NCBI RefSeq assembly: GCF_003334335.1 | Contig: NZ_QOWQ01000092.1 | Direction: 5' to 3' (one strand) | Length of the DNA stretch: 2,232 bases | DNA from: Escherichia coli | GTDB taxonomy: Bacteria; Pseudomonadota; Gammaproteobacteria; Enterobacterales; Enterobacteriaceae | Shown: piece by piece, positions 1 through 2,232 of the stretch | Numbering within the stretch: position 1 is the first letter of the stretch | Layout of the letters: each line of letters opens with the position of its first letter | The notes under the pieces: model-generated | What the model was told of the DNA's origin: nothing | The model's input: the letters and a program-made list of their open reading frames with translations, nothing else | Databases searched by the model: none | Position numbers and translations under genes: made by a program

Positions 1-2232
1 GGAGGCTCACACCTTTGACTCTGTGAAATTTATTCTGACCACCGCTCTCGCCGGTGGTCTGCTGGCTGTTCCCCTGCAGATCAAAAACATTCAGCAGAAC
101 GGGATCACACCAGAAGATATCAGCAAGGAAATTAACGGGTATTACTGCTGTTTTTATACTGCCTTTTTCCTTATGGCGTGTTCTGCATGCGCACCATTGA
201 TCGCGTTACAGTACGATATTTCACCGTCACTGATGTGGTGGGGCGGGTTGTTGTACTGGCTGGCTGCATTAGTGACGCTGCTATGGGCGGCCAGCCAAAT
301 CCAGGCGCTGAAAAAACTGACCTGTGCCATCAGCCAGACACTGGAAGAACAACCGGTGCTCAACAGTAAATCGTGGCTGACCAGTTTGCAAAACGATTAC
401 AGCCTTCCTGACTCACTGACGGAGCGCATCTGGCTGACGCTCATTTCTCAACGGATTTCCCGGGGAGAGCTGAGGGAATTTGAACTGGCAGACGGAAACT
501 GGTTACTGAACAATGCCTGGTATGAAAGAAACATGGCAGGGTTTAACGAACAGTTGAAAGAGAACCTGTCATTCACACCTGATGAACTGAAAACGCTCTT
601 CCGGAACCGCCTGAATTTATCACCGGAAGCGAATGACGATTTTCTCGATCGTTGCCTGGACGGCGGTGACTGGTATCCCTTTTCAGAAGGTCGCCGTTTT
701 GTATCATTCCATCACGTGGATGAGCTTCGTATCTGTGCCTCCTGCGGGCTGACAGAAGTACATCATGCCCCGGAAAATCATAAGCCGGATCCGGAATGGT
801 ACTGCTCCTCTCTTTGTCGCGAAACAGAAACACTGTGTCAGGAAATTTATGAACGCCCTTACAACAGCTTTATTTCCGATGCAACGGCGAATGGTCTGAT
901 TCTCATGAAACTGCCGGAAACCTGGAGTACAAATGAGAAAATGTTTGCTTCCGGAGGGCAGGGACATGGGTTTGCCGCTGAACGGGGAAACCATATTGTC
1001 GACAGAGTCCGTCTGAAAAACGCACGGATCCTCGGTGATAATAATGCCAGAAATGGAGCAGACAGACTGGTCAGCGGAACAGAAATCCAGACGAAATATT
1101 GTTCAACTGCAGCCCGTAGCGTCGGTGCGGCATTCGACGGACAAAACGGACAGTATCGTTACATGGGAAATAATGGCCCCATGCAACTGGAAGTCCCCCG
1201 TGATCAGTATGCCGGCGCTGTTGAAACCATGAGGAATAAGATCCGCGAAGGTAAAGTACCCGGTGTAACCGATCCCGCAGAAGCATCCCGGCTGATTCGT
1301 CGGGGACATCTGACTTATACTCAGGCCCGTAATATCACCCGGTTCGGGACCATCGAATCGGTCACTTATGATATTGCCGAGGGTTCGGTTGTCAGTCTGG
1401 CGGCCGGAGGGATCAGTTTTGCCCTGACGGCATCGGTCTTCTGGCTCAGCACCGGCGATCGCGATGCTGCCCTGCAGACAGCTGCTGTCCAGGCAGGAAA
1501 AACCTTCACCCGCACACTGGCTGTCTACGTCACAACCCAGCAACTCCACCGGCTCAGTGTTGTTCAGGGTATGCTGAAGCACATTGATTTTTCGACTGCC
1601 AGCCCGACTGTCCGACTGGCTCTTCAGAAGGGGACCGGTGCAGGAAATATCAGTGCCCTGAACAAAGTGATGAAGGGTACGCTGGTGACATCTCTGGCAC
1701 TGGTAGCTGTCACAACCGGCCCTGACATGATCAAAATGTTGCGGGGACGGATCTCCGGTACGCAGTTCATCAGGAATCTTGCCGTGGCATCTTCCGGTGT
1801 GGCAGGTGGTGCTGTCGGGTCAGTGGCGGGCGGAATACTGTTCAGTCCACTGGGACCATTTGGTGCACTGACAGGGCGTGTGGTTGGCGGTGTTCTGGGG
1901 GGAATGATTGCCTCCGCTGTATCAGGAAAAATTGCCGGAGCGCTGGTTGAAGAAGATCGCGTCAAAATTCTGGCAATGATTCAGGAGCAGGTGACATGGC
2001 TTGCCGGCAGTTTCCTGCTGACCGGACATGAGATTGAAAATCTGAACGAGAATCTGGCCCGTGTTATCGATCAGAATGCTCTGGAGATCATTTTCGCCGC
2101 CGGTATACAACAACGGGCCGCGACCAATATGTTAATCAAACCACTGGTGGTCAGTATCATCAGGCAACGCCCCGTCATGGAATATGATGCATCCCATCTC
2201 GGCAATATGGTTAACCGACTGGAAGAAGCATT
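1..2232 (+). CDS. Large uncharacterized membrane protein, internal fragment (partial at 3' end, probably also at 5' end); codon phase begins at nt 2
   Basis: Manual translation of the frame starting at nt 2 gives 743 consecutive sense codons (nt 2-2230) with no stop; the other two + frames hit stops within the first 26 nt (TGA at 16-18 and 24-26). Leu is mostly CTG and the translation has protein-like features (hydrophobic helix-length segments, Cys4 motif, GxxxG repeats). Translation begins EAHTFDSVKFILTTALAGGLLAVPLQI... and ends ...HLGNMVNRLEEA. Product identity is unassigned. Confidence 0.85.
29..292 (+). other. N-terminal cluster of three predicted transmembrane helices (aa 10-27, 46-69, 77-97 of the window translation)
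   Basis: Three uncharged hydrophobic stretches of 18-24 residues: FILTTALAGGLLAVPLQI, GYYCCFYTAFFLMACSACAPLIAL, LMWWGGLLYWLAALVTLLWAA, separated by short polar loops; the third is followed by the positive residues KK (aa 104-105). Judged by eye, no predictor run. Confidence 0.6.
734..817 (+). other. Putative zinc-ribbon-like Cys4 motif (C245-x2-C248 ... C268-x3-C272) with flanking His residues
   Basis: Translation reads HHVDELRICASCGLTEVHHAPENHKPDPEWYCSSLCRETETLC: two Cys pairs 19 residues apart, His at aa 237, 238, 254, 255, 260, and a fifth Cys at aa 279. The spacing matches a small zinc-ribbon knuckle pair; metal binding is inferred, not shown. Confidence 0.45.
1388..1447 (+). other. Internal hydrophobic, Gly/Ala-rich segment (aa 463-482), possible transmembrane or membrane-inserting helix
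   Basis: VVSLAAGGISFALTASVFWL is uncharged and helix-length, followed by the polar STGDRD. A shorter hydrophobic stretch LVTSLALVAVTTG follows at aa 561-573 (nt 1682-1720). Confidence 0.4.
1778..1948 (+). other. Glycine-zipper (tandem GxxxG) hydrophobic region, aa 593-649; candidate membrane hairpin or oligomerisation module
   Basis: LAVASSGVAGGAVGSVAGGILFSPLGPFGALTGRVVGGVLGGMIASAVSGKIAGALV contains G602-x3-G606-x3-G610, G621-x3-G625-x3-G629-x3-G633, G630-x3-G634 and G642-x3-G646. About 55 residues carry only two charged side chains (R626, K643), with a Pro-Leu-Gly-Pro turn-like centre at aa 616-619. Confidence 0.55.

Follow-up and report, generated by a model that had tools for sequence, protein, structure and literature searches.

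An uninterrupted reading frame and the gene behind it

A 2,232-nt stretch of Escherichia coli DNA (contig NZ_QOWQ01000092.1, assembly GCF_003334335.1), hereafter the window, raises the question of what is encoded by a frame that runs through its whole length, and what the product might do. An earlier note, based on the letters alone, had claimed that the frame starting at nt 2 is open throughout and absent from the list of open reading frames (ORFs), that all listed ORFs lie in other frames or antisense to it, and that the gene must extend beyond the window and encode an unusually large membrane protein of more than 743 aa. On re-translation, the nt-2 frame (2-2232, + strand) indeed contained no stop in 743 codons, compared with 16-39 stops in each of the other five frames (34/0/39 on the + strand and 22/37/16 on the - strand). 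Given the base composition of the window, the probability of 743 stop-free codons arising by chance is approximately 9e-16. The codon-usage comparison across six frames proposed in the note yielded a positive log-odds score against E. coli usage only for this frame (+0.20, with the remaining frames scoring from -0.02 down to -0.43), which alone shows E. coli-like codon usage. All 15 ORF-list entries of at least 40 aa are out of frame or antisense, as none shares the nt-2 frame on the + strand, and stop counts and codon usage rule them out as genes. The open frame itself is missing from the list because the ORF tool drops ORFs running off the window ends. A search for RNA families within the window returned none.

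The window is 100% identical at the DNA level to E. coli chromosomes, where it lies inside a single annotated coding sequence (CDS; WP_001315618.1). In the complete genome of E. coli 1428 (L001), it corresponds to L001:12001-14232 and the CDS to 11738-14254. Extension to the true ends, also suggested in the note, places an ATG start with an upstream GGAG 263 nt before the window and the end of the CDS 22 nt past it, giving 2,517 nt and 838 aa, with residues 89-831 inside the window:

2..2230, + strand: internal part of the yeeR coding sequence (codons 89-831 of 838), supported by the lack of stops, the codon score and 100% identity to WP_001315618.1

The gene is therefore longer than the window and its product larger than 743 aa, as predicted, with conserved homologs of approximately 820-850 aa in many taxa; however, 838 aa is not a particularly rare length among membrane proteins of bacteria. 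RefSeq names the CDS "hypothetical protein" and, in newer records, "YeeR family protein". Membership in the YeeR family (Pfam PF27347, YeeR_C) is indicated by the 100% identity to this CDS and by the identity of K-12 YeeR over residues 1-507, and the representative of its 99%-identical cluster (P0001) carries PF27347 in precomputed annotation; both the Pfam and the protein name are family names without functional meaning. The window is thus the inside of full-length yeeR, a real and conserved gene of 838 codons. As a sequence feature it is an ordinary ORF, annotated and published before (PMC4807369, PMC6480617) as the full-length yeeR of the known agn43-yeeR-irmA operon.

The agn43-yeeR-irmA operon and the K-12 allele

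The uncharacterized yeeR belongs to the OxyR/Dam-controlled agn43-yeeR-irmA operon (PMC4807369, PMC6480617) and is co-transcribed with the phase-variable agn43 in strain EC958, with supporting data from CFT073 (PMC4807369). In E. coli it follows agn43 (Ag43/flu) on CP4-44-type islands, with agn43 and irmA as neighbours and without a terminator in the agn43-yeeR interval, and up to 5-6 copies per genome occur, tracking island copy number. Because of the co-transcription seen in EC958, yeeR expression would flip ON and OFF together with Ag43 in strains that transcribe both genes jointly.

K-12 YeeR (b2001, 'inner membrane protein YeeR', CP4-44 prophage) is the same gene in the same place after flu/agn43, with residues 1-507 being 100% identical, but a deletion has removed residues 508-838, comprising the end of the nuclease-like domain described below, all glycine-zipper helices and the C-terminal domain; the window represents the intact allele. 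Among 5,426 complete E. coli genomes, at least 2,161 retain the 3' half missing from K-12, so that an intact yeeR is present in ~40%, many pathogens included.

Predicted domain architecture of YeeR

The following features, all on the + strand, can be delineated within the window:

14..295, +: last three of approximately six N-terminal transmembrane (TM) helices (residues 93-111, 138-156 and 168-186), from hydropathy and AF2 helices
350..727, +: tandem winged-helix-like region (residues ~205-330)
734..838, +: Cys cluster C333-x2-C336 ... C356-x3-C360 ... C367, from invariance and weak Foldseek matches
950..1381, +: PD-(D/E)xK nuclease-like core with conserved extension (residues 405-548)
980-982, 1061-1063 and 1088-1096, +: putative active-site residues E415, D442 and Q451-T-K453, respectively
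1385..1732, +: long helices, in which residues 550-568 and 647-665 are moderately hydrophobic, and a conserved QQLHR motif (nt 1538-1552)
1742..1942, +: RGRISxxQF motif, then a helical hairpin of glycine-zipper type (residues 669-735)
1952..2230, +: conserved helical C-terminal domain (residues 739-831, with seven residues beyond the window), from invariance and AF2

The description of the product as a membrane protein in the earlier note holds with respect to several strongly hydrophobic helices; nevertheless, it undersold a protein in which some 360 central residues are predicted to form cytoplasmic nucleic-acid-binding and nuclease-like domains. The N-terminal TM helices exceed 1.5 in Kyte-Doolittle (KD) 19-mers both in E. 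coli YeeR and in a 40-sequence family average. The sequence of this region is poorly conserved. Since K/R-rich loops alternate in accordance with the positive-inside rule, the chain from residue 187 onward is assigned to the cytoplasm, and a cytoplasmic location of the central part is predicted from this pattern and the Cys cluster. The region following the membrane segments is predicted to have the tandem helix-helix-beta-hairpin fold of winged-helix domains of the SelB C-terminal type. All five Cys residues of the cluster are invariant in 40 homologs with 30-68% identity, and weak Foldseek matches to PHD zinc fingers were obtained; the cluster is probably a zinc ribbon or treble clef that would bind zinc.

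Residues ~405-548 are predicted to form a PD-(D/E)xK restriction-endonuclease-like core, that is, a putative nuclease with an E...D...QxK signature. The modelled core displays the alpha-beta-beta-beta-alpha-beta fold of this superfamily, together with the D...(D/E/Q)xK motif on beta2/beta3 and an acidic residue on alpha1. E415, D442, Q451 and K453 are invariant in the 40 homologs, the corresponding alignment columns do not vary among 37 proteins of 20-47% identity, and the invariant motif residues fall on alpha1, beta2 and beta3 of the core. Catalysis is not assured, because Q stands in the usual acidic position of (D/E)xK. Known PD-(D/E)xK nucleases for comparison include Hjc/Hje, the Mrr-like AF1548, NgoMIV, the FokI cleavage domain, CdiA-CT(Bp1026b) and HamA. 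Foldseek, Pfam-A, NCBIfam and PDB sequence searches returned no nuclease match for YeeR. Specifically, a scan of residues 89-831 with a Pfam-A copy without the PF27347 model gave no match to the Mrr-type restriction endonuclease family (Mrr_cat, PF04471) and only a weak hit to C19orf12 (E=0.024). The NCBIfam scan of the protein gave nothing, PHROGs gave only low-complexity tape-measure matches, and the PDB gave nothing with the single sequence and only Gly-zipper matches with a profile.

Downstream of the core, AF2 helices span residues 539-572, 575-604 and 638-668, and Q602 and R605 in the QQLHR region are invariant in 40 homologs. The hydrophobic segments here are borderline (KD 1.3-1.7; family average 1.5-1.7), and both linkers are strongly positive. 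Residues 680-735 contain eight overlapping GxxxG motifs, of which G694, G698, G713 and G717 are invariant in the 40 homologs, and profile matches of this segment include the Gly-zipper stretches of a tape measure protein (E=7e-4), SlyB and Rhs1; the weak C19orf12 hit belongs here as well. Such repeated GxxxG motifs in paired hydrophobic helices match the pattern of glycine-zipper membrane proteins. A Lactococcus homolog is annotated as 'glycine zipper family protein'. The C-terminal domain (residues 739-831) is modelled by AF2 as helices and falls within a block conserved with the Lactococcus and phage homologs; its residues L761, E765, N797, P802 and R811 are invariant in 40 homologs.

YeeR_C as a portable module

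Residues ~405-811 constitute a portable module (Pfam YeeR_C) that recurs across phyla on islands and plasmids. Precomputed PF27347 annotation is carried by 414 homologs of conserved length, and a broader search (50% identity clusters, E<=1e-3) gave 2,228 clusters of proteins of 356-1,203 aa, in which the module is variously N-terminal, central or C-terminal, with fusions to Sel1, TerB, FGE-sulfatase and BnzA-N domains. The module shares 33% identity over ~425 aa with a protein of a Lactococcus conjugative plasmid and with an Oscillospirales phage protein. Its occurrence in phages is rare (one of 50,697 phage genome records and six IMG/VR loci), which rules out phages as its main habitat.

Genes neighbouring yeeR in homolog loci include HicAB, RES-Xre, HepT-MNT, TIR, BrxE, integrases and transposases. 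In 11 of the 80 species loci analysed, the gene is preceded on its own strand by a WYL regulator, and such a regulator is also found upstream in the Lactococcus plasmid. No obligatory partner gene emerged from clustering of 1,160 ORFs from the 80 loci, which gave only subfamily-specific neighbours. Genes of ~285 aa follow both the Lactococcus and the Selenomonas homolog, but these are unrelated and were rejected as a partner. The locus of the Dyella homolog contains no mobile or defence genes. The conflict context outlined here is drawn from anecdotal loci and one 80-locus clustering, as distinct from a calibrated defence-island enrichment score.

Among the validated anti-phage systems in PADLOC, no match to YeeR was found; the only return was PDC-M09B, part of a defence candidate (PDC-M09) nominated by guilt-by-embedding. 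YeeR gave partial matches to PDC-M09B profiles (E=4.8e-6 and 4.3e-5), falling short of the full-length strong match of a true member, which scores 5e-214. Conversely, a diverse YeeR_C HMM picked up 95 members of the 115-protein PDC-M09B family, each over two co-linear segments. PDC-M09B has the same layout as YeeR_C, with an HGxxAE helix, D-x8-QxK[FY] strands, PxD, the RGxIxxxxF motif and Gly-zipper helices. Distant homology between the two is therefore probable on the basis of these co-linear HMM matches and shared motifs, and not of hhalign, which gave a probability of 2% for a single sequence and a marginal 35% when the whole family was used. PDC-M09B proteins (~481 aa) differ from YeeR in lacking the N-terminal TM helices, the winged helices and the Cys cluster, and in being paired with PDC-M09A, which is absent from the E. 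coli yeeR locus with its agn43 and irmA neighbours. PDC-M09A adjoins YeeR only in loci L017-L019, within a separate complete PDC-M09 pair; for example, in L017 (Enterobacteriaceae) the genes run WYL-PDC-M09A-PDC-M09B-YeeR, with YeeR 37 nt downstream and dnd genes adjoining. In the literature searched, YeeR was not linked to defence or nuclease activity, and nothing relevant on PDC-M09 was found.

Proposed function and alternative explanations

Several defence systems, such as Zorya (ZorAB with ZorD), Kiwa and TM-bearing Shedu variants, pair a membrane component with a nuclease. By functional analogy only, YeeR may follow a common logic, in which a nuclease or nucleic-acid sensor is positioned at the inner membrane, the point of entry for foreign DNA; it differs from these systems in showing no homology to them in PADLOC and in combining its parts, including a glycine-zipper region, in one polypeptide. 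With about an even chance of being correct, we propose that YeeR is a membrane-tethered conflict protein that senses or cuts nucleic acids. In this model, approximately six N-terminal TM helices would anchor the protein in the inner membrane, and the next ~360 residues, with the winged helices, Cys cluster and nuclease-like core, would face the cytoplasm. At the membrane, the winged helices and core would capture invading nucleic acid and probably cut it, while the glycine-zipper helices would either merely tether or oligomerise YeeR or insert into and permeabilise the membrane once triggered. The conflict role would be defence against phages or plasmids, exclusion, or abortive infection.

A bolder version of this proposal, which we advance only tentatively and consider doubtful as a whole, is that YeeR confers immunity as a single gene and typifies a large, unrecognised family (>2,000 clusters) of PD-(D/E)xK and glycine-zipper effectors, which in the case of YeeR are anchored in the membrane. 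Given the co-transcription of yeeR with agn43 in at least some E. coli strains, resistance to phages or plasmids would then be phase-variable together with Ag43 aggregation, and the deletion within yeeR would have cost K-12, the standard host of phage work, its YeeR immunity. Any wider importance would lie in the protein, which is common in E. coli and co-expressed with a major phase-variable adhesin. The domain reading, with the cytoplasmic winged helices, Cys cluster and PD-(D/E)xK core held between membrane segments, gives what was an "uncharacterized inner membrane protein" a directly testable hypothesis, for which point mutants readily suggest themselves. If it is true, a widespread single-gene conflict module would be added, along with a mechanistic handle for PADLOC PDC-M09.

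The alternative that survives best, though unlikely, is abortive infection by a sensor joined to a pore: the PD-(D/E)xK-like domain would sense nucleic acid or a ligand without cutting, and the glycine-zipper effector, by inserting or opening, would depolarise the inner membrane, leaving the infected cell dead or arrested. The Q at the acidic position of (D/E)xK would fit such a non-cutting domain, as would conservation of the Gly-zipper hairpin and RGRISxxQF motif equal to that of the core, and C-terminal helices that are marginally hydrophobic with positive linkers, like latent alpha-helical pore formers; in addition, the neighbour PDC-M09A is Gly/Ala-rich with a weak XaxA-like match. However, the invariance of E415, D442, K453, E485 and D489 at 20-47% identity fits a catalytic site better than a binding surface.

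Somewhat less likely again is a housekeeping role for the mobile element, with YeeR acting as a membrane-anchored DNA-processing or tethering protein of the island or plasmid (transfer, entry exclusion among related elements or post-segregational addiction) and not in anti-phage immunity. In Enterobacteria, yeeR always resides on CP4-type islands with DUF932, antirestriction, RadC/YeeS and CbtA/CbeA genes, and the multiple copies per E. coli genome follow the island copies; the homolog on a conjugative Lactococcus plasmid and the rarity of YeeR_C in phages point the same way. Nevertheless, many homologs have no recognisable transfer genes nearby, no relaxase, coupling protein or antitoxin occurs among the conserved neighbours, and truncation or IS disruption is tolerated by K-12 and many strains (PMC9431211). 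Immune modules are also the more typical setting for WYL regulators and for variable sensor-like domains joined by fusion.

It is very improbable that inner-membrane YeeR is an envelope accessory of Ag43 that aids aggregation, biofilm formation or IrmA export. Although yeeR is co-transcribed with agn43 and irmA across the terminator-free gap and derepressed in oxyR mutants (PMC4807369, PMC8614746), MG1655 backgrounds without functional YeeR secrete IrmA and have functional Ag43 (PMC4807369). Moreover, no autotransporter gene adjoins the homologs of Pseudomonas, Methylomonas, Dyella, Herbaspirillum, Deefgea and Firmicutes, and the predicted domains are nucleic-acid-binding and cytoplasm-facing.

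Finally, the chance that the open frame is no functional gene at all, as a random ORF or decaying pseudogene, is negligible: the K-12 copy is truncated and termed a pseudogene in one paper (PMC8614746), and IS insertions exist (e.g., IS600 in strain RM13322), but for the full-length allele a non-gene reading is already refuted by conservation, with length, motifs and domain order maintained from E. coli to Firmicutes, coding-like codon usage, a vanishing probability of a stop-free frame by chance, and the wide retention in complete E. coli genomes of the 3' half that K-12 has lost.

The Open Frame and Its Gene

Retranslation of the window (2-2232, + strand) yielded 743 sense codons and no stops, as the earlier note had claimed, while each of the remaining five frames contained 16-39 stops; given the window's base composition, the probability that so many consecutive codons escape a stop is about 9e-16. 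The six-frame codon-usage comparison proposed in the same note left only the nt-2 frame positive, with a log-odds against E. coli of +0.20 (-0.02 to -0.43 in the other five). The reported absence of the frame from the ORF list was also borne out, as none of the 15 listed ORFs (>=40 aa) shares both its frame and strand. This absence has a trivial technical cause, since the ORF tool omits ORFs running off the ends. The feature is the known, named gene yeeR:

L001:11738-14254, yeeR CDS in E. coli 1428 (locus L001), WP_001315618.1, "hypothetical protein", 838 aa
L001:12001-14232, the window
Window 1103-1582, - strand, longest antisense ORF, 159 aa, GTG start

The CDS encloses the window and encodes more than the 743 aa that had been anticipated as a minimum. 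Its ATG start is preceded by GGAG, and a few newer records carry the label "YeeR family protein". By megablast, the window is 100% identical in many E. coli chromosomes, with a match in 2,582 of 5,426 complete genomes. The stop-free frame is a correct yet ordinary finding, the gene being already known; what remains of interest is a domain reading, not yet published, of a protein that is widespread and uncharacterized, together with the clear experiments that this reading suggests.

Opposite the antisense ORF is the best-conserved stretch of yeeR, and the ORF looks like a shadow ORF; the three antisense frames score -0.02 to -0.40 in codon usage, with 16-37 stops overall. The 5' half of the window has a G+C content of about 0.49-0.51, against 0.54-0.57 in the 3' part (1200-2232), and at 1650-2100 GC skew climbs abruptly to +0.22-0.24. 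The shift falls on the zipper region, rich in Gly and Ala (GGN/GCN codons), so that composition, and not a mosaic junction, is the probable cause.

Conservation and Predicted Architecture of YeeR

A search of 5.8 billion proteins returned 414 YeeR homologs, typically of 820-850 aa, in Enterobacteriaceae, Pseudomonas, Shewanella, Methylomonas, Burkholderiales, Xanthomonadales, and other taxa, all with a precomputed PF27347 (YeeR_C) match. In an alignment of 40 sequences (30-68% identity), the hydrophobic N-terminus is poorly conserved, whereas five cysteines (C333, C336, C356, C360, and C367) are invariant, residues ~400-548 form an extremely conserved block (GHGFAAE...GADRLVxGxxIQTKY...LEVPxDQY...), the Gly-rich hydrophobic helices carry invariant glycines, and the C-terminal domain is conserved. 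A 4,050-nt contig from the MAG "Oxalobacter sp." (JAHAYL010000019.1) encodes a YeeR_C region that matches the E. coli protein at 99% identity, and is more likely a mis-binned E. coli contig than a genuine Oxalobacter gene.

Hydropathy indicates about six TM helices at the N-terminus. The intervening loops alternate between K/R-rich (51-62, 112-137, and after 186) and K/R-poor (82-92 and 157-167), which places residues 187-548 in the cytoplasm, a location that also suits the Cys cluster and the predicted nucleic-acid-binding domains; a cytoplasm-facing core is thus a likely prediction. Hydrophobicity is no more than moderate in the C-terminal segments 550-568, 647-665, and 693-733, where Gly, Ala, and Ser abound; the segments contain eight overlapping GxxxG motifs and are joined by strongly positive linkers. 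They may be constitutive TM hairpins or else a latent, insertable bundle.

AF2 models of the whole protein (pLDDT 78) and of residues 300-560 (pLDDT 79) show a core in the canonical order alpha-beta-beta-beta-alpha-beta, with E415 on alpha1, D442 immediately before beta2, and Q451-x-K453 on beta3. No variation is seen at these residues, E485-V-P, and others in a further alignment covering 37 family members that are far more diverse (20-47% identity). Model and invariant motifs together support a restriction-endonuclease-like fold well, and this fold is a highly probable prediction, as is the domain architecture as a whole. Glutamine in the middle signature position occurs in Mrr-type enzymes, and catalytic activity of the putative nuclease core is plausible. 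Pfam-A, NCBIfam, and PDB sequence/profile searches detected no known nuclease family in YeeR.

A Portable Module in Diverse Bacteria

Searching a profile of YeeR residues 395-838 against 1.84 billion representatives recovered 2,228 clusters at E<=1e-3, of which 724 reach E<=1e-30. Matches cover the entire profile and occupy N-terminal, central, or C-terminal positions in proteins of 356-1,203 aa. Among the domains fused to it are Sel1 repeats, TerB, FGE-sulfatase, zinc ribbons, and the N-terminal domain of BnzA, a Bunzi defense protein; the last is fused to YeeR_C in protein P0155 and repeated three times in P0181. At least 328 of ~100,000 species genomes contain the module, distributed over Proteobacteria, Campylobacter, Bacillota, Lentisphaeria, Riflebacteria, and Eggerthellaceae.

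By tblastn, a Lactococcus conjugative plasmid encodes a 665-aa "glycine zipper family protein" with 33% identity over YeeR 408-811, directly behind a WYL regulator; the gene just downstream (L012:9923-10780) also encodes a BnzA N-terminal domain. Further plasmid copies occur in Selenomonas and Monoglobus. Viruses rarely carry the module: the sole phage-genome copy found by tblastn, a 650-aa protein of Oscillospirales phage PV036458.1 (L011:7401-9353), directly follows the endolysin and precedes a DNA invertase, a typical moron or lysogenic-conversion position.

Genomic Neighborhoods and PDC-M09

No common neighbor was found across eight looked-up YeeR loci; toxin-antitoxin, defense, or mobility genes recur beside the gene, with Dyella as the exception.

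Neighbors at YeeR loci
Methylomonas: HicAB, TIR, IS66
Pseudomonas: RES-Xre
Deefgea: HepT-MNT, IS21, integrase
Herbaspirillum: BrxE, GIY-YIG, PLD, integrase
Stenotrophomonas: transposases
Serratia and Enterobacteriaceae: CP4-type islands

When 1,160 ORFs of 80 species loci were clustered de novo, likewise no universal partner gene emerged; the clusters include several subfamily-specific small neighbors and, at 11 of the 80 loci, an upstream WYL regulator on the same strand (padloc WYL, 4e-25). One Enterobacteriaceae ortholog locus, L017, has the order WYL regulator, PDC-M09A (3e-120), PDC-M09B (5e-214), a 37-nt gap, YeeR, and dndBCDE:

L017:6761-9964, complete WYL + PDC-M09A + PDC-M09B candidate, immediately upstream of the YeeR ortholog
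L017:13402-18470, dndBCDE phosphorothioation cluster, downstream of it

In this CP4-like island, these genes take up the cargo position that agn43-yeeR-irmA occupies in E. coli. PDC-M09A weakly matches alpha-xenorhabdolysin (XaxA).

YeeR falls outside PDC-M09, a system that, like other PDC systems, is a guilt-by-embedding candidate. Both YeeR and the Lactococcus homolog match PDC-M09B models weakly and co-linearly, and PDC-M09B carries YeeR_C-like motifs (KHGEIAEQ, ADYMIDGVDVQSKF, RGEINADEF, and Gly-rich helices). Of 115 PDC-M09B proteins, 95 are matched over the same pair of segments by an HMM built from the diverse YeeR_C alignment; the best of these alignments extends from the HGxxAE helix through the QxK strand. 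By hhalign the similarity is marginal (35%). YeeR and PDC-M09B are probably distant homologs.

Possible Functions and Alternatives

A role in conflict, whether defense, exclusion, or abortive infection, has close to an even chance. YeeR would either cleave incoming nucleic acid at the membrane or couple sensing to Gly-zipper-mediated membrane damage. A constant module with variable appendages and patchy distribution is the pattern seen for conflict systems. One rival is a housekeeping function for the mobile element: the L001 neighborhood is a CP4-44-type island, with DUF905, DUF932, antirestriction, yeeS, yeeT, cbeA/cbtA, and yeeW genes beyond yeeR and the IrmA-family gene.

YeeR might instead be an accessory to Ag43. 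In L001, yeeR is flanked by agn43 (Ag43) and the IrmA-family gene; agn43-yeeR-irmA forms a single OxyR/Dam-controlled transcript in EC958, to which data from CFT073 lend support (PMC4807369), and a terminator scan of the agn43-yeeR intergenic sequence found none. The same study termed YeeR uncharacterized and found it dispensable for IrmA release (PMC4807369). In Serratia sp. UGAL515B_01, the IrmA-family gene (L016:9163-9591) is found on the upstream side of yeeR, not downstream of it, with no adjacent autotransporter; the yeeR-irmA pairing therefore outlasts the agn43 link. Upstream of the window, the intergenic region contains the following element:

L001:11637-11665, perfect 11-bp-stem hairpin, GGUCCCGGUCA-UCA-UGAUCGGGACC

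The fold around it has -39 kcal/mol (z=-2.3); the hairpin lacks a T tract and could modulate the flu:yeeR expression ratio; published induction is 64-fold for flu versus 4.6-fold for yeeR (PMC8614746).

The weakest rival, that yeeR is a pseudogene, faces a gene whose reality and conservation are practically certain. Some strains carry a truncated or interrupted copy: residues 1-507 of MG1655 YeeR (b2001, 510 aa) are 100% identical to the full-length protein before the alignment ends, in agreement with the published K-12 truncation (PMC6480617, PMC4807369), and in RM13322 (NZ_CP050498.1 2961586-2965084) an IS600 element (IS3-family) inside yeeR splits the window sequence in two. Deletion and insertion together show that yeeR is often inactivated. 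The 3' part missing in K-12 is present at >=80% coverage in 2,161 of 5,426 complete genomes, in up to six copies.

What the first reader, a model, noticed from the sequence alone, without database searches (positions are those of the whole stretch)
29..1948. Unusual architecture: N-terminal 3-TM anchor, Cys4 zinc-ribbon-like motif, then glycine-zipper membrane module
I do not recognise this combination as a named family from the sequence alone. Glycine-zipper and 2-TM modules are the membrane-disrupting element in many toxins and abortive-infection effectors, and small zinc ribbons often act as sensing or interaction modules. A large protein joining them may be a membrane-depolarising effector or channel component of an accessory (defense, toxin or transfer) system. 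No nuclease, ATPase or other catalytic signature is visible (no Walker A, HxH or DxD blocks that I could see).
Basis: partly seen in the sequence, partly recalled or inferred. Interest (0 to 1): 0.6.

Follow-up and report, generated by a model that had tools for sequence, protein, structure and literature searches.

The report
Full-length YeeR: membrane-embedded predicted nuclease

Summary
The window is one open frame (codons 89-831) of the 838-codon full-length yeeR gene. yeeR lies between agn43 and irmA in CP4-44-type islands and occurs in about half of complete E. coli genomes. The K-12 copy is truncated at residue 507.

The "3-TM anchor" is the last three of six N-terminal helices. The Cys4 motif and the glycine zipper are present and invariant across homologs.

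Residues ~400-815 (Pfam YeeR_C) form a conserved module found in over 1000 protein clusters from many phyla. Its N-termini are swapped (Sel1, TerB, zinc ribbons).

Neighbours are typically defence or mobile-element genes: WYL regulators, PDC-M09AB in operon, PDC-S01, BREX, DarTG, CBASS, toxin-antitoxins and integrases.

Best reading: a membrane-tethered nuclease effector of a defence or conflict system. This is inferred, not demonstrated. No experimental function is published in the searchable literature.

The parts
2..2232 (+). Internal part (codons 89-831) of the 838-codon full-length yeeR ORF. The start codon lies 263 nt upstream of the window and the stop codon ends 22 nt downstream.
   Evidence: Open frame. 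100% identical in many E. coli chromosomes. Annotated CDS L001:14738-17254.
20..85 (+). TM helix 4 of the N-terminal six-helix bundle (residues 95-116).
   Evidence: Hydropathy. AF2 helix 93-120, pLDDT about 90.
143..211 (+). TM helix 5 (residues 136-158).
230..298 (+). TM helix 6 (residues 165-187).
350..727 (+). Predicted tandem winged-helix region (residues 205-330).
   Evidence: AF2 shows a strand-helix-helix-hairpin pattern twice, pLDDT 85-92. Foldseek PDB hits with probability 0.87-0.97 to ESCRT-II tandem WH, SelB WH and STIV F93 WH, but E-values of only 0.17-0.5. No Pfam HTH hit.
734..838 (+). Cys cluster C333, C336, C356, C360, C367: a predicted zinc-binding treble-clef-like knuckle with the 'EWYCSxxCxxTExxC' motif.
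   Evidence: All five Cys are invariant in 40 homologs. Codons verified. Knuckle plus helix N-terminus in the model.
950..1342 (+). PD-(D/E)xK (restriction-endonuclease-fold) domain, residues 405-535. Catalytic-type residues: E415 (nt 980-982), D442 (1061-1063), Q451 (1088-1090), K453 (1094-1096), E485 (1190-1192).
1382..1447 (+). First hydrophobic helix of the conserved C-terminal membrane module (residues 549-570).
   Evidence: Hydropathy 1.7-1.8. AF2 helix 539-572.
1667..1723 (+). Second, shorter hydrophobic segment (residues 644-662).
   Evidence: Hydropathy 1.5. AF2 helix 638-668.
1784..1936 (+). Glycine-zipper helical hairpin (residues 683-733), with invariant G694, G698, G713, G717, G721.
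   Evidence: Alignment. Codons verified. Weak glycine-zipper-type Pfam hits. AF2 confidence is low here, pLDDT below 50.
1949..2230 (+). C-terminal helical domain (residues 738-831 within the window), the last part of the YeeR_C module. Conserved L761, E765, P802, R811.

Best explanation
The window encodes residues 89-831 of full-length YeeR, a polytopic inner-membrane protein. Its predicted parts, in order, are:
- six N-terminal TM helices;
- a tandem winged helix;
- a Cys4(+1) zinc knuckle;
- a PD-(D/E)xK nuclease-fold domain with a complete catalytic-type constellation;
- a second, conserved membrane module containing a glycine zipper;
- a helical C-terminal domain.

The last three parts form the widely distributed YeeR_C module. 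The N-terminal region is lineage-specific and is replaced in other lineages by Sel1/TPR, TerB, zinc-ribbon and other domains.

I infer that YeeR is a membrane-tethered nuclease effector of a mostly single-gene defence or conflict system carried on islands. The variable N-terminal part would target or sense. The nuclease would cut nucleic acid at the inner face of the membrane, for example entering phage or plasmid DNA. The membrane module would hold the enzyme away from the chromosome and possibly oligomerise.

Shown here: gene identity, domain layout, fold assignment, residue invariance, family distribution, neighbourhoods. Inferred: cytoplasmic location of the soluble domains, nuclease activity, substrate, defence role.
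For: Identity:
- 100% DNA identity to E. coli chromosomes.
- Lies between agn43 and irmA.
- K-12 YeeR equals residues 1-507.
- The literature calls YeeR uncharacterised (PMC4807369; PMC6480617).

Fold:
- AF2 models.
- E415 lies on helix 1, D442 at the start of strand 2, Q451-x-K453 on strand 3, E485 on strand 4. All are invariant in 221/221 sequences.

Module and swapped N-termini:
- 1199 clusters with E<=0.001. The shorter and longer forms match only over about residues 400-815.
- Sel1, TPR, TerB and zinc ribbons at the N-terminus. AFDB names 'SEL1-like' and 'TerD domain-containing' appear among structural relatives.
- Sel1 and TerB-like proteins are also encoded as abutting separate genes.

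Context:
- CP4-44-type island.
- RES-Xre, HicAB plus a TIR protein, BrxE/integrase, HepT-MNT/IS, and CBASS plus antirestriction plus integrase.
- Inside a BREX+DarTG island.
- WYL-PDC-M09A-PDC-M09B-YeeR operon next to PDC-M27 in Enterobacter and Serratia.
- PDC-S01 adjacent in 5 loci.
- WYL matches to 9 neighbour ORFs, plus one on a Lactococcus plasmid.
- Patchy distribution across phyla.

A working precedent for membrane sequestration of a defence nuclease is SNIPE (bioRxiv 10.1101/2025.11.03.685801).
Against: - No sequence-profile link to any named nuclease family: Pfam none, PDB profile none, hhalign against E. coli Mrr probability 1%.
- No defence HMM matches beyond weak PDC-M09B similarity (E 4e-6), which hhalign does not confirm.
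- No experiment links YeeR to phage or plasmid restriction.
- One context (Dyella) shows no mobile or defence genes.
- The neighbourhood survey has no matched control and used a crude ORF caller.
- The membrane module is as conserved as the nuclease domain, so it may be more than an anchor.
- Topology is unresolved and the positive-inside signal is weak.
- In E. coli the gene is wired to an adhesin operon, not to a recognisable defence operon.
Confidence: 0.45

Rival explanations
1. Membrane-permeabilising abortive-infection effector. The glycine-zipper module would be the killing device, forming an oligomeric pore or depolarising the membrane. The PD-(D/E)xK-fold and winged-helix domains would act as a nucleic-acid sensor or gate rather than as the effector.
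For: The glycine-zipper glycines are invariant, and the membrane module is conserved in every family member, including forms without other TM segments. There are weak hits to glycine-zipper families that include pore-forming bacteriocins. The defence-island contexts are the same as for the main hypothesis.
Against: Sensor domains derived from enzymes usually lose catalytic residues. Here E/D/QxK/E are invariant in 221/221 sequences. No similarity to characterised membrane effectors was detected in PADLOC beyond low-complexity matches. AF2 gives no confident pore-like assembly for 670-737.
Confidence: 0.2
2. Island-selfish DNA-processing or exclusion factor. A membrane nuclease would benefit the CP4-44-type element itself, for example by excluding competing islands or plasmids at entry, or by acting as an addiction toxin kept in check by proteolysis, rather than as a general anti-phage system.
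For: It lies in integrative islands beside antirestriction, RadC/JAB, DUF932 and CbtA/CbeA genes and beside toxin-antitoxin pairs elsewhere. There are up to five places (full or partial copies) per E. coli genome. The C-terminal -AA/-VA tail is conserved in 85 of 121 long forms and resembles a degron.
Against: It is rare on plasmids (11 of 72,556 records, several of them mislabelled chromosomes) and on phages (1 of 50,697). No cognate immunity or antitoxin gene is conserved next to the proteobacterial long forms.
Confidence: 0.12
3. Accessory factor of the Ag43/IrmA surface-protein operon, involved in envelope function, adhesion or secretion.
For: agn43, yeeR and irmA are co-transcribed and repressed by OxyR in UPEC (PMC4807369). 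flu and yeeR are co-regulated in K-12 derivatives (PMC8614746).
Against: IrmA is released without YeeR and Ag43 (PMC4807369). In strain 042 irmA has its own promoter (PMC9431211). Homologs in Enterobacter, Serratia, Pseudomonas, Methylomonas, Herbaspirillum, Deefgea and Alcaligenes have no autotransporter neighbour. The predicted domains are of nucleic-acid-binding type.
Confidence: 0.05
4. Non-catalytic membrane stress or scaffold protein of the Ter-like kind. The alpha/beta domain would bind a small ligand or a partner rather than cutting nucleic acid.
For: TerB, a TerB-like neighbour gene and 'TerD domain-containing' and 'Chaperone protein DnaK' AFDB names among relatives. Many invariant residues lie outside the catalytic set: H410, N418, D422, Y454, Y475, P487. 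There is no profile match to nuclease families.
Against: The complete canonical E...(P)D...QxK arrangement sits on the right secondary-structure elements, and the fold matches are dominated by active nucleases.
Confidence: 0.1

Closest known systems
E. coli K-12 YeeR (b2001, 'inner membrane protein YeeR', CP4-44 cryptic prophage)
   Same: Same gene. K-12 residues 1-507 are 100% identical to the protein encoded here, with the same position downstream of flu/agn43.
   Different: The K-12 copy is a 3'-truncated remnant of 510 aa. It ends inside the nuclease-fold domain and lacks the whole C-terminal membrane module, and irmA and neighbouring genes are deleted (PMC6480617). The window is from the intact 838-aa form.
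SNIPE (TM + DUF4041 + GIY-YIG nuclease; bioRxiv 10.1101/2025.11.03.685801)
   Same: An inner-membrane-anchored protein with a DNA-binding region and a nuclease domain. The nuclease is the most conserved part, the N-terminal region is highly variable, and it is a single-gene system. In SNIPE, membrane tethering prevents self-cleavage. This is what YeeR most plausibly works like.
   Different: There is no homology. YeeR has a PD-(D/E)xK rather than a GIY-YIG fold and no DUF4041. It has six plus about four membrane segments instead of one, and it adds a zinc knuckle and a glycine zipper. Nothing is demonstrated for YeeR.
PD-(D/E)xK nucleases of the Mrr / Hjc / NucS / CdiA-CT type
   Same: The alpha-beta-beta-beta-alpha-beta core, an acidic residue on helix 1, (P)D at the start of strand 2, and QxK on strand 3. 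From my own knowledge, the Q-for-E variant occurs in Mrr-type enzymes.
   Different: No detectable sequence-profile relationship. The domain is embedded between two membrane modules. It has extra invariant residues (HG before the helix, DNNAxNG, EVPxDQY) that define its own family.
PADLOC candidate system PDC-M09 (A+B)
   Same: The YeeR ortholog sits 40-43 nt downstream of PDC-M09B, on the same strand, in Enterobacter and Serratia. There are weak HMM matches of YeeR_C proteins to the M09B and M09A profiles.
   Different: The similarity is far below family level (E 1e-6 against 1e-214 for true members), and hhalign gives under 10% probability. PDC-M09 is itself only a computational candidate.
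Glycine-zipper membrane proteins (Gly-zipper_Omp/YMGG, C19orf12, class IIc bacteriocins)
   Same: Repeated small-xxx-small/GxxxG helices in a hairpin, with weak Pfam hits. One RefSeq homolog is annotated 'glycine zipper family protein'.
   Different: Here the zipper is one element of a module of about 420 residues that is always coupled to the nuclease-fold domain.

Membership tests
YeeR / Pfam PF27347 (YeeR_C) | Sequence match to the family model and to the name-giving protein. | tested here: met
   A precomputed PF27347 hit is present on the 99%-identical cluster P0001 and on nearly all homologs. Identity to K-12 YeeR is 100% over residues 1-507. AFDB relatives are named 'Inner membrane protein YeeR'.
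PD-(D/E)xK nuclease superfamily | Restriction-endonuclease-like alpha-beta-beta-beta-alpha-beta core fold. | tested here: met
PD-(D/E)xK nuclease superfamily | Catalytic constellation: an acidic residue on helix 1, D at the start of strand 2, and (D/E/Q)xK on strand 3. | tested here: met
   E415, D442, Q451 and K453 lie on the expected elements and are invariant in 221/221 sequences. 32 sequences read 'PD'. Structural superposition of side chains could not be checked because no coordinates were accessible.
PD-(D/E)xK nuclease superfamily | Profile-level sequence relationship to a named member family (for example Mrr_cat). | tested here: not met
   Pfam-A gave no nuclease family. A PDB profile search gave nothing relevant. 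hhalign against E. coli Mrr gave probability 1%.
PD-(D/E)xK nuclease superfamily | Metal-dependent phosphodiester cleavage. | not testable with these tools
   Requires biochemistry.
Winged-helix DNA-binding domains | Helix-turn-helix plus a beta-hairpin wing fold. | tested here: inconclusive
   The secondary-structure pattern occurs twice in residues 205-330 at pLDDT 85-92. Foldseek probability is 0.87-0.97 to ESCRT-II, SelB and F93 WH domains, but E is 0.17-0.5. No Pfam HTH hit in 40 homologs.
TRASH / FCS / MYND-type treble-clef zinc fingers | C-x2-C-x(19-22)-C-x3-C spacing with (F/Y)CS before the third Cys. | tested here: met
   C333-x2-C336-x19-C356-x3-C360 with 'WYCS'. The definition of the motif is recalled from memory.
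TRASH / FCS / MYND-type treble-clef zinc fingers | Match to the family profile. | tested here: not met
   No zinc-finger Pfam family hit in any of the 40 full-length homologs.
Glycine-zipper membrane modules | Repeated GxxxG / small-xxx-small pattern in hydrophobic helices. | tested here: met
   The sequence reads GVAGGAVGSVAGG...GRVVGGVLGGMIAS, and G694/698/713/717/721 are invariant.
Glycine-zipper membrane modules | Significant match to a glycine-zipper Pfam family. | tested here: inconclusive
   Only sub-threshold hits: C19orf12 at 0.02-0.03, and Gly-zipper_Omp in 5 members at E<=0.1.
PADLOC PDC-M09B | Family-level HMM match. | tested here: not met
   E is 4e-6 to 5e-7 and partial, against 1e-214 for the true member next door. 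hhalign probability is 0.3%.
SNIPE | DUF4041 plus a GIY-YIG nuclease. | tested here: not met
   Neither domain was detected. The resemblance is functional only.
Experimentally validated anti-phage defence system | Protection against phage, plasmid or other mobile DNA when expressed. | not testable with these tools
   No report was found in the searchable literature.

The most novel reading that the evidence does not exclude
YeeR_C proteins would be a previously unrecognised, phylum-spanning class of membrane-embedded PD-(D/E)xK nucleases that destroy invading DNA at its point of entry through the inner membrane. The glycine-zipper module would assemble into an oligomer at or around the entry site. 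The exchangeable N-terminal domains (six-TM plus winged helix plus zinc knuckle in YeeR; Sel1, TerB and others elsewhere) would determine which invader or host entry machinery is recognised. In E. coli this immunity would be phase-variable through the Dam/OxyR switch of agn43.
Probability: 0.25. Interest if true: 0.75.

Novelty: new variant of a known kind. Interest (0 to 1): 0.55.

Why it matters
yeeR is a "y-gene" present in about half of complete E. coli genomes (2582 of 5426). It is co-transcribed with the well-studied Ag43 adhesin in UPEC strains, yet it has no assigned function. Work on K-12 cannot reveal a function because the laboratory copy is truncated.

Recognising an intact nuclease active-site signature gives a concrete, testable hypothesis for a family of more than 1000 protein clusters. 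That signature is flanked by DNA-binding-type domains and locked between two membrane modules.

If the hypothesis is confirmed, it would add a second, unrelated example to the recently described principle that bacteria tell self from non-self DNA by where the nuclease sits: at the membrane. It would also make part of E. coli's immunity phase-variable together with aggregation.

Tried and rejected
Sequence searches that gave nothing useful:
- NCBIfam: nothing.
- Pfam-A on the window protein, on 40 full-length homologs and on 40 diverse relatives: only sub-threshold glycine-zipper-type hits and the variable N-terminal domains. No nuclease, HTH or zinc-finger family.
- PHROGs: only a weak tape-measure hit over the glycine-rich membrane region, treated as compositional.
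- PDB by sequence, single protein and domain profile: nothing meaningful.

Structure and profile comparisons:
- Mrr membership: hhalign probability 1%, rejected at sequence level.
- Homology to PDC-M09A/B: weak HMM hits not confirmed by BLASTP or hhalign. I keep only the adjacency as evidence.

Roles I considered and rejected:
- Phage or conjugation structural protein: rejected, because the gene is almost absent from phage and plasmid collections.
- Role in IrmA secretion: already excluded experimentally (PMC4807369).

Other:
- Literature searches for yeeR plus defence or nuclease terms, PDC-M09, PF27347 and YeeR-like returned nothing relevant.
- Positive-inside analysis was too weak to fix the topology.
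Full report
**What is in the window.** Frame 2 of the + strand is open for all 743 codons; the other frames are full of stops. The DNA is 100% identical to many E. coli chromosomes and occurs in 2582 of 5426 complete genomes, with up to five places per genome. In strain 1428 (locus L001) the complete CDS is 838 codons, annotated 'hypothetical protein' WP_001315618.1. The window covers codons 89-831. Residue n of the full protein maps to window nt 3n-265 to 3n-263, which I checked on 15 residues.

The gene lies between agn43 (flu) and irmA in a CP4-44-type island. That island also carries a YeeP-like GTPase, DUF905, DUF932, an antirestriction protein, YeeS (RadC/JAB), YeeT and CbeA/CbtA. It is therefore the full-length form of yeeR.

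K-12 YeeR (510 aa) equals residues 1-507 plus three unrelated residues. This agrees with the literature, which describes the K-12 gene as truncated (PMC6480617; PMC4807369). About 30% of E. coli carriers have only partial copies: the K-12-type 3' deletion, 5'-deleted forms, or an IS600 insertion.

**What is published.** agn43-yeeR-irmA is one OxyR-repressed transcript in UPEC. [quoted passage not shown] In strain 042 irmA has its own promoter (PMC9431211). flu and yeeR are co-induced in oxyR and gcvB mutants (PMC8614746). I found no paper linking yeeR to nucleases or defence.

**Checking the observation.**
- The cysteine motif is real and invariant: C333-x2-C336-x19-C356-x3-C360, plus C367. 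In the model the first pair sits on a beta-knuckle and the second at the start of a helix. That is treble-clef geometry. The spacing and the 'WYCS' motif resemble TRASH/FCS/MYND fingers, a comparison I make from memory. No zinc-finger Pfam profile matches.
- The glycine zipper is real: G694, G698, G713, G717 and G721 are invariant. It attracts only sub-threshold glycine-zipper-type Pfam hits.

An AlphaFold2 model of the full protein, built from 40 homologs (mean pLDDT 77), shows two things between TM6 and the zinc knuckle and beyond. First, there are two consecutive strand-helix-helix-hairpin units (residues 205-330, pLDDT 85-92). Their only credible PDB matches are tandem or single winged-helix domains: ESCRT-II, SelB and STIV F93, with probability 0.87-0.97 but weak E-values. 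Second, after the zinc knuckle and a long helix comes an alpha/beta domain (residues 405-535).

- an FdxN excision-controlling factor protein (2okf), 5.8
- NgoMIV, 5.7
- N.BspD6I, 5.6
- Upx, 5.5
- Hje/Hjc, AF1548, YaeQ, VRR-NUC, NucS, FokI, HindIII, MspJI, PaqCI, influenza PA endonuclease, Can2, Tox-REase-5, HamA

The sequence agrees with the fold. E415 lies on the first helix, D442 at the start of strand 2, Q451-x-K453 on strand 3 and E485 on strand 4. All five are invariant in 221 of 221 non-identical relatives, and 32 of them read 'PD' at 441-442. This is the canonical arrangement in its Q-x-K variant.

At the sequence-profile level no named nuclease family is hit: Pfam, a PDB profile search and hhalign against E. 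coli Mrr (1%). I therefore assign the domain to the superfamily by fold and motif, not to any member family.

**Family.** Full-length, collinear homologs (29-68% identity, 805-882 aa) occur in many Gamma- and Betaproteobacteria. An exhaustive search of 1.84 billion representative proteins found 1199 clusters (E<=0.001). The shorter and longer forms among them (roughly 350-1200 aa) match only residues ~400-815. That span is the nuclease-fold domain, the membrane module and the C-terminal helical domain, which Pfam calls YeeR_C (PF27347).

The N-terminal parts are exchanged. Pfam hits include Sel1 repeats, TPR, TerB and zinc ribbons. AFDB names of structural relatives include 'SEL1-like repeat protein', 'TerD domain-containing protein' and 'Chaperone protein DnaK'.

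[quoted passage not shown] A protein that looks TerB-like by eye (no significant hit) abuts its start in three loci. The same domain types thus occur both fused and as neighbours, which argues for a functional link.

One peptide pattern alone recovered 345 loci among 100,044 species genomes. They span Proteobacteria, Bacillota, Cyanobacteria, Lentisphaerae, Riflebacteria, Acidobacteria, Parachlamydiales and Campylobacterota. This is a patchy, accessory-type distribution. The family is nearly absent from plasmid (11 of 72,556) and phage (1 of 50,697) records. The single phage copy lies between the endolysin and an invertase, which is moron territory.

**Neighbourhoods.** Long forms:

| Organism | Neighbouring genes |
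|---|---|
| Pseudomonas | RES-Xre toxin-antitoxin |
| Methylomonas | HicAB, a TIR protein, IS66 |
| Herbaspirillum | BrxE, GIY-YIG, PLD, integrase |
| Deefgea | HepT-MNT, IS21, integrase fragment |
| Alcaligenes | CBASS, antirestriction, SSB, ParB, integrase |
| Dyella | nothing suggestive |

A short form sits inside a BREX (PglZ, PglX) plus DarTG island.

I then surveyed 78 loci with a simple ORF caller, clustered 383 neighbour ORFs and annotated representatives.
- In Enterobacter (two loci) and Serratia the ortholog is the last gene of a tightly spaced same-strand array: a WYL regulator (confirmed by PADLOC in one Enterobacter locus), PDC-M09A (E 1e-119), PDC-M09B (E 1e-214), then YeeR. In that Enterobacter locus it sits next to a convergent PDC-M27ABC.
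- PDC-S01 (E 3e-107) is a neighbour in five Clostridia loci.
- WYL matched 9 neighbour ORFs (5 + 4) and WCX 6, and a WYL gene also sits directly upstream on a Lactococcus plasmid.
- Small HTH_3 repressors of the CapH/control-protein type occur in seven to nine.

From my own knowledge, WYL regulators of the BrxR/CapW type are typical of defence loci. This survey has no matched control, so it is descriptive rather than statistical.

**Mechanism.** The shown facts are the architecture, the intact catalytic-type constellation, conservation of the nuclease-plus-membrane module under exchangeable N-termini, and the defence or mobile-element surroundings. From these I infer a membrane-tethered nuclease effector.
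- With six TM helices, the N-terminus and the soluble block (188-548) lie on the same side of the membrane.
- A Cys4 zinc site, winged helices and a nuclease fold argue for the cytoplasmic side. The positive-inside signal itself is weak.
- The second membrane module has four hydrophobic segments (549-570, 644-662, 683-703, 707-733). If all four span the membrane, the C-terminal domain returns to the same side.

The best working precedent is SNIPE. It is an unrelated TM-DUF4041-GIY-YIG protein that cuts lambda DNA during injection. Its membrane anchoring prevents self-cleavage, and its N-terminus is the variable, specificity-determining part (bioRxiv 10.1101/2025.11.03.685801). YeeR would be a structurally different solution of the same kind.

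The strict invariance of the catalytic residues speaks against a degenerate sensor. The equally strict conservation of the zipper means I cannot exclude a dual or pore-forming role.

**Verdict.** The feature is real and the gene is already named, but it is functionally uncharacterised. The nuclease-fold assignment is well supported (my estimate is about 0.8). The defence-effector mechanism is a reasoned inference (about 0.45).

Noticed in passing
L001:17234-17254 (just downstream of the window end); alignment A1 C-termini: Most long-form YeeR homologs end in a small-hydrophobic C-terminal tail: 66 of 121 end in -AA, 19 in -VA and 5 in -PA. The E. coli copy ends ...ELPA. The tail resembles an ssrA-like C-terminal degron, which suggests proteolytic control of the protein.
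   Followed up: partly
L016:5568-11335 (Enterobacter MAG); also L024 and L022: There is a tightly spaced same-strand array: WYL regulator, PDC-M09A, PDC-M09B, YeeR ortholog (gaps of 3-43 nt), followed by a convergent PDC-M27C-B-A. The PADLOC candidate system PDC-M09 may therefore have a third, unlisted component in Enterobacteriaceae.
   Followed up: partly
L036:3065-5044, L056:6518-8491, L064:11563-13122, L085:11583-13544, L091 (Bacillota loci): [quoted passage not shown] Sel1 repeats are fused to YeeR_C in other lineages, which suggests a conserved partner.
   Followed up: partly
L029:9062-9457, L060:9032-9430, L063:9023-9439; L045/L057/L077/L089/L094 upstream ORFs; L029/L048/L049/L054/L060/L090 downstream ORFs: Three further families of small proteins (109-157 aa) abut YeeR_C genes in Clostridia. 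One looks TerB-like by eye, and two have no detectable family. They could be regulators, immunity factors or sensors.
   Followed up: no
E. coli genomes, matches to window 1-1258 or 1125-2232 only; H1/H28 NZ_CP050498.1: yeeR is often decayed. About 30% of carrier genomes hold only partial copies: the K-12-type 3' deletion, a 5'-deleted form annotated 'YeeR family protein', or an IS600 insertion inside the gene.
   Followed up: partly
window 1103-1582 (-) and 1624-1965 (-): Antisense ORFs of 159 and 113 codons lie inside the conserved coding region. They are most likely chance ORFs in a G+C-balanced gene.
   Followed up: no
L009:1-12837 (metagenome contig SRR19514071_124215): A 492-aa YeeR_C short form is inserted, on the opposite strand, between PglZ and a DarT-NADAR pair within a BREX locus (a PglX-like methyltransferase lies downstream).
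   Followed up: no
L015 (contig JAHAYL010000019.1, labelled MAG Oxalobacter sp.): This 4-kb contig carries a yeeR copy whose 150-aa nuclease-fold stretch is 99% identical to E. coli, behind an autotransporter beta-domain ORF. It looks like E. coli DNA binned into an Oxalobacter MAG.
   Followed up: no

Follow-up and report, generated by a model that had tools for sequence, protein, structure and literature searches.

The window analysed here, a stretch of 2232 nucleotides of Escherichia coli, encodes an internal part of YeeR that includes a real and strongly conserved glycine-rich stretch, predicted in the full-length protein to form, most likely, a membrane-embedded helical hairpin. The stretch is a glycine zipper, a known type of motif, and belongs to a catalogued and uncharacterised family. 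It does not stand alone, being one element of a conserved unit of about 430 amino acids, Pfam PF27347 (YeeR_C). What the analysis shows directly is the motif and how well it is conserved, the shuffled module to which it belongs, and the fold of the domain next to it.

The yeeR locus

Frame +2 of the window is open across all 743 codons, and its features are listed in Table 1. The YeeR coding sequence specifies 838 amino acids, of which the window covers residues 89-831, so that window residue n is full-length residue n+88; full-length numbering is used below unless stated. The gene sits between agn43 and irmA in CP4-44-like islands, and a near-full-length copy is present in 1801 of 5426 complete E. 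coli genomes (about a third). Some strains transcribe yeeR together with the phase-variable agn43, an adhesin gene (PMC4807369), and the function of YeeR is explicitly stated as unknown (PMC4807369, PMC9431211). Our literature search found no functional study of YeeR, and a mention of yeeR reported for a paper on Staphylococcus aureus cell death is absent from the main text of that paper. The yeeR of K-12 is a truncated remnant without the zipper and without part of the nuclease-like domain; data from K-12 are therefore uninformative on intact YeeR. Antisense to the glycine-rich stretch lies an ORF of 113 amino acids (1624-1965) that is rich in Pro, Thr and Ala, a composition to which the reverse complement of GGN and GCN codons leads, and no sign of its being a gene was found.

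Table 1. Features of the window and of the YeeR residues that it encodes ("full", full-length numbering).
Feature	Position (nt)	Strand	Basis
Partial CDS, YeeR residues 89-831 (838 aa, WP_001315618.1)	2..2230	+	Open frame, 743 codons; 100% identity to annotated 'hypothetical protein'
Final three hydrophobic helices in the multi-helix membrane domain at the N-terminus (full ~96-113, 134-157, 165-186)	23..295	+	AlphaFold2 pLDDT 84-95; hydrophobicity scans
Two winged-helix-like alpha/beta units (full 207-330)	356..727	+	
Cys4 zinc-ribbon-like motif (C333, C336, C356, C360; C367 nearly invariant)	734..838	+	Invariant columns in 31 and 92 homologues
Most conserved domain (full ~405-535), PD-(D/E)xK nuclease-like fold	950..1342	+	E415 in helix 1, D442 before strand 2, Q451-x-K453 in strand 3
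Hydrophobic helix within the module (full ~552-572)	1391..1453	+	Hydrophobicity; equivalent segment hydrophobic in many distant relatives
Second hydrophobic helix within the module (full ~646-660)	1673..1717	+	AlphaFold2 helix 638-659; hydrophobic in relatives
Conserved basic flank R-G-R-I-S-x-x-Q-F-x-K/R-N directly before the zipper (full 669-680)	1742..1777	+	R669, G670, S673, Q676, N680 at least 90% conserved
Zipper helix A (full 681-703)	1778..1846	+	G690/G691, G694, G698/G699 share one face; glycine arc of 100 degrees
Turn P-L-G-P-F-G (full 704-709)	1847..1864	+	YeeR clade: G706 86/92, P707 87/92, G709 84/92; AlphaFold2 helix break 702-706
Zipper helix B (full 710-729)	1865..1924	+	G713, G717/G718, G721/G722; conservation and AlphaFold2
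End of the initially annotated interval (full 730-737)	1925..1948	+	G730/G734 not conserved; charged residues common in homologues
Acidic E-E/D-D cluster, then C-terminal helical domain (full 738-831)	1949..2230	+	D740 ~95-100% conserved; AlphaFold2 helices 738-831, pLDDT 64-86

A conserved glycine zipper

Window residues 593-649 (nucleotides 1778-1948; full-length 681-737) read LAVASSGVAGGAVGSVAGGILFSPLGPFGALTGRVVGGVLGGMIASAVSGKIAGALV. These 57 residues hold 15 glycines and eight in-register GxxxG pairs around a PLGP centre at window residues 616-619, and only two of them are charged (R626 and K643 in window numbering). The initial annotation had listed glycines at 602/606/610, 621/625/629/633 and 642/646, all of which are correct, and there are two extra pairs beyond that list (599/603 and 630/634). 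Defined by sequence as (G/A/S)xxxGxxxG or GxxxGxxx(G/S/T), the transmembrane glycine-zipper motif is found twice and in register, at S686/G690/G694/G698 and at G709/G713/G717/G721.

With 26% Gly and 54% Gly, Ala and Ser, the segment could owe its pattern to compositional accident in a low-complexity patch rich in Gly, Ala and Val, with no specific role. Shuffling argues otherwise: in 2000 shuffles of the whole protein the best window held a mean of 2.1 and a maximum of 6 GxxxG pairs, against the 8 observed, and when the segment alone was shuffled with its 15 glycines kept, the mean was 3.5 pairs and at least 8 occurred at P=0.003. The i,i+4 register exceeds the shuffles, and richness in glycine alone therefore does not explain it. 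The original description of a near-uncharged stretch of tandem GxxxG is thus borne out, in more pairs than any of the 2000 shuffles gave and in 2 charged residues among 57. The term "tandem repeats" fits only the pattern of residues, as Tandem Repeats Finder gave none at the DNA level within 1700-2000, and a DNA tandem repeat was rejected as the source of the glycines. Finally, glycine is kept at specific positions in over 90 orthologues and in over 100 distant representatives; this effectively refutes an accident, which we find hardly credible.

Residues G694, G698, G713 and G717 are glycine in all 92 YeeR orthologues, and G690, G691, G718 and G721 in at least 84 of them; in 107 distant cluster representatives the zipper positions are 80-97% glycine, so that conservation extends over both sets. 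Throughout the 92 orthologues, positions 681-726 are free of charged residues except at 714, an arginine conserved in the YeeR clade only. All three GxxxG runs initially proposed are present, but the third is not conserved: G730 (window G642) is glycine in 7 and G734 (window G646) in 37 of the 92 orthologues, and this region is probably the exit of the helix. In many YeeR orthologues the last two residues are -AA or -VA.

Structure and membrane prediction

The initial annotation took the stretch for a helix hairpin packing in membranes. AlphaFold2 predicts two helices (674-701 and 707-729) with the PLGP turn between them, neither a loop nor beta structure, and together with the missing charges and the conserved glycines this agrees with the hairpin. 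Less favourable are the very low confidence there (pLDDT 33-46, against 70-95 in the rest of YeeR) and the Hessa translocon scale, on which the zipper helices score about +4.5 kcal/mol or worse and most N-terminal transmembrane helices -2.3 to +1.3. The hairpin shows no confident packing within the protein. Its low pLDDT would be natural if it packed against lipid or other subunits; it also fits disorder, and the Hessa scale does not predict the helices to insert on their own. The uncharged zipper helices have KD means of 1.35-1.53, and the basic RGRIS..QF.KN before and the acidic EED after them were counted for a membrane hairpin. A further point against it is that the N-terminal multi-helix membrane domain is already there, which leaves no obvious need for a second anchor.

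The stretch might instead lie outside the membrane, either as a tightly packed hairpin buried in a soluble helical domain or as a flexible Gly/Ala-rich linker between helical regions. Consistent with this are the pLDDT below 50, the unfavourable insertion energy, the absence of a significant match to any transmembrane glycine-zipper family, and the 8 K/R and 3 D/E of region 573-645, which go against a simple four-TM view of the hydrophobic helices of the module. We nevertheless consider it unlikely, since 46 consecutive near-chargeless positions kept across a very diverse superfamily would be unusual in a soluble linker, the register is significant, the predicted state is helical, and a linker would not maintain invariant glycines at fixed spacing or a turn of fixed length.

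The YeeR_C module

The PF27347 model matches nearly all homologues, and a precomputed match exists for P0001, a near-identical cluster representative (99% identity, 100% coverage). To regard the zipper as the best candidate for the functional module of the protein, as was first suggested, is too strong, as it is one part of this larger unit and the invariant polar residues lie mostly in the N-terminal domain of the module (400-545). That domain has the alpha-beta-beta-beta-alpha-beta core fold of the PD-(D/E)xK superfamily. Among its putative catalytic residues, D442, which is invariant, comes before strand 443-445, while strand 448-452 carries Q451-T-K453 and helix 1 the invariant E415, with Q451 replacing the second acid of the catalytic pattern. 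Searches of PDB sequences, run with the protein itself and with profiles of the module and of the domain, turned up marginal matches only; those to an Hsp70 lid (E ~1), a chemoreceptor ligand-binding domain (E=0.11) and L7Ae (E=0.01 over a short 'EVPxD...GKV' stretch) are regarded as chance. A search of YeeR and five relatives against NCBIfam gave no family.

Module matches were found in 2474 clusters (50% identity) at E<=1e-3 and in 730 at E<=1e-30, almost always spanning profile positions ~13-428, no matter if the module stands alone or forms the N- or C-terminal part of a protein. Of 121 representatives that have a full module, 67 have strongly hydrophobic segments only within it. The module is shuffled among many architectures: in YeeR it comes after a multi-helix membrane domain, winged helices and a zinc ribbon, and elsewhere it is fused to variable domains such as Sel1/TPR, TerD, Hsp70-like and FGE-sulfatase. 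Loop charges suggest that the part of YeeR after residue 187 is cytoplasmic.

Contexts of defence type were seen at a handful of loci and are not a statistic. A Herbaspirillum homologue adjoins ZacA/ZacB (E=3e-82 and 1e-100) in an integrase island; a Lactococcus homologue is encoded on a conjugative plasmid with an Abi gene, and immediately upstream of it is a WYL-domain gene; another occupies a prophage accessory position between endolysin and invertase, and further homologues are flanked by transposases or a RES-Xre pair. No common neighbour was found across the Pseudomonas, Dyella, Stenotrophomonas and Herbaspirillum loci, and a conserved partner gene was rejected, the upstream genes at two distant loci being unrelated (BLASTP E=0.18). 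Among phage genomes the module occurs in 1 of 50,697 records, with six further IMG/VR loci, on which ground a phage origin was rejected. It is also rare on plasmids, and its rarity in both counts against the reading of the hairpin that is proposed below.

Comparison with known systems

The proposed HMM search against glycine-zipper and 2-TM families yielded no significant Pfam family for YeeR. The Pfam Gly-zipper clan (PF05433, PF13488, PF13441, PF13436) has no match in YeeR at E<=10 and reaches only E 0.003-0.2 in relatives, the Lactococcus homologue, which NCBI names 'glycine zipper family protein', having none. Resemblances of the zipper are all weak and all to known glycine-zipper membrane segments (a phage tape-measure protein, the Rhs1 TM region, SlyB, Gly-zipper_YMGG/Omp/2TM, DUF1269 and TraT).

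The hairpin is like those of the Gly-zipper clan (Rick_17kDa_Anti/Gly-zipper_2TM, Gly-zipper_Omp and Gly-zipper_YMGG, respectively the first three models above; e.g. SlyB/PCP, YcfJ) in having two short uncharged GxxxG helices and a tight turn in ~45-50 residues. Matches to the clan are weak (SlyB 7ojf, E=1.5; YMGG, Omp and 2TM at E 0.02-0.2 in a YeeR relative) and none is significant. Clan proteins are small outer-membrane lipoproteins, whereas the YeeR hairpin is internal to an 838-residue inner-membrane protein and fused to a nuclease-like domain. Some YeeR orthologues are labelled 'YcfJ' by JGI.

The best-scoring resemblance is to tape-measure zippers (phrog_167, E=0.0011, YeeR 567-732; PDB 9ki1, E=0.011, hairpin). 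Glycine-zipper segments of tape-measure proteins probably enter the inner membrane, and like the YeeR hairpin they consist of paired helices rich in Gly and Ala. However, the similarity is marginal and for the most part one of composition, nothing else in YeeR resembles a tape-measure protein, and the module is nearly absent from phage genomes.

The only Pfam-A match of YeeR itself was to the eukaryotic membrane hairpin C19orf12/Nazo (PF20721; E=0.024, model positions 47-139 of 163, over the zipper and the following helices), which has been described as a transmembrane glycine-zipper protein (PMC4470416). This model gave E=0.024-0.037 in two members and 1.5 in a third, and E<=0.1 in 1 of 31 orthologues. 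Homology was rejected, with 1 of 31 members matched, no sign of common descent and a different cellular context.

A precedent in defence for a nuclease held at the membrane, and a possible working analogy, is SNIPE, a membrane-bound anti-phage nuclease that is kept from self-cleavage by its tethering to the membrane and is linked to phage tape-measure proteins (10.1101/2025.11.03.685801). Like SNIPE, YeeR would combine a nuclease-type domain and an inner-membrane tether in one polypeptide. The two share no homology: SNIPE consists of a single TM helix, DUF4041 and a GIY-YIG nuclease, whereas in YeeR the N-terminal domain has several helices and is joined by winged helices, a zinc ribbon, a PD-(D/E)xK-like domain and the glycine zipper. 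The PADLOC candidate PDC-M09B is a distant profile match to the nuclease-like and zipper parts (YeeR, E=5e-6; relative P0226, E=5e-13). PDC-M09 is a multi-gene candidate for which we found no published function in the literature, and no partner like PDC-M09A was seen among the E. coli neighbours (IrmA, GTPase) or at three other loci. C-terminal matches to LeoB/LeoBC (Eleos) in four relatives (E 5e-5 to 2.5e-4) were too weak and too centred on the zipper for homology.

Proposed role of the hairpin

Quite possibly, although we put this tentatively, the hairpin anchors and oligomerises a nuclease-like conflict protein at the membrane. The interval would encode a helix-PLGP-helix hairpin, each helix with ~22 uncharged residues and a GxxxGxxxG face, in a predicted module order of PD-(D/E)xK-fold domain, two hydrophobic helices, basic flank, zipper hairpin, acidic cluster and helical C-terminal domain. 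The hairpin would dip into or span the inner membrane with both ends cytoplasmic, and its small-residue faces would allow very close helix packing, within the hairpin and probably between subunits. It would thereby keep the module at the membrane and make it oligomerise, while activity and sensing would come from the nuclease-like domain and from the variable domains fused to the module. The protein may act in conflicts that involve phages or mobile DNA.

Glycine zippers typify the helices that line homo-oligomeric channels, and the hairpin could itself be the effector: upon activation its glycine faces would assemble a pore or channel and depolarise the inner membrane, leading to toxicity or abortive infection, with the nuclease-like and fused domains as sensors or regulators. 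The zipper glycines are conserved beyond the needs of a plain anchor, many relatives lack any other hydrophobic segment and could stay soluble until triggered, there are weak matches to Bacteriocin_IIc and to tape-measure zippers, and the context at some loci is defence-like; more speculatively, the -AA and -VA ends resemble a degradation tag that keeps a dangerous protein low. On the other hand, roughly one complete E. coli genome in three has a near-full-length yeeR, co-transcribed with agn43, and no recognised immunity gene, and conservation of polar residues is highest in the nuclease-like domain and not in the zipper, which makes a pore doubtful. No recognisable pore-former fold or HMM, of colicin type or other pore-forming toxins, was found.

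Beyond a membrane-anchored nuclease-like protein, a bolder and rather improbable proposal is that YeeR_C lies at the heart of a large class, so far unrecognised, of immune or exclusion modules made of one protein. In these a zipper hairpin would hold a PD-(D/E)xK-type nuclease in the inner membrane. The hairpin would either co-assemble with the zippers of the tape-measure or injection channels of incoming phages and so bring the nuclease to the site of DNA entry (the logic of SNIPE with unrelated parts), or switch to a depolarising pore when activated, the fused domains being sensors.

The zipper alone is an ordinary type of motif, and its value is in the module that it marks, which is shuffled with its nuclease-like domain over thousands of protein clusters on mobile DNA. 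For this module testable hypotheses follow, with specific residues named: it may be a membrane-tethered nuclease or a pore-forming effector.

Gene identity and distribution

The only frame open across the entire window is +2, with 743 codons. Many E. coli genomes carry a chromosomal gene that matches the window DNA at 100% identity. A match was found in 2582 of 5426 complete genomes, with coverage of at least 80% in 1801. In strain 1428, the complete CDS encodes 838 amino acids (WP_001315618.1, annotated as "hypothetical protein"). It is flanked by agn43 and irmA and belongs to a CP4-44-like island, whose other genes include a GTPase gene, yeeS, yeeT, cbeA/cbtA and an antirestriction gene. This gene content identifies the window gene as full-length yeeR. 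Full-length residues correspond to window residue n + 88, and the glycine zipper therefore spans residues 681-737. The agn43-yeeR-irmA genes can form a single OxyR-repressed transcript, and YeeR has been termed uncharacterised (PMC4807369, PMC9431211, PMC6480617).

The 510-aa product of K-12 MG1655 yeeR (b2001) matches residues 1-507 of the full-length protein exactly and then terminates, so that the zipper, the C-terminal domain and the end of the nuclease-like domain are all missing. K-12 phenotypes are therefore uninformative on the intact protein. In some strains yeeR is interrupted by an IS600-family insertion (record NZ_CP050498.1), in agreement with the frequent IS disruption reported for the flu-yeeR region (PMC9431211).

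Features of YeeR and of the loci compared (full-length residue numbering; L001, E. coli strain 1428; L012, K-12 MG1655; L006, Herbaspirillum; L010, Lactococcus plasmid pNCDO184A)
Feature	Residues	Nucleotides	Basis or remark
N-terminal helical membrane domain	first in order		AlphaFold2 model
Cys4 ribbon, invariant	after N-terminal membrane domain		AlphaFold2 model, homologue columns
Compact alpha/beta domain, nuclease-like	~405-535	window 950-1342	AlphaFold2 model
Long helices	between alpha/beta domain and zipper		AlphaFold2 model
Q-Q-L-H/x-R motif	601-605	window 1538-1552	helical region between nuclease-like domain and zipper
Zipper hairpin	681-737; modelled as helix 674-701, break at PLGP turn, helix 707-729	window 1778-1948	AlphaFold2 model
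R714	714	window 1865-1870	zipper helix B
Helical C-terminal domain	last in order		AlphaFold2 model
C-terminus -LPA	832-838	L001:14231-14251	downstream of window end
Antisense ORF		window 1624-1965, minus strand	113 aa, overlaps zipper
yeeR, full-length copy		L001:11738-14254	used for K-12 comparison
GTPase family gene		L001:7255-8127	upstream of agn43
yeeR, K-12		L012:3780-5312	
Herbaspirillum homologue		L006:8001-10466	
ZacA and ZacB genes		L006:4296-7375	upstream of homologue
WYL-domain, YeeR_C-module and 285-aa genes		L010:5940-9780	same strand

The glycine zipper and its conservation

The initial annotation was right on the sequence, its glycine positions, its PLGP centre and its near-zero charge. 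The eight GxxxG pairs within 57 residues exceed the number in every one of 2000 whole-protein shuffles (maximum 6), and when shuffling was confined to the segment eight pairs were attained in 0.3% of trials. Chance was excluded as the origin of the pattern, and no DNA-level tandem repeat lies behind it. The antisense ORF is Pro/Thr/Ala-rich, the mirror-image composition expected of Gly/Ala codons read backwards, and nothing was found to indicate that it is a gene.

A word-indexed search returned more than 400 homologues, mostly of ~820-850 amino acids and from many Proteobacteria, nearly all carrying the precomputed Pfam family PF27347 (YeeR_C). In an alignment of 92 orthologues (29-68% identity), G694, G698, G713 and G717 are invariant, G690, G691, G718 and G721 are Gly in at least 91%, and G699, G706, P707, G709 and G722 are conserved at 89-95%. 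Charge is absent from positions 681-726 except for R/K at 714. The third GxxxG run counted in the initial annotation (G730/G734) is not conserved in these orthologues. A basic flank ahead of the zipper (R-G-R-I-S-x-x-Q-F-x-K-N) and E-E/D-D after it are conserved.

Position 714, beside the invariant G713, is K/R in 87% of the YeeR clade and mostly Gly in distant relatives, giving a GG pair. The Q-Q-L-H/x-R motif is nearly invariant; its Q602 does not vary among the 92 orthologues, and in the distant set the corresponding Gln is at least 90% conserved. The protein ends in -AA in 58 of the 92 orthologues (MAA 13, LAA 10, AAA 9, IAA 9, VAA 6) and in -VA in 17, tails that resemble the non-polar ssrA-like signals which ClpXP, FtsH or Prc recognise at C-termini; among distant relatives the -AA ending is rarer (10/82).

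Predicted structure and the nuclease-like domain

The AlphaFold2 model, built on the 92-sequence alignment, has a mean pLDDT of 78.6. It predicts the proposed hairpin as helical, neither loop nor beta structure, but at low confidence (pLDDT 33-46). Judged by loop charges, the part of the protein beyond residue 187 would be cytoplasmic, and the basic flank preceding the hairpin would fit a cytoplasmic location of both hairpin ends. Hessa-scale values are about +4.5 kcal/mol or worse for the zipper helices and lie between -2.3 and +1.3 for most of the N-terminal ones, and on the Kyte-Doolittle scale the two groups are comparable; marginal hydrophobicity of this kind is expected of glycine-rich helices.

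Conservation along the protein is highest in the alpha/beta domain, which has a PD-(D/E)xK nuclease-like fold. E415, D442 and Q451-x-K453 would occupy the canonical positions, with Gln (Q451) in place of the usual second acidic residue. HamA, Can2 and Tox-REase-5 are lower-ranked entries in its match list. Residues G411, E415, N418, D422, D442, R443, Q451, K453, Y454, E485, P487, D489 and Q490 are invariant and H410 nearly so.

The majority of invariant polar residues lie in this domain rather than in the zipper. The best-supported reading, itself tentative, is that the glycine zipper forms a membrane hairpin by which a nuclease-like module is anchored and oligomerised. A hairpin acting as a pore-forming effector, as the initial annotation had it, is a less probable candidate. 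A soluble buried hairpin or linker is less likely still.

A mobile module and its relation to known families

A profile of residues 395-838 was compared with 1.84 billion cluster representatives. At E ≤ 1e-3 there were 2474 matching clusters, of which 730 had E ≤ 1e-30, and the match nearly always extended over the entire profile (positions ~13-428). The module is C-terminal in YeeR, N-terminal in proteins of 900-1100 amino acids, or makes up nearly all of proteins of 480-520. Regions fused to it include Sel1/TPR repeats, an FGE-sulfatase domain, zinc ribbons and a beta-helix, and module proteins in the AlphaFold DB are also named DnaK, TerD and SEL1-like. Across 107 distant representatives, the glycines of the zipper are still 80-97% Gly and the hairpin still uncharged. 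Of 121 representatives whose module is complete, 67 have no strongly hydrophobic segment outside it. We therefore conclude that the zipper is a hallmark of a mobile ~430-aa unit, as opposed to a stand-alone domain.

The HMM search against glycine-zipper families suggested in the initial annotation established membership of no named zipper family. The sole Pfam-A match of YeeR is C19orf12 (E=0.024), which reaches E ≤ 0.1 in 1 of 31 orthologues; relatives match Gly-zipper_YMGG, Gly-zipper_Omp, Gly-zipper 2TM, DUF1269, TraT and Bacteriocin_IIc (E 0.003-0.2). YeeR also matches the PHROGs tape-measure family phrog_167 (E=0.0011), and the module profile matches a tape-measure protein (9ki1, E=0.011), the Rhs1 TM region and SlyB. 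In PADLOC, PDC-M09B is matched by YeeR (E=5e-6) and by one relative (5e-13), and for some relatives there is also a weak match to the LeoB C-terminus. These matches all indicate segments of one kind. The island GTPase has a weak match to the GTPase parts of Eleos LeoBC and LeoA (E=1.6e-8 and 8e-5); this likeness and that of YeeR_C relatives to LeoB are probably generic GTPase and zipper similarity. SNIPE illustrates that a nuclease tethered to the inner membrane can underlie a defence mechanism, but it has no part in common with YeeR.

Existing catalogues already cover the gene, its family PF27347 and this type of motif, and the Lactococcus homologue is called a "glycine zipper family protein" in its NCBI annotation. 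We found no earlier description, though one may exist, of the zipper within a shuffled ~430-aa unit, of the PD-(D/E)xK-like domain in that unit, or of the absence from the K-12 copy of both the zipper and a portion of the nuclease-like domain.

Genomic context

No conserved partner gene of yeeR homologues was found across the loci examined, and the module is rare overall in phage genomes and on plasmids. The homologues lie on mobile or variable DNA. The Pseudomonas homologue adjoins a RES-Xre pair, the Stenotrophomonas homologue is flanked by transposase genes, and in one Oscillospirales phage the homologue lies between endolysin and invertase. The Herbaspirillum homologue belongs to an island that encodes a phage-type integrase, and directly beside it are the Azaca defence-system genes for ZacA (E=3e-82) and ZacB (E=1e-100). 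On the conjugative Lactococcus plasmid, a WYL-domain gene is directly followed by that of a 665-aa YeeR_C-module protein, and an Abi family gene lies ~6 kb from the latter; WYL-domain proteins often regulate defence operons. Though anecdotal, this genomic context fits a conflict or defence role.

Follow-up and report, generated by a model that had tools for sequence, protein, structure and literature searches.

Small Cys4 zinc fingers differ in how their two pairs of ligands are supplied. A treble clef combines a zinc knuckle with the N-terminus of a helix, whereas a zinc ribbon has a second knuckle on a second β-hairpin, and the treble clef is reportedly one of the fold groups of zinc fingers. 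The TRASH finger is said to follow the consensus C-x2-C-x19–22-C-x3-C, and the TRASH/FCS fingers include L24e, YHS, zf-FCS, zf-FLZ and MYM. YacG (PDB 4tma chain I and 1lv3), a DNA gyrase inhibitor of Escherichia coli, carries an FCS-type treble-clef Cys4 finger. In the Fur family (PerR, Zur and Fur), a structural Zn(Cys)4 site comes after a winged helix, and classical zinc ribbons are represented by TFIIS, TFIIB and the ribbon of the IS1595 transposase.

Here we describe a predicted finger of this ordinary, common type in the E. coli protein YeeR; what is fresh is its presence, together with that of winged helices, in this protein. The agn43–yeeR–irmA operon is known, with YeeR called ‘uncharacterized’ and the yeeR copy of strain K-12 truncated (PMC4807369; PMC9431211; PMC6480617), and YeeR is listed as an inner-membrane protein in K-12 proteomics (PMC8144685). 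RefSeq labels YeeR a ‘hypothetical protein’, and the sole Pfam model that matches it covers its C-terminal half. We found no description of a zinc finger or of winged helices for YeeR in the literature or in its annotation, and nothing relevant in the literature on ‘PDC-M09’, ‘YeeR_C’ or PF27347. Roughly one in two complete E. coli genomes has the gene, which is co-transcribed with the genes for the adhesin Ag43 and the immune mimic IrmA.

The window analysed here, a stretch of 2,232 nucleotides from E. coli (contig NZ_QOWQ01000092.1 of assembly GCF_003334335.1), is an internal part of a full-length yeeR. Frame 2 of the plus strand has no stop across all 743 codons (positions 2–2232), and window residues 1–743 are residues 89–831 of the 838-aa protein WP_001315618.1. 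Window residue N is therefore YeeR protein residue N + 88; residue numbers below are those of the window unless protein numbering is given, and all features lie on the plus strand. The DNA of the window is 100% identical to an annotated chromosomal coding sequence in many E. coli strains. Matches to yeeR occur in 2,582 of 5,426 complete E. coli genomes, at up to 5 places per genome, and cover at least 80% of the window in 1,801 genomes. In strain 1428, full-length yeeR (the 838-aa ‘hypothetical protein’ WP_001315618.1) is flanked by the Ag43 gene agn43 on one side and irmA on the other; yeeS, yeeT and cbeA/cbtA belong to the same CP4-44-type island. In strain RM13322 (NZ_CP050498.1), yeeR is interrupted by an IS600 insertion.

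Kyte–Doolittle hydropathy gives YeeR six N-terminal transmembrane segments, the last three of which appear as peaks in the window (20–295; residues 7–25, 51–69 and 78–98). The Cys/His motif lies beyond them, in a hydrophilic part of 361 aa (protein residues 189–549) that is bounded by hydrophobic segments, and the initial annotation was right to place it in an otherwise soluble region. The even-numbered loops and the sequence that follows the sixth segment are rich in arginine and lysine; from this enrichment and the count of six segments, we infer that the soluble region is cytoplasmic. Two tandem winged-helix domains (323–706; residues 108–170 and 171–235) are followed directly by the predicted zinc-finger domain (707–853; residues 236–284), then by linker helices and then by the module that defines the wider family.

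We searched 1.84 billion representative proteins exhaustively with HMMER and retrieved 1,199 relatives of YeeR. Common to all of them is the module at protein residues ~400–815, the Pfam family YeeR_C (PF27347), and the finger lies outside it. Precomputed PF27347 matches exist for all homologues as well as for E. coli fragments of 98–100% identity, which identifies the C-terminal part of YeeR as YeeR_C. The full architecture of 820–850 aa is found in ~40 of the 1,199 relatives, at 31–53% identity. The soluble N-terminal domain of YeeR_C (932–1354; residues 311–451) contains E327 (within GHGFAAE), D354 (GADR) and Q363-x-K365 (IQTKY), columns that are invariant in 138 sequences, and its topology in an AlphaFold2 model is α-β-β-β-α-β. 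This E…D…QxK pattern and predicted topology resemble the PD-(D/E)xK nuclease signature; searches of Pfam and of PDB sequences with the domain were empty. The membrane part of YeeR_C (1388–1945, assigned by hydropathy) consists of a transmembrane helix (residues 463–482) and a hydrophobic region rich in glycine zippers (residues 595–648; positions 1784–1945), in which GGxxGxxxGG repeats are seen. The glycine-zipper region weakly matches C19orf12, PHROGs of phage tape measures and tail lysins, and the PADLOC family PDC-M09B, and it may be a membrane-perturbing segment.

The motif itself was first recognized as a cluster of Cys and His residues at positions 710–838, and every residue claimed there (H237, H238, C245, C248, H254, H255, H260, C268, C272 and C279) checks out, as does the spacing C245-x2-C248-x19-C268-x3-C272. 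The first candidate ligand pair, C245-A-S-C248 (734–745; protein C333 and C336), has the nearly invariant G249 directly behind it, and the second is C268-S-S-L-C272 (803–817; protein C356 and C360). A fifth Cys, C279 (836–838; protein C367), is predicted to sit on a helix two turns past C272. The His residues (710–781) fall into two groups, with H237 and H238 before the knuckle and H254, H255 and H260 in the loop between the Cys pairs. When the residues of the window protein were shuffled 20,000 times, a CxxC-x10–30-Cx2–4C pattern arose in 0.18% of cases; 0.31% had a stretch of 24 aa with at least five His, and no shuffle placed ten Cys or His within 43 aa. The arrangement is not due to chance.

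Conservation separates the Cys from the rest of the cluster. The initial annotation had proposed an alignment of homologues and had named poor conservation of the four Cys as the outcome that would count against a metal site. When YeeR and 42 full-length homologues (31–53% identity) were aligned, C245, C248, C268 and C272 were each found in 43 of 43 sequences, and the four are likewise invariant in two further alignments (A2 and A5). Invariance in all 43 sequences at 31–53% identity means that the motif is under selection. The residues around the second pair are also well kept, with W266 in 40/43, S269 in 41/43 and T275 in 40/43. Across 64 motif-bearing members, the spacer between the two Cys pairs varies from 14 to 21 residues, most often 15 or 17, and the pairs themselves are constant, as expected of a loop that joins two pairs of ligands. 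The family can be summarized by the signature C-x-[SC]-C-G-x(14–21)-W-[YF]-C-S-x-x-C-x-x-T-E-x-x-C.

Structure prediction, which had also been suggested at the outset, returned a confident finger. An AlphaFold2 model of a 67-aa region, built from a 42-sequence alignment, has a mean pLDDT of 92.6, with the lowest values (~78) in the spacer loop. The predicted domain consists of a short helix, a strand, the CxxC knuckle, a second strand, the variable loop and a helix that starts at CxxxC. In the numbering of this model, a strand at 19–22 leads into the knuckle formed by C22 and C25, the return strand spans 28–30, and C45 and C49 (C268 and C272) flank the start of a helix at 47–61. A second model of 371 aa (protein residues 195–565; 138 sequences; pLDDT 91.6) repeats the secondary structure of the finger, with strands at 136–139 and 145–147; its pTM of 0.55 leaves the arrangement of the domains relative to one another uncertain. 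In both models the helix begins two residues after C268 and has C272 in its first turn. The first two ligands are thus predicted to sit on a CxxC knuckle at the turn of a β-hairpin and the last two at the N-terminus and first turn of a helix, and the four residues are present family-wide, which together describe a treble clef. A zinc ribbon has two β-hairpin knuckles that form a three-stranded sheet, and only one hairpin knuckle is predicted here. With its second pair a CxxxC at the N-terminus of an α-helix rather than on a second β-hairpin, the finger is predicted to be a treble clef, and we reject the zinc-ribbon class. Of the description ‘Cys4 zinc-ribbon-like’ given in the initial annotation, what survives is a membrane protein whose soluble domain has a conserved Cys4 motif of the metal-finger type, and the ribbon label gives way to a predicted treble clef. 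Structural matches to the finger model are zinc fingers only (YacG, PHD, Zur, zf-HIT and L24e), all of them weak.

We consider it likely that the motif makes one treble-clef finger with a structural Zn(Cys)4 site, and we infer zinc as the bound metal. In this model, C245 and C248 would form a zinc knuckle on the turn of a β-hairpin, and C268 and C272 would be supplied by the last residues before the following α-helix and by its first turn. The site would hold together a cytoplasmic domain of ~50 residues in the inner-membrane protein YeeR, placed between the two winged-helix domains and the helical linker into YeeR_C. Most likely, finger and winged helices would together also recognize a ligand, either a nucleic acid or a protein, on a common surface, and recognition would be coupled, or signalled, to the YeeR_C membrane module. 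Such a role in recognition is plausible because the finger directly follows two winged-helix domains.

The distribution of the finger among relatives is informative about its place in the protein. It is present in 52 of the 80 proteins that have more than 100 residues upstream of the YeeR_C core, and in four of them (P0170, P0176, P0184 and P0193) the motif lies 70–90 aa upstream of the core despite differing N-termini. Some finger-bearing proteins reach ~1,000–1,200 aa, with N-termini unlike the YeeR-type form with six transmembrane segments. Many other YeeR_C proteins lack the finger, for example the 500–600-aa forms of Firmicutes. Its absence from so many YeeR_C proteins makes the finger an accessory module on the input side, outside the conserved core. 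Individual relatives show further fusions: P0170 (1,162 aa) joins a PtuA-like or AAA ATPase N-terminus to finger and YeeR_C, P0184 (L007:269–3880) has a long N-terminal extension and an adjoining Fic gene, and P0047 is an AAA (PF00004) fusion without a finger.

Gene neighbourhoods vary more widely still. A conserved gene partner for the YeeR homologues was considered and rejected, as the neighbours differ at every locus examined; the linkage to Ag43 and IrmA is confined to E. coli. One full-length homologue is flanked by sugar-PTS and nif genes and a third lies among transporters. Another, 47% identical (L010:8001–10514), sits in a defence-island-like island with HicA/HicB-like genes, IS66 and a gene for a CAP12/PCTIR TIR-domain protein. 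The finger-less YeeR_C genes of Firmicutes (at 6001–7731 of L003–L006) are found in mobile elements with relaxase, resolvase and WYL genes. Beside one of them, an AAA+/peptidase-M41 gene (L004:3879–5135) matches PADLOC IetA with an E value of 3e-17. The PADLOC candidate-defence family PDC-M09B matches YeeR itself weakly, in two co-linear partial stretches (E = 4e-6 and 3e-5), and matches the Firmicutes homologue P0069 (E = 1e-4) and not P0121. Taken together, yeeR has the profile of an accessory gene that stands alone, carried in mobile or variable regions, and there are hints of a role in conflict systems.

Several other readings of the motif have to be weighed against a single Zn(Cys)4 site, and the one raised in the initial annotation concerns the His residues. 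It had noted more potential metal ligands than a Cys4 site needs and had suggested that the His, with or without C279, could serve as alternative ligands or build a second metal site beside the Cys4. The density of His is indeed unusual for YeeR, as seen in the shuffles, and H238 recurs in 9 of the 43 aligned sequences. No His column is conserved, however, with H237 kept in 4/43, H254 in 3/43, H255 in 2/43 and H260 in 3/43. The spacer is free of His in 41 of the 64 motif-bearing members, and those in which it holds three seem to be near-identical E. coli fragments; the three spacer His of YeeR lie in the loop that varies in length and is modelled with the lowest confidence. Four invariant Cys and no conserved His leave this proposal without its basis, and we regard it as very unlikely. 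The cluster is probably a lineage-specific trait of the variable loop, and its His are probably not ligands. The extra Cys is a different case. C279 is conserved (40/43), which would suit a second site, and among the 64 motif-bearing members its position holds Cys in 52 and otherwise L, A, I, V, M, Y or R. The replacements are mostly aliphatic, so that C279 behaves as a buried helix residue and not as a ligand, and one extra conserved Cys cannot build a second site. To judge from these substitutions, C279 probably belongs to the buried core; the claim of a conserved extra Cys is upheld, and that of an extra ligand is not.

The nature and state of the Cys4 site raise further alternatives. The site might work as a redox switch in the manner of Hsp33 or RsrA, in which oxidation would free the zinc, make disulfides and alter the activity of YeeR. 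The sole suggestion of such a switch comes from the control of the operon by OxyR in E. coli, a link that is transcriptional only and specific to E. coli, whereas homologues are found in unrelated contexts; the PerR match, for its part, is due mainly to the winged helix. We therefore consider a switch improbable. Binding of iron in a rubredoxin-like site appears more improbable still. Zinc and iron are indistinguishable by sequence alone, and C-x-S-C-G at the first pair is similar to a knuckle of the rubredoxin type, but in place of a second CxxCG knuckle the finger has a CxxxC predicted to lie on a helix, and the structural neighbours are all zinc proteins. Finally, a periplasmic domain with disulfide-bonded Cys pairs would also be compatible with the listing of YeeR as an inner-membrane protein (PMC8144685), given that its topology is derived from hydropathy only. 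Six transmembrane segments upstream, the distribution of Arg and Lys in the loops, the flanking winged helices, which are typical cytoplasmic modules, the occurrence of the finger after an ATPase-like N-terminus in homologues such as P0170, and the predicted knuckle-plus-helix geometry, which is that of a metal site, all point the other way, and we judge this arrangement to be extremely unlikely.

With a structural Zn(Cys)4 treble clef as the preferred reading, a broader function for YeeR can be sketched, although as a whole it is speculative and on balance unlikely. YeeR might act alone as a membrane-anchored sensor and effector in mobile islands, of the anti-phage, abortive-infection or addiction kind, in which the two winged helices and the finger would sense foreign nucleic acid or protein and YeeR_C would respond through its PD-(D/E)xK-like E…D…QxK domain and its glycine-zipper membrane helices. 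The firmer gain concerns annotation: the N-terminal soluble region of YeeR is now described as two winged helices and a conserved, predicted Zn(Cys)4 treble-clef finger. The domain type is common, and the value of finding it here lies in this annotation and in making the function of YeeR testable, with C333, C336, C356 and C360 (protein numbering) defined as residues for mutation.

Searches for a named family to which the finger might belong gave signals below significance. A Pfam scan of 42 finger-domain sequences gave nothing at E ≤ 0.001, the best sub-threshold matches being zf-FLZ (E = 0.021, in 1 of the 42) and Zn_ribbon_IS1595 (weakly in two members, best E = 0.019). Pfam-A searches with the window protein and 40 core domains, using a Pfam copy without PF27347, gave no significant family, and an NCBIfam scan gave no match. 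Searches of PDB sequences with the whole protein, the finger profile and the core profile returned sub-threshold matches only, among them L24e, aligned over all four Cys at E = 0.28. A profile of winged helices and finger, run against a set of 5.8 billion proteins through a word index that limits sensitivity, recovered E. coli and close YeeR fragments only and no other family. Aligned by hhalign to E. coli YacG, in an approximate version of its sequence, the finger matched at all four Cys with a probability of 54% and an E value of 1.3e-4, in an alignment that ends just after the fourth Cys. On these alignments and the predicted geometry, the finger appears to resemble treble clefs of the FCS/YacG/TRASH type; membership in any named family is not established.

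Comparison with the known systems locates the finger more closely. Proteins of the Fur family have the succession of winged helix and structural Zn(Cys)4 site that is proposed for YeeR, but the Fur site is made of two CxxC pairs in a dimerization domain and is accompanied by regulatory His-rich metal sites, whereas YeeR has its CxxxC on a helix, two winged helices, a membrane anchor and no conserved His. Fur-family structures also superpose with large r.m.s.d. values (~10 Å for PerR). Like the classical zinc ribbons of TFIIS, TFIIB and the IS1595 transposase, YeeR has four Cys in two pairs, the first of them a CxxCG knuckle; unlike them, it has as its second pair a CxxxC at the N-terminus of a helix. 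YacG is a free-standing 65-aa protein whose C-terminal tail binds GyrB, whereas in YeeR the finger lies inside a membrane protein of 838 aa and has no such small, stand-alone form with a gyrase-binding tail; its helix, unlike that of YacG, bears the T-E-x-x-C signature, and the similarity between the two is not statistically secure. From the TRASH/FCS fingers YeeR differs in having no significant Pfam or other TRASH/FCS-family profile match and no link to metal trafficking genes, and the family spacer of 14–21 residues overlaps only partly with that of the consensus. The E. coli protein nevertheless shares with these fingers the exact pattern C-x2-C-x19-C-x3-C, the aromatic-C-S element (as YCS, within the [FY]-C-S of the TRASH/FCS pattern) and the predicted treble-clef geometry.

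Follow-up and report, generated by a model that had tools for sequence, protein, structure and literature searches.

Translation of full-length yeeR in Escherichia coli and the apparent start site at its codons 88 to 96

The window, by which we mean the whole stretch of 2,232 nucleotides of Escherichia coli DNA analysed here, opens on what looks like a translation start: it begins ggaggctcacacctttgactctGTGaaa, with GGAGG at nt 1-5 of the + strand and GTG at nt 23-25, and 17 nt (nt 6-22) between the two. The frame of nt 2, in which this GTG lies, has no stop across all 2232 nt, and the other two + strand frames are full of them; translation from the GTG would read (M)KFILTTALAGGLL. The locus thus raises the question of whether ribosomes initiate at this pair, or whether the gene begins upstream and the GGAGG and GTG are codons within it. 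The initial annotation took an upstream beginning as its main reading and kept the GTG as a weak alternative; both elements and the spacing between them are present as it described.

Position of the window within the yeeR locus

A megablast search found the window at an identity of at least 99% in 1750 complete E. coli records, many of them at 100% and nearly all of them chromosomal. Two 18-kb stretches, L001 and L002, were taken from two chromosomes that are 100% identical to the window, which there corresponds to positions 8001-10232; four- and five-digit positions given below without the word window refer to L001. In both stretches the gene order is agn43 - yeeR - irmA - DUF905 - DUF932 - antirestriction - yeeS - yeeT - cbeA - cbtA, with yeeR directly downstream of agn43 (the Ag43 adhesin) and upstream of irmA. 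The RefSeq coding sequence at 7738-10254 is WP_001315618.1, a protein of 838 aa labelled “hypothetical protein,” and the window is an internal piece of it: window nt 2-2232 (+ strand, a frame without a stop, the window being 100% identical to 8001-10232) hold codons 89-831 of the 838, together with 2 nt of codon 832. The gene extends past both ends of the window: its ATG is 262 nt ahead of nt 1, and its stop is 22 nt beyond nt 2232. Judged by sequence comparison, the locus is a CP4-44-type island and the gene is full-length yeeR.

The gene is also present in E. coli K-12, where YeeR (b2001, WP_001350525.1, 510 aa; CP4-44 prophage, y-ome) is encoded at the same locus downstream of agn43 and has the same annotated ATG. 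In a K-12-type locus, L003, yeeR shows no nucleotide difference in codons 1-186 and stays collinear as far as codon 507 (window nt 1258); K-12 yeeR is truncated there by a deletion of ~3.37 kb that fuses codon 507 with the yeeS 5' end, whereas the window derives from the intact 838-codon form. The deletion removes the C-terminal 331 codons of yeeR, irmA and three further genes, and the literature likewise describes K-12 yeeR as truncated and irmA as missing (PMC6480617; PMC4807369).

It is conceivable that a strain-specific rearrangement lies just upstream of the window. Against this, the 500 nt that span the yeeR start are matched at an identity of at least 99% in 1721 complete E. coli records, a number nearly equal to the 1750 for the window itself.

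The start of yeeR and its transcript

Upstream of the window, in chromosomes 100% identical to it, the frame is open for a further 96 codons. The initial annotation had advised looking for an in-frame stop just before nt 2; the nearest one is the TAA at 7711-7713, 8 codons above the ATG at 7738. The start-type codons found between this TAA and the window are GTG 7732, ATG 7738 and five internal TTG or ATG codons (codons 21, 37, 57, 73 and 78), all five of which lie within hydrophobic helices. ATG 7738 follows a GGAG at 7729-7732 with a 5-nt spacer, and the best duplex that its upstream 20 nt can form with the 3' end of 16S rRNA has a dG of -6.1 kcal/mol; it is the RefSeq start in every record examined. 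The expectation that the gene begins upstream is thus borne out, with 88 more coding-like codons leading back to an ATG that has a well-spaced GGAG, and since the frame stays open and coding-like well beyond the window edge, an outcome that the initial annotation had named as refuting a start at the GTG, the GTG at nt 23 was rightly given the rank of a weak alternative only.

The coding character of these codons is apparent from a comparison of the window allele with those of O104:H4 2009EL-2071, GPEC403-625 and 82.0312, at 92-97% identity over the start region: the synonymous/non-synonymous differences to these three diverged alleles over codons 1-88 number 8/2, 6/3 and 8/0. Neither the ATG nor the GGAG changes in any of the five alleles compared, and the upstream part of the 120-nt agn43-yeeR spacer varies among alleles, with substitutions and an indel of 2 nt.

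A search of about 5.8 billion proteins returned 414 relatives of YeeR, the full-length ones being of ~805-880 aa and covering 94-100% of the 838-aa query. Their N-termini were aligned in sets of 18 and 86 sequences, the larger set consisting of full-length homologues at 30-68% identity. Alignment of homologous N-termini had been proposed as a check on the start, and it returns the upstream ATG: 79 of the 86 full-length homologues start at most one column from E. coli Met1, and every one of the 86 has 51-121 residues (median 94) N-terminal of the column that holds Val96. The N-terminal consensus MLQxIxGLI (MxQxIxGxI in the 86-sequence set) is common to Enterobacteriaceae, Pseudomonas, Shewanella and Burkholderiales. 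At the DNA level, we inspected three distant homologue loci, from Enterobacteriaceae (68% identity), Pseudomonas nunensis (46-48%) and Shewanella algae (42-43%); in all three, no in-frame start-type codon lies between the upstream stop and the homologous ATG, which has an SD-like match upstream.

An ORF finder would place the beginning of yeeR two codons earlier, at GTG 7732, which is in frame and is the earliest start-type codon of the open reading frame after the TAA; the protein would then begin M-T-M-L-Q-I instead of M-L-Q-I. However, this GTG (7732-7734) overlaps the GGAG at 7729-7732, leaving a spacer of zero, and the duplex available to it in the upstream 20 nt has a dG of only -2.6. 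The homologues begin at a Met aligned with ATG 7738, no in-frame start precedes the corresponding ATG in the three distant loci, and RefSeq annotates the ATG throughout the records examined. A start at GTG 7732 was rejected on these grounds, and we hold it to be very improbable.

Translation from ATG 7738 also agrees with what is known of the transcript. In EC958 oxyR, a single agn43-yeeR-irmA transcript starting upstream of agn43 was mapped by RT-PCR and 5' RACE (PMC4807369), so that the mRNA spans the whole N-terminal region of yeeR; for strain 042, a separate irmA promoter downstream of yeeR has been described (PMC9431211). Our consensus scan from the agn43 stop to the yeeR ATG found neither terminator-like sites nor + strand promoter-like sites. 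A promoter of yeeR's own was considered and discarded: the sole in-gene + strand site is at 8132-8160 (window nt 132-160), and is at chance level, the scan of the region having given 2 sites where 0.9 were expected. The Rfam search gave nothing near the yeeR start, the only match being IS102/IsrC, upstream of agn43. We know of no transcript that begins near the window edge. On the co-transcription described in the literature, a polycistronic mRNA from the agn43 promoter would carry yeeR, ribosomes would initiate on it at ATG 7738, which the GGAG precedes, and they would then elongate through the GGAGG (codons 88-90) and the GTG (codon 96).

The GGAGG and GTG at the window edge

Within yeeR, the GGAGG at window nt 1-5 (+ strand) spans the third base of Leu88 (ctG), all of the Glu89 codon (GAG) and the opening base of Ala90 (Gct), and is SD-like by its sequence only; the GTG at nt 23-25 is the codon of Val96, at the N-terminal end of the fourth hydrophobic helix, and not a start codon. 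Neither the GGAGG nor its pairing with a GTG is commoner than chance: counted on both strands of the window, GGAGG occurs 5 times against 4.25 +/- 2.0 expected from dinucleotide-preserving shuffles, and GGAGG-N(5-20)-GTG occurs once against 1.14 expected. The usual spacing between SD and start codon in E. coli is 5-10 nt, and no SD lies within 5-10 nt upstream of the GTG at nt 23, the nearest GGAGG being 17 nt away. The best duplex with the 16S 3' end within -20 to -1 of this GTG has a dG of -2.0 kcal/mol, which is weak because the GGAGG is too far away.

Codon 96 is itself variable. In the three diverged alleles (O104:H4 2009EL-2071, GPEC403-625 and 82.0312) it is GTA, a synonymous valine codon that does not initiate, and all three genes are annotated as intact 838-codon coding sequences. 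A 40-nt probe centred on codon 96 matches exactly in 1656 complete E. coli records in its GTG form, the majority allele, and in 550, including Nissle 1917, in its GTA form, which amounts to a quarter of records. With GTA in 550 records and the genes annotated as intact, codon 96 behaves as an ordinary valine codon. Among the 86 homologues the Val96 column holds L in 29, I in 11, M in 10, W in 9, A in 7, G in 7, Y in 5, V in 4, F in 3 and S in 1, so this position is unconserved as a start codon both among the alleles and among the homologues. The column of Glu89 holds E, D, P, G, S or a gap, and that of Ala90 holds A, P, S, G or a gap. All five E. coli alleles compared have the GGAGG, as is to be expected of coding sequence in alleles more than 92% identical.

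The initial annotation had described the GTG as running straight into the first hydrophobic helix of the protein. This description needs correction, as the helix is the fourth, and three more are encoded in the 88 codons upstream of the window. Hydropathy peaks upstream of the window fall at residues 4-22, 29-47 and 60-81; further peaks are found at residues 95-113 and 139-157, followed by a W- and G-rich helix from about residue 163. The peak at residues 95-113 (SVKFILTTALAGGLLAVPL; window nt 20-76, + strand) has a mean of 1.66 in a Kyte-Doolittle window of 19 residues. An AlphaFold2 model calculated on the 86 sequences (mean pLDDT 78.5) has helices at residues 2-57, 61-82, 93-120, 125-159 and 163-204, of which 93-120 (window nt 14-97, + strand; pLDDT about 90) corresponds to the fourth. 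Residues 1-92, with pLDDT of 73-93, are modelled in the same helical membrane domain as the helices encoded in the window, and alignment and model together suggest a helical membrane domain at the N-terminus, with about six helices and covering residues 1-204. A protein starting at the GTG would lack half of this domain. The in-frame ATG codons that had been noted at nt 173 and nt 233 and set aside as starts are indeed present, as Met146 (nt 173-175) and Met166 (nt 233-235), and their dismissal stands: Met146 falls within the fifth helix (residues 139-157 by hydropathy, window nt 152-208, + strand; model helix 125-159) and Met166 at the start of the sixth helix and its extension (residues 163-204 in the model, window nt 224-349, + strand), and both are without SD-like sequence, with duplex dG of +2.2 and +0.3, respectively.

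These observations bear on the possibility that some ribosomes bind the GGAGG and start at GTG96, giving an isoform of 743 residues and 81.2 kDa besides full-length YeeR of ~91.5 kDa. In its favour, the GGAGG is a perfect SD core found in each of the five E. coli alleles, GTG can serve as a start codon, and the N-terminus of the product would fall immediately ahead of a hydrophobic helix. However, the spacing of 17 nt is outside the usual range, the pair occurs at chance frequency, GTA takes the place of GTG in 550 records with no sign that the genes are defective, and neither the Val96 residue nor the Glu89 and Ala90 codons are conserved in the homologues; we consider internal initiation highly unlikely. 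In genuine internal starts of E. coli, such as those of infB (IF2-beta), clpB (ClpB-79) and cheA (the short form), the SD stands at a functional distance, the site is conserved and the product has been demonstrated. The yeeR GTG96 resembles them in being an in-frame GTG or ATG within a longer open reading frame, preceded by a purine-rich tract; it differs from them in its 17-nt spacing, in being GTA in a quarter of records and in having no known product. Put in terms of the majority GTG allele alone, the proposal would be that GGAGG and GTG act as a low-efficiency internal start for an 81-kDa isoform without the first three membrane helices, and to this we attach hardly any probability. Were it true, the isoform would have a different topology or localisation, and the GTA alleles would have lost it.

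A second role could be imagined for the GGAGG alone, as a selected internal SD-like element at which ribosomes pause between helices 3 and 4, aiding membrane insertion. It does sit in a short loop (residues 83-92) between two hydrophobic helices, and its invariance in the five E. coli alleles would fit such a role. SD-like pausing in vivo is, however, disputed in the field, GGAGG occurs at chance frequency, and the encoded residues 89 and 90 vary in homologues. With Glu89 and Ala90 variable and the frequency at chance, there is no sign of selection on the GGAGG beyond coding constraint in near-identical alleles, and we judge a pausing function to be most improbable. None of the three alternatives, that is, initiation at GTG96, a start at GTG 7732 and a selected pause, has positive support.

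The GGAGG and GTG at the window edge are ordinary internal codons of yeeR, codons 88-90 and 96, and it is the placing of the window edge beside a chance GGAGG within coding sequence that gives them the look of a start. Almost certainly, the 838-codon YeeR is translated from ATG 7738, with the GGAGG and GTG read through as internal codons, and we infer that ribosomes do not initiate at GTG96. The RefSeq and K-12 annotation of the yeeR start is right, and the apparent start at the window edge should not be annotated. The start is already annotated, and the outcome, which matters little, confirms the current annotation; a window cut within a gene can create an apparent pair of SD and start codon by chance. 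Our literature search found no initiation-site profiling or N-terminal proteomics for yeeR, and the search for ribosome profiling gave unrelated papers only.

The YeeR family and its weak similarity to PDC-M09B

YeeR is a widespread and conserved predicted membrane protein of ~840 residues, co-transcribed with the phase-variable adhesin Ag43. To our knowledge, it has no known function and no solved structural relative. In the literature it is called the “uncharacterized YeeR protein” (PMC4807369) and stands on the y-ome list (PMC11551758). Its full-length relatives come from other Enterobacteriaceae and from Serratia, Methylomonas, Pseudomonas, Shewanella, Herbaspirillum, Cupriavidus, Dyella, Stenotrophomonas and others. 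A precomputed match to the Pfam family PF27347 (PF27347.1, YeeR_C) exists for a 99%-identical cluster representative, P0001, and for nearly all homologues. This family spans Gamma- and Betaproteobacteria, its members often being named “inner membrane protein YeeR,” and it has in common with the window protein the N-terminal hydrophobic domain, four invariant cysteines, the conserved core and a glycine-rich C-terminal segment; nothing sets the window protein apart from it. A search of NCBIfam assigned YeeR to no family, and a copy of Pfam-A without PF27347 gave a single match, to C19orf12, that was not significant. A weak match to a PHROGs tape-measure family covers the glycine-rich segment only, and the PDB sequence search gave matches of the same kind; both were treated as compositional.

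Beyond the membrane domain, the model has a mixed alpha/beta region at residues 207-330. The alignment places the four invariant cysteines at C333, C336, C356 and C360, followed by a strongly conserved core at about 400-540 with many invariant residues, among them those of GGQGHGFAAE, NGADR, IQTKYC and EVPxDQ. The C-terminal part is helical, with a poorly modelled glycine-rich segment at 686-736.

In a separate observation, the PADLOC models for PDC-M09B, the B protein of the candidate defence system PDC-M09, gave weak hmmscan matches to partial stretches of YeeR, at residues 434-497 (E 4.3e-5) and 576-731 (E 4.8e-6). The two proteins have in common the motif D-x-[LM]-[VI]-x-G-x-x-[IV]-Q-[ST]-K-[YF] ... 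[VI]-P-K-D. Pairwise BLASTP between them is not significant (E 0.68), and profile-profile comparison with hhalign gives a probability of 24% and an E of 8e-4 over only 61 columns. These sequence matches may hint at a link between the YeeR core and PDC-M09B, a candidate defence protein, which we treat as a lead and not as a finding. PDC-M09B, at ~480 aa, has no counterpart of the first ~430 residues of YeeR, the matches covering only YeeR 434-731. At the E. coli yeeR locus the neighbours are agn43 upstream and irmA downstream, and there is no PDC-M09A beside the gene. In one Enterobacteriaceae island (L008), a gene set for a WYL regulator, PDC-M09A and PDC-M09B is followed 37 nt further downstream by a YeeR homologue, which is also next to dndB-E; the PDC-M09A/B pair is complete there without YeeR, and the YeeR homologue is a third, separate gene.

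K-12 truncation and distribution of yeeR

Collinearity between the window and the K-12-type yeeR ends at window nt 1258 (codon 507). At the K-12-type locus a deletion of ~3.37 kb, corresponding to nt 9259-12628 of L001 (the E. coli chromosomal stretch that includes the window), fuses yeeR to the 5' end of yeeS; 331 C-terminal codons of yeeR, irmA, the genes for the DUF905 and DUF932 proteins and the antirestriction gene are all lost. The K-12 "YeeR" is accordingly a protein of 510 aa, the last three residues of which (EER) are foreign. Across complete E. coli genomes yeeR was found in 2582 of 5426, occupying up to 5 places per genome; the gene is sometimes split by IS elements, as by IS600 in strain RM13322, and one frameshifted copy lies 3' of cah rather than agn43 (locus L007).

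Conserved cysteines and glycines in YeeR

YeeR has four cysteines (C333, C336, C356 and C360; window nt 734-827) after its winged-helix-like region and ahead of its conserved core; they are invariant in the 86 full-length homologues, as is a fifth, C367 (window nt 836-838). Their invariance and the CxxC...CxxxC spacing of the first four suggest a putative zinc-binding knuckle. Towards the C-terminus, residues 686-736 (window nt 2057-2209) form a glycine-zipper-like segment with invariant glycines, GVAGGAVGSVAGGILFSPLGPFGALTGRVVGGVLGGMIASAVSG, modeled with very low confidence (pLDDT 23-49); this segment accounts for weak matches of YeeR to phage tape-measure proteins and C19orf12, and may be a membrane-inserting or oligomerizing element.

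Resemblance to PDC-M09B

Weak profile matches (E-values of 4.8e-6 and 4.3e-5) were observed between PDC-M09B, a candidate defense protein of PADLOC, and the conserved core and glycine-rich C-terminal part of YeeR, residues 434-731 (window nt 1300-2190). The motif ADRLVxGxxIQTKY...EVPKD is common to both proteins; as the hhalign probability for the pair is only 24%, their homology is unproven. At L008 2761-8523, in an Enterobacteriaceae genomic island, genes for WYL, PDC-M09A and PDC-M09B are followed after 37 nt by a YeeR homolog, which is also adjoined by dndB-E.

The agn43-yeeR spacer and the agn43 leader

The leader region upstream of agn43 contains a match to the IS102/IsrC sRNA (L001 4243-4479; Rfam, 73 bits, E-value of 3e-11), which is unrelated to the start of yeeR. 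Downstream, the agn43 stop codon is followed after 21 nt by a strong hairpin, GGTCCCGGTC-atcat-GATCGGGACC, in the agn43-yeeR intergenic spacer (L001 7638-7662; 339-363 nt before the first base of the window). The hairpin has neither a T-run nor a terminator call, and could be an mRNA-stabilizing or processing element within an agn43-yeeR-irmA transcript. Folding energy of the 146-nt spacer region is -47.7 kcal/mol (z = -2.5), and one stem pair varies among alleles, being G-U in some (GATC) and G-C in others (GACC).

What the first reader, a model, noticed from the sequence alone, without database searches (positions are those of the whole stretch)
1949..2232. C-terminal part of the window encodes a charged amphipathic helical region that continues past the window
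After the glycine-zipper segment the translation (EEDRVKILAMIQEQVTWLAGSFLLTGHEIENLNENLARVIDQNALEIIFAAGIQQRAATNMLIKPLVVSIIRQRPVMEYDASHLGNMVNRLEEA) alternates hydrophobic and charged or polar residues with heptad-like spacing, suggesting helical bundle or coiled-coil structure. The protein continues beyond nt 2232, so further domains, possibly the informative ones, lie downstream.
Basis: inference. Interest (0 to 1): 0.25.

Follow-up and report, generated by a model that had tools for sequence, protein, structure and literature searches.

The report
C-terminal five-helix domain of YeeR
The stretch encodes the last folded part of full-length E. coli YeeR, a catalogued membrane protein of unknown function: a compact five-helix domain, not a coiled coil, and the protein stops seven residues past the window, so nothing further lies downstream.

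Summary
The translation is correct and the region is helical. The two more interesting suggestions, a coiled coil and more domains downstream, are not supported.

- **Identity.** The window is the inside (aa 89-831) of one 838-aa ORF. It is 100% identical to the full-length yeeR gene, which lies between agn43/flu and irmA in E. coli islands.
- **End of the protein.** The stop codon is 22 nt beyond the window. Only LPPELPA is missing.
- **Structure.** AlphaFold2 on aa 736-838 with 96 diverse homologues gives pLDDT 95.7. It shows five short helices (738-758, 763-776, 779-787, 789-809, 818-831).
- **Heptad spacing.** It does not exceed shuffled controls. Only two of the five helices are significantly amphipathic.
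- **Conservation.** E765 and R811 are invariant; D740, L761 and P802 nearly so. The domain sits almost always right after a glycine zipper. It closes the module that Pfam already lists as YeeR_C (PF27347), which also occurs in shorter proteins that lack YeeR's N-terminal half.
- **Function.** Unknown. I infer a cytoplasmic domain next to the membrane that regulates or assembles the glycine-zipper hairpin.
- **Side observations.** About 90% of full-length homologues end in Ala, often Ala-Ala, like a degradation tag. K-12 YeeR lacks this whole region.

The parts
2..2232 (+). Internal part (aa 89-831 of 838) of the full-length yeeR ORF; no stop codon in the window
   Evidence: Translation. 100% identity to E. 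coli chromosomal CDS WP_001315618.1 between agn43 and irmA. First 507 aa identical to K-12 YeeR.
1949..2230 (+). The finding: C-terminal five-helix globular domain (aa 738-831). The protein ends 7 aa later, outside the window.
   Evidence: AF2 domain model pLDDT 95.7. Full-length model has the same helices at pLDDT 50-82. Profile search finds 292 cluster representatives at E<=1e-3. E765 and R811 are invariant and D740, L761 and P802 nearly so across 96 sequences.
1949..2011 (+). Helix 1 (aa 738-758), starting with the conserved E-D-D motif just after the glycine zipper; not amphipathic
2024..2065 (+). Helix 2 (aa 763-776), amphipathic. Carries invariant E765; conserved L761 lies just before it, and N772 is conserved in the YeeR-type alignment.
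   Evidence: (hydrophobic moment 0.56, reached by 1.3% of shuffles)
2072..2098 (+). Helix 3 (aa 779-787)
2102..2164 (+). Helix 4 (aa 789-809), hydrophobic core helix with the conserved N797, K801 and P802 (ANxxLKPxVV); followed by the conserved Q810-R811-P812
2189..2230 (+). Helix 5 (aa 818-831), amphipathic and poorly conserved; leads into the variable tail that ends in Ala
   Evidence: (moment 0.51, reached by 1.4% of shuffles)
1754..1948 (+). Glycine-zipper hairpin (aa 673-737) immediately upstream; the domain almost always follows such a segment
   Evidence: 174 of 202 domain-bearing proteins have at least 20% Gly in the 70 aa before the domain. Profile match to the glycine zipper of a phage tape measure protein, PDB 9ki1_g, E 3e-4. 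phrog_167 E 1.1e-3.
950..1342 (+). Most conserved part of the protein: alpha/beta core with the GHGFAAE motif (aa 405-535), first element of the YeeR_C module
   Evidence: Mean majority-residue fraction 0.72 with many invariant residues. The same core is present in short relatives P0165, P0171, P0173 and P0205.
1343..1753 (+). Helical and transmembrane segment (aa 536-672) between the core and the glycine zipper
   Evidence: AF2 helices; hydropathy
728..847 (+). Cys-rich zinc-ribbon-like segment (aa 331-370; invariant C333, C336, C356, C360, C367)
350..727 (+). Winged-helix-like region (aa about 205-330)
   Evidence: AF2 secondary structure. Foldseek probability 0.97-0.99 to ESCRT-II and STIV F93 winged helices, but E-values 0.14-0.44.
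29..298 (+). Transmembrane helices 4-6 of the N-terminal six-helix membrane bundle (aa 98-187)
   Evidence: Hydropathy and AF2 helices

Best explanation
Shown: nt 1949-2232 encode the last folded domain of full-length YeeR (838 aa), the middle gene of the E. coli agn43-yeeR-irmA cluster.
- The domain (aa 738-831) is a compact bundle of five short helices.
- Seven more residues and the stop codon follow just outside the window.
- The domain is not a free-standing module. It is the closing element of a conserved three-part unit that Pfam lists as YeeR_C: an alpha/beta core with a GHGFAAE motif, then membrane helices ending in a glycine-zipper hairpin, then this domain.
- The unit occurs in the roughly 830-aa YeeR type of gamma- and beta-proteobacteria. 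It also occurs in proteins of about 450-750 aa that lack YeeR's N-terminal membrane bundle and zinc ribbon.

Inferred:
- The basic loop before the glycine zipper (4 K+R, no D+E) puts both ends of the hairpin, and so this domain, in the cytoplasm, on the same side as the zinc ribbon and the core.
- Its fixed position directly after the hairpin suggests a domain next to the membrane that holds, assembles or regulates the glycine-zipper hairpin, possibly by contacting the core domain. So do the conserved acidic start (E-D-D), the invariant E765 and R811, and the conserved LKP...QRP helix.
- The nearly universal C-terminal Ala or Ala-Ala in YeeR-type homologues suggests that protein level is set by a protease that reads the C-terminus.

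The biochemical function of the domain and of YeeR is not known.
For: - Identity and end of the gene.
- Gene cluster and lack of any known function: PMC4807369, PMC6480617, PMC9431211.
- Five-helix fold: pLDDT 95.7, pTM 0.76; same helices in the full-length model.
- Conservation: and 39 (majority-residue fraction 0.58 for aa 738-812).
- Distribution and position: 292 hits at E<=1e-3, 67 at <=1e-10; architectures; 209 of 227 domains within 25 aa of the C-terminus; 174 of 202 preceded by a Gly-rich segment.
- Pfam name YeeR_C on both long and short relatives.
- Topology inference.
- C-terminal Ala: (88 of 98 end in A, 62 in AA, against 11% Ala background).
Against: - In the full-length AF2 model the domain has only moderate confidence (pLDDT 50-82), pTM is 0.45, and the glycine zipper is poorly modelled (pLDDT 27-51). 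How the domain packs against the rest is therefore unknown.
- The topology is uncertain. The 77-residue loop 571-647 would be periplasmic in the four-helix reading, yet it carries 9 K+R against 3 D+E.
- The E. coli protein ends in LPA rather than AA. Terminal Ala is less frequent in the wider family: 27 of 73 shorter proteins, some of which may be fragments.
- No fold or sequence relative of known function was found for the domain, so the proposed role rests on position and conservation only.
- I could not run the PF27347 model itself. Its boundaries relative to this domain are not known to me.
Confidence: 0.8

Rival explanations
1. The region forms a coiled coil, a long amphipathic stalk that oligomerises YeeR.
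For: The region is all-helical. Two helices are amphipathic. An a/d register with 0.80 L/I/V/M occupancy can be drawn over 35 residues from aa 742.
Against: - That register is reached by 154 of 1000 shuffles. Shorter windows are reached by 675-750 of 1000.
- Periodicity near 3.5 residues is matched by 396 of 2000 shuffles.
- The longest helix has 21 residues.
- Gly or Pro sit at 757, 763, 789, 802 and 812.
- AF2 folds the sequence on its own into a compact bundle at pLDDT 95.7.
Confidence: 0.05
2. The domain is periplasmic: a five-helix domain on the outer face of the inner membrane that interacts with Ag43, IrmA or envelope components.
For: In E. coli yeeR is co-transcribed with the autotransporter agn43 and the secreted irmA (PMC4807369). 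The number of membrane spans between aa 540 and 737 is uncertain.
Against: - The loop before the glycine-zipper hairpin is strongly basic (4 K+R, 0 D+E), and the hairpin turn has no charge. This places the C-terminal domain on the cytoplasmic side.
- IrmA secretion does not need YeeR or Ag43 (PMC4807369).
- Distant homologues have no Ag43 or IrmA neighbours.
- A conserved C-terminal Ala-Ala is better known as a cytoplasmic protease signal (general knowledge, not tested here).
Confidence: 0.1
3. The YeeR_C module is the effector of a defence or toxin-like system that damages the membrane. The C-terminal domain would be its sensor or autoinhibitory lid.
For: - Weak matches of YeeR and relatives to the PADLOC candidate PDC-M09B (E 4.8e-6 to 1.9e-11) and of two relatives to LeoB (E 3.6e-6 and 1.9e-5).
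- The glycine zipper resembles those of phage tape measure proteins (E 3e-4); a chance-level match (E 1.5) also points to an Rhs protein.
- The gene sits in mobile islands next to toxin-antitoxin and anti-restriction genes in E. coli and next to a RES/Xre pair in Pseudomonas.
- Solitary gene with variable neighbours.
Against: - PDC-M09 is only a candidate, with no literature found.
- The matches do not cover the C-terminal domain in YeeR itself.
- Two relatives show no PADLOC hit at all.
- No experimental link between yeeR and phage resistance was found.
- The gene is present in nearly half of E. coli genomes, up to 5-6 copies, with no reported toxicity.
Confidence: 0.15
4. The open frame is fortuitous, or the signal belongs to the opposite strand or to an RNA element.
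For: Short ORFs of 63 and 44 codons exist on the minus strand within nt 1922-2205.
Against: - The + frame is open for 743 codons.
- The protein is conserved down to about 30% identity across proteobacteria, and the domain itself down to 13% identity.
- No Rfam family matches the window.
Confidence: 0.01

Closest known systems
YeeR family / Pfam PF27347 (YeeR_C); E. coli K-12 'inner membrane protein YeeR' (b2001)
   Same: The first 507 residues are identical to K-12 YeeR. The genomic position after flu/agn43 is the same. The 99%-identical cluster representative and all homologues carry PF27347. Some RefSeq records now call the gene 'YeeR family protein'.
   Different: K-12 YeeR is a deletion remnant that stops at aa 507 plus 3 residues. 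It lacks the membrane helices, the glycine zipper and the whole domain discussed here (PMC4807369). No function is attached to the family.
Shorter YeeR_C-only proteins (e.g. P0171 512 aa, P0165 598 aa, P0173 641 aa)
   Same: They share the order GHGFAAE core, membrane helices, glycine zipper, then this five-helix domain, with the motifs (I/V)EDD..., LL(N/S)xxE and ...R(P/K). They also carry PF27347.
   Different: They lack the N-terminal six-helix membrane bundle, the winged-helix region and the zinc ribbon. Fourteen of 227 have more than 60 residues after the domain. Identity to the E. coli domain is only about 15-25%.
PADLOC candidate defence protein PDC-M09B
   Same: Weak profile matches to the core (aa 434-497, E 4.3e-5) and to the membrane and glycine-zipper part (aa 576-731, E 4.8e-6) of YeeR. 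Relative P0205 matches over profile positions 68-407 of 480.
   Different: The matches stop before the C-terminal domain in YeeR. The partner gene A was not examined. The system is an unvalidated candidate and no paper was found.
Glycine-zipper membrane segments of phage tape measure proteins, and C19orf12-like proteins
   Same: The segment just upstream of the finding matches a tape measure protein (PDB 9ki1_g, E 3e-4; phrog_167, E 1.1e-3). Pfam C19orf12 matches weakly across the zipper and the first two helices of the domain (E 0.024).
   Different: These similarities concern the glycine-rich segment and may reflect composition. None is significant over the five-helix domain itself.
Small five-helix folds in the PDB (cyclin-box of Rb, ECF sigma region 2, Cse1 helical bundle, Lon alpha-subdomain)
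ssrA-type C-terminal degradation tags (…LAA-COOH), from general knowledge
   Same: 88 of 98 full-length homologues end in Ala and 62 in Ala-Ala, usually after a non-polar residue (MAA, IAA, LAA, AAA, VAA), although the preceding 20 residues vary.
   Different: The E. coli protein ends in LPA. Recognition by ClpXP, ClpAP, FtsH or another protease was not and cannot be tested here.

Membership tests
YeeR family (Pfam PF27347, YeeR_C) | Sequence matches the family model | tested here: met
   Met by proxy. Cluster representative P0001 (838 aa, 99% identical) and every listed homologue carry the precomputed hit PF27347.1, which names YeeR_C. The local Pfam-A library lacks this model (one search found only C19orf12 at E 0.024), so I could not score the sequence or get boundaries myself.
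YeeR family (Pfam PF27347, YeeR_C) | Collinear with the name-giving E. coli K-12 YeeR | tested here: met
   507 of 507 identical residues over the whole retained part of K-12 YeeR
YeeR family (Pfam PF27347, YeeR_C) | Position in the agn43/flu-yeeR-irmA cluster of CP4-44-like islands | tested here: met
   Annotated neighbours agn43 upstream and IrmA family protein downstream; PMC4807369 and PMC6480617
Coiled coil | Heptad periodicity of hydrophobic residues over at least 28 residues, beyond chance | tested here: not met
   The 28-residue best register is reached by 675 of 1000 shuffles and the 35-residue one by 154 of 1000. Spectral power near 3.5 residues is matched by 396 of 2000 shuffles.
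Coiled coil | Long uninterrupted helix | tested here: not met
   Five helices of 9-21 residues packed into a compact domain. Gly or Pro at 757, 763, 789, 802 and 812.
PADLOC PDC-M09B (candidate defence protein) | Significant full-length match to the family profile | tested here: inconclusive
   Partial matches at E 4.8e-6 (aa 576-731) and 4.3e-5 (aa 434-497), none over aa 738-838. Relatives range from 1.9e-11 to no hit.
PADLOC PDC-M09B (candidate defence protein) | Adjacent partner gene PDC-M09A | not tested
   Neighbours in E. coli, Pseudomonas, Dyella and metagenome contigs were listed but not scanned against PADLOC.
C19orf12-like (PF20721) | Significant match to the Pfam model | tested here: not met
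   Independent E-value 0.024, score 14.9, over the glycine zipper plus helices 1-2. No hit when the domain alone or its 96 relatives are scanned.
ssrA-like C-terminal degradation tag | Non-polar C-terminal tripeptide ending in Ala-Ala | tested here: inconclusive
   62 of 98 homologues end in AA and 88 of 98 in A, but this protein ends in LPA.
ssrA-like C-terminal degradation tag | Protease-dependent turnover that requires the C-terminal residues | not testable with these tools
   Needs stability assays in protease mutants.
PD-(D/E)xK nuclease fold (considered for the upstream core, aa 405-535) | Alpha-beta-beta-beta-alpha-beta core with an acidic residue at the start of strand 2 and (D/E/Q)xK on strand 3, confirmed by fold similarity | tested here: inconclusive
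   [not shown]

The most novel reading that the evidence does not exclude
The YeeR_C module would be an uncharacterised membrane-acting effector carried by genomic islands. A cytoplasmic GHGFAAE enzyme-like core would be coupled to a glycine-zipper hairpin that can open the inner membrane. The five-helix C-terminal domain would act as the lid or sensor that keeps the hairpin inactive. The conserved C-terminal Ala or Ala-Ala tail would let a cytoplasmic protease set the protein's level. The domain in this finding would then be the regulatory switch of a new defence or addiction device present in nearly half of E. coli genomes.
Probability: 0.12. Interest if true: 0.55.

Novelty: already known. 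Interest (0 to 1): 0.17.

Why it matters
For the scan, this finding can be closed. It is the C-terminal domain of a gene already in the databases (WP_001315618.1, YeeR family, Pfam YeeR_C), and no hidden domains lie downstream.

What remains of some value:
- YeeR is an uncharacterised protein present in about 40-48% of complete E. coli genomes (2186-2582 of 5426). It is reported as co-transcribed with the adhesin Ag43 and the immune-mimic IrmA in UPEC.
- The laboratory strain K-12 carries only a remnant that lacks this domain, the glycine zipper and the membrane helices. Work on K-12 therefore says nothing about the complete protein.
- The domain folds with high predicted confidence, has no specific relative among solved structures, and carries a few invariant residues (E765, R811).
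- The family shows a conserved terminal Ala.

These give simple handles for mutagenesis if someone studies YeeR.

Tried and rejected
- **Pfam-A scans.** The window protein gave only C19orf12 at E 0.024. The domain alignment gave nothing consistent. The library does not contain PF27347.
- **NCBIfam.** No family.
- **PHROGs.** Only glycine-zipper-type hits to tape measure proteins, E 1.1e-3 or weaker.
- **PDB sequence searches.** With the protein, the domain profile (best E 0.068) and the full-length profile, only the glycine zipper matched, against a tape measure protein.
- **Foldseek, full-length model vs PDB.** Nothing at E<=1e-3; only winged-helix hits for aa about 205-330.
- **Coiled-coil reading.** Rejected by shuffle tests.
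- **Literature.** Searches for YeeR with glycine zipper, PDC-M09, yeeR with phage defence, and yfjW found nothing on function.
- **Rfam.** No match on the window.
- **PD-(D/E)xK idea for the upstream core.** Motif pattern only, not confirmed by fold search.
- **Gene neighbourhoods of distant homologues.** No conserved partner.
Full report
**1. What is in the window**

Frame 2 of the + strand is open from nt 2 to nt 2232: 743 codons with no stop. No other ORF exceeds 159 codons, and no Rfam family matches.

The window is 100% identical to a chromosomal gene found in 2582 of 5426 complete E. coli genomes. In strain 1428 the annotated CDS is WP_001315618.1, 838 aa. It lies between agn43 (Ag43 autotransporter) and an IrmA-family gene, in an island with Hha, anti-restriction, RadC-like and CbtA/CbeA genes.

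This is the full-length yeeR of the agn43-yeeR-irmA cluster:
- One paper reports the three genes as co-transcribed in UPEC and calls YeeR uncharacterised (PMC4807369).
- A second paper describes the cluster's duplication and H-NS/Hha control (PMC6480617).
- A third reports irmA promoters of its own in strain 042 (PMC9431211).

The window covers aa 89-831.

**2. Checking the observation**

- **Translation.** The quoted peptide is exactly the translation of nt 1949-2230, which is aa 738-831.
- **End of the protein.** The ORF runs past the window end, but the full gene adds only LPPELPA before TAA. The stop lies 22 nt downstream. The same junction (yeeR end, 75-nt spacer, irmA start) is present in 2186 of 5426 genomes. 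The idea that informative domains lie downstream is therefore wrong for this gene.
- **Charge.** The region has 22% D+E+K+R against 17.7% for the whole protein.
- **Periodicity.** Hydrophobicity power near 3.4-3.6 residues is matched by 396 of 2000 shuffles.
- **Heptad register.** The best a/d occupancy in 21-, 28- and 35-residue windows is matched by 750, 675 and 154 of 1000 shuffles.
- **Amphipathicity.** Only two of the five predicted helices (763-776 and 818-831) have a hydrophobic moment that shuffles rarely reach, about 1.3-1.4%.

So 'helical' holds. 'Amphipathic' holds in part. 'Heptad-like' and 'charged' do not stand out from chance.

**3. Structure**

AF2 on the full protein with 43 homologues gave mean pLDDT 76.8 and pTM 0.45. 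It placed five helices in this region (738-758, 763-776, 779-787, 789-808, 818-831) at pLDDT 50-82. The glycine zipper just before them was poorly modelled.

I then collected relatives of the domain (section 4) and modelled aa 736-838 alone with 96 sequences sharing 15-64% identity with it. The result was pLDDT 95.7 and pTM 0.76, with the same five helices. The region is therefore an autonomously folding, compact five-helix domain.

It is not a coiled coil. The longest helix has 21 residues, Gly or Pro (G757, G763, G789, P812) separate the helices, and helix 4 carries the conserved P802.

**4. Conservation and distribution**

Full-length homologues of 800-850 aa occur across gamma- and beta-proteobacteria, down to about 30% identity. 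All carry the precomputed Pfam hit PF27347, named YeeR_C.

Conservation by region, as mean majority-residue fraction:

| Region | Fraction |
|---|---|
| GHGFAAE core | 0.72 |
| Membrane and zipper part | 0.61-0.63 |
| aa 738-812 (this domain) | 0.58 |
| Last 26 residues | 0.30 |

Within the YeeR-type alignment L761, E765, P802 and R811 are invariant, and D740, L755, F759, N772, N797, K801 and Q810 nearly so. Across the wider 96-sequence set E765 and R811 stay invariant, and D740, L761 and P802 nearly so.

A profile of the domain alone, searched against 1.84 billion cluster representatives, found 292 proteins at E<=1e-3 and 67 at E<=1e-10. Many are proteins of about 450-750 aa. They lack YeeR's N-terminal membrane bundle, winged-helix region and zinc ribbon. 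They keep the same order: GHGFAAE core, membrane helices, glycine zipper, then this domain. They are also labelled YeeR_C.

Position of the domain in these proteins:
- In 209 of 227 domain-bearing proteins it ends within 25 residues of the C-terminus. Fourteen have more than 60 residues after it.
- In 174 of 202 it is preceded by a segment with at least 20% glycine.

The domain is thus the regular closing element of the YeeR_C module, not a mobile unit.

**5. How it most likely works (inference)**

Hydropathy and charge counts suggest six N-terminal membrane helices with a cytoplasmic end. A long cytoplasmic region follows, holding the winged-helix-like part, the Cys-rich zinc-ribbon-like segment and the core. 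Further membrane segments come after it.

The loop before the glycine-zipper hairpin (aa 665-679) has 4 K+R and no D+E, and the hairpin turn (PLGPF) has no charge. This places the C-terminal domain in the cytoplasm, directly under the hairpin.

Three features suggest a role for the domain: its fixed position, its conserved acidic start, and the invariant Glu and Arg. The most economical reading is a domain next to the membrane that holds, assembles or regulates the glycine-zipper hairpin, perhaps by contacting the core.

This is not shown. The full-length model cannot say how the domains pack. The basic 77-residue loop 571-647 also does not fit a simple four-span reading.

Weak links point towards a membrane-acting defence or toxin-like role for the module, which I keep as a minority hypothesis:
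- PADLOC candidate PDC-M09B: E 4.8e-6 and 4.3e-5 for YeeR, down to 1.9e-11 for a relative.
- LeoB, for two relatives.
- Glycine zippers of phage tape measure proteins (E 3e-4; phrog_167).

**6. Comparison with what is known, and novelty**

The sequence is in RefSeq, the family has a Pfam entry, and some records already say 'YeeR family protein'. The finding is therefore already known as an object, although no function is known for YeeR.

Two points may be useful to others:
- K-12 YeeR (510 aa) is identical for 507 residues and then ends. The reference strain therefore lacks the membrane helices, the zipper and this domain.
- The family has a conserved C-terminal residue. 88 of 98 full-length homologues end in Ala and 62 in Ala-Ala, usually after a non-polar residue, although the preceding tail varies in length and sequence. 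In the wider, more diverse set the enrichment is weaker: 14 of 25 long and 27 of 73 shorter proteins. This recalls ssrA-type degradation tags. The E. coli protein ends in LPA.

**7. Verdict**

- Interest is low, as this is an ordinary C-terminal domain of a catalogued but uncharacterised protein family.

Noticed in passing
L001 14233-14254 (7 codons plus stop just beyond window nt 2232); homologues P0001-P0120: The C-terminal residue of the YeeR family is conserved although the tail before it is variable. 88 of 98 full-length homologues end in Ala and 62 in Ala-Ala (MAA, IAA, LAA, AAA, VAA), like an ssrA-type degradation tag. The E. coli copy ends in LPA. The enrichment is weaker in the wider family.
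   Followed up: partly
L009 3780-5312 (E. coli K-12 yeeR, b2001): K-12 YeeR is identical to the first 507 aa and then stops. The reference strain lacks aa 508-838, which includes the membrane helices, the glycine zipper and the domain of this finding, and it lacks irmA.
   Followed up: yes
window 950-1342 (aa 405-535): The most conserved part of the protein is an alpha/beta core. It has invariant G409, G411, A414 and E415 (GHGFAAE), N418, D422, D442, R443, Q451, K453, Y454 and E485-V-P-x-D-Q490. The pattern E (helix) ... D (strand start) ... QxK (next strand) recalls PD-(D/E)xK enzymes. Fold searches of the full-length model returned no such hit.
   Followed up: partly
window 728-847 (aa 331-370): Invariant C333, C336, C356, C360 and C367 form a zinc-ribbon-like CxxC...CxxxC motif. 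It is present only in the long YeeR type.
   Followed up: no
[not shown]
   Followed up: no
window 1754-1948 (aa 673-737): The glycine-zipper hairpin matches the glycine-rich segment of a phage tape measure protein (PDB 9ki1_g, E 3e-4; phrog_167, E 1.1e-3). A chance-level match (E 1.5) also points to an Rhs protein N-terminal segment.
   Followed up: partly
window 1448-1678 (aa 571-647): A 77-residue segment between predicted membrane helices carries 9 K+R against 3 D+E. It would be periplasmic in a four-span reading, which is unusual. The topology of aa 540-670 is unresolved.
   Followed up: no
P0169, P0170, P0173, P0183, P0205: A minority of distant relatives (14 of 227) carry extra sequence after the five-helix domain. 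By eye these include a long Asn/Cys-rich repeat region (P0170, 653 aa), a small beta-rich domain (P0173), a helical repeat region (P0183), a hydrophobic tail (P0205) and repeated small domains (P0169). None was scanned against domain libraries.
   Followed up: no
P0173 aa 361-481 and P0169 aa 303-414: The glycine zipper plus five-helix domain of two short relatives gives weak PADLOC matches to the C-terminal part of LeoB, the dynamin-like protein of the Eleos system by my recollection (E 3.6e-6 and 1.9e-5). YeeR itself shows no such match.
   Followed up: no
L002, L003/L004, L005-L008: Outside E. coli the gene has no Ag43 or IrmA neighbours, and its neighbours differ between genomes. It sits next to a RES/Xre toxin-antitoxin pair in Pseudomonas and between a GGDEF gene and a TonB-dependent receptor in Dyella. 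In metagenome contigs small unannotated genes lie upstream.
   Followed up: partly
H1, NZ_CP050498.1 2961586-2965084: In strain RM13322 the otherwise identical yeeR is interrupted by an IS600-family insertion sequence.
   Followed up: no

Follow-up and report, generated by a model that had tools for sequence, protein, structure and literature searches.

Scattered rare codons in an otherwise CTG-rich reading frame raise the question of whether they identify the frame as part of an accessory island, and of which gene it belongs to. The window, i.e. the whole stretch of 2,232 nucleotides from Escherichia coli analysed here, is a single open frame (frame 2, + strand) of 743 codons with no stop, and it lies entirely inside one coding sequence (Table 1). 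The window differs by one nucleotide from L001:15001-17232 of strain OkiPb01677, which is contained in a CDS of 2,517 nt (14738-17254; WP_001315618.1) annotated as an 838-aa 'hypothetical protein'. Therefore, the window represents codons 89-831 of an intact, full-length yeeR, whose CDS extends beyond the window by 263 nt on the upstream side and by 22 nt on the downstream side. In K-12 strains, the annotated yeeR is matched by positions 1-1258 at 99.9% identity (megablast). The window is the interior of full-length yeeR (838 aa), the central gene in the operon agn43-yeeR-irmA that CP4-44-type islands carry. The 11 rare codons (AGA, AGG, ATA and CTA) on which the initial annotation was based are all exactly placed in frame 2 of the + strand.

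Table 1. Features of the window in order of position (window coordinates; aa, residues of the full-length protein)
Feature	Position	Strand	Remark
yeeR-family CDS interior	2..2230	+	window codons 1-743 correspond to full-length codons 89-831 (838 aa)
N-terminal hydrophobic helical (membrane) region, C-terminal part	2..352	+	aa 89-205
CTA, Leu codon 94	281..283	+	CTA below host average
Variable helix/hairpin region	350..727	+	aa 205-330, AF2 secondary structure
AGG, Arg codon 158	473..475	+	
AGA, Arg codon 176	527..529	+	
Four-Cys zinc-ribbon-like motif CxxCG...WYCSxxCxxTExxC	734..838	+	C333, C336, C356, C360, plus C367
Most conserved soluble core	935..1342	+	aa 400-535, predicted topology alpha-beta-beta-beta-alpha-beta
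AGA, Arg codon 335	1004..1006	+	full-length R423
AGA, Arg codon 350	1049..1051	+	full-length R438; Lys in 34/36 homologs
AGA, Arg codon 355	1064..1066	+	full-length R443, family-invariant
AGG, Arg codon 411	1232..1234	+	
Last base common to window and K-12 yeeR	1258	+	K-12 truncated at codon 507/838, deletion to yeeS
C-terminal helical/hydrophobic region	1355..2230	+	Pfam YeeR_C by precomputed annotation (PF27347, on homologs)
AGG, Arg codon 591	1772..1774	+	Lys in 28/36 homologs
ATA, Ile codon 612	1835..1837	+	ATA overall not enriched
ATA, Ile codon 702	2105..2107	+	ATA overall not enriched
AGG, Arg codon 721	2162..2164	+	Lys in 31/36 homologs

Codon usage was compared with that of 229 CDS annotated in E. 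coli K-12 MG1655 (six stretches of 50 kb each; minimum length 150 aa; 80,275 codons in total), and the weights of the codon adaptation index (CAI) were taken from 30 genes for ribosomal proteins, EF-Tu, EF-G and RpoA. Mechanically called long ORFs were dropped as a background, since antisense ORFs, e.g. opposite pta and pal, were mixed in with them. Against the annotated genes, only the arginine part of the rare-codon pattern stands. AGA and AGG account for 8 of the 43 Arg codons in the window (18.6%, vs 3.3% in the pooled host genes), where about 1.4 are expected (binomial P = 7e-5), whereas ATA (2 of 44 Ile codons, 2.2 expected) and CTA (1 of 82 Leu codons, 2.7 expected) show no enrichment over the 229 K-12 CDS. 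The description of the frame as CTG-rich is numerically correct, with 52 of the 82 Leu codons (63%, vs 54% pooled), yet it is not distinctive because 63 of the 229 host genes are as rich or richer.

Several other codons depart from the usage of the same 229 K-12 CDS: GGA (21 of 64 Gly codons, 5.6 expected, P = 7e-8), CGG (12 of 43 Arg codons, 3.2 expected, P = 5e-5), ACA (15 of 49 Thr codons, 5.4 expected, P = 2e-4) and CCC (7 of 24 Pro codons, 2.3 expected, P = 0.006). One reading of such an uneven picture would be a chance fluctuation in an ordinary gene, as ATA and CTA stand at expectation. That reading is refuted by the probabilities obtained for AGA/AGG, GGA and CGG and by a chi-square of 195 (41 df) for the window against pooled host usage. 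As a separate observation, GGA, CGG, ACA and CCC, none of which had been cited in the initial annotation, deviate more strongly than the codons that it named.

Single-number measures give a different impression. The GC content of the window is 0.520 against a host median of 0.528, GC3 is 0.537 against 0.563 with 73 of the 229 K-12 CDS lower, and the global codon-bias distance is likewise typical of these CDS. The CAI of 0.357 lies below the host median of 0.431, but 30 of the 229 genes are equal or lower, i.e. the window is at the 13th percentile. Judged by the usual one-number criteria for foreign DNA, yeeR is thus not flagged. The comparison of CAI and GC3 with core genes, which had been proposed as a check, gives a host-like GC3 and a low-normal CAI, so that these two values alone would not set yeeR apart.

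One alternative is that yeeR is a native gene of low expression whose rare codons are due to weak translational selection alone, with no horizontal origin. A CAI within the host range and host-typical GC and GC3 are compatible with this explanation. So is the AGA/AGG fraction, which is equalled or passed by 10 of the 229 K-12 genes (1 of the 68 genes with at least 400 codons); lptC, nadA and lrhA are among these roughly 4% of ordinary genes. The caution given with the initial annotation, that codon evidence is weak by itself, was well placed. What speaks against a native gene is the resemblance of yeeR to its neighbours, together with its distribution across genomes, and both are described below.

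To describe the neighbourhood, the codons of 12 neighbouring island genes from one strain were pooled (2888 codons). This table contains 11.4% AGR, 20% CGG, 19% GGA, 35% CCC, 75% CTG and 0.4% CTA within the respective synonymous families, and all of these values except that of CTA are significantly higher than in K-12. Each gene was then scored by a per-codon log-likelihood ratio between the synonymous codon table of the neighbours and that of K-12. The window scores +0.044 per codon, while the K-12 genes have a mean of -0.089 (sd 0.032) and a maximum of +0.017; none of the 229 reaches the value of the window, which fits the island table better than any of them. The neighbours themselves, each left out of the table in turn, give a positive ratio in 10 of 12 cases.

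The synonymous codon profile of the window is consequently distinct from that of host genes, in the individual codons (AGA/AGG, GGA, CGG, ACA and CCC) as well as in the likelihood ratio. GGA, CGG, CCC, GCC, CTG and ACA set yeeR apart from host genes to the same extent as AGA/AGG do, and richness in AGA/AGG, CGG, GGA, CCC, ACA, GCC and CTG with a near absence of CTA is a signature of the whole module, not specific to yeeR. For a native gene under weak selection this is difficult to accommodate, because the profile is that of the island neighbours and falls outside all 229 K-12 genes, the poorly expressed ones included.

The distribution of the gene points in the same direction. Megablast of the window against 5426 complete E. 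coli genomes returned a match in 2582, and in 1801 of the 5426 a single place covers at least 80% of the window; there are up to 5 places per genome, nearly all of them chromosomal, and many genomes contain the full window at 99-100% identity. Copies lie in CP4-44, in the serX tRNA island and in the pheV region, there next to kps or gsp genes. The variable presence that had been suggested as a further check is thus found, with several sites and multiple copies. With yeeR missing from about half of the complete genomes and multicopy at several sites in others, the explanation by weak selection on a native gene is disfavoured, and we consider it very unlikely. The plasmid matches are mostly megabase records mislabelled as plasmids, and a 99.6%-identical Klebsiella 'plasmid' was set aside as evidence of transfer because it carries E. 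coli core genes too. The search of phage genomes gave one distant match only, and so there is no sign of yeeR being a phage structural or lytic gene; the Rfam search of the window returned no RNA families.

The surroundings of the gene are conserved. The gene order is a GTPase gene, agn43, yeeR, irmA, DUF905, DUF932, an antirestriction gene and radC, after which the module continues with DUF987, yeeU, cbtA, DUF5983, DUF957 and DUF4942. In the three loci compared (L001, L013 and L014), agn43 directly precedes yeeR and irmA directly follows it, all on one strand, and the backbone of GTPase, DUF932, antirestriction, RadC, YeeU/CbtA toxin-antitoxin and DUF4942 genes is present. The module abuts a tRNA-Ser gene and ghrA (serX) in L001, adjoins the kps capsule genes in the pheV-region island of strain PAR, and adjoins yghD/gsp in O104:H4.

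This arrangement agrees with the published descriptions of the operon. The genes agn43, yeeR and irmA form one OxyR-repressed transcript located in serX, pheV and selC pathogenicity islands, and their co-transcription and OxyR/Dam phase variation have been shown experimentally, with YeeR termed 'uncharacterized' (PMC4807369). In pathogenic strains the cluster has undergone duplication, and H-NS/Hha repress it (PMC6480617). The operons of PAI-CFT073-serX, PAI-CFT073-pheV and module 5 of AGI-3 have identical gene order and neighbours. The operon of uropathogenic and enteroaggregative E. coli islands shares the association with tRNA genes and the duplication within genomes, and shows no structural differences from the window locus. 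Codon usage was not analysed in the operon papers, and the function of YeeR was left open there (PMC4807369, PMC6480617).

The K-12 gene (b2001, UniProt P76361) in the cryptic prophage CP4-44 resembles the window locus in having agn43 (flu) upstream and the same island backbone, but it encodes a 510-aa truncation, whereas the window belongs to the intact 838-aa form. The deletion in K-12 removes codons 508-838, irmA, DUF905, DUF932, the antirestriction gene and the start of yeeS; the truncation itself has already been described (PMC4807369, PMC6480617). Truncation of the gene is frequent, and further decay is seen as an N-terminally deleted yeeR pseudogene adjacent to IS66 in other genomes and as an IS600 insertion in the yeeR of another. 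Intact alleles are under purifying selection: comparison with the O104:H4 allele gives 37 synonymous and 21 nonsynonymous differences and a dN/dS of 0.18.

The reading of the initial annotation, a low-expression or acquired gene of an accessory island, is borne out by variable presence, several sites, a mobile module and the likelihood test. It rests better on distribution, synteny and the multi-codon comparison than on the codons originally named, and as a conclusion it was already known (PMC4807369, PMC6480617). A simple rare-codon reading can therefore flag island DNA, within limits: of the three codon classes named, two gave no information, GC3 and CAI did not discriminate, and only the multi-codon comparison with neighbouring genes separated yeeR.

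A further question is whether the rare codons have a role of their own. Rare-codon control has been proposed for some fimbrial and island regulators, and in the present case the AGA/AGG codons might slow or gate YeeR translation, and that of irmA downstream, depending on how much of the rare tRNA-Arg(UCU) is available. Three alleles, one of them 2.6% divergent, agree in all 11 rare codons, a stretch of 21 codons in the most conserved domain holds three AGA codons, and the first 54 codons of the CDS, which lie outside the window, contain ATA three times and AGA once. With a dS of 0.07 at most, however, the retention of the 11 codons is expected by descent, the clustering of AGA/AGG is not significant (permutation P = 0.14), and the neighbouring genes carry the same bias, which is therefore not specific to yeeR.

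Moreover, three of the AGA/AGG codons occupy positions with Lys in 28-34 of 36 homologs, suggesting that they arose as single AAR-to-AGR substitutions. Codon 350 in particular probably derives from AAA through one A-to-G change, because 34 of the 36 homologs have Lys there. When the excess of such origins was examined over the full CDS, 3 of 9 AGA/AGG and 5 of 39 CGN codons were at mostly-Lys columns, and the difference is not significant (Fisher P = 0.16). A regulatory function of the AGA/AGG codons seems very unlikely to us on balance, slightly more so than a purely native origin of the gene.

The explanation that we prefer, and hold to be very probably correct, is that yeeR is an island gene with a codon signature common to the whole module. 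Most likely, the signature would persist because the module moves horizontally and duplicates within genomes, and because a module that is normally silent would experience only weak translational selection towards host-preferred codons. The silencing is represented by OxyR/Dam phase variation (PMC4807369) and by H-NS/Hha repression (PMC6480617). In homologs from Serratia, other Enterobacteriaceae, Methylomonas and Pseudomonas, AGA/AGG make up 12-26% of the Arg codons, a pattern consistent with mobility and weak expression of the gene in whatever host carries it. Weak expression and mobility thus appear as the presumable cause of the signature.

The protein itself deserves more attention than its codon pattern. 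YeeR belongs to a widespread family. About half of the complete E. coli genomes encode it, its gene shares a transcript with those of a phase-variable adhesin and an immune-mimic protein, and its conservation extends from Proteobacteria to Firmicutes. Homologs of similar length (about 830 aa) and 30-69% identity are spread over the Gamma- and Betaproteobacteria. With a profile built on the conserved core, 1,027 clusters at 50% identity with many different architectures are collected, and matches in AFDB reach Firmicutes, Actinobacteria, Brachyspira and Helicobacter, including fusions to Sel1 repeats, DnaK-like and TerD domains.

The predicted domain layout was derived from an alignment of 37 homologs and from AlphaFold models with a mean pLDDT of 77-78, falling below 50 for aa 685-736. 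The N-terminal region is assigned from hydropathy segments, long helices in the AF2 model and low conservation. The variable region that follows finds ESCRT-II and other winged-helix proteins in Foldseek (prob 0.97-0.99, E ~0.1), a weak indication from the model that aa 205-330 may be tandem winged-helix-like. The Cys residues of the zinc-ribbon-like motif are invariant in the 37 homologs, and the core has H410, E415, N418, D422, D442, R443, Q451, K453, Y454, E485, D489 and Q490 as invariant residues. The C-terminal region contains a glycine-zipper stretch (window 1775-1948) and gives weak C19orf12-like, tape-measure and PDC-M09B matches; the tape-measure match, from PHROGs, is marginal, falls on a glycine-rich stretch and was judged compositional.

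Known families provide limited guidance. The precomputed PF27347 is assigned to the 99%-identical cluster representative P0001 and to nearly all homologs, while a Pfam-A scan with a model set lacking PF27347 gave nothing significant. Searches of Pfam-A, NCBIfam and PDB sequences with the whole protein and the core-domain profile were likewise without significant matches. Foldseek found no PDB match with an E of 0.001 or better for the whole YeeR model, and only YeeR-family proteins in AFDB50 for the core.

The predicted core is weakly reminiscent of PD-(D/E)xK (restriction-endonuclease-like) nucleases, among them HamA of Hachiman, the CdiA-CT toxin, FokI and NgoMIV. For the motif D...(D/E)xK with an acidic residue before it, YeeR could offer the invariant E415, D442 and K453, but the middle position is occupied by Gln451, which is invariant too. 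Weak HMM matches to the PADLOC candidate defence protein PDC-M09B are given by the C-terminal half of YeeR (E = 4.8e-6, marginal), and a distant family member, P0162, matches most of this profile (E = 6e-6, marginal); PDC-M09 is a two-gene candidate for which published validation was not found in the literature. Our literature search found no experimental report of anti-phage protection by YeeR.

A nuclease-like and possibly defensive role of YeeR is accordingly a lead and not a finding. Quite tentatively, and with considerable doubt, YeeR may be pictured as a membrane-anchored protein with a cytoplasm-facing zinc ribbon and a REase-like core, acting as a single-gene defence or exclusion system against incoming or foreign DNA that is switched ON and OFF together with Ag43. 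On the same speculative view, YeeR would be no passive passenger but the E. coli prototype of a very widespread family of such membrane-anchored proteins. The distant homologs are encoded by solitary genes, and their neighbours are toxin-antitoxin pairs (RES/Xre or HicAB), a gene for a TIR protein, or Dnd genes.

Homology between the K-12 yeeR locus (L002) and the intact gene stops at window position 1258, and the K-12 gene ends 12 nt further on (L002 16258-16270). The annotated K-12 YeeR of 510 aa is a deletion product, and the entire C-terminal membrane region is missing from it. The opposite truncation is seen in strain DFS.1 (L019 8997-10319), where the N-terminal half of yeeR is gone and an IS66-family element interrupts irmA. 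Further strains, which match only window 1125-2232, have likewise lost the N-terminal half and carry an irmA cut by an IS66-family element.

A YeeR homolog of 68% identity from other Enterobacteriaceae (L015 10001-22523) is located in a CP4-like island, where it directly adjoins dndBCDE-like genes and a PIN-domain gene, and agn43 and irmA are not adjacent to it. The distant full-length homologs in Pseudomonas and Methylomonas (L010 and L011) each occur as a solitary gene; RES/Xre or HicAB toxin-antitoxin pairs, a TIR-domain gene and IS66 flank them, and these surroundings resemble a defence island. As a separate observation, the variable part of the serX island that holds yeeR in strain OkiPb01677 (L001 1-9987) contains the anti-phage gene hhe and a gene with a reverse-transcriptase domain, as well as remnants of an HNH endonuclease and of a type I restriction-modification subunit.

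A copy of 99.6% identity is present in the K. pneumoniae 'plasmid' ps01 (NZ_CP094480.1), where the autotransporter upstream of yeeR is annotated as Cah. This record is typed as a conjugative IncF plasmid, but purE and ppiB, which are core genes of E. coli, are also part of it, together with the ecp operon; it may therefore represent a chimera, an F-prime or a misassembly.

Within the protein, a Cys motif lies immediately upstream of the conserved core, and its residue pattern looks like that of a zinc ribbon. The antisense frame is probably a by-product of the codon pattern on the sense strand.

Features located in the window
Feature	Window position	Strand	Remark
Four-Cys motif CxxCG...WYCSxxC plus fifth Cys	734-838		invariant
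Antisense ORF, 159 aa	1103-1582	-	overlaps conserved core

Rare codons are denser in the 5' end of yeeR, taken as its first 54 codons, than in the portion within the window. In this 5' end (L001 14738-14900), which lies upstream of the window, codons 4, 36 and 54 are ATA and codon 23 is AGA.
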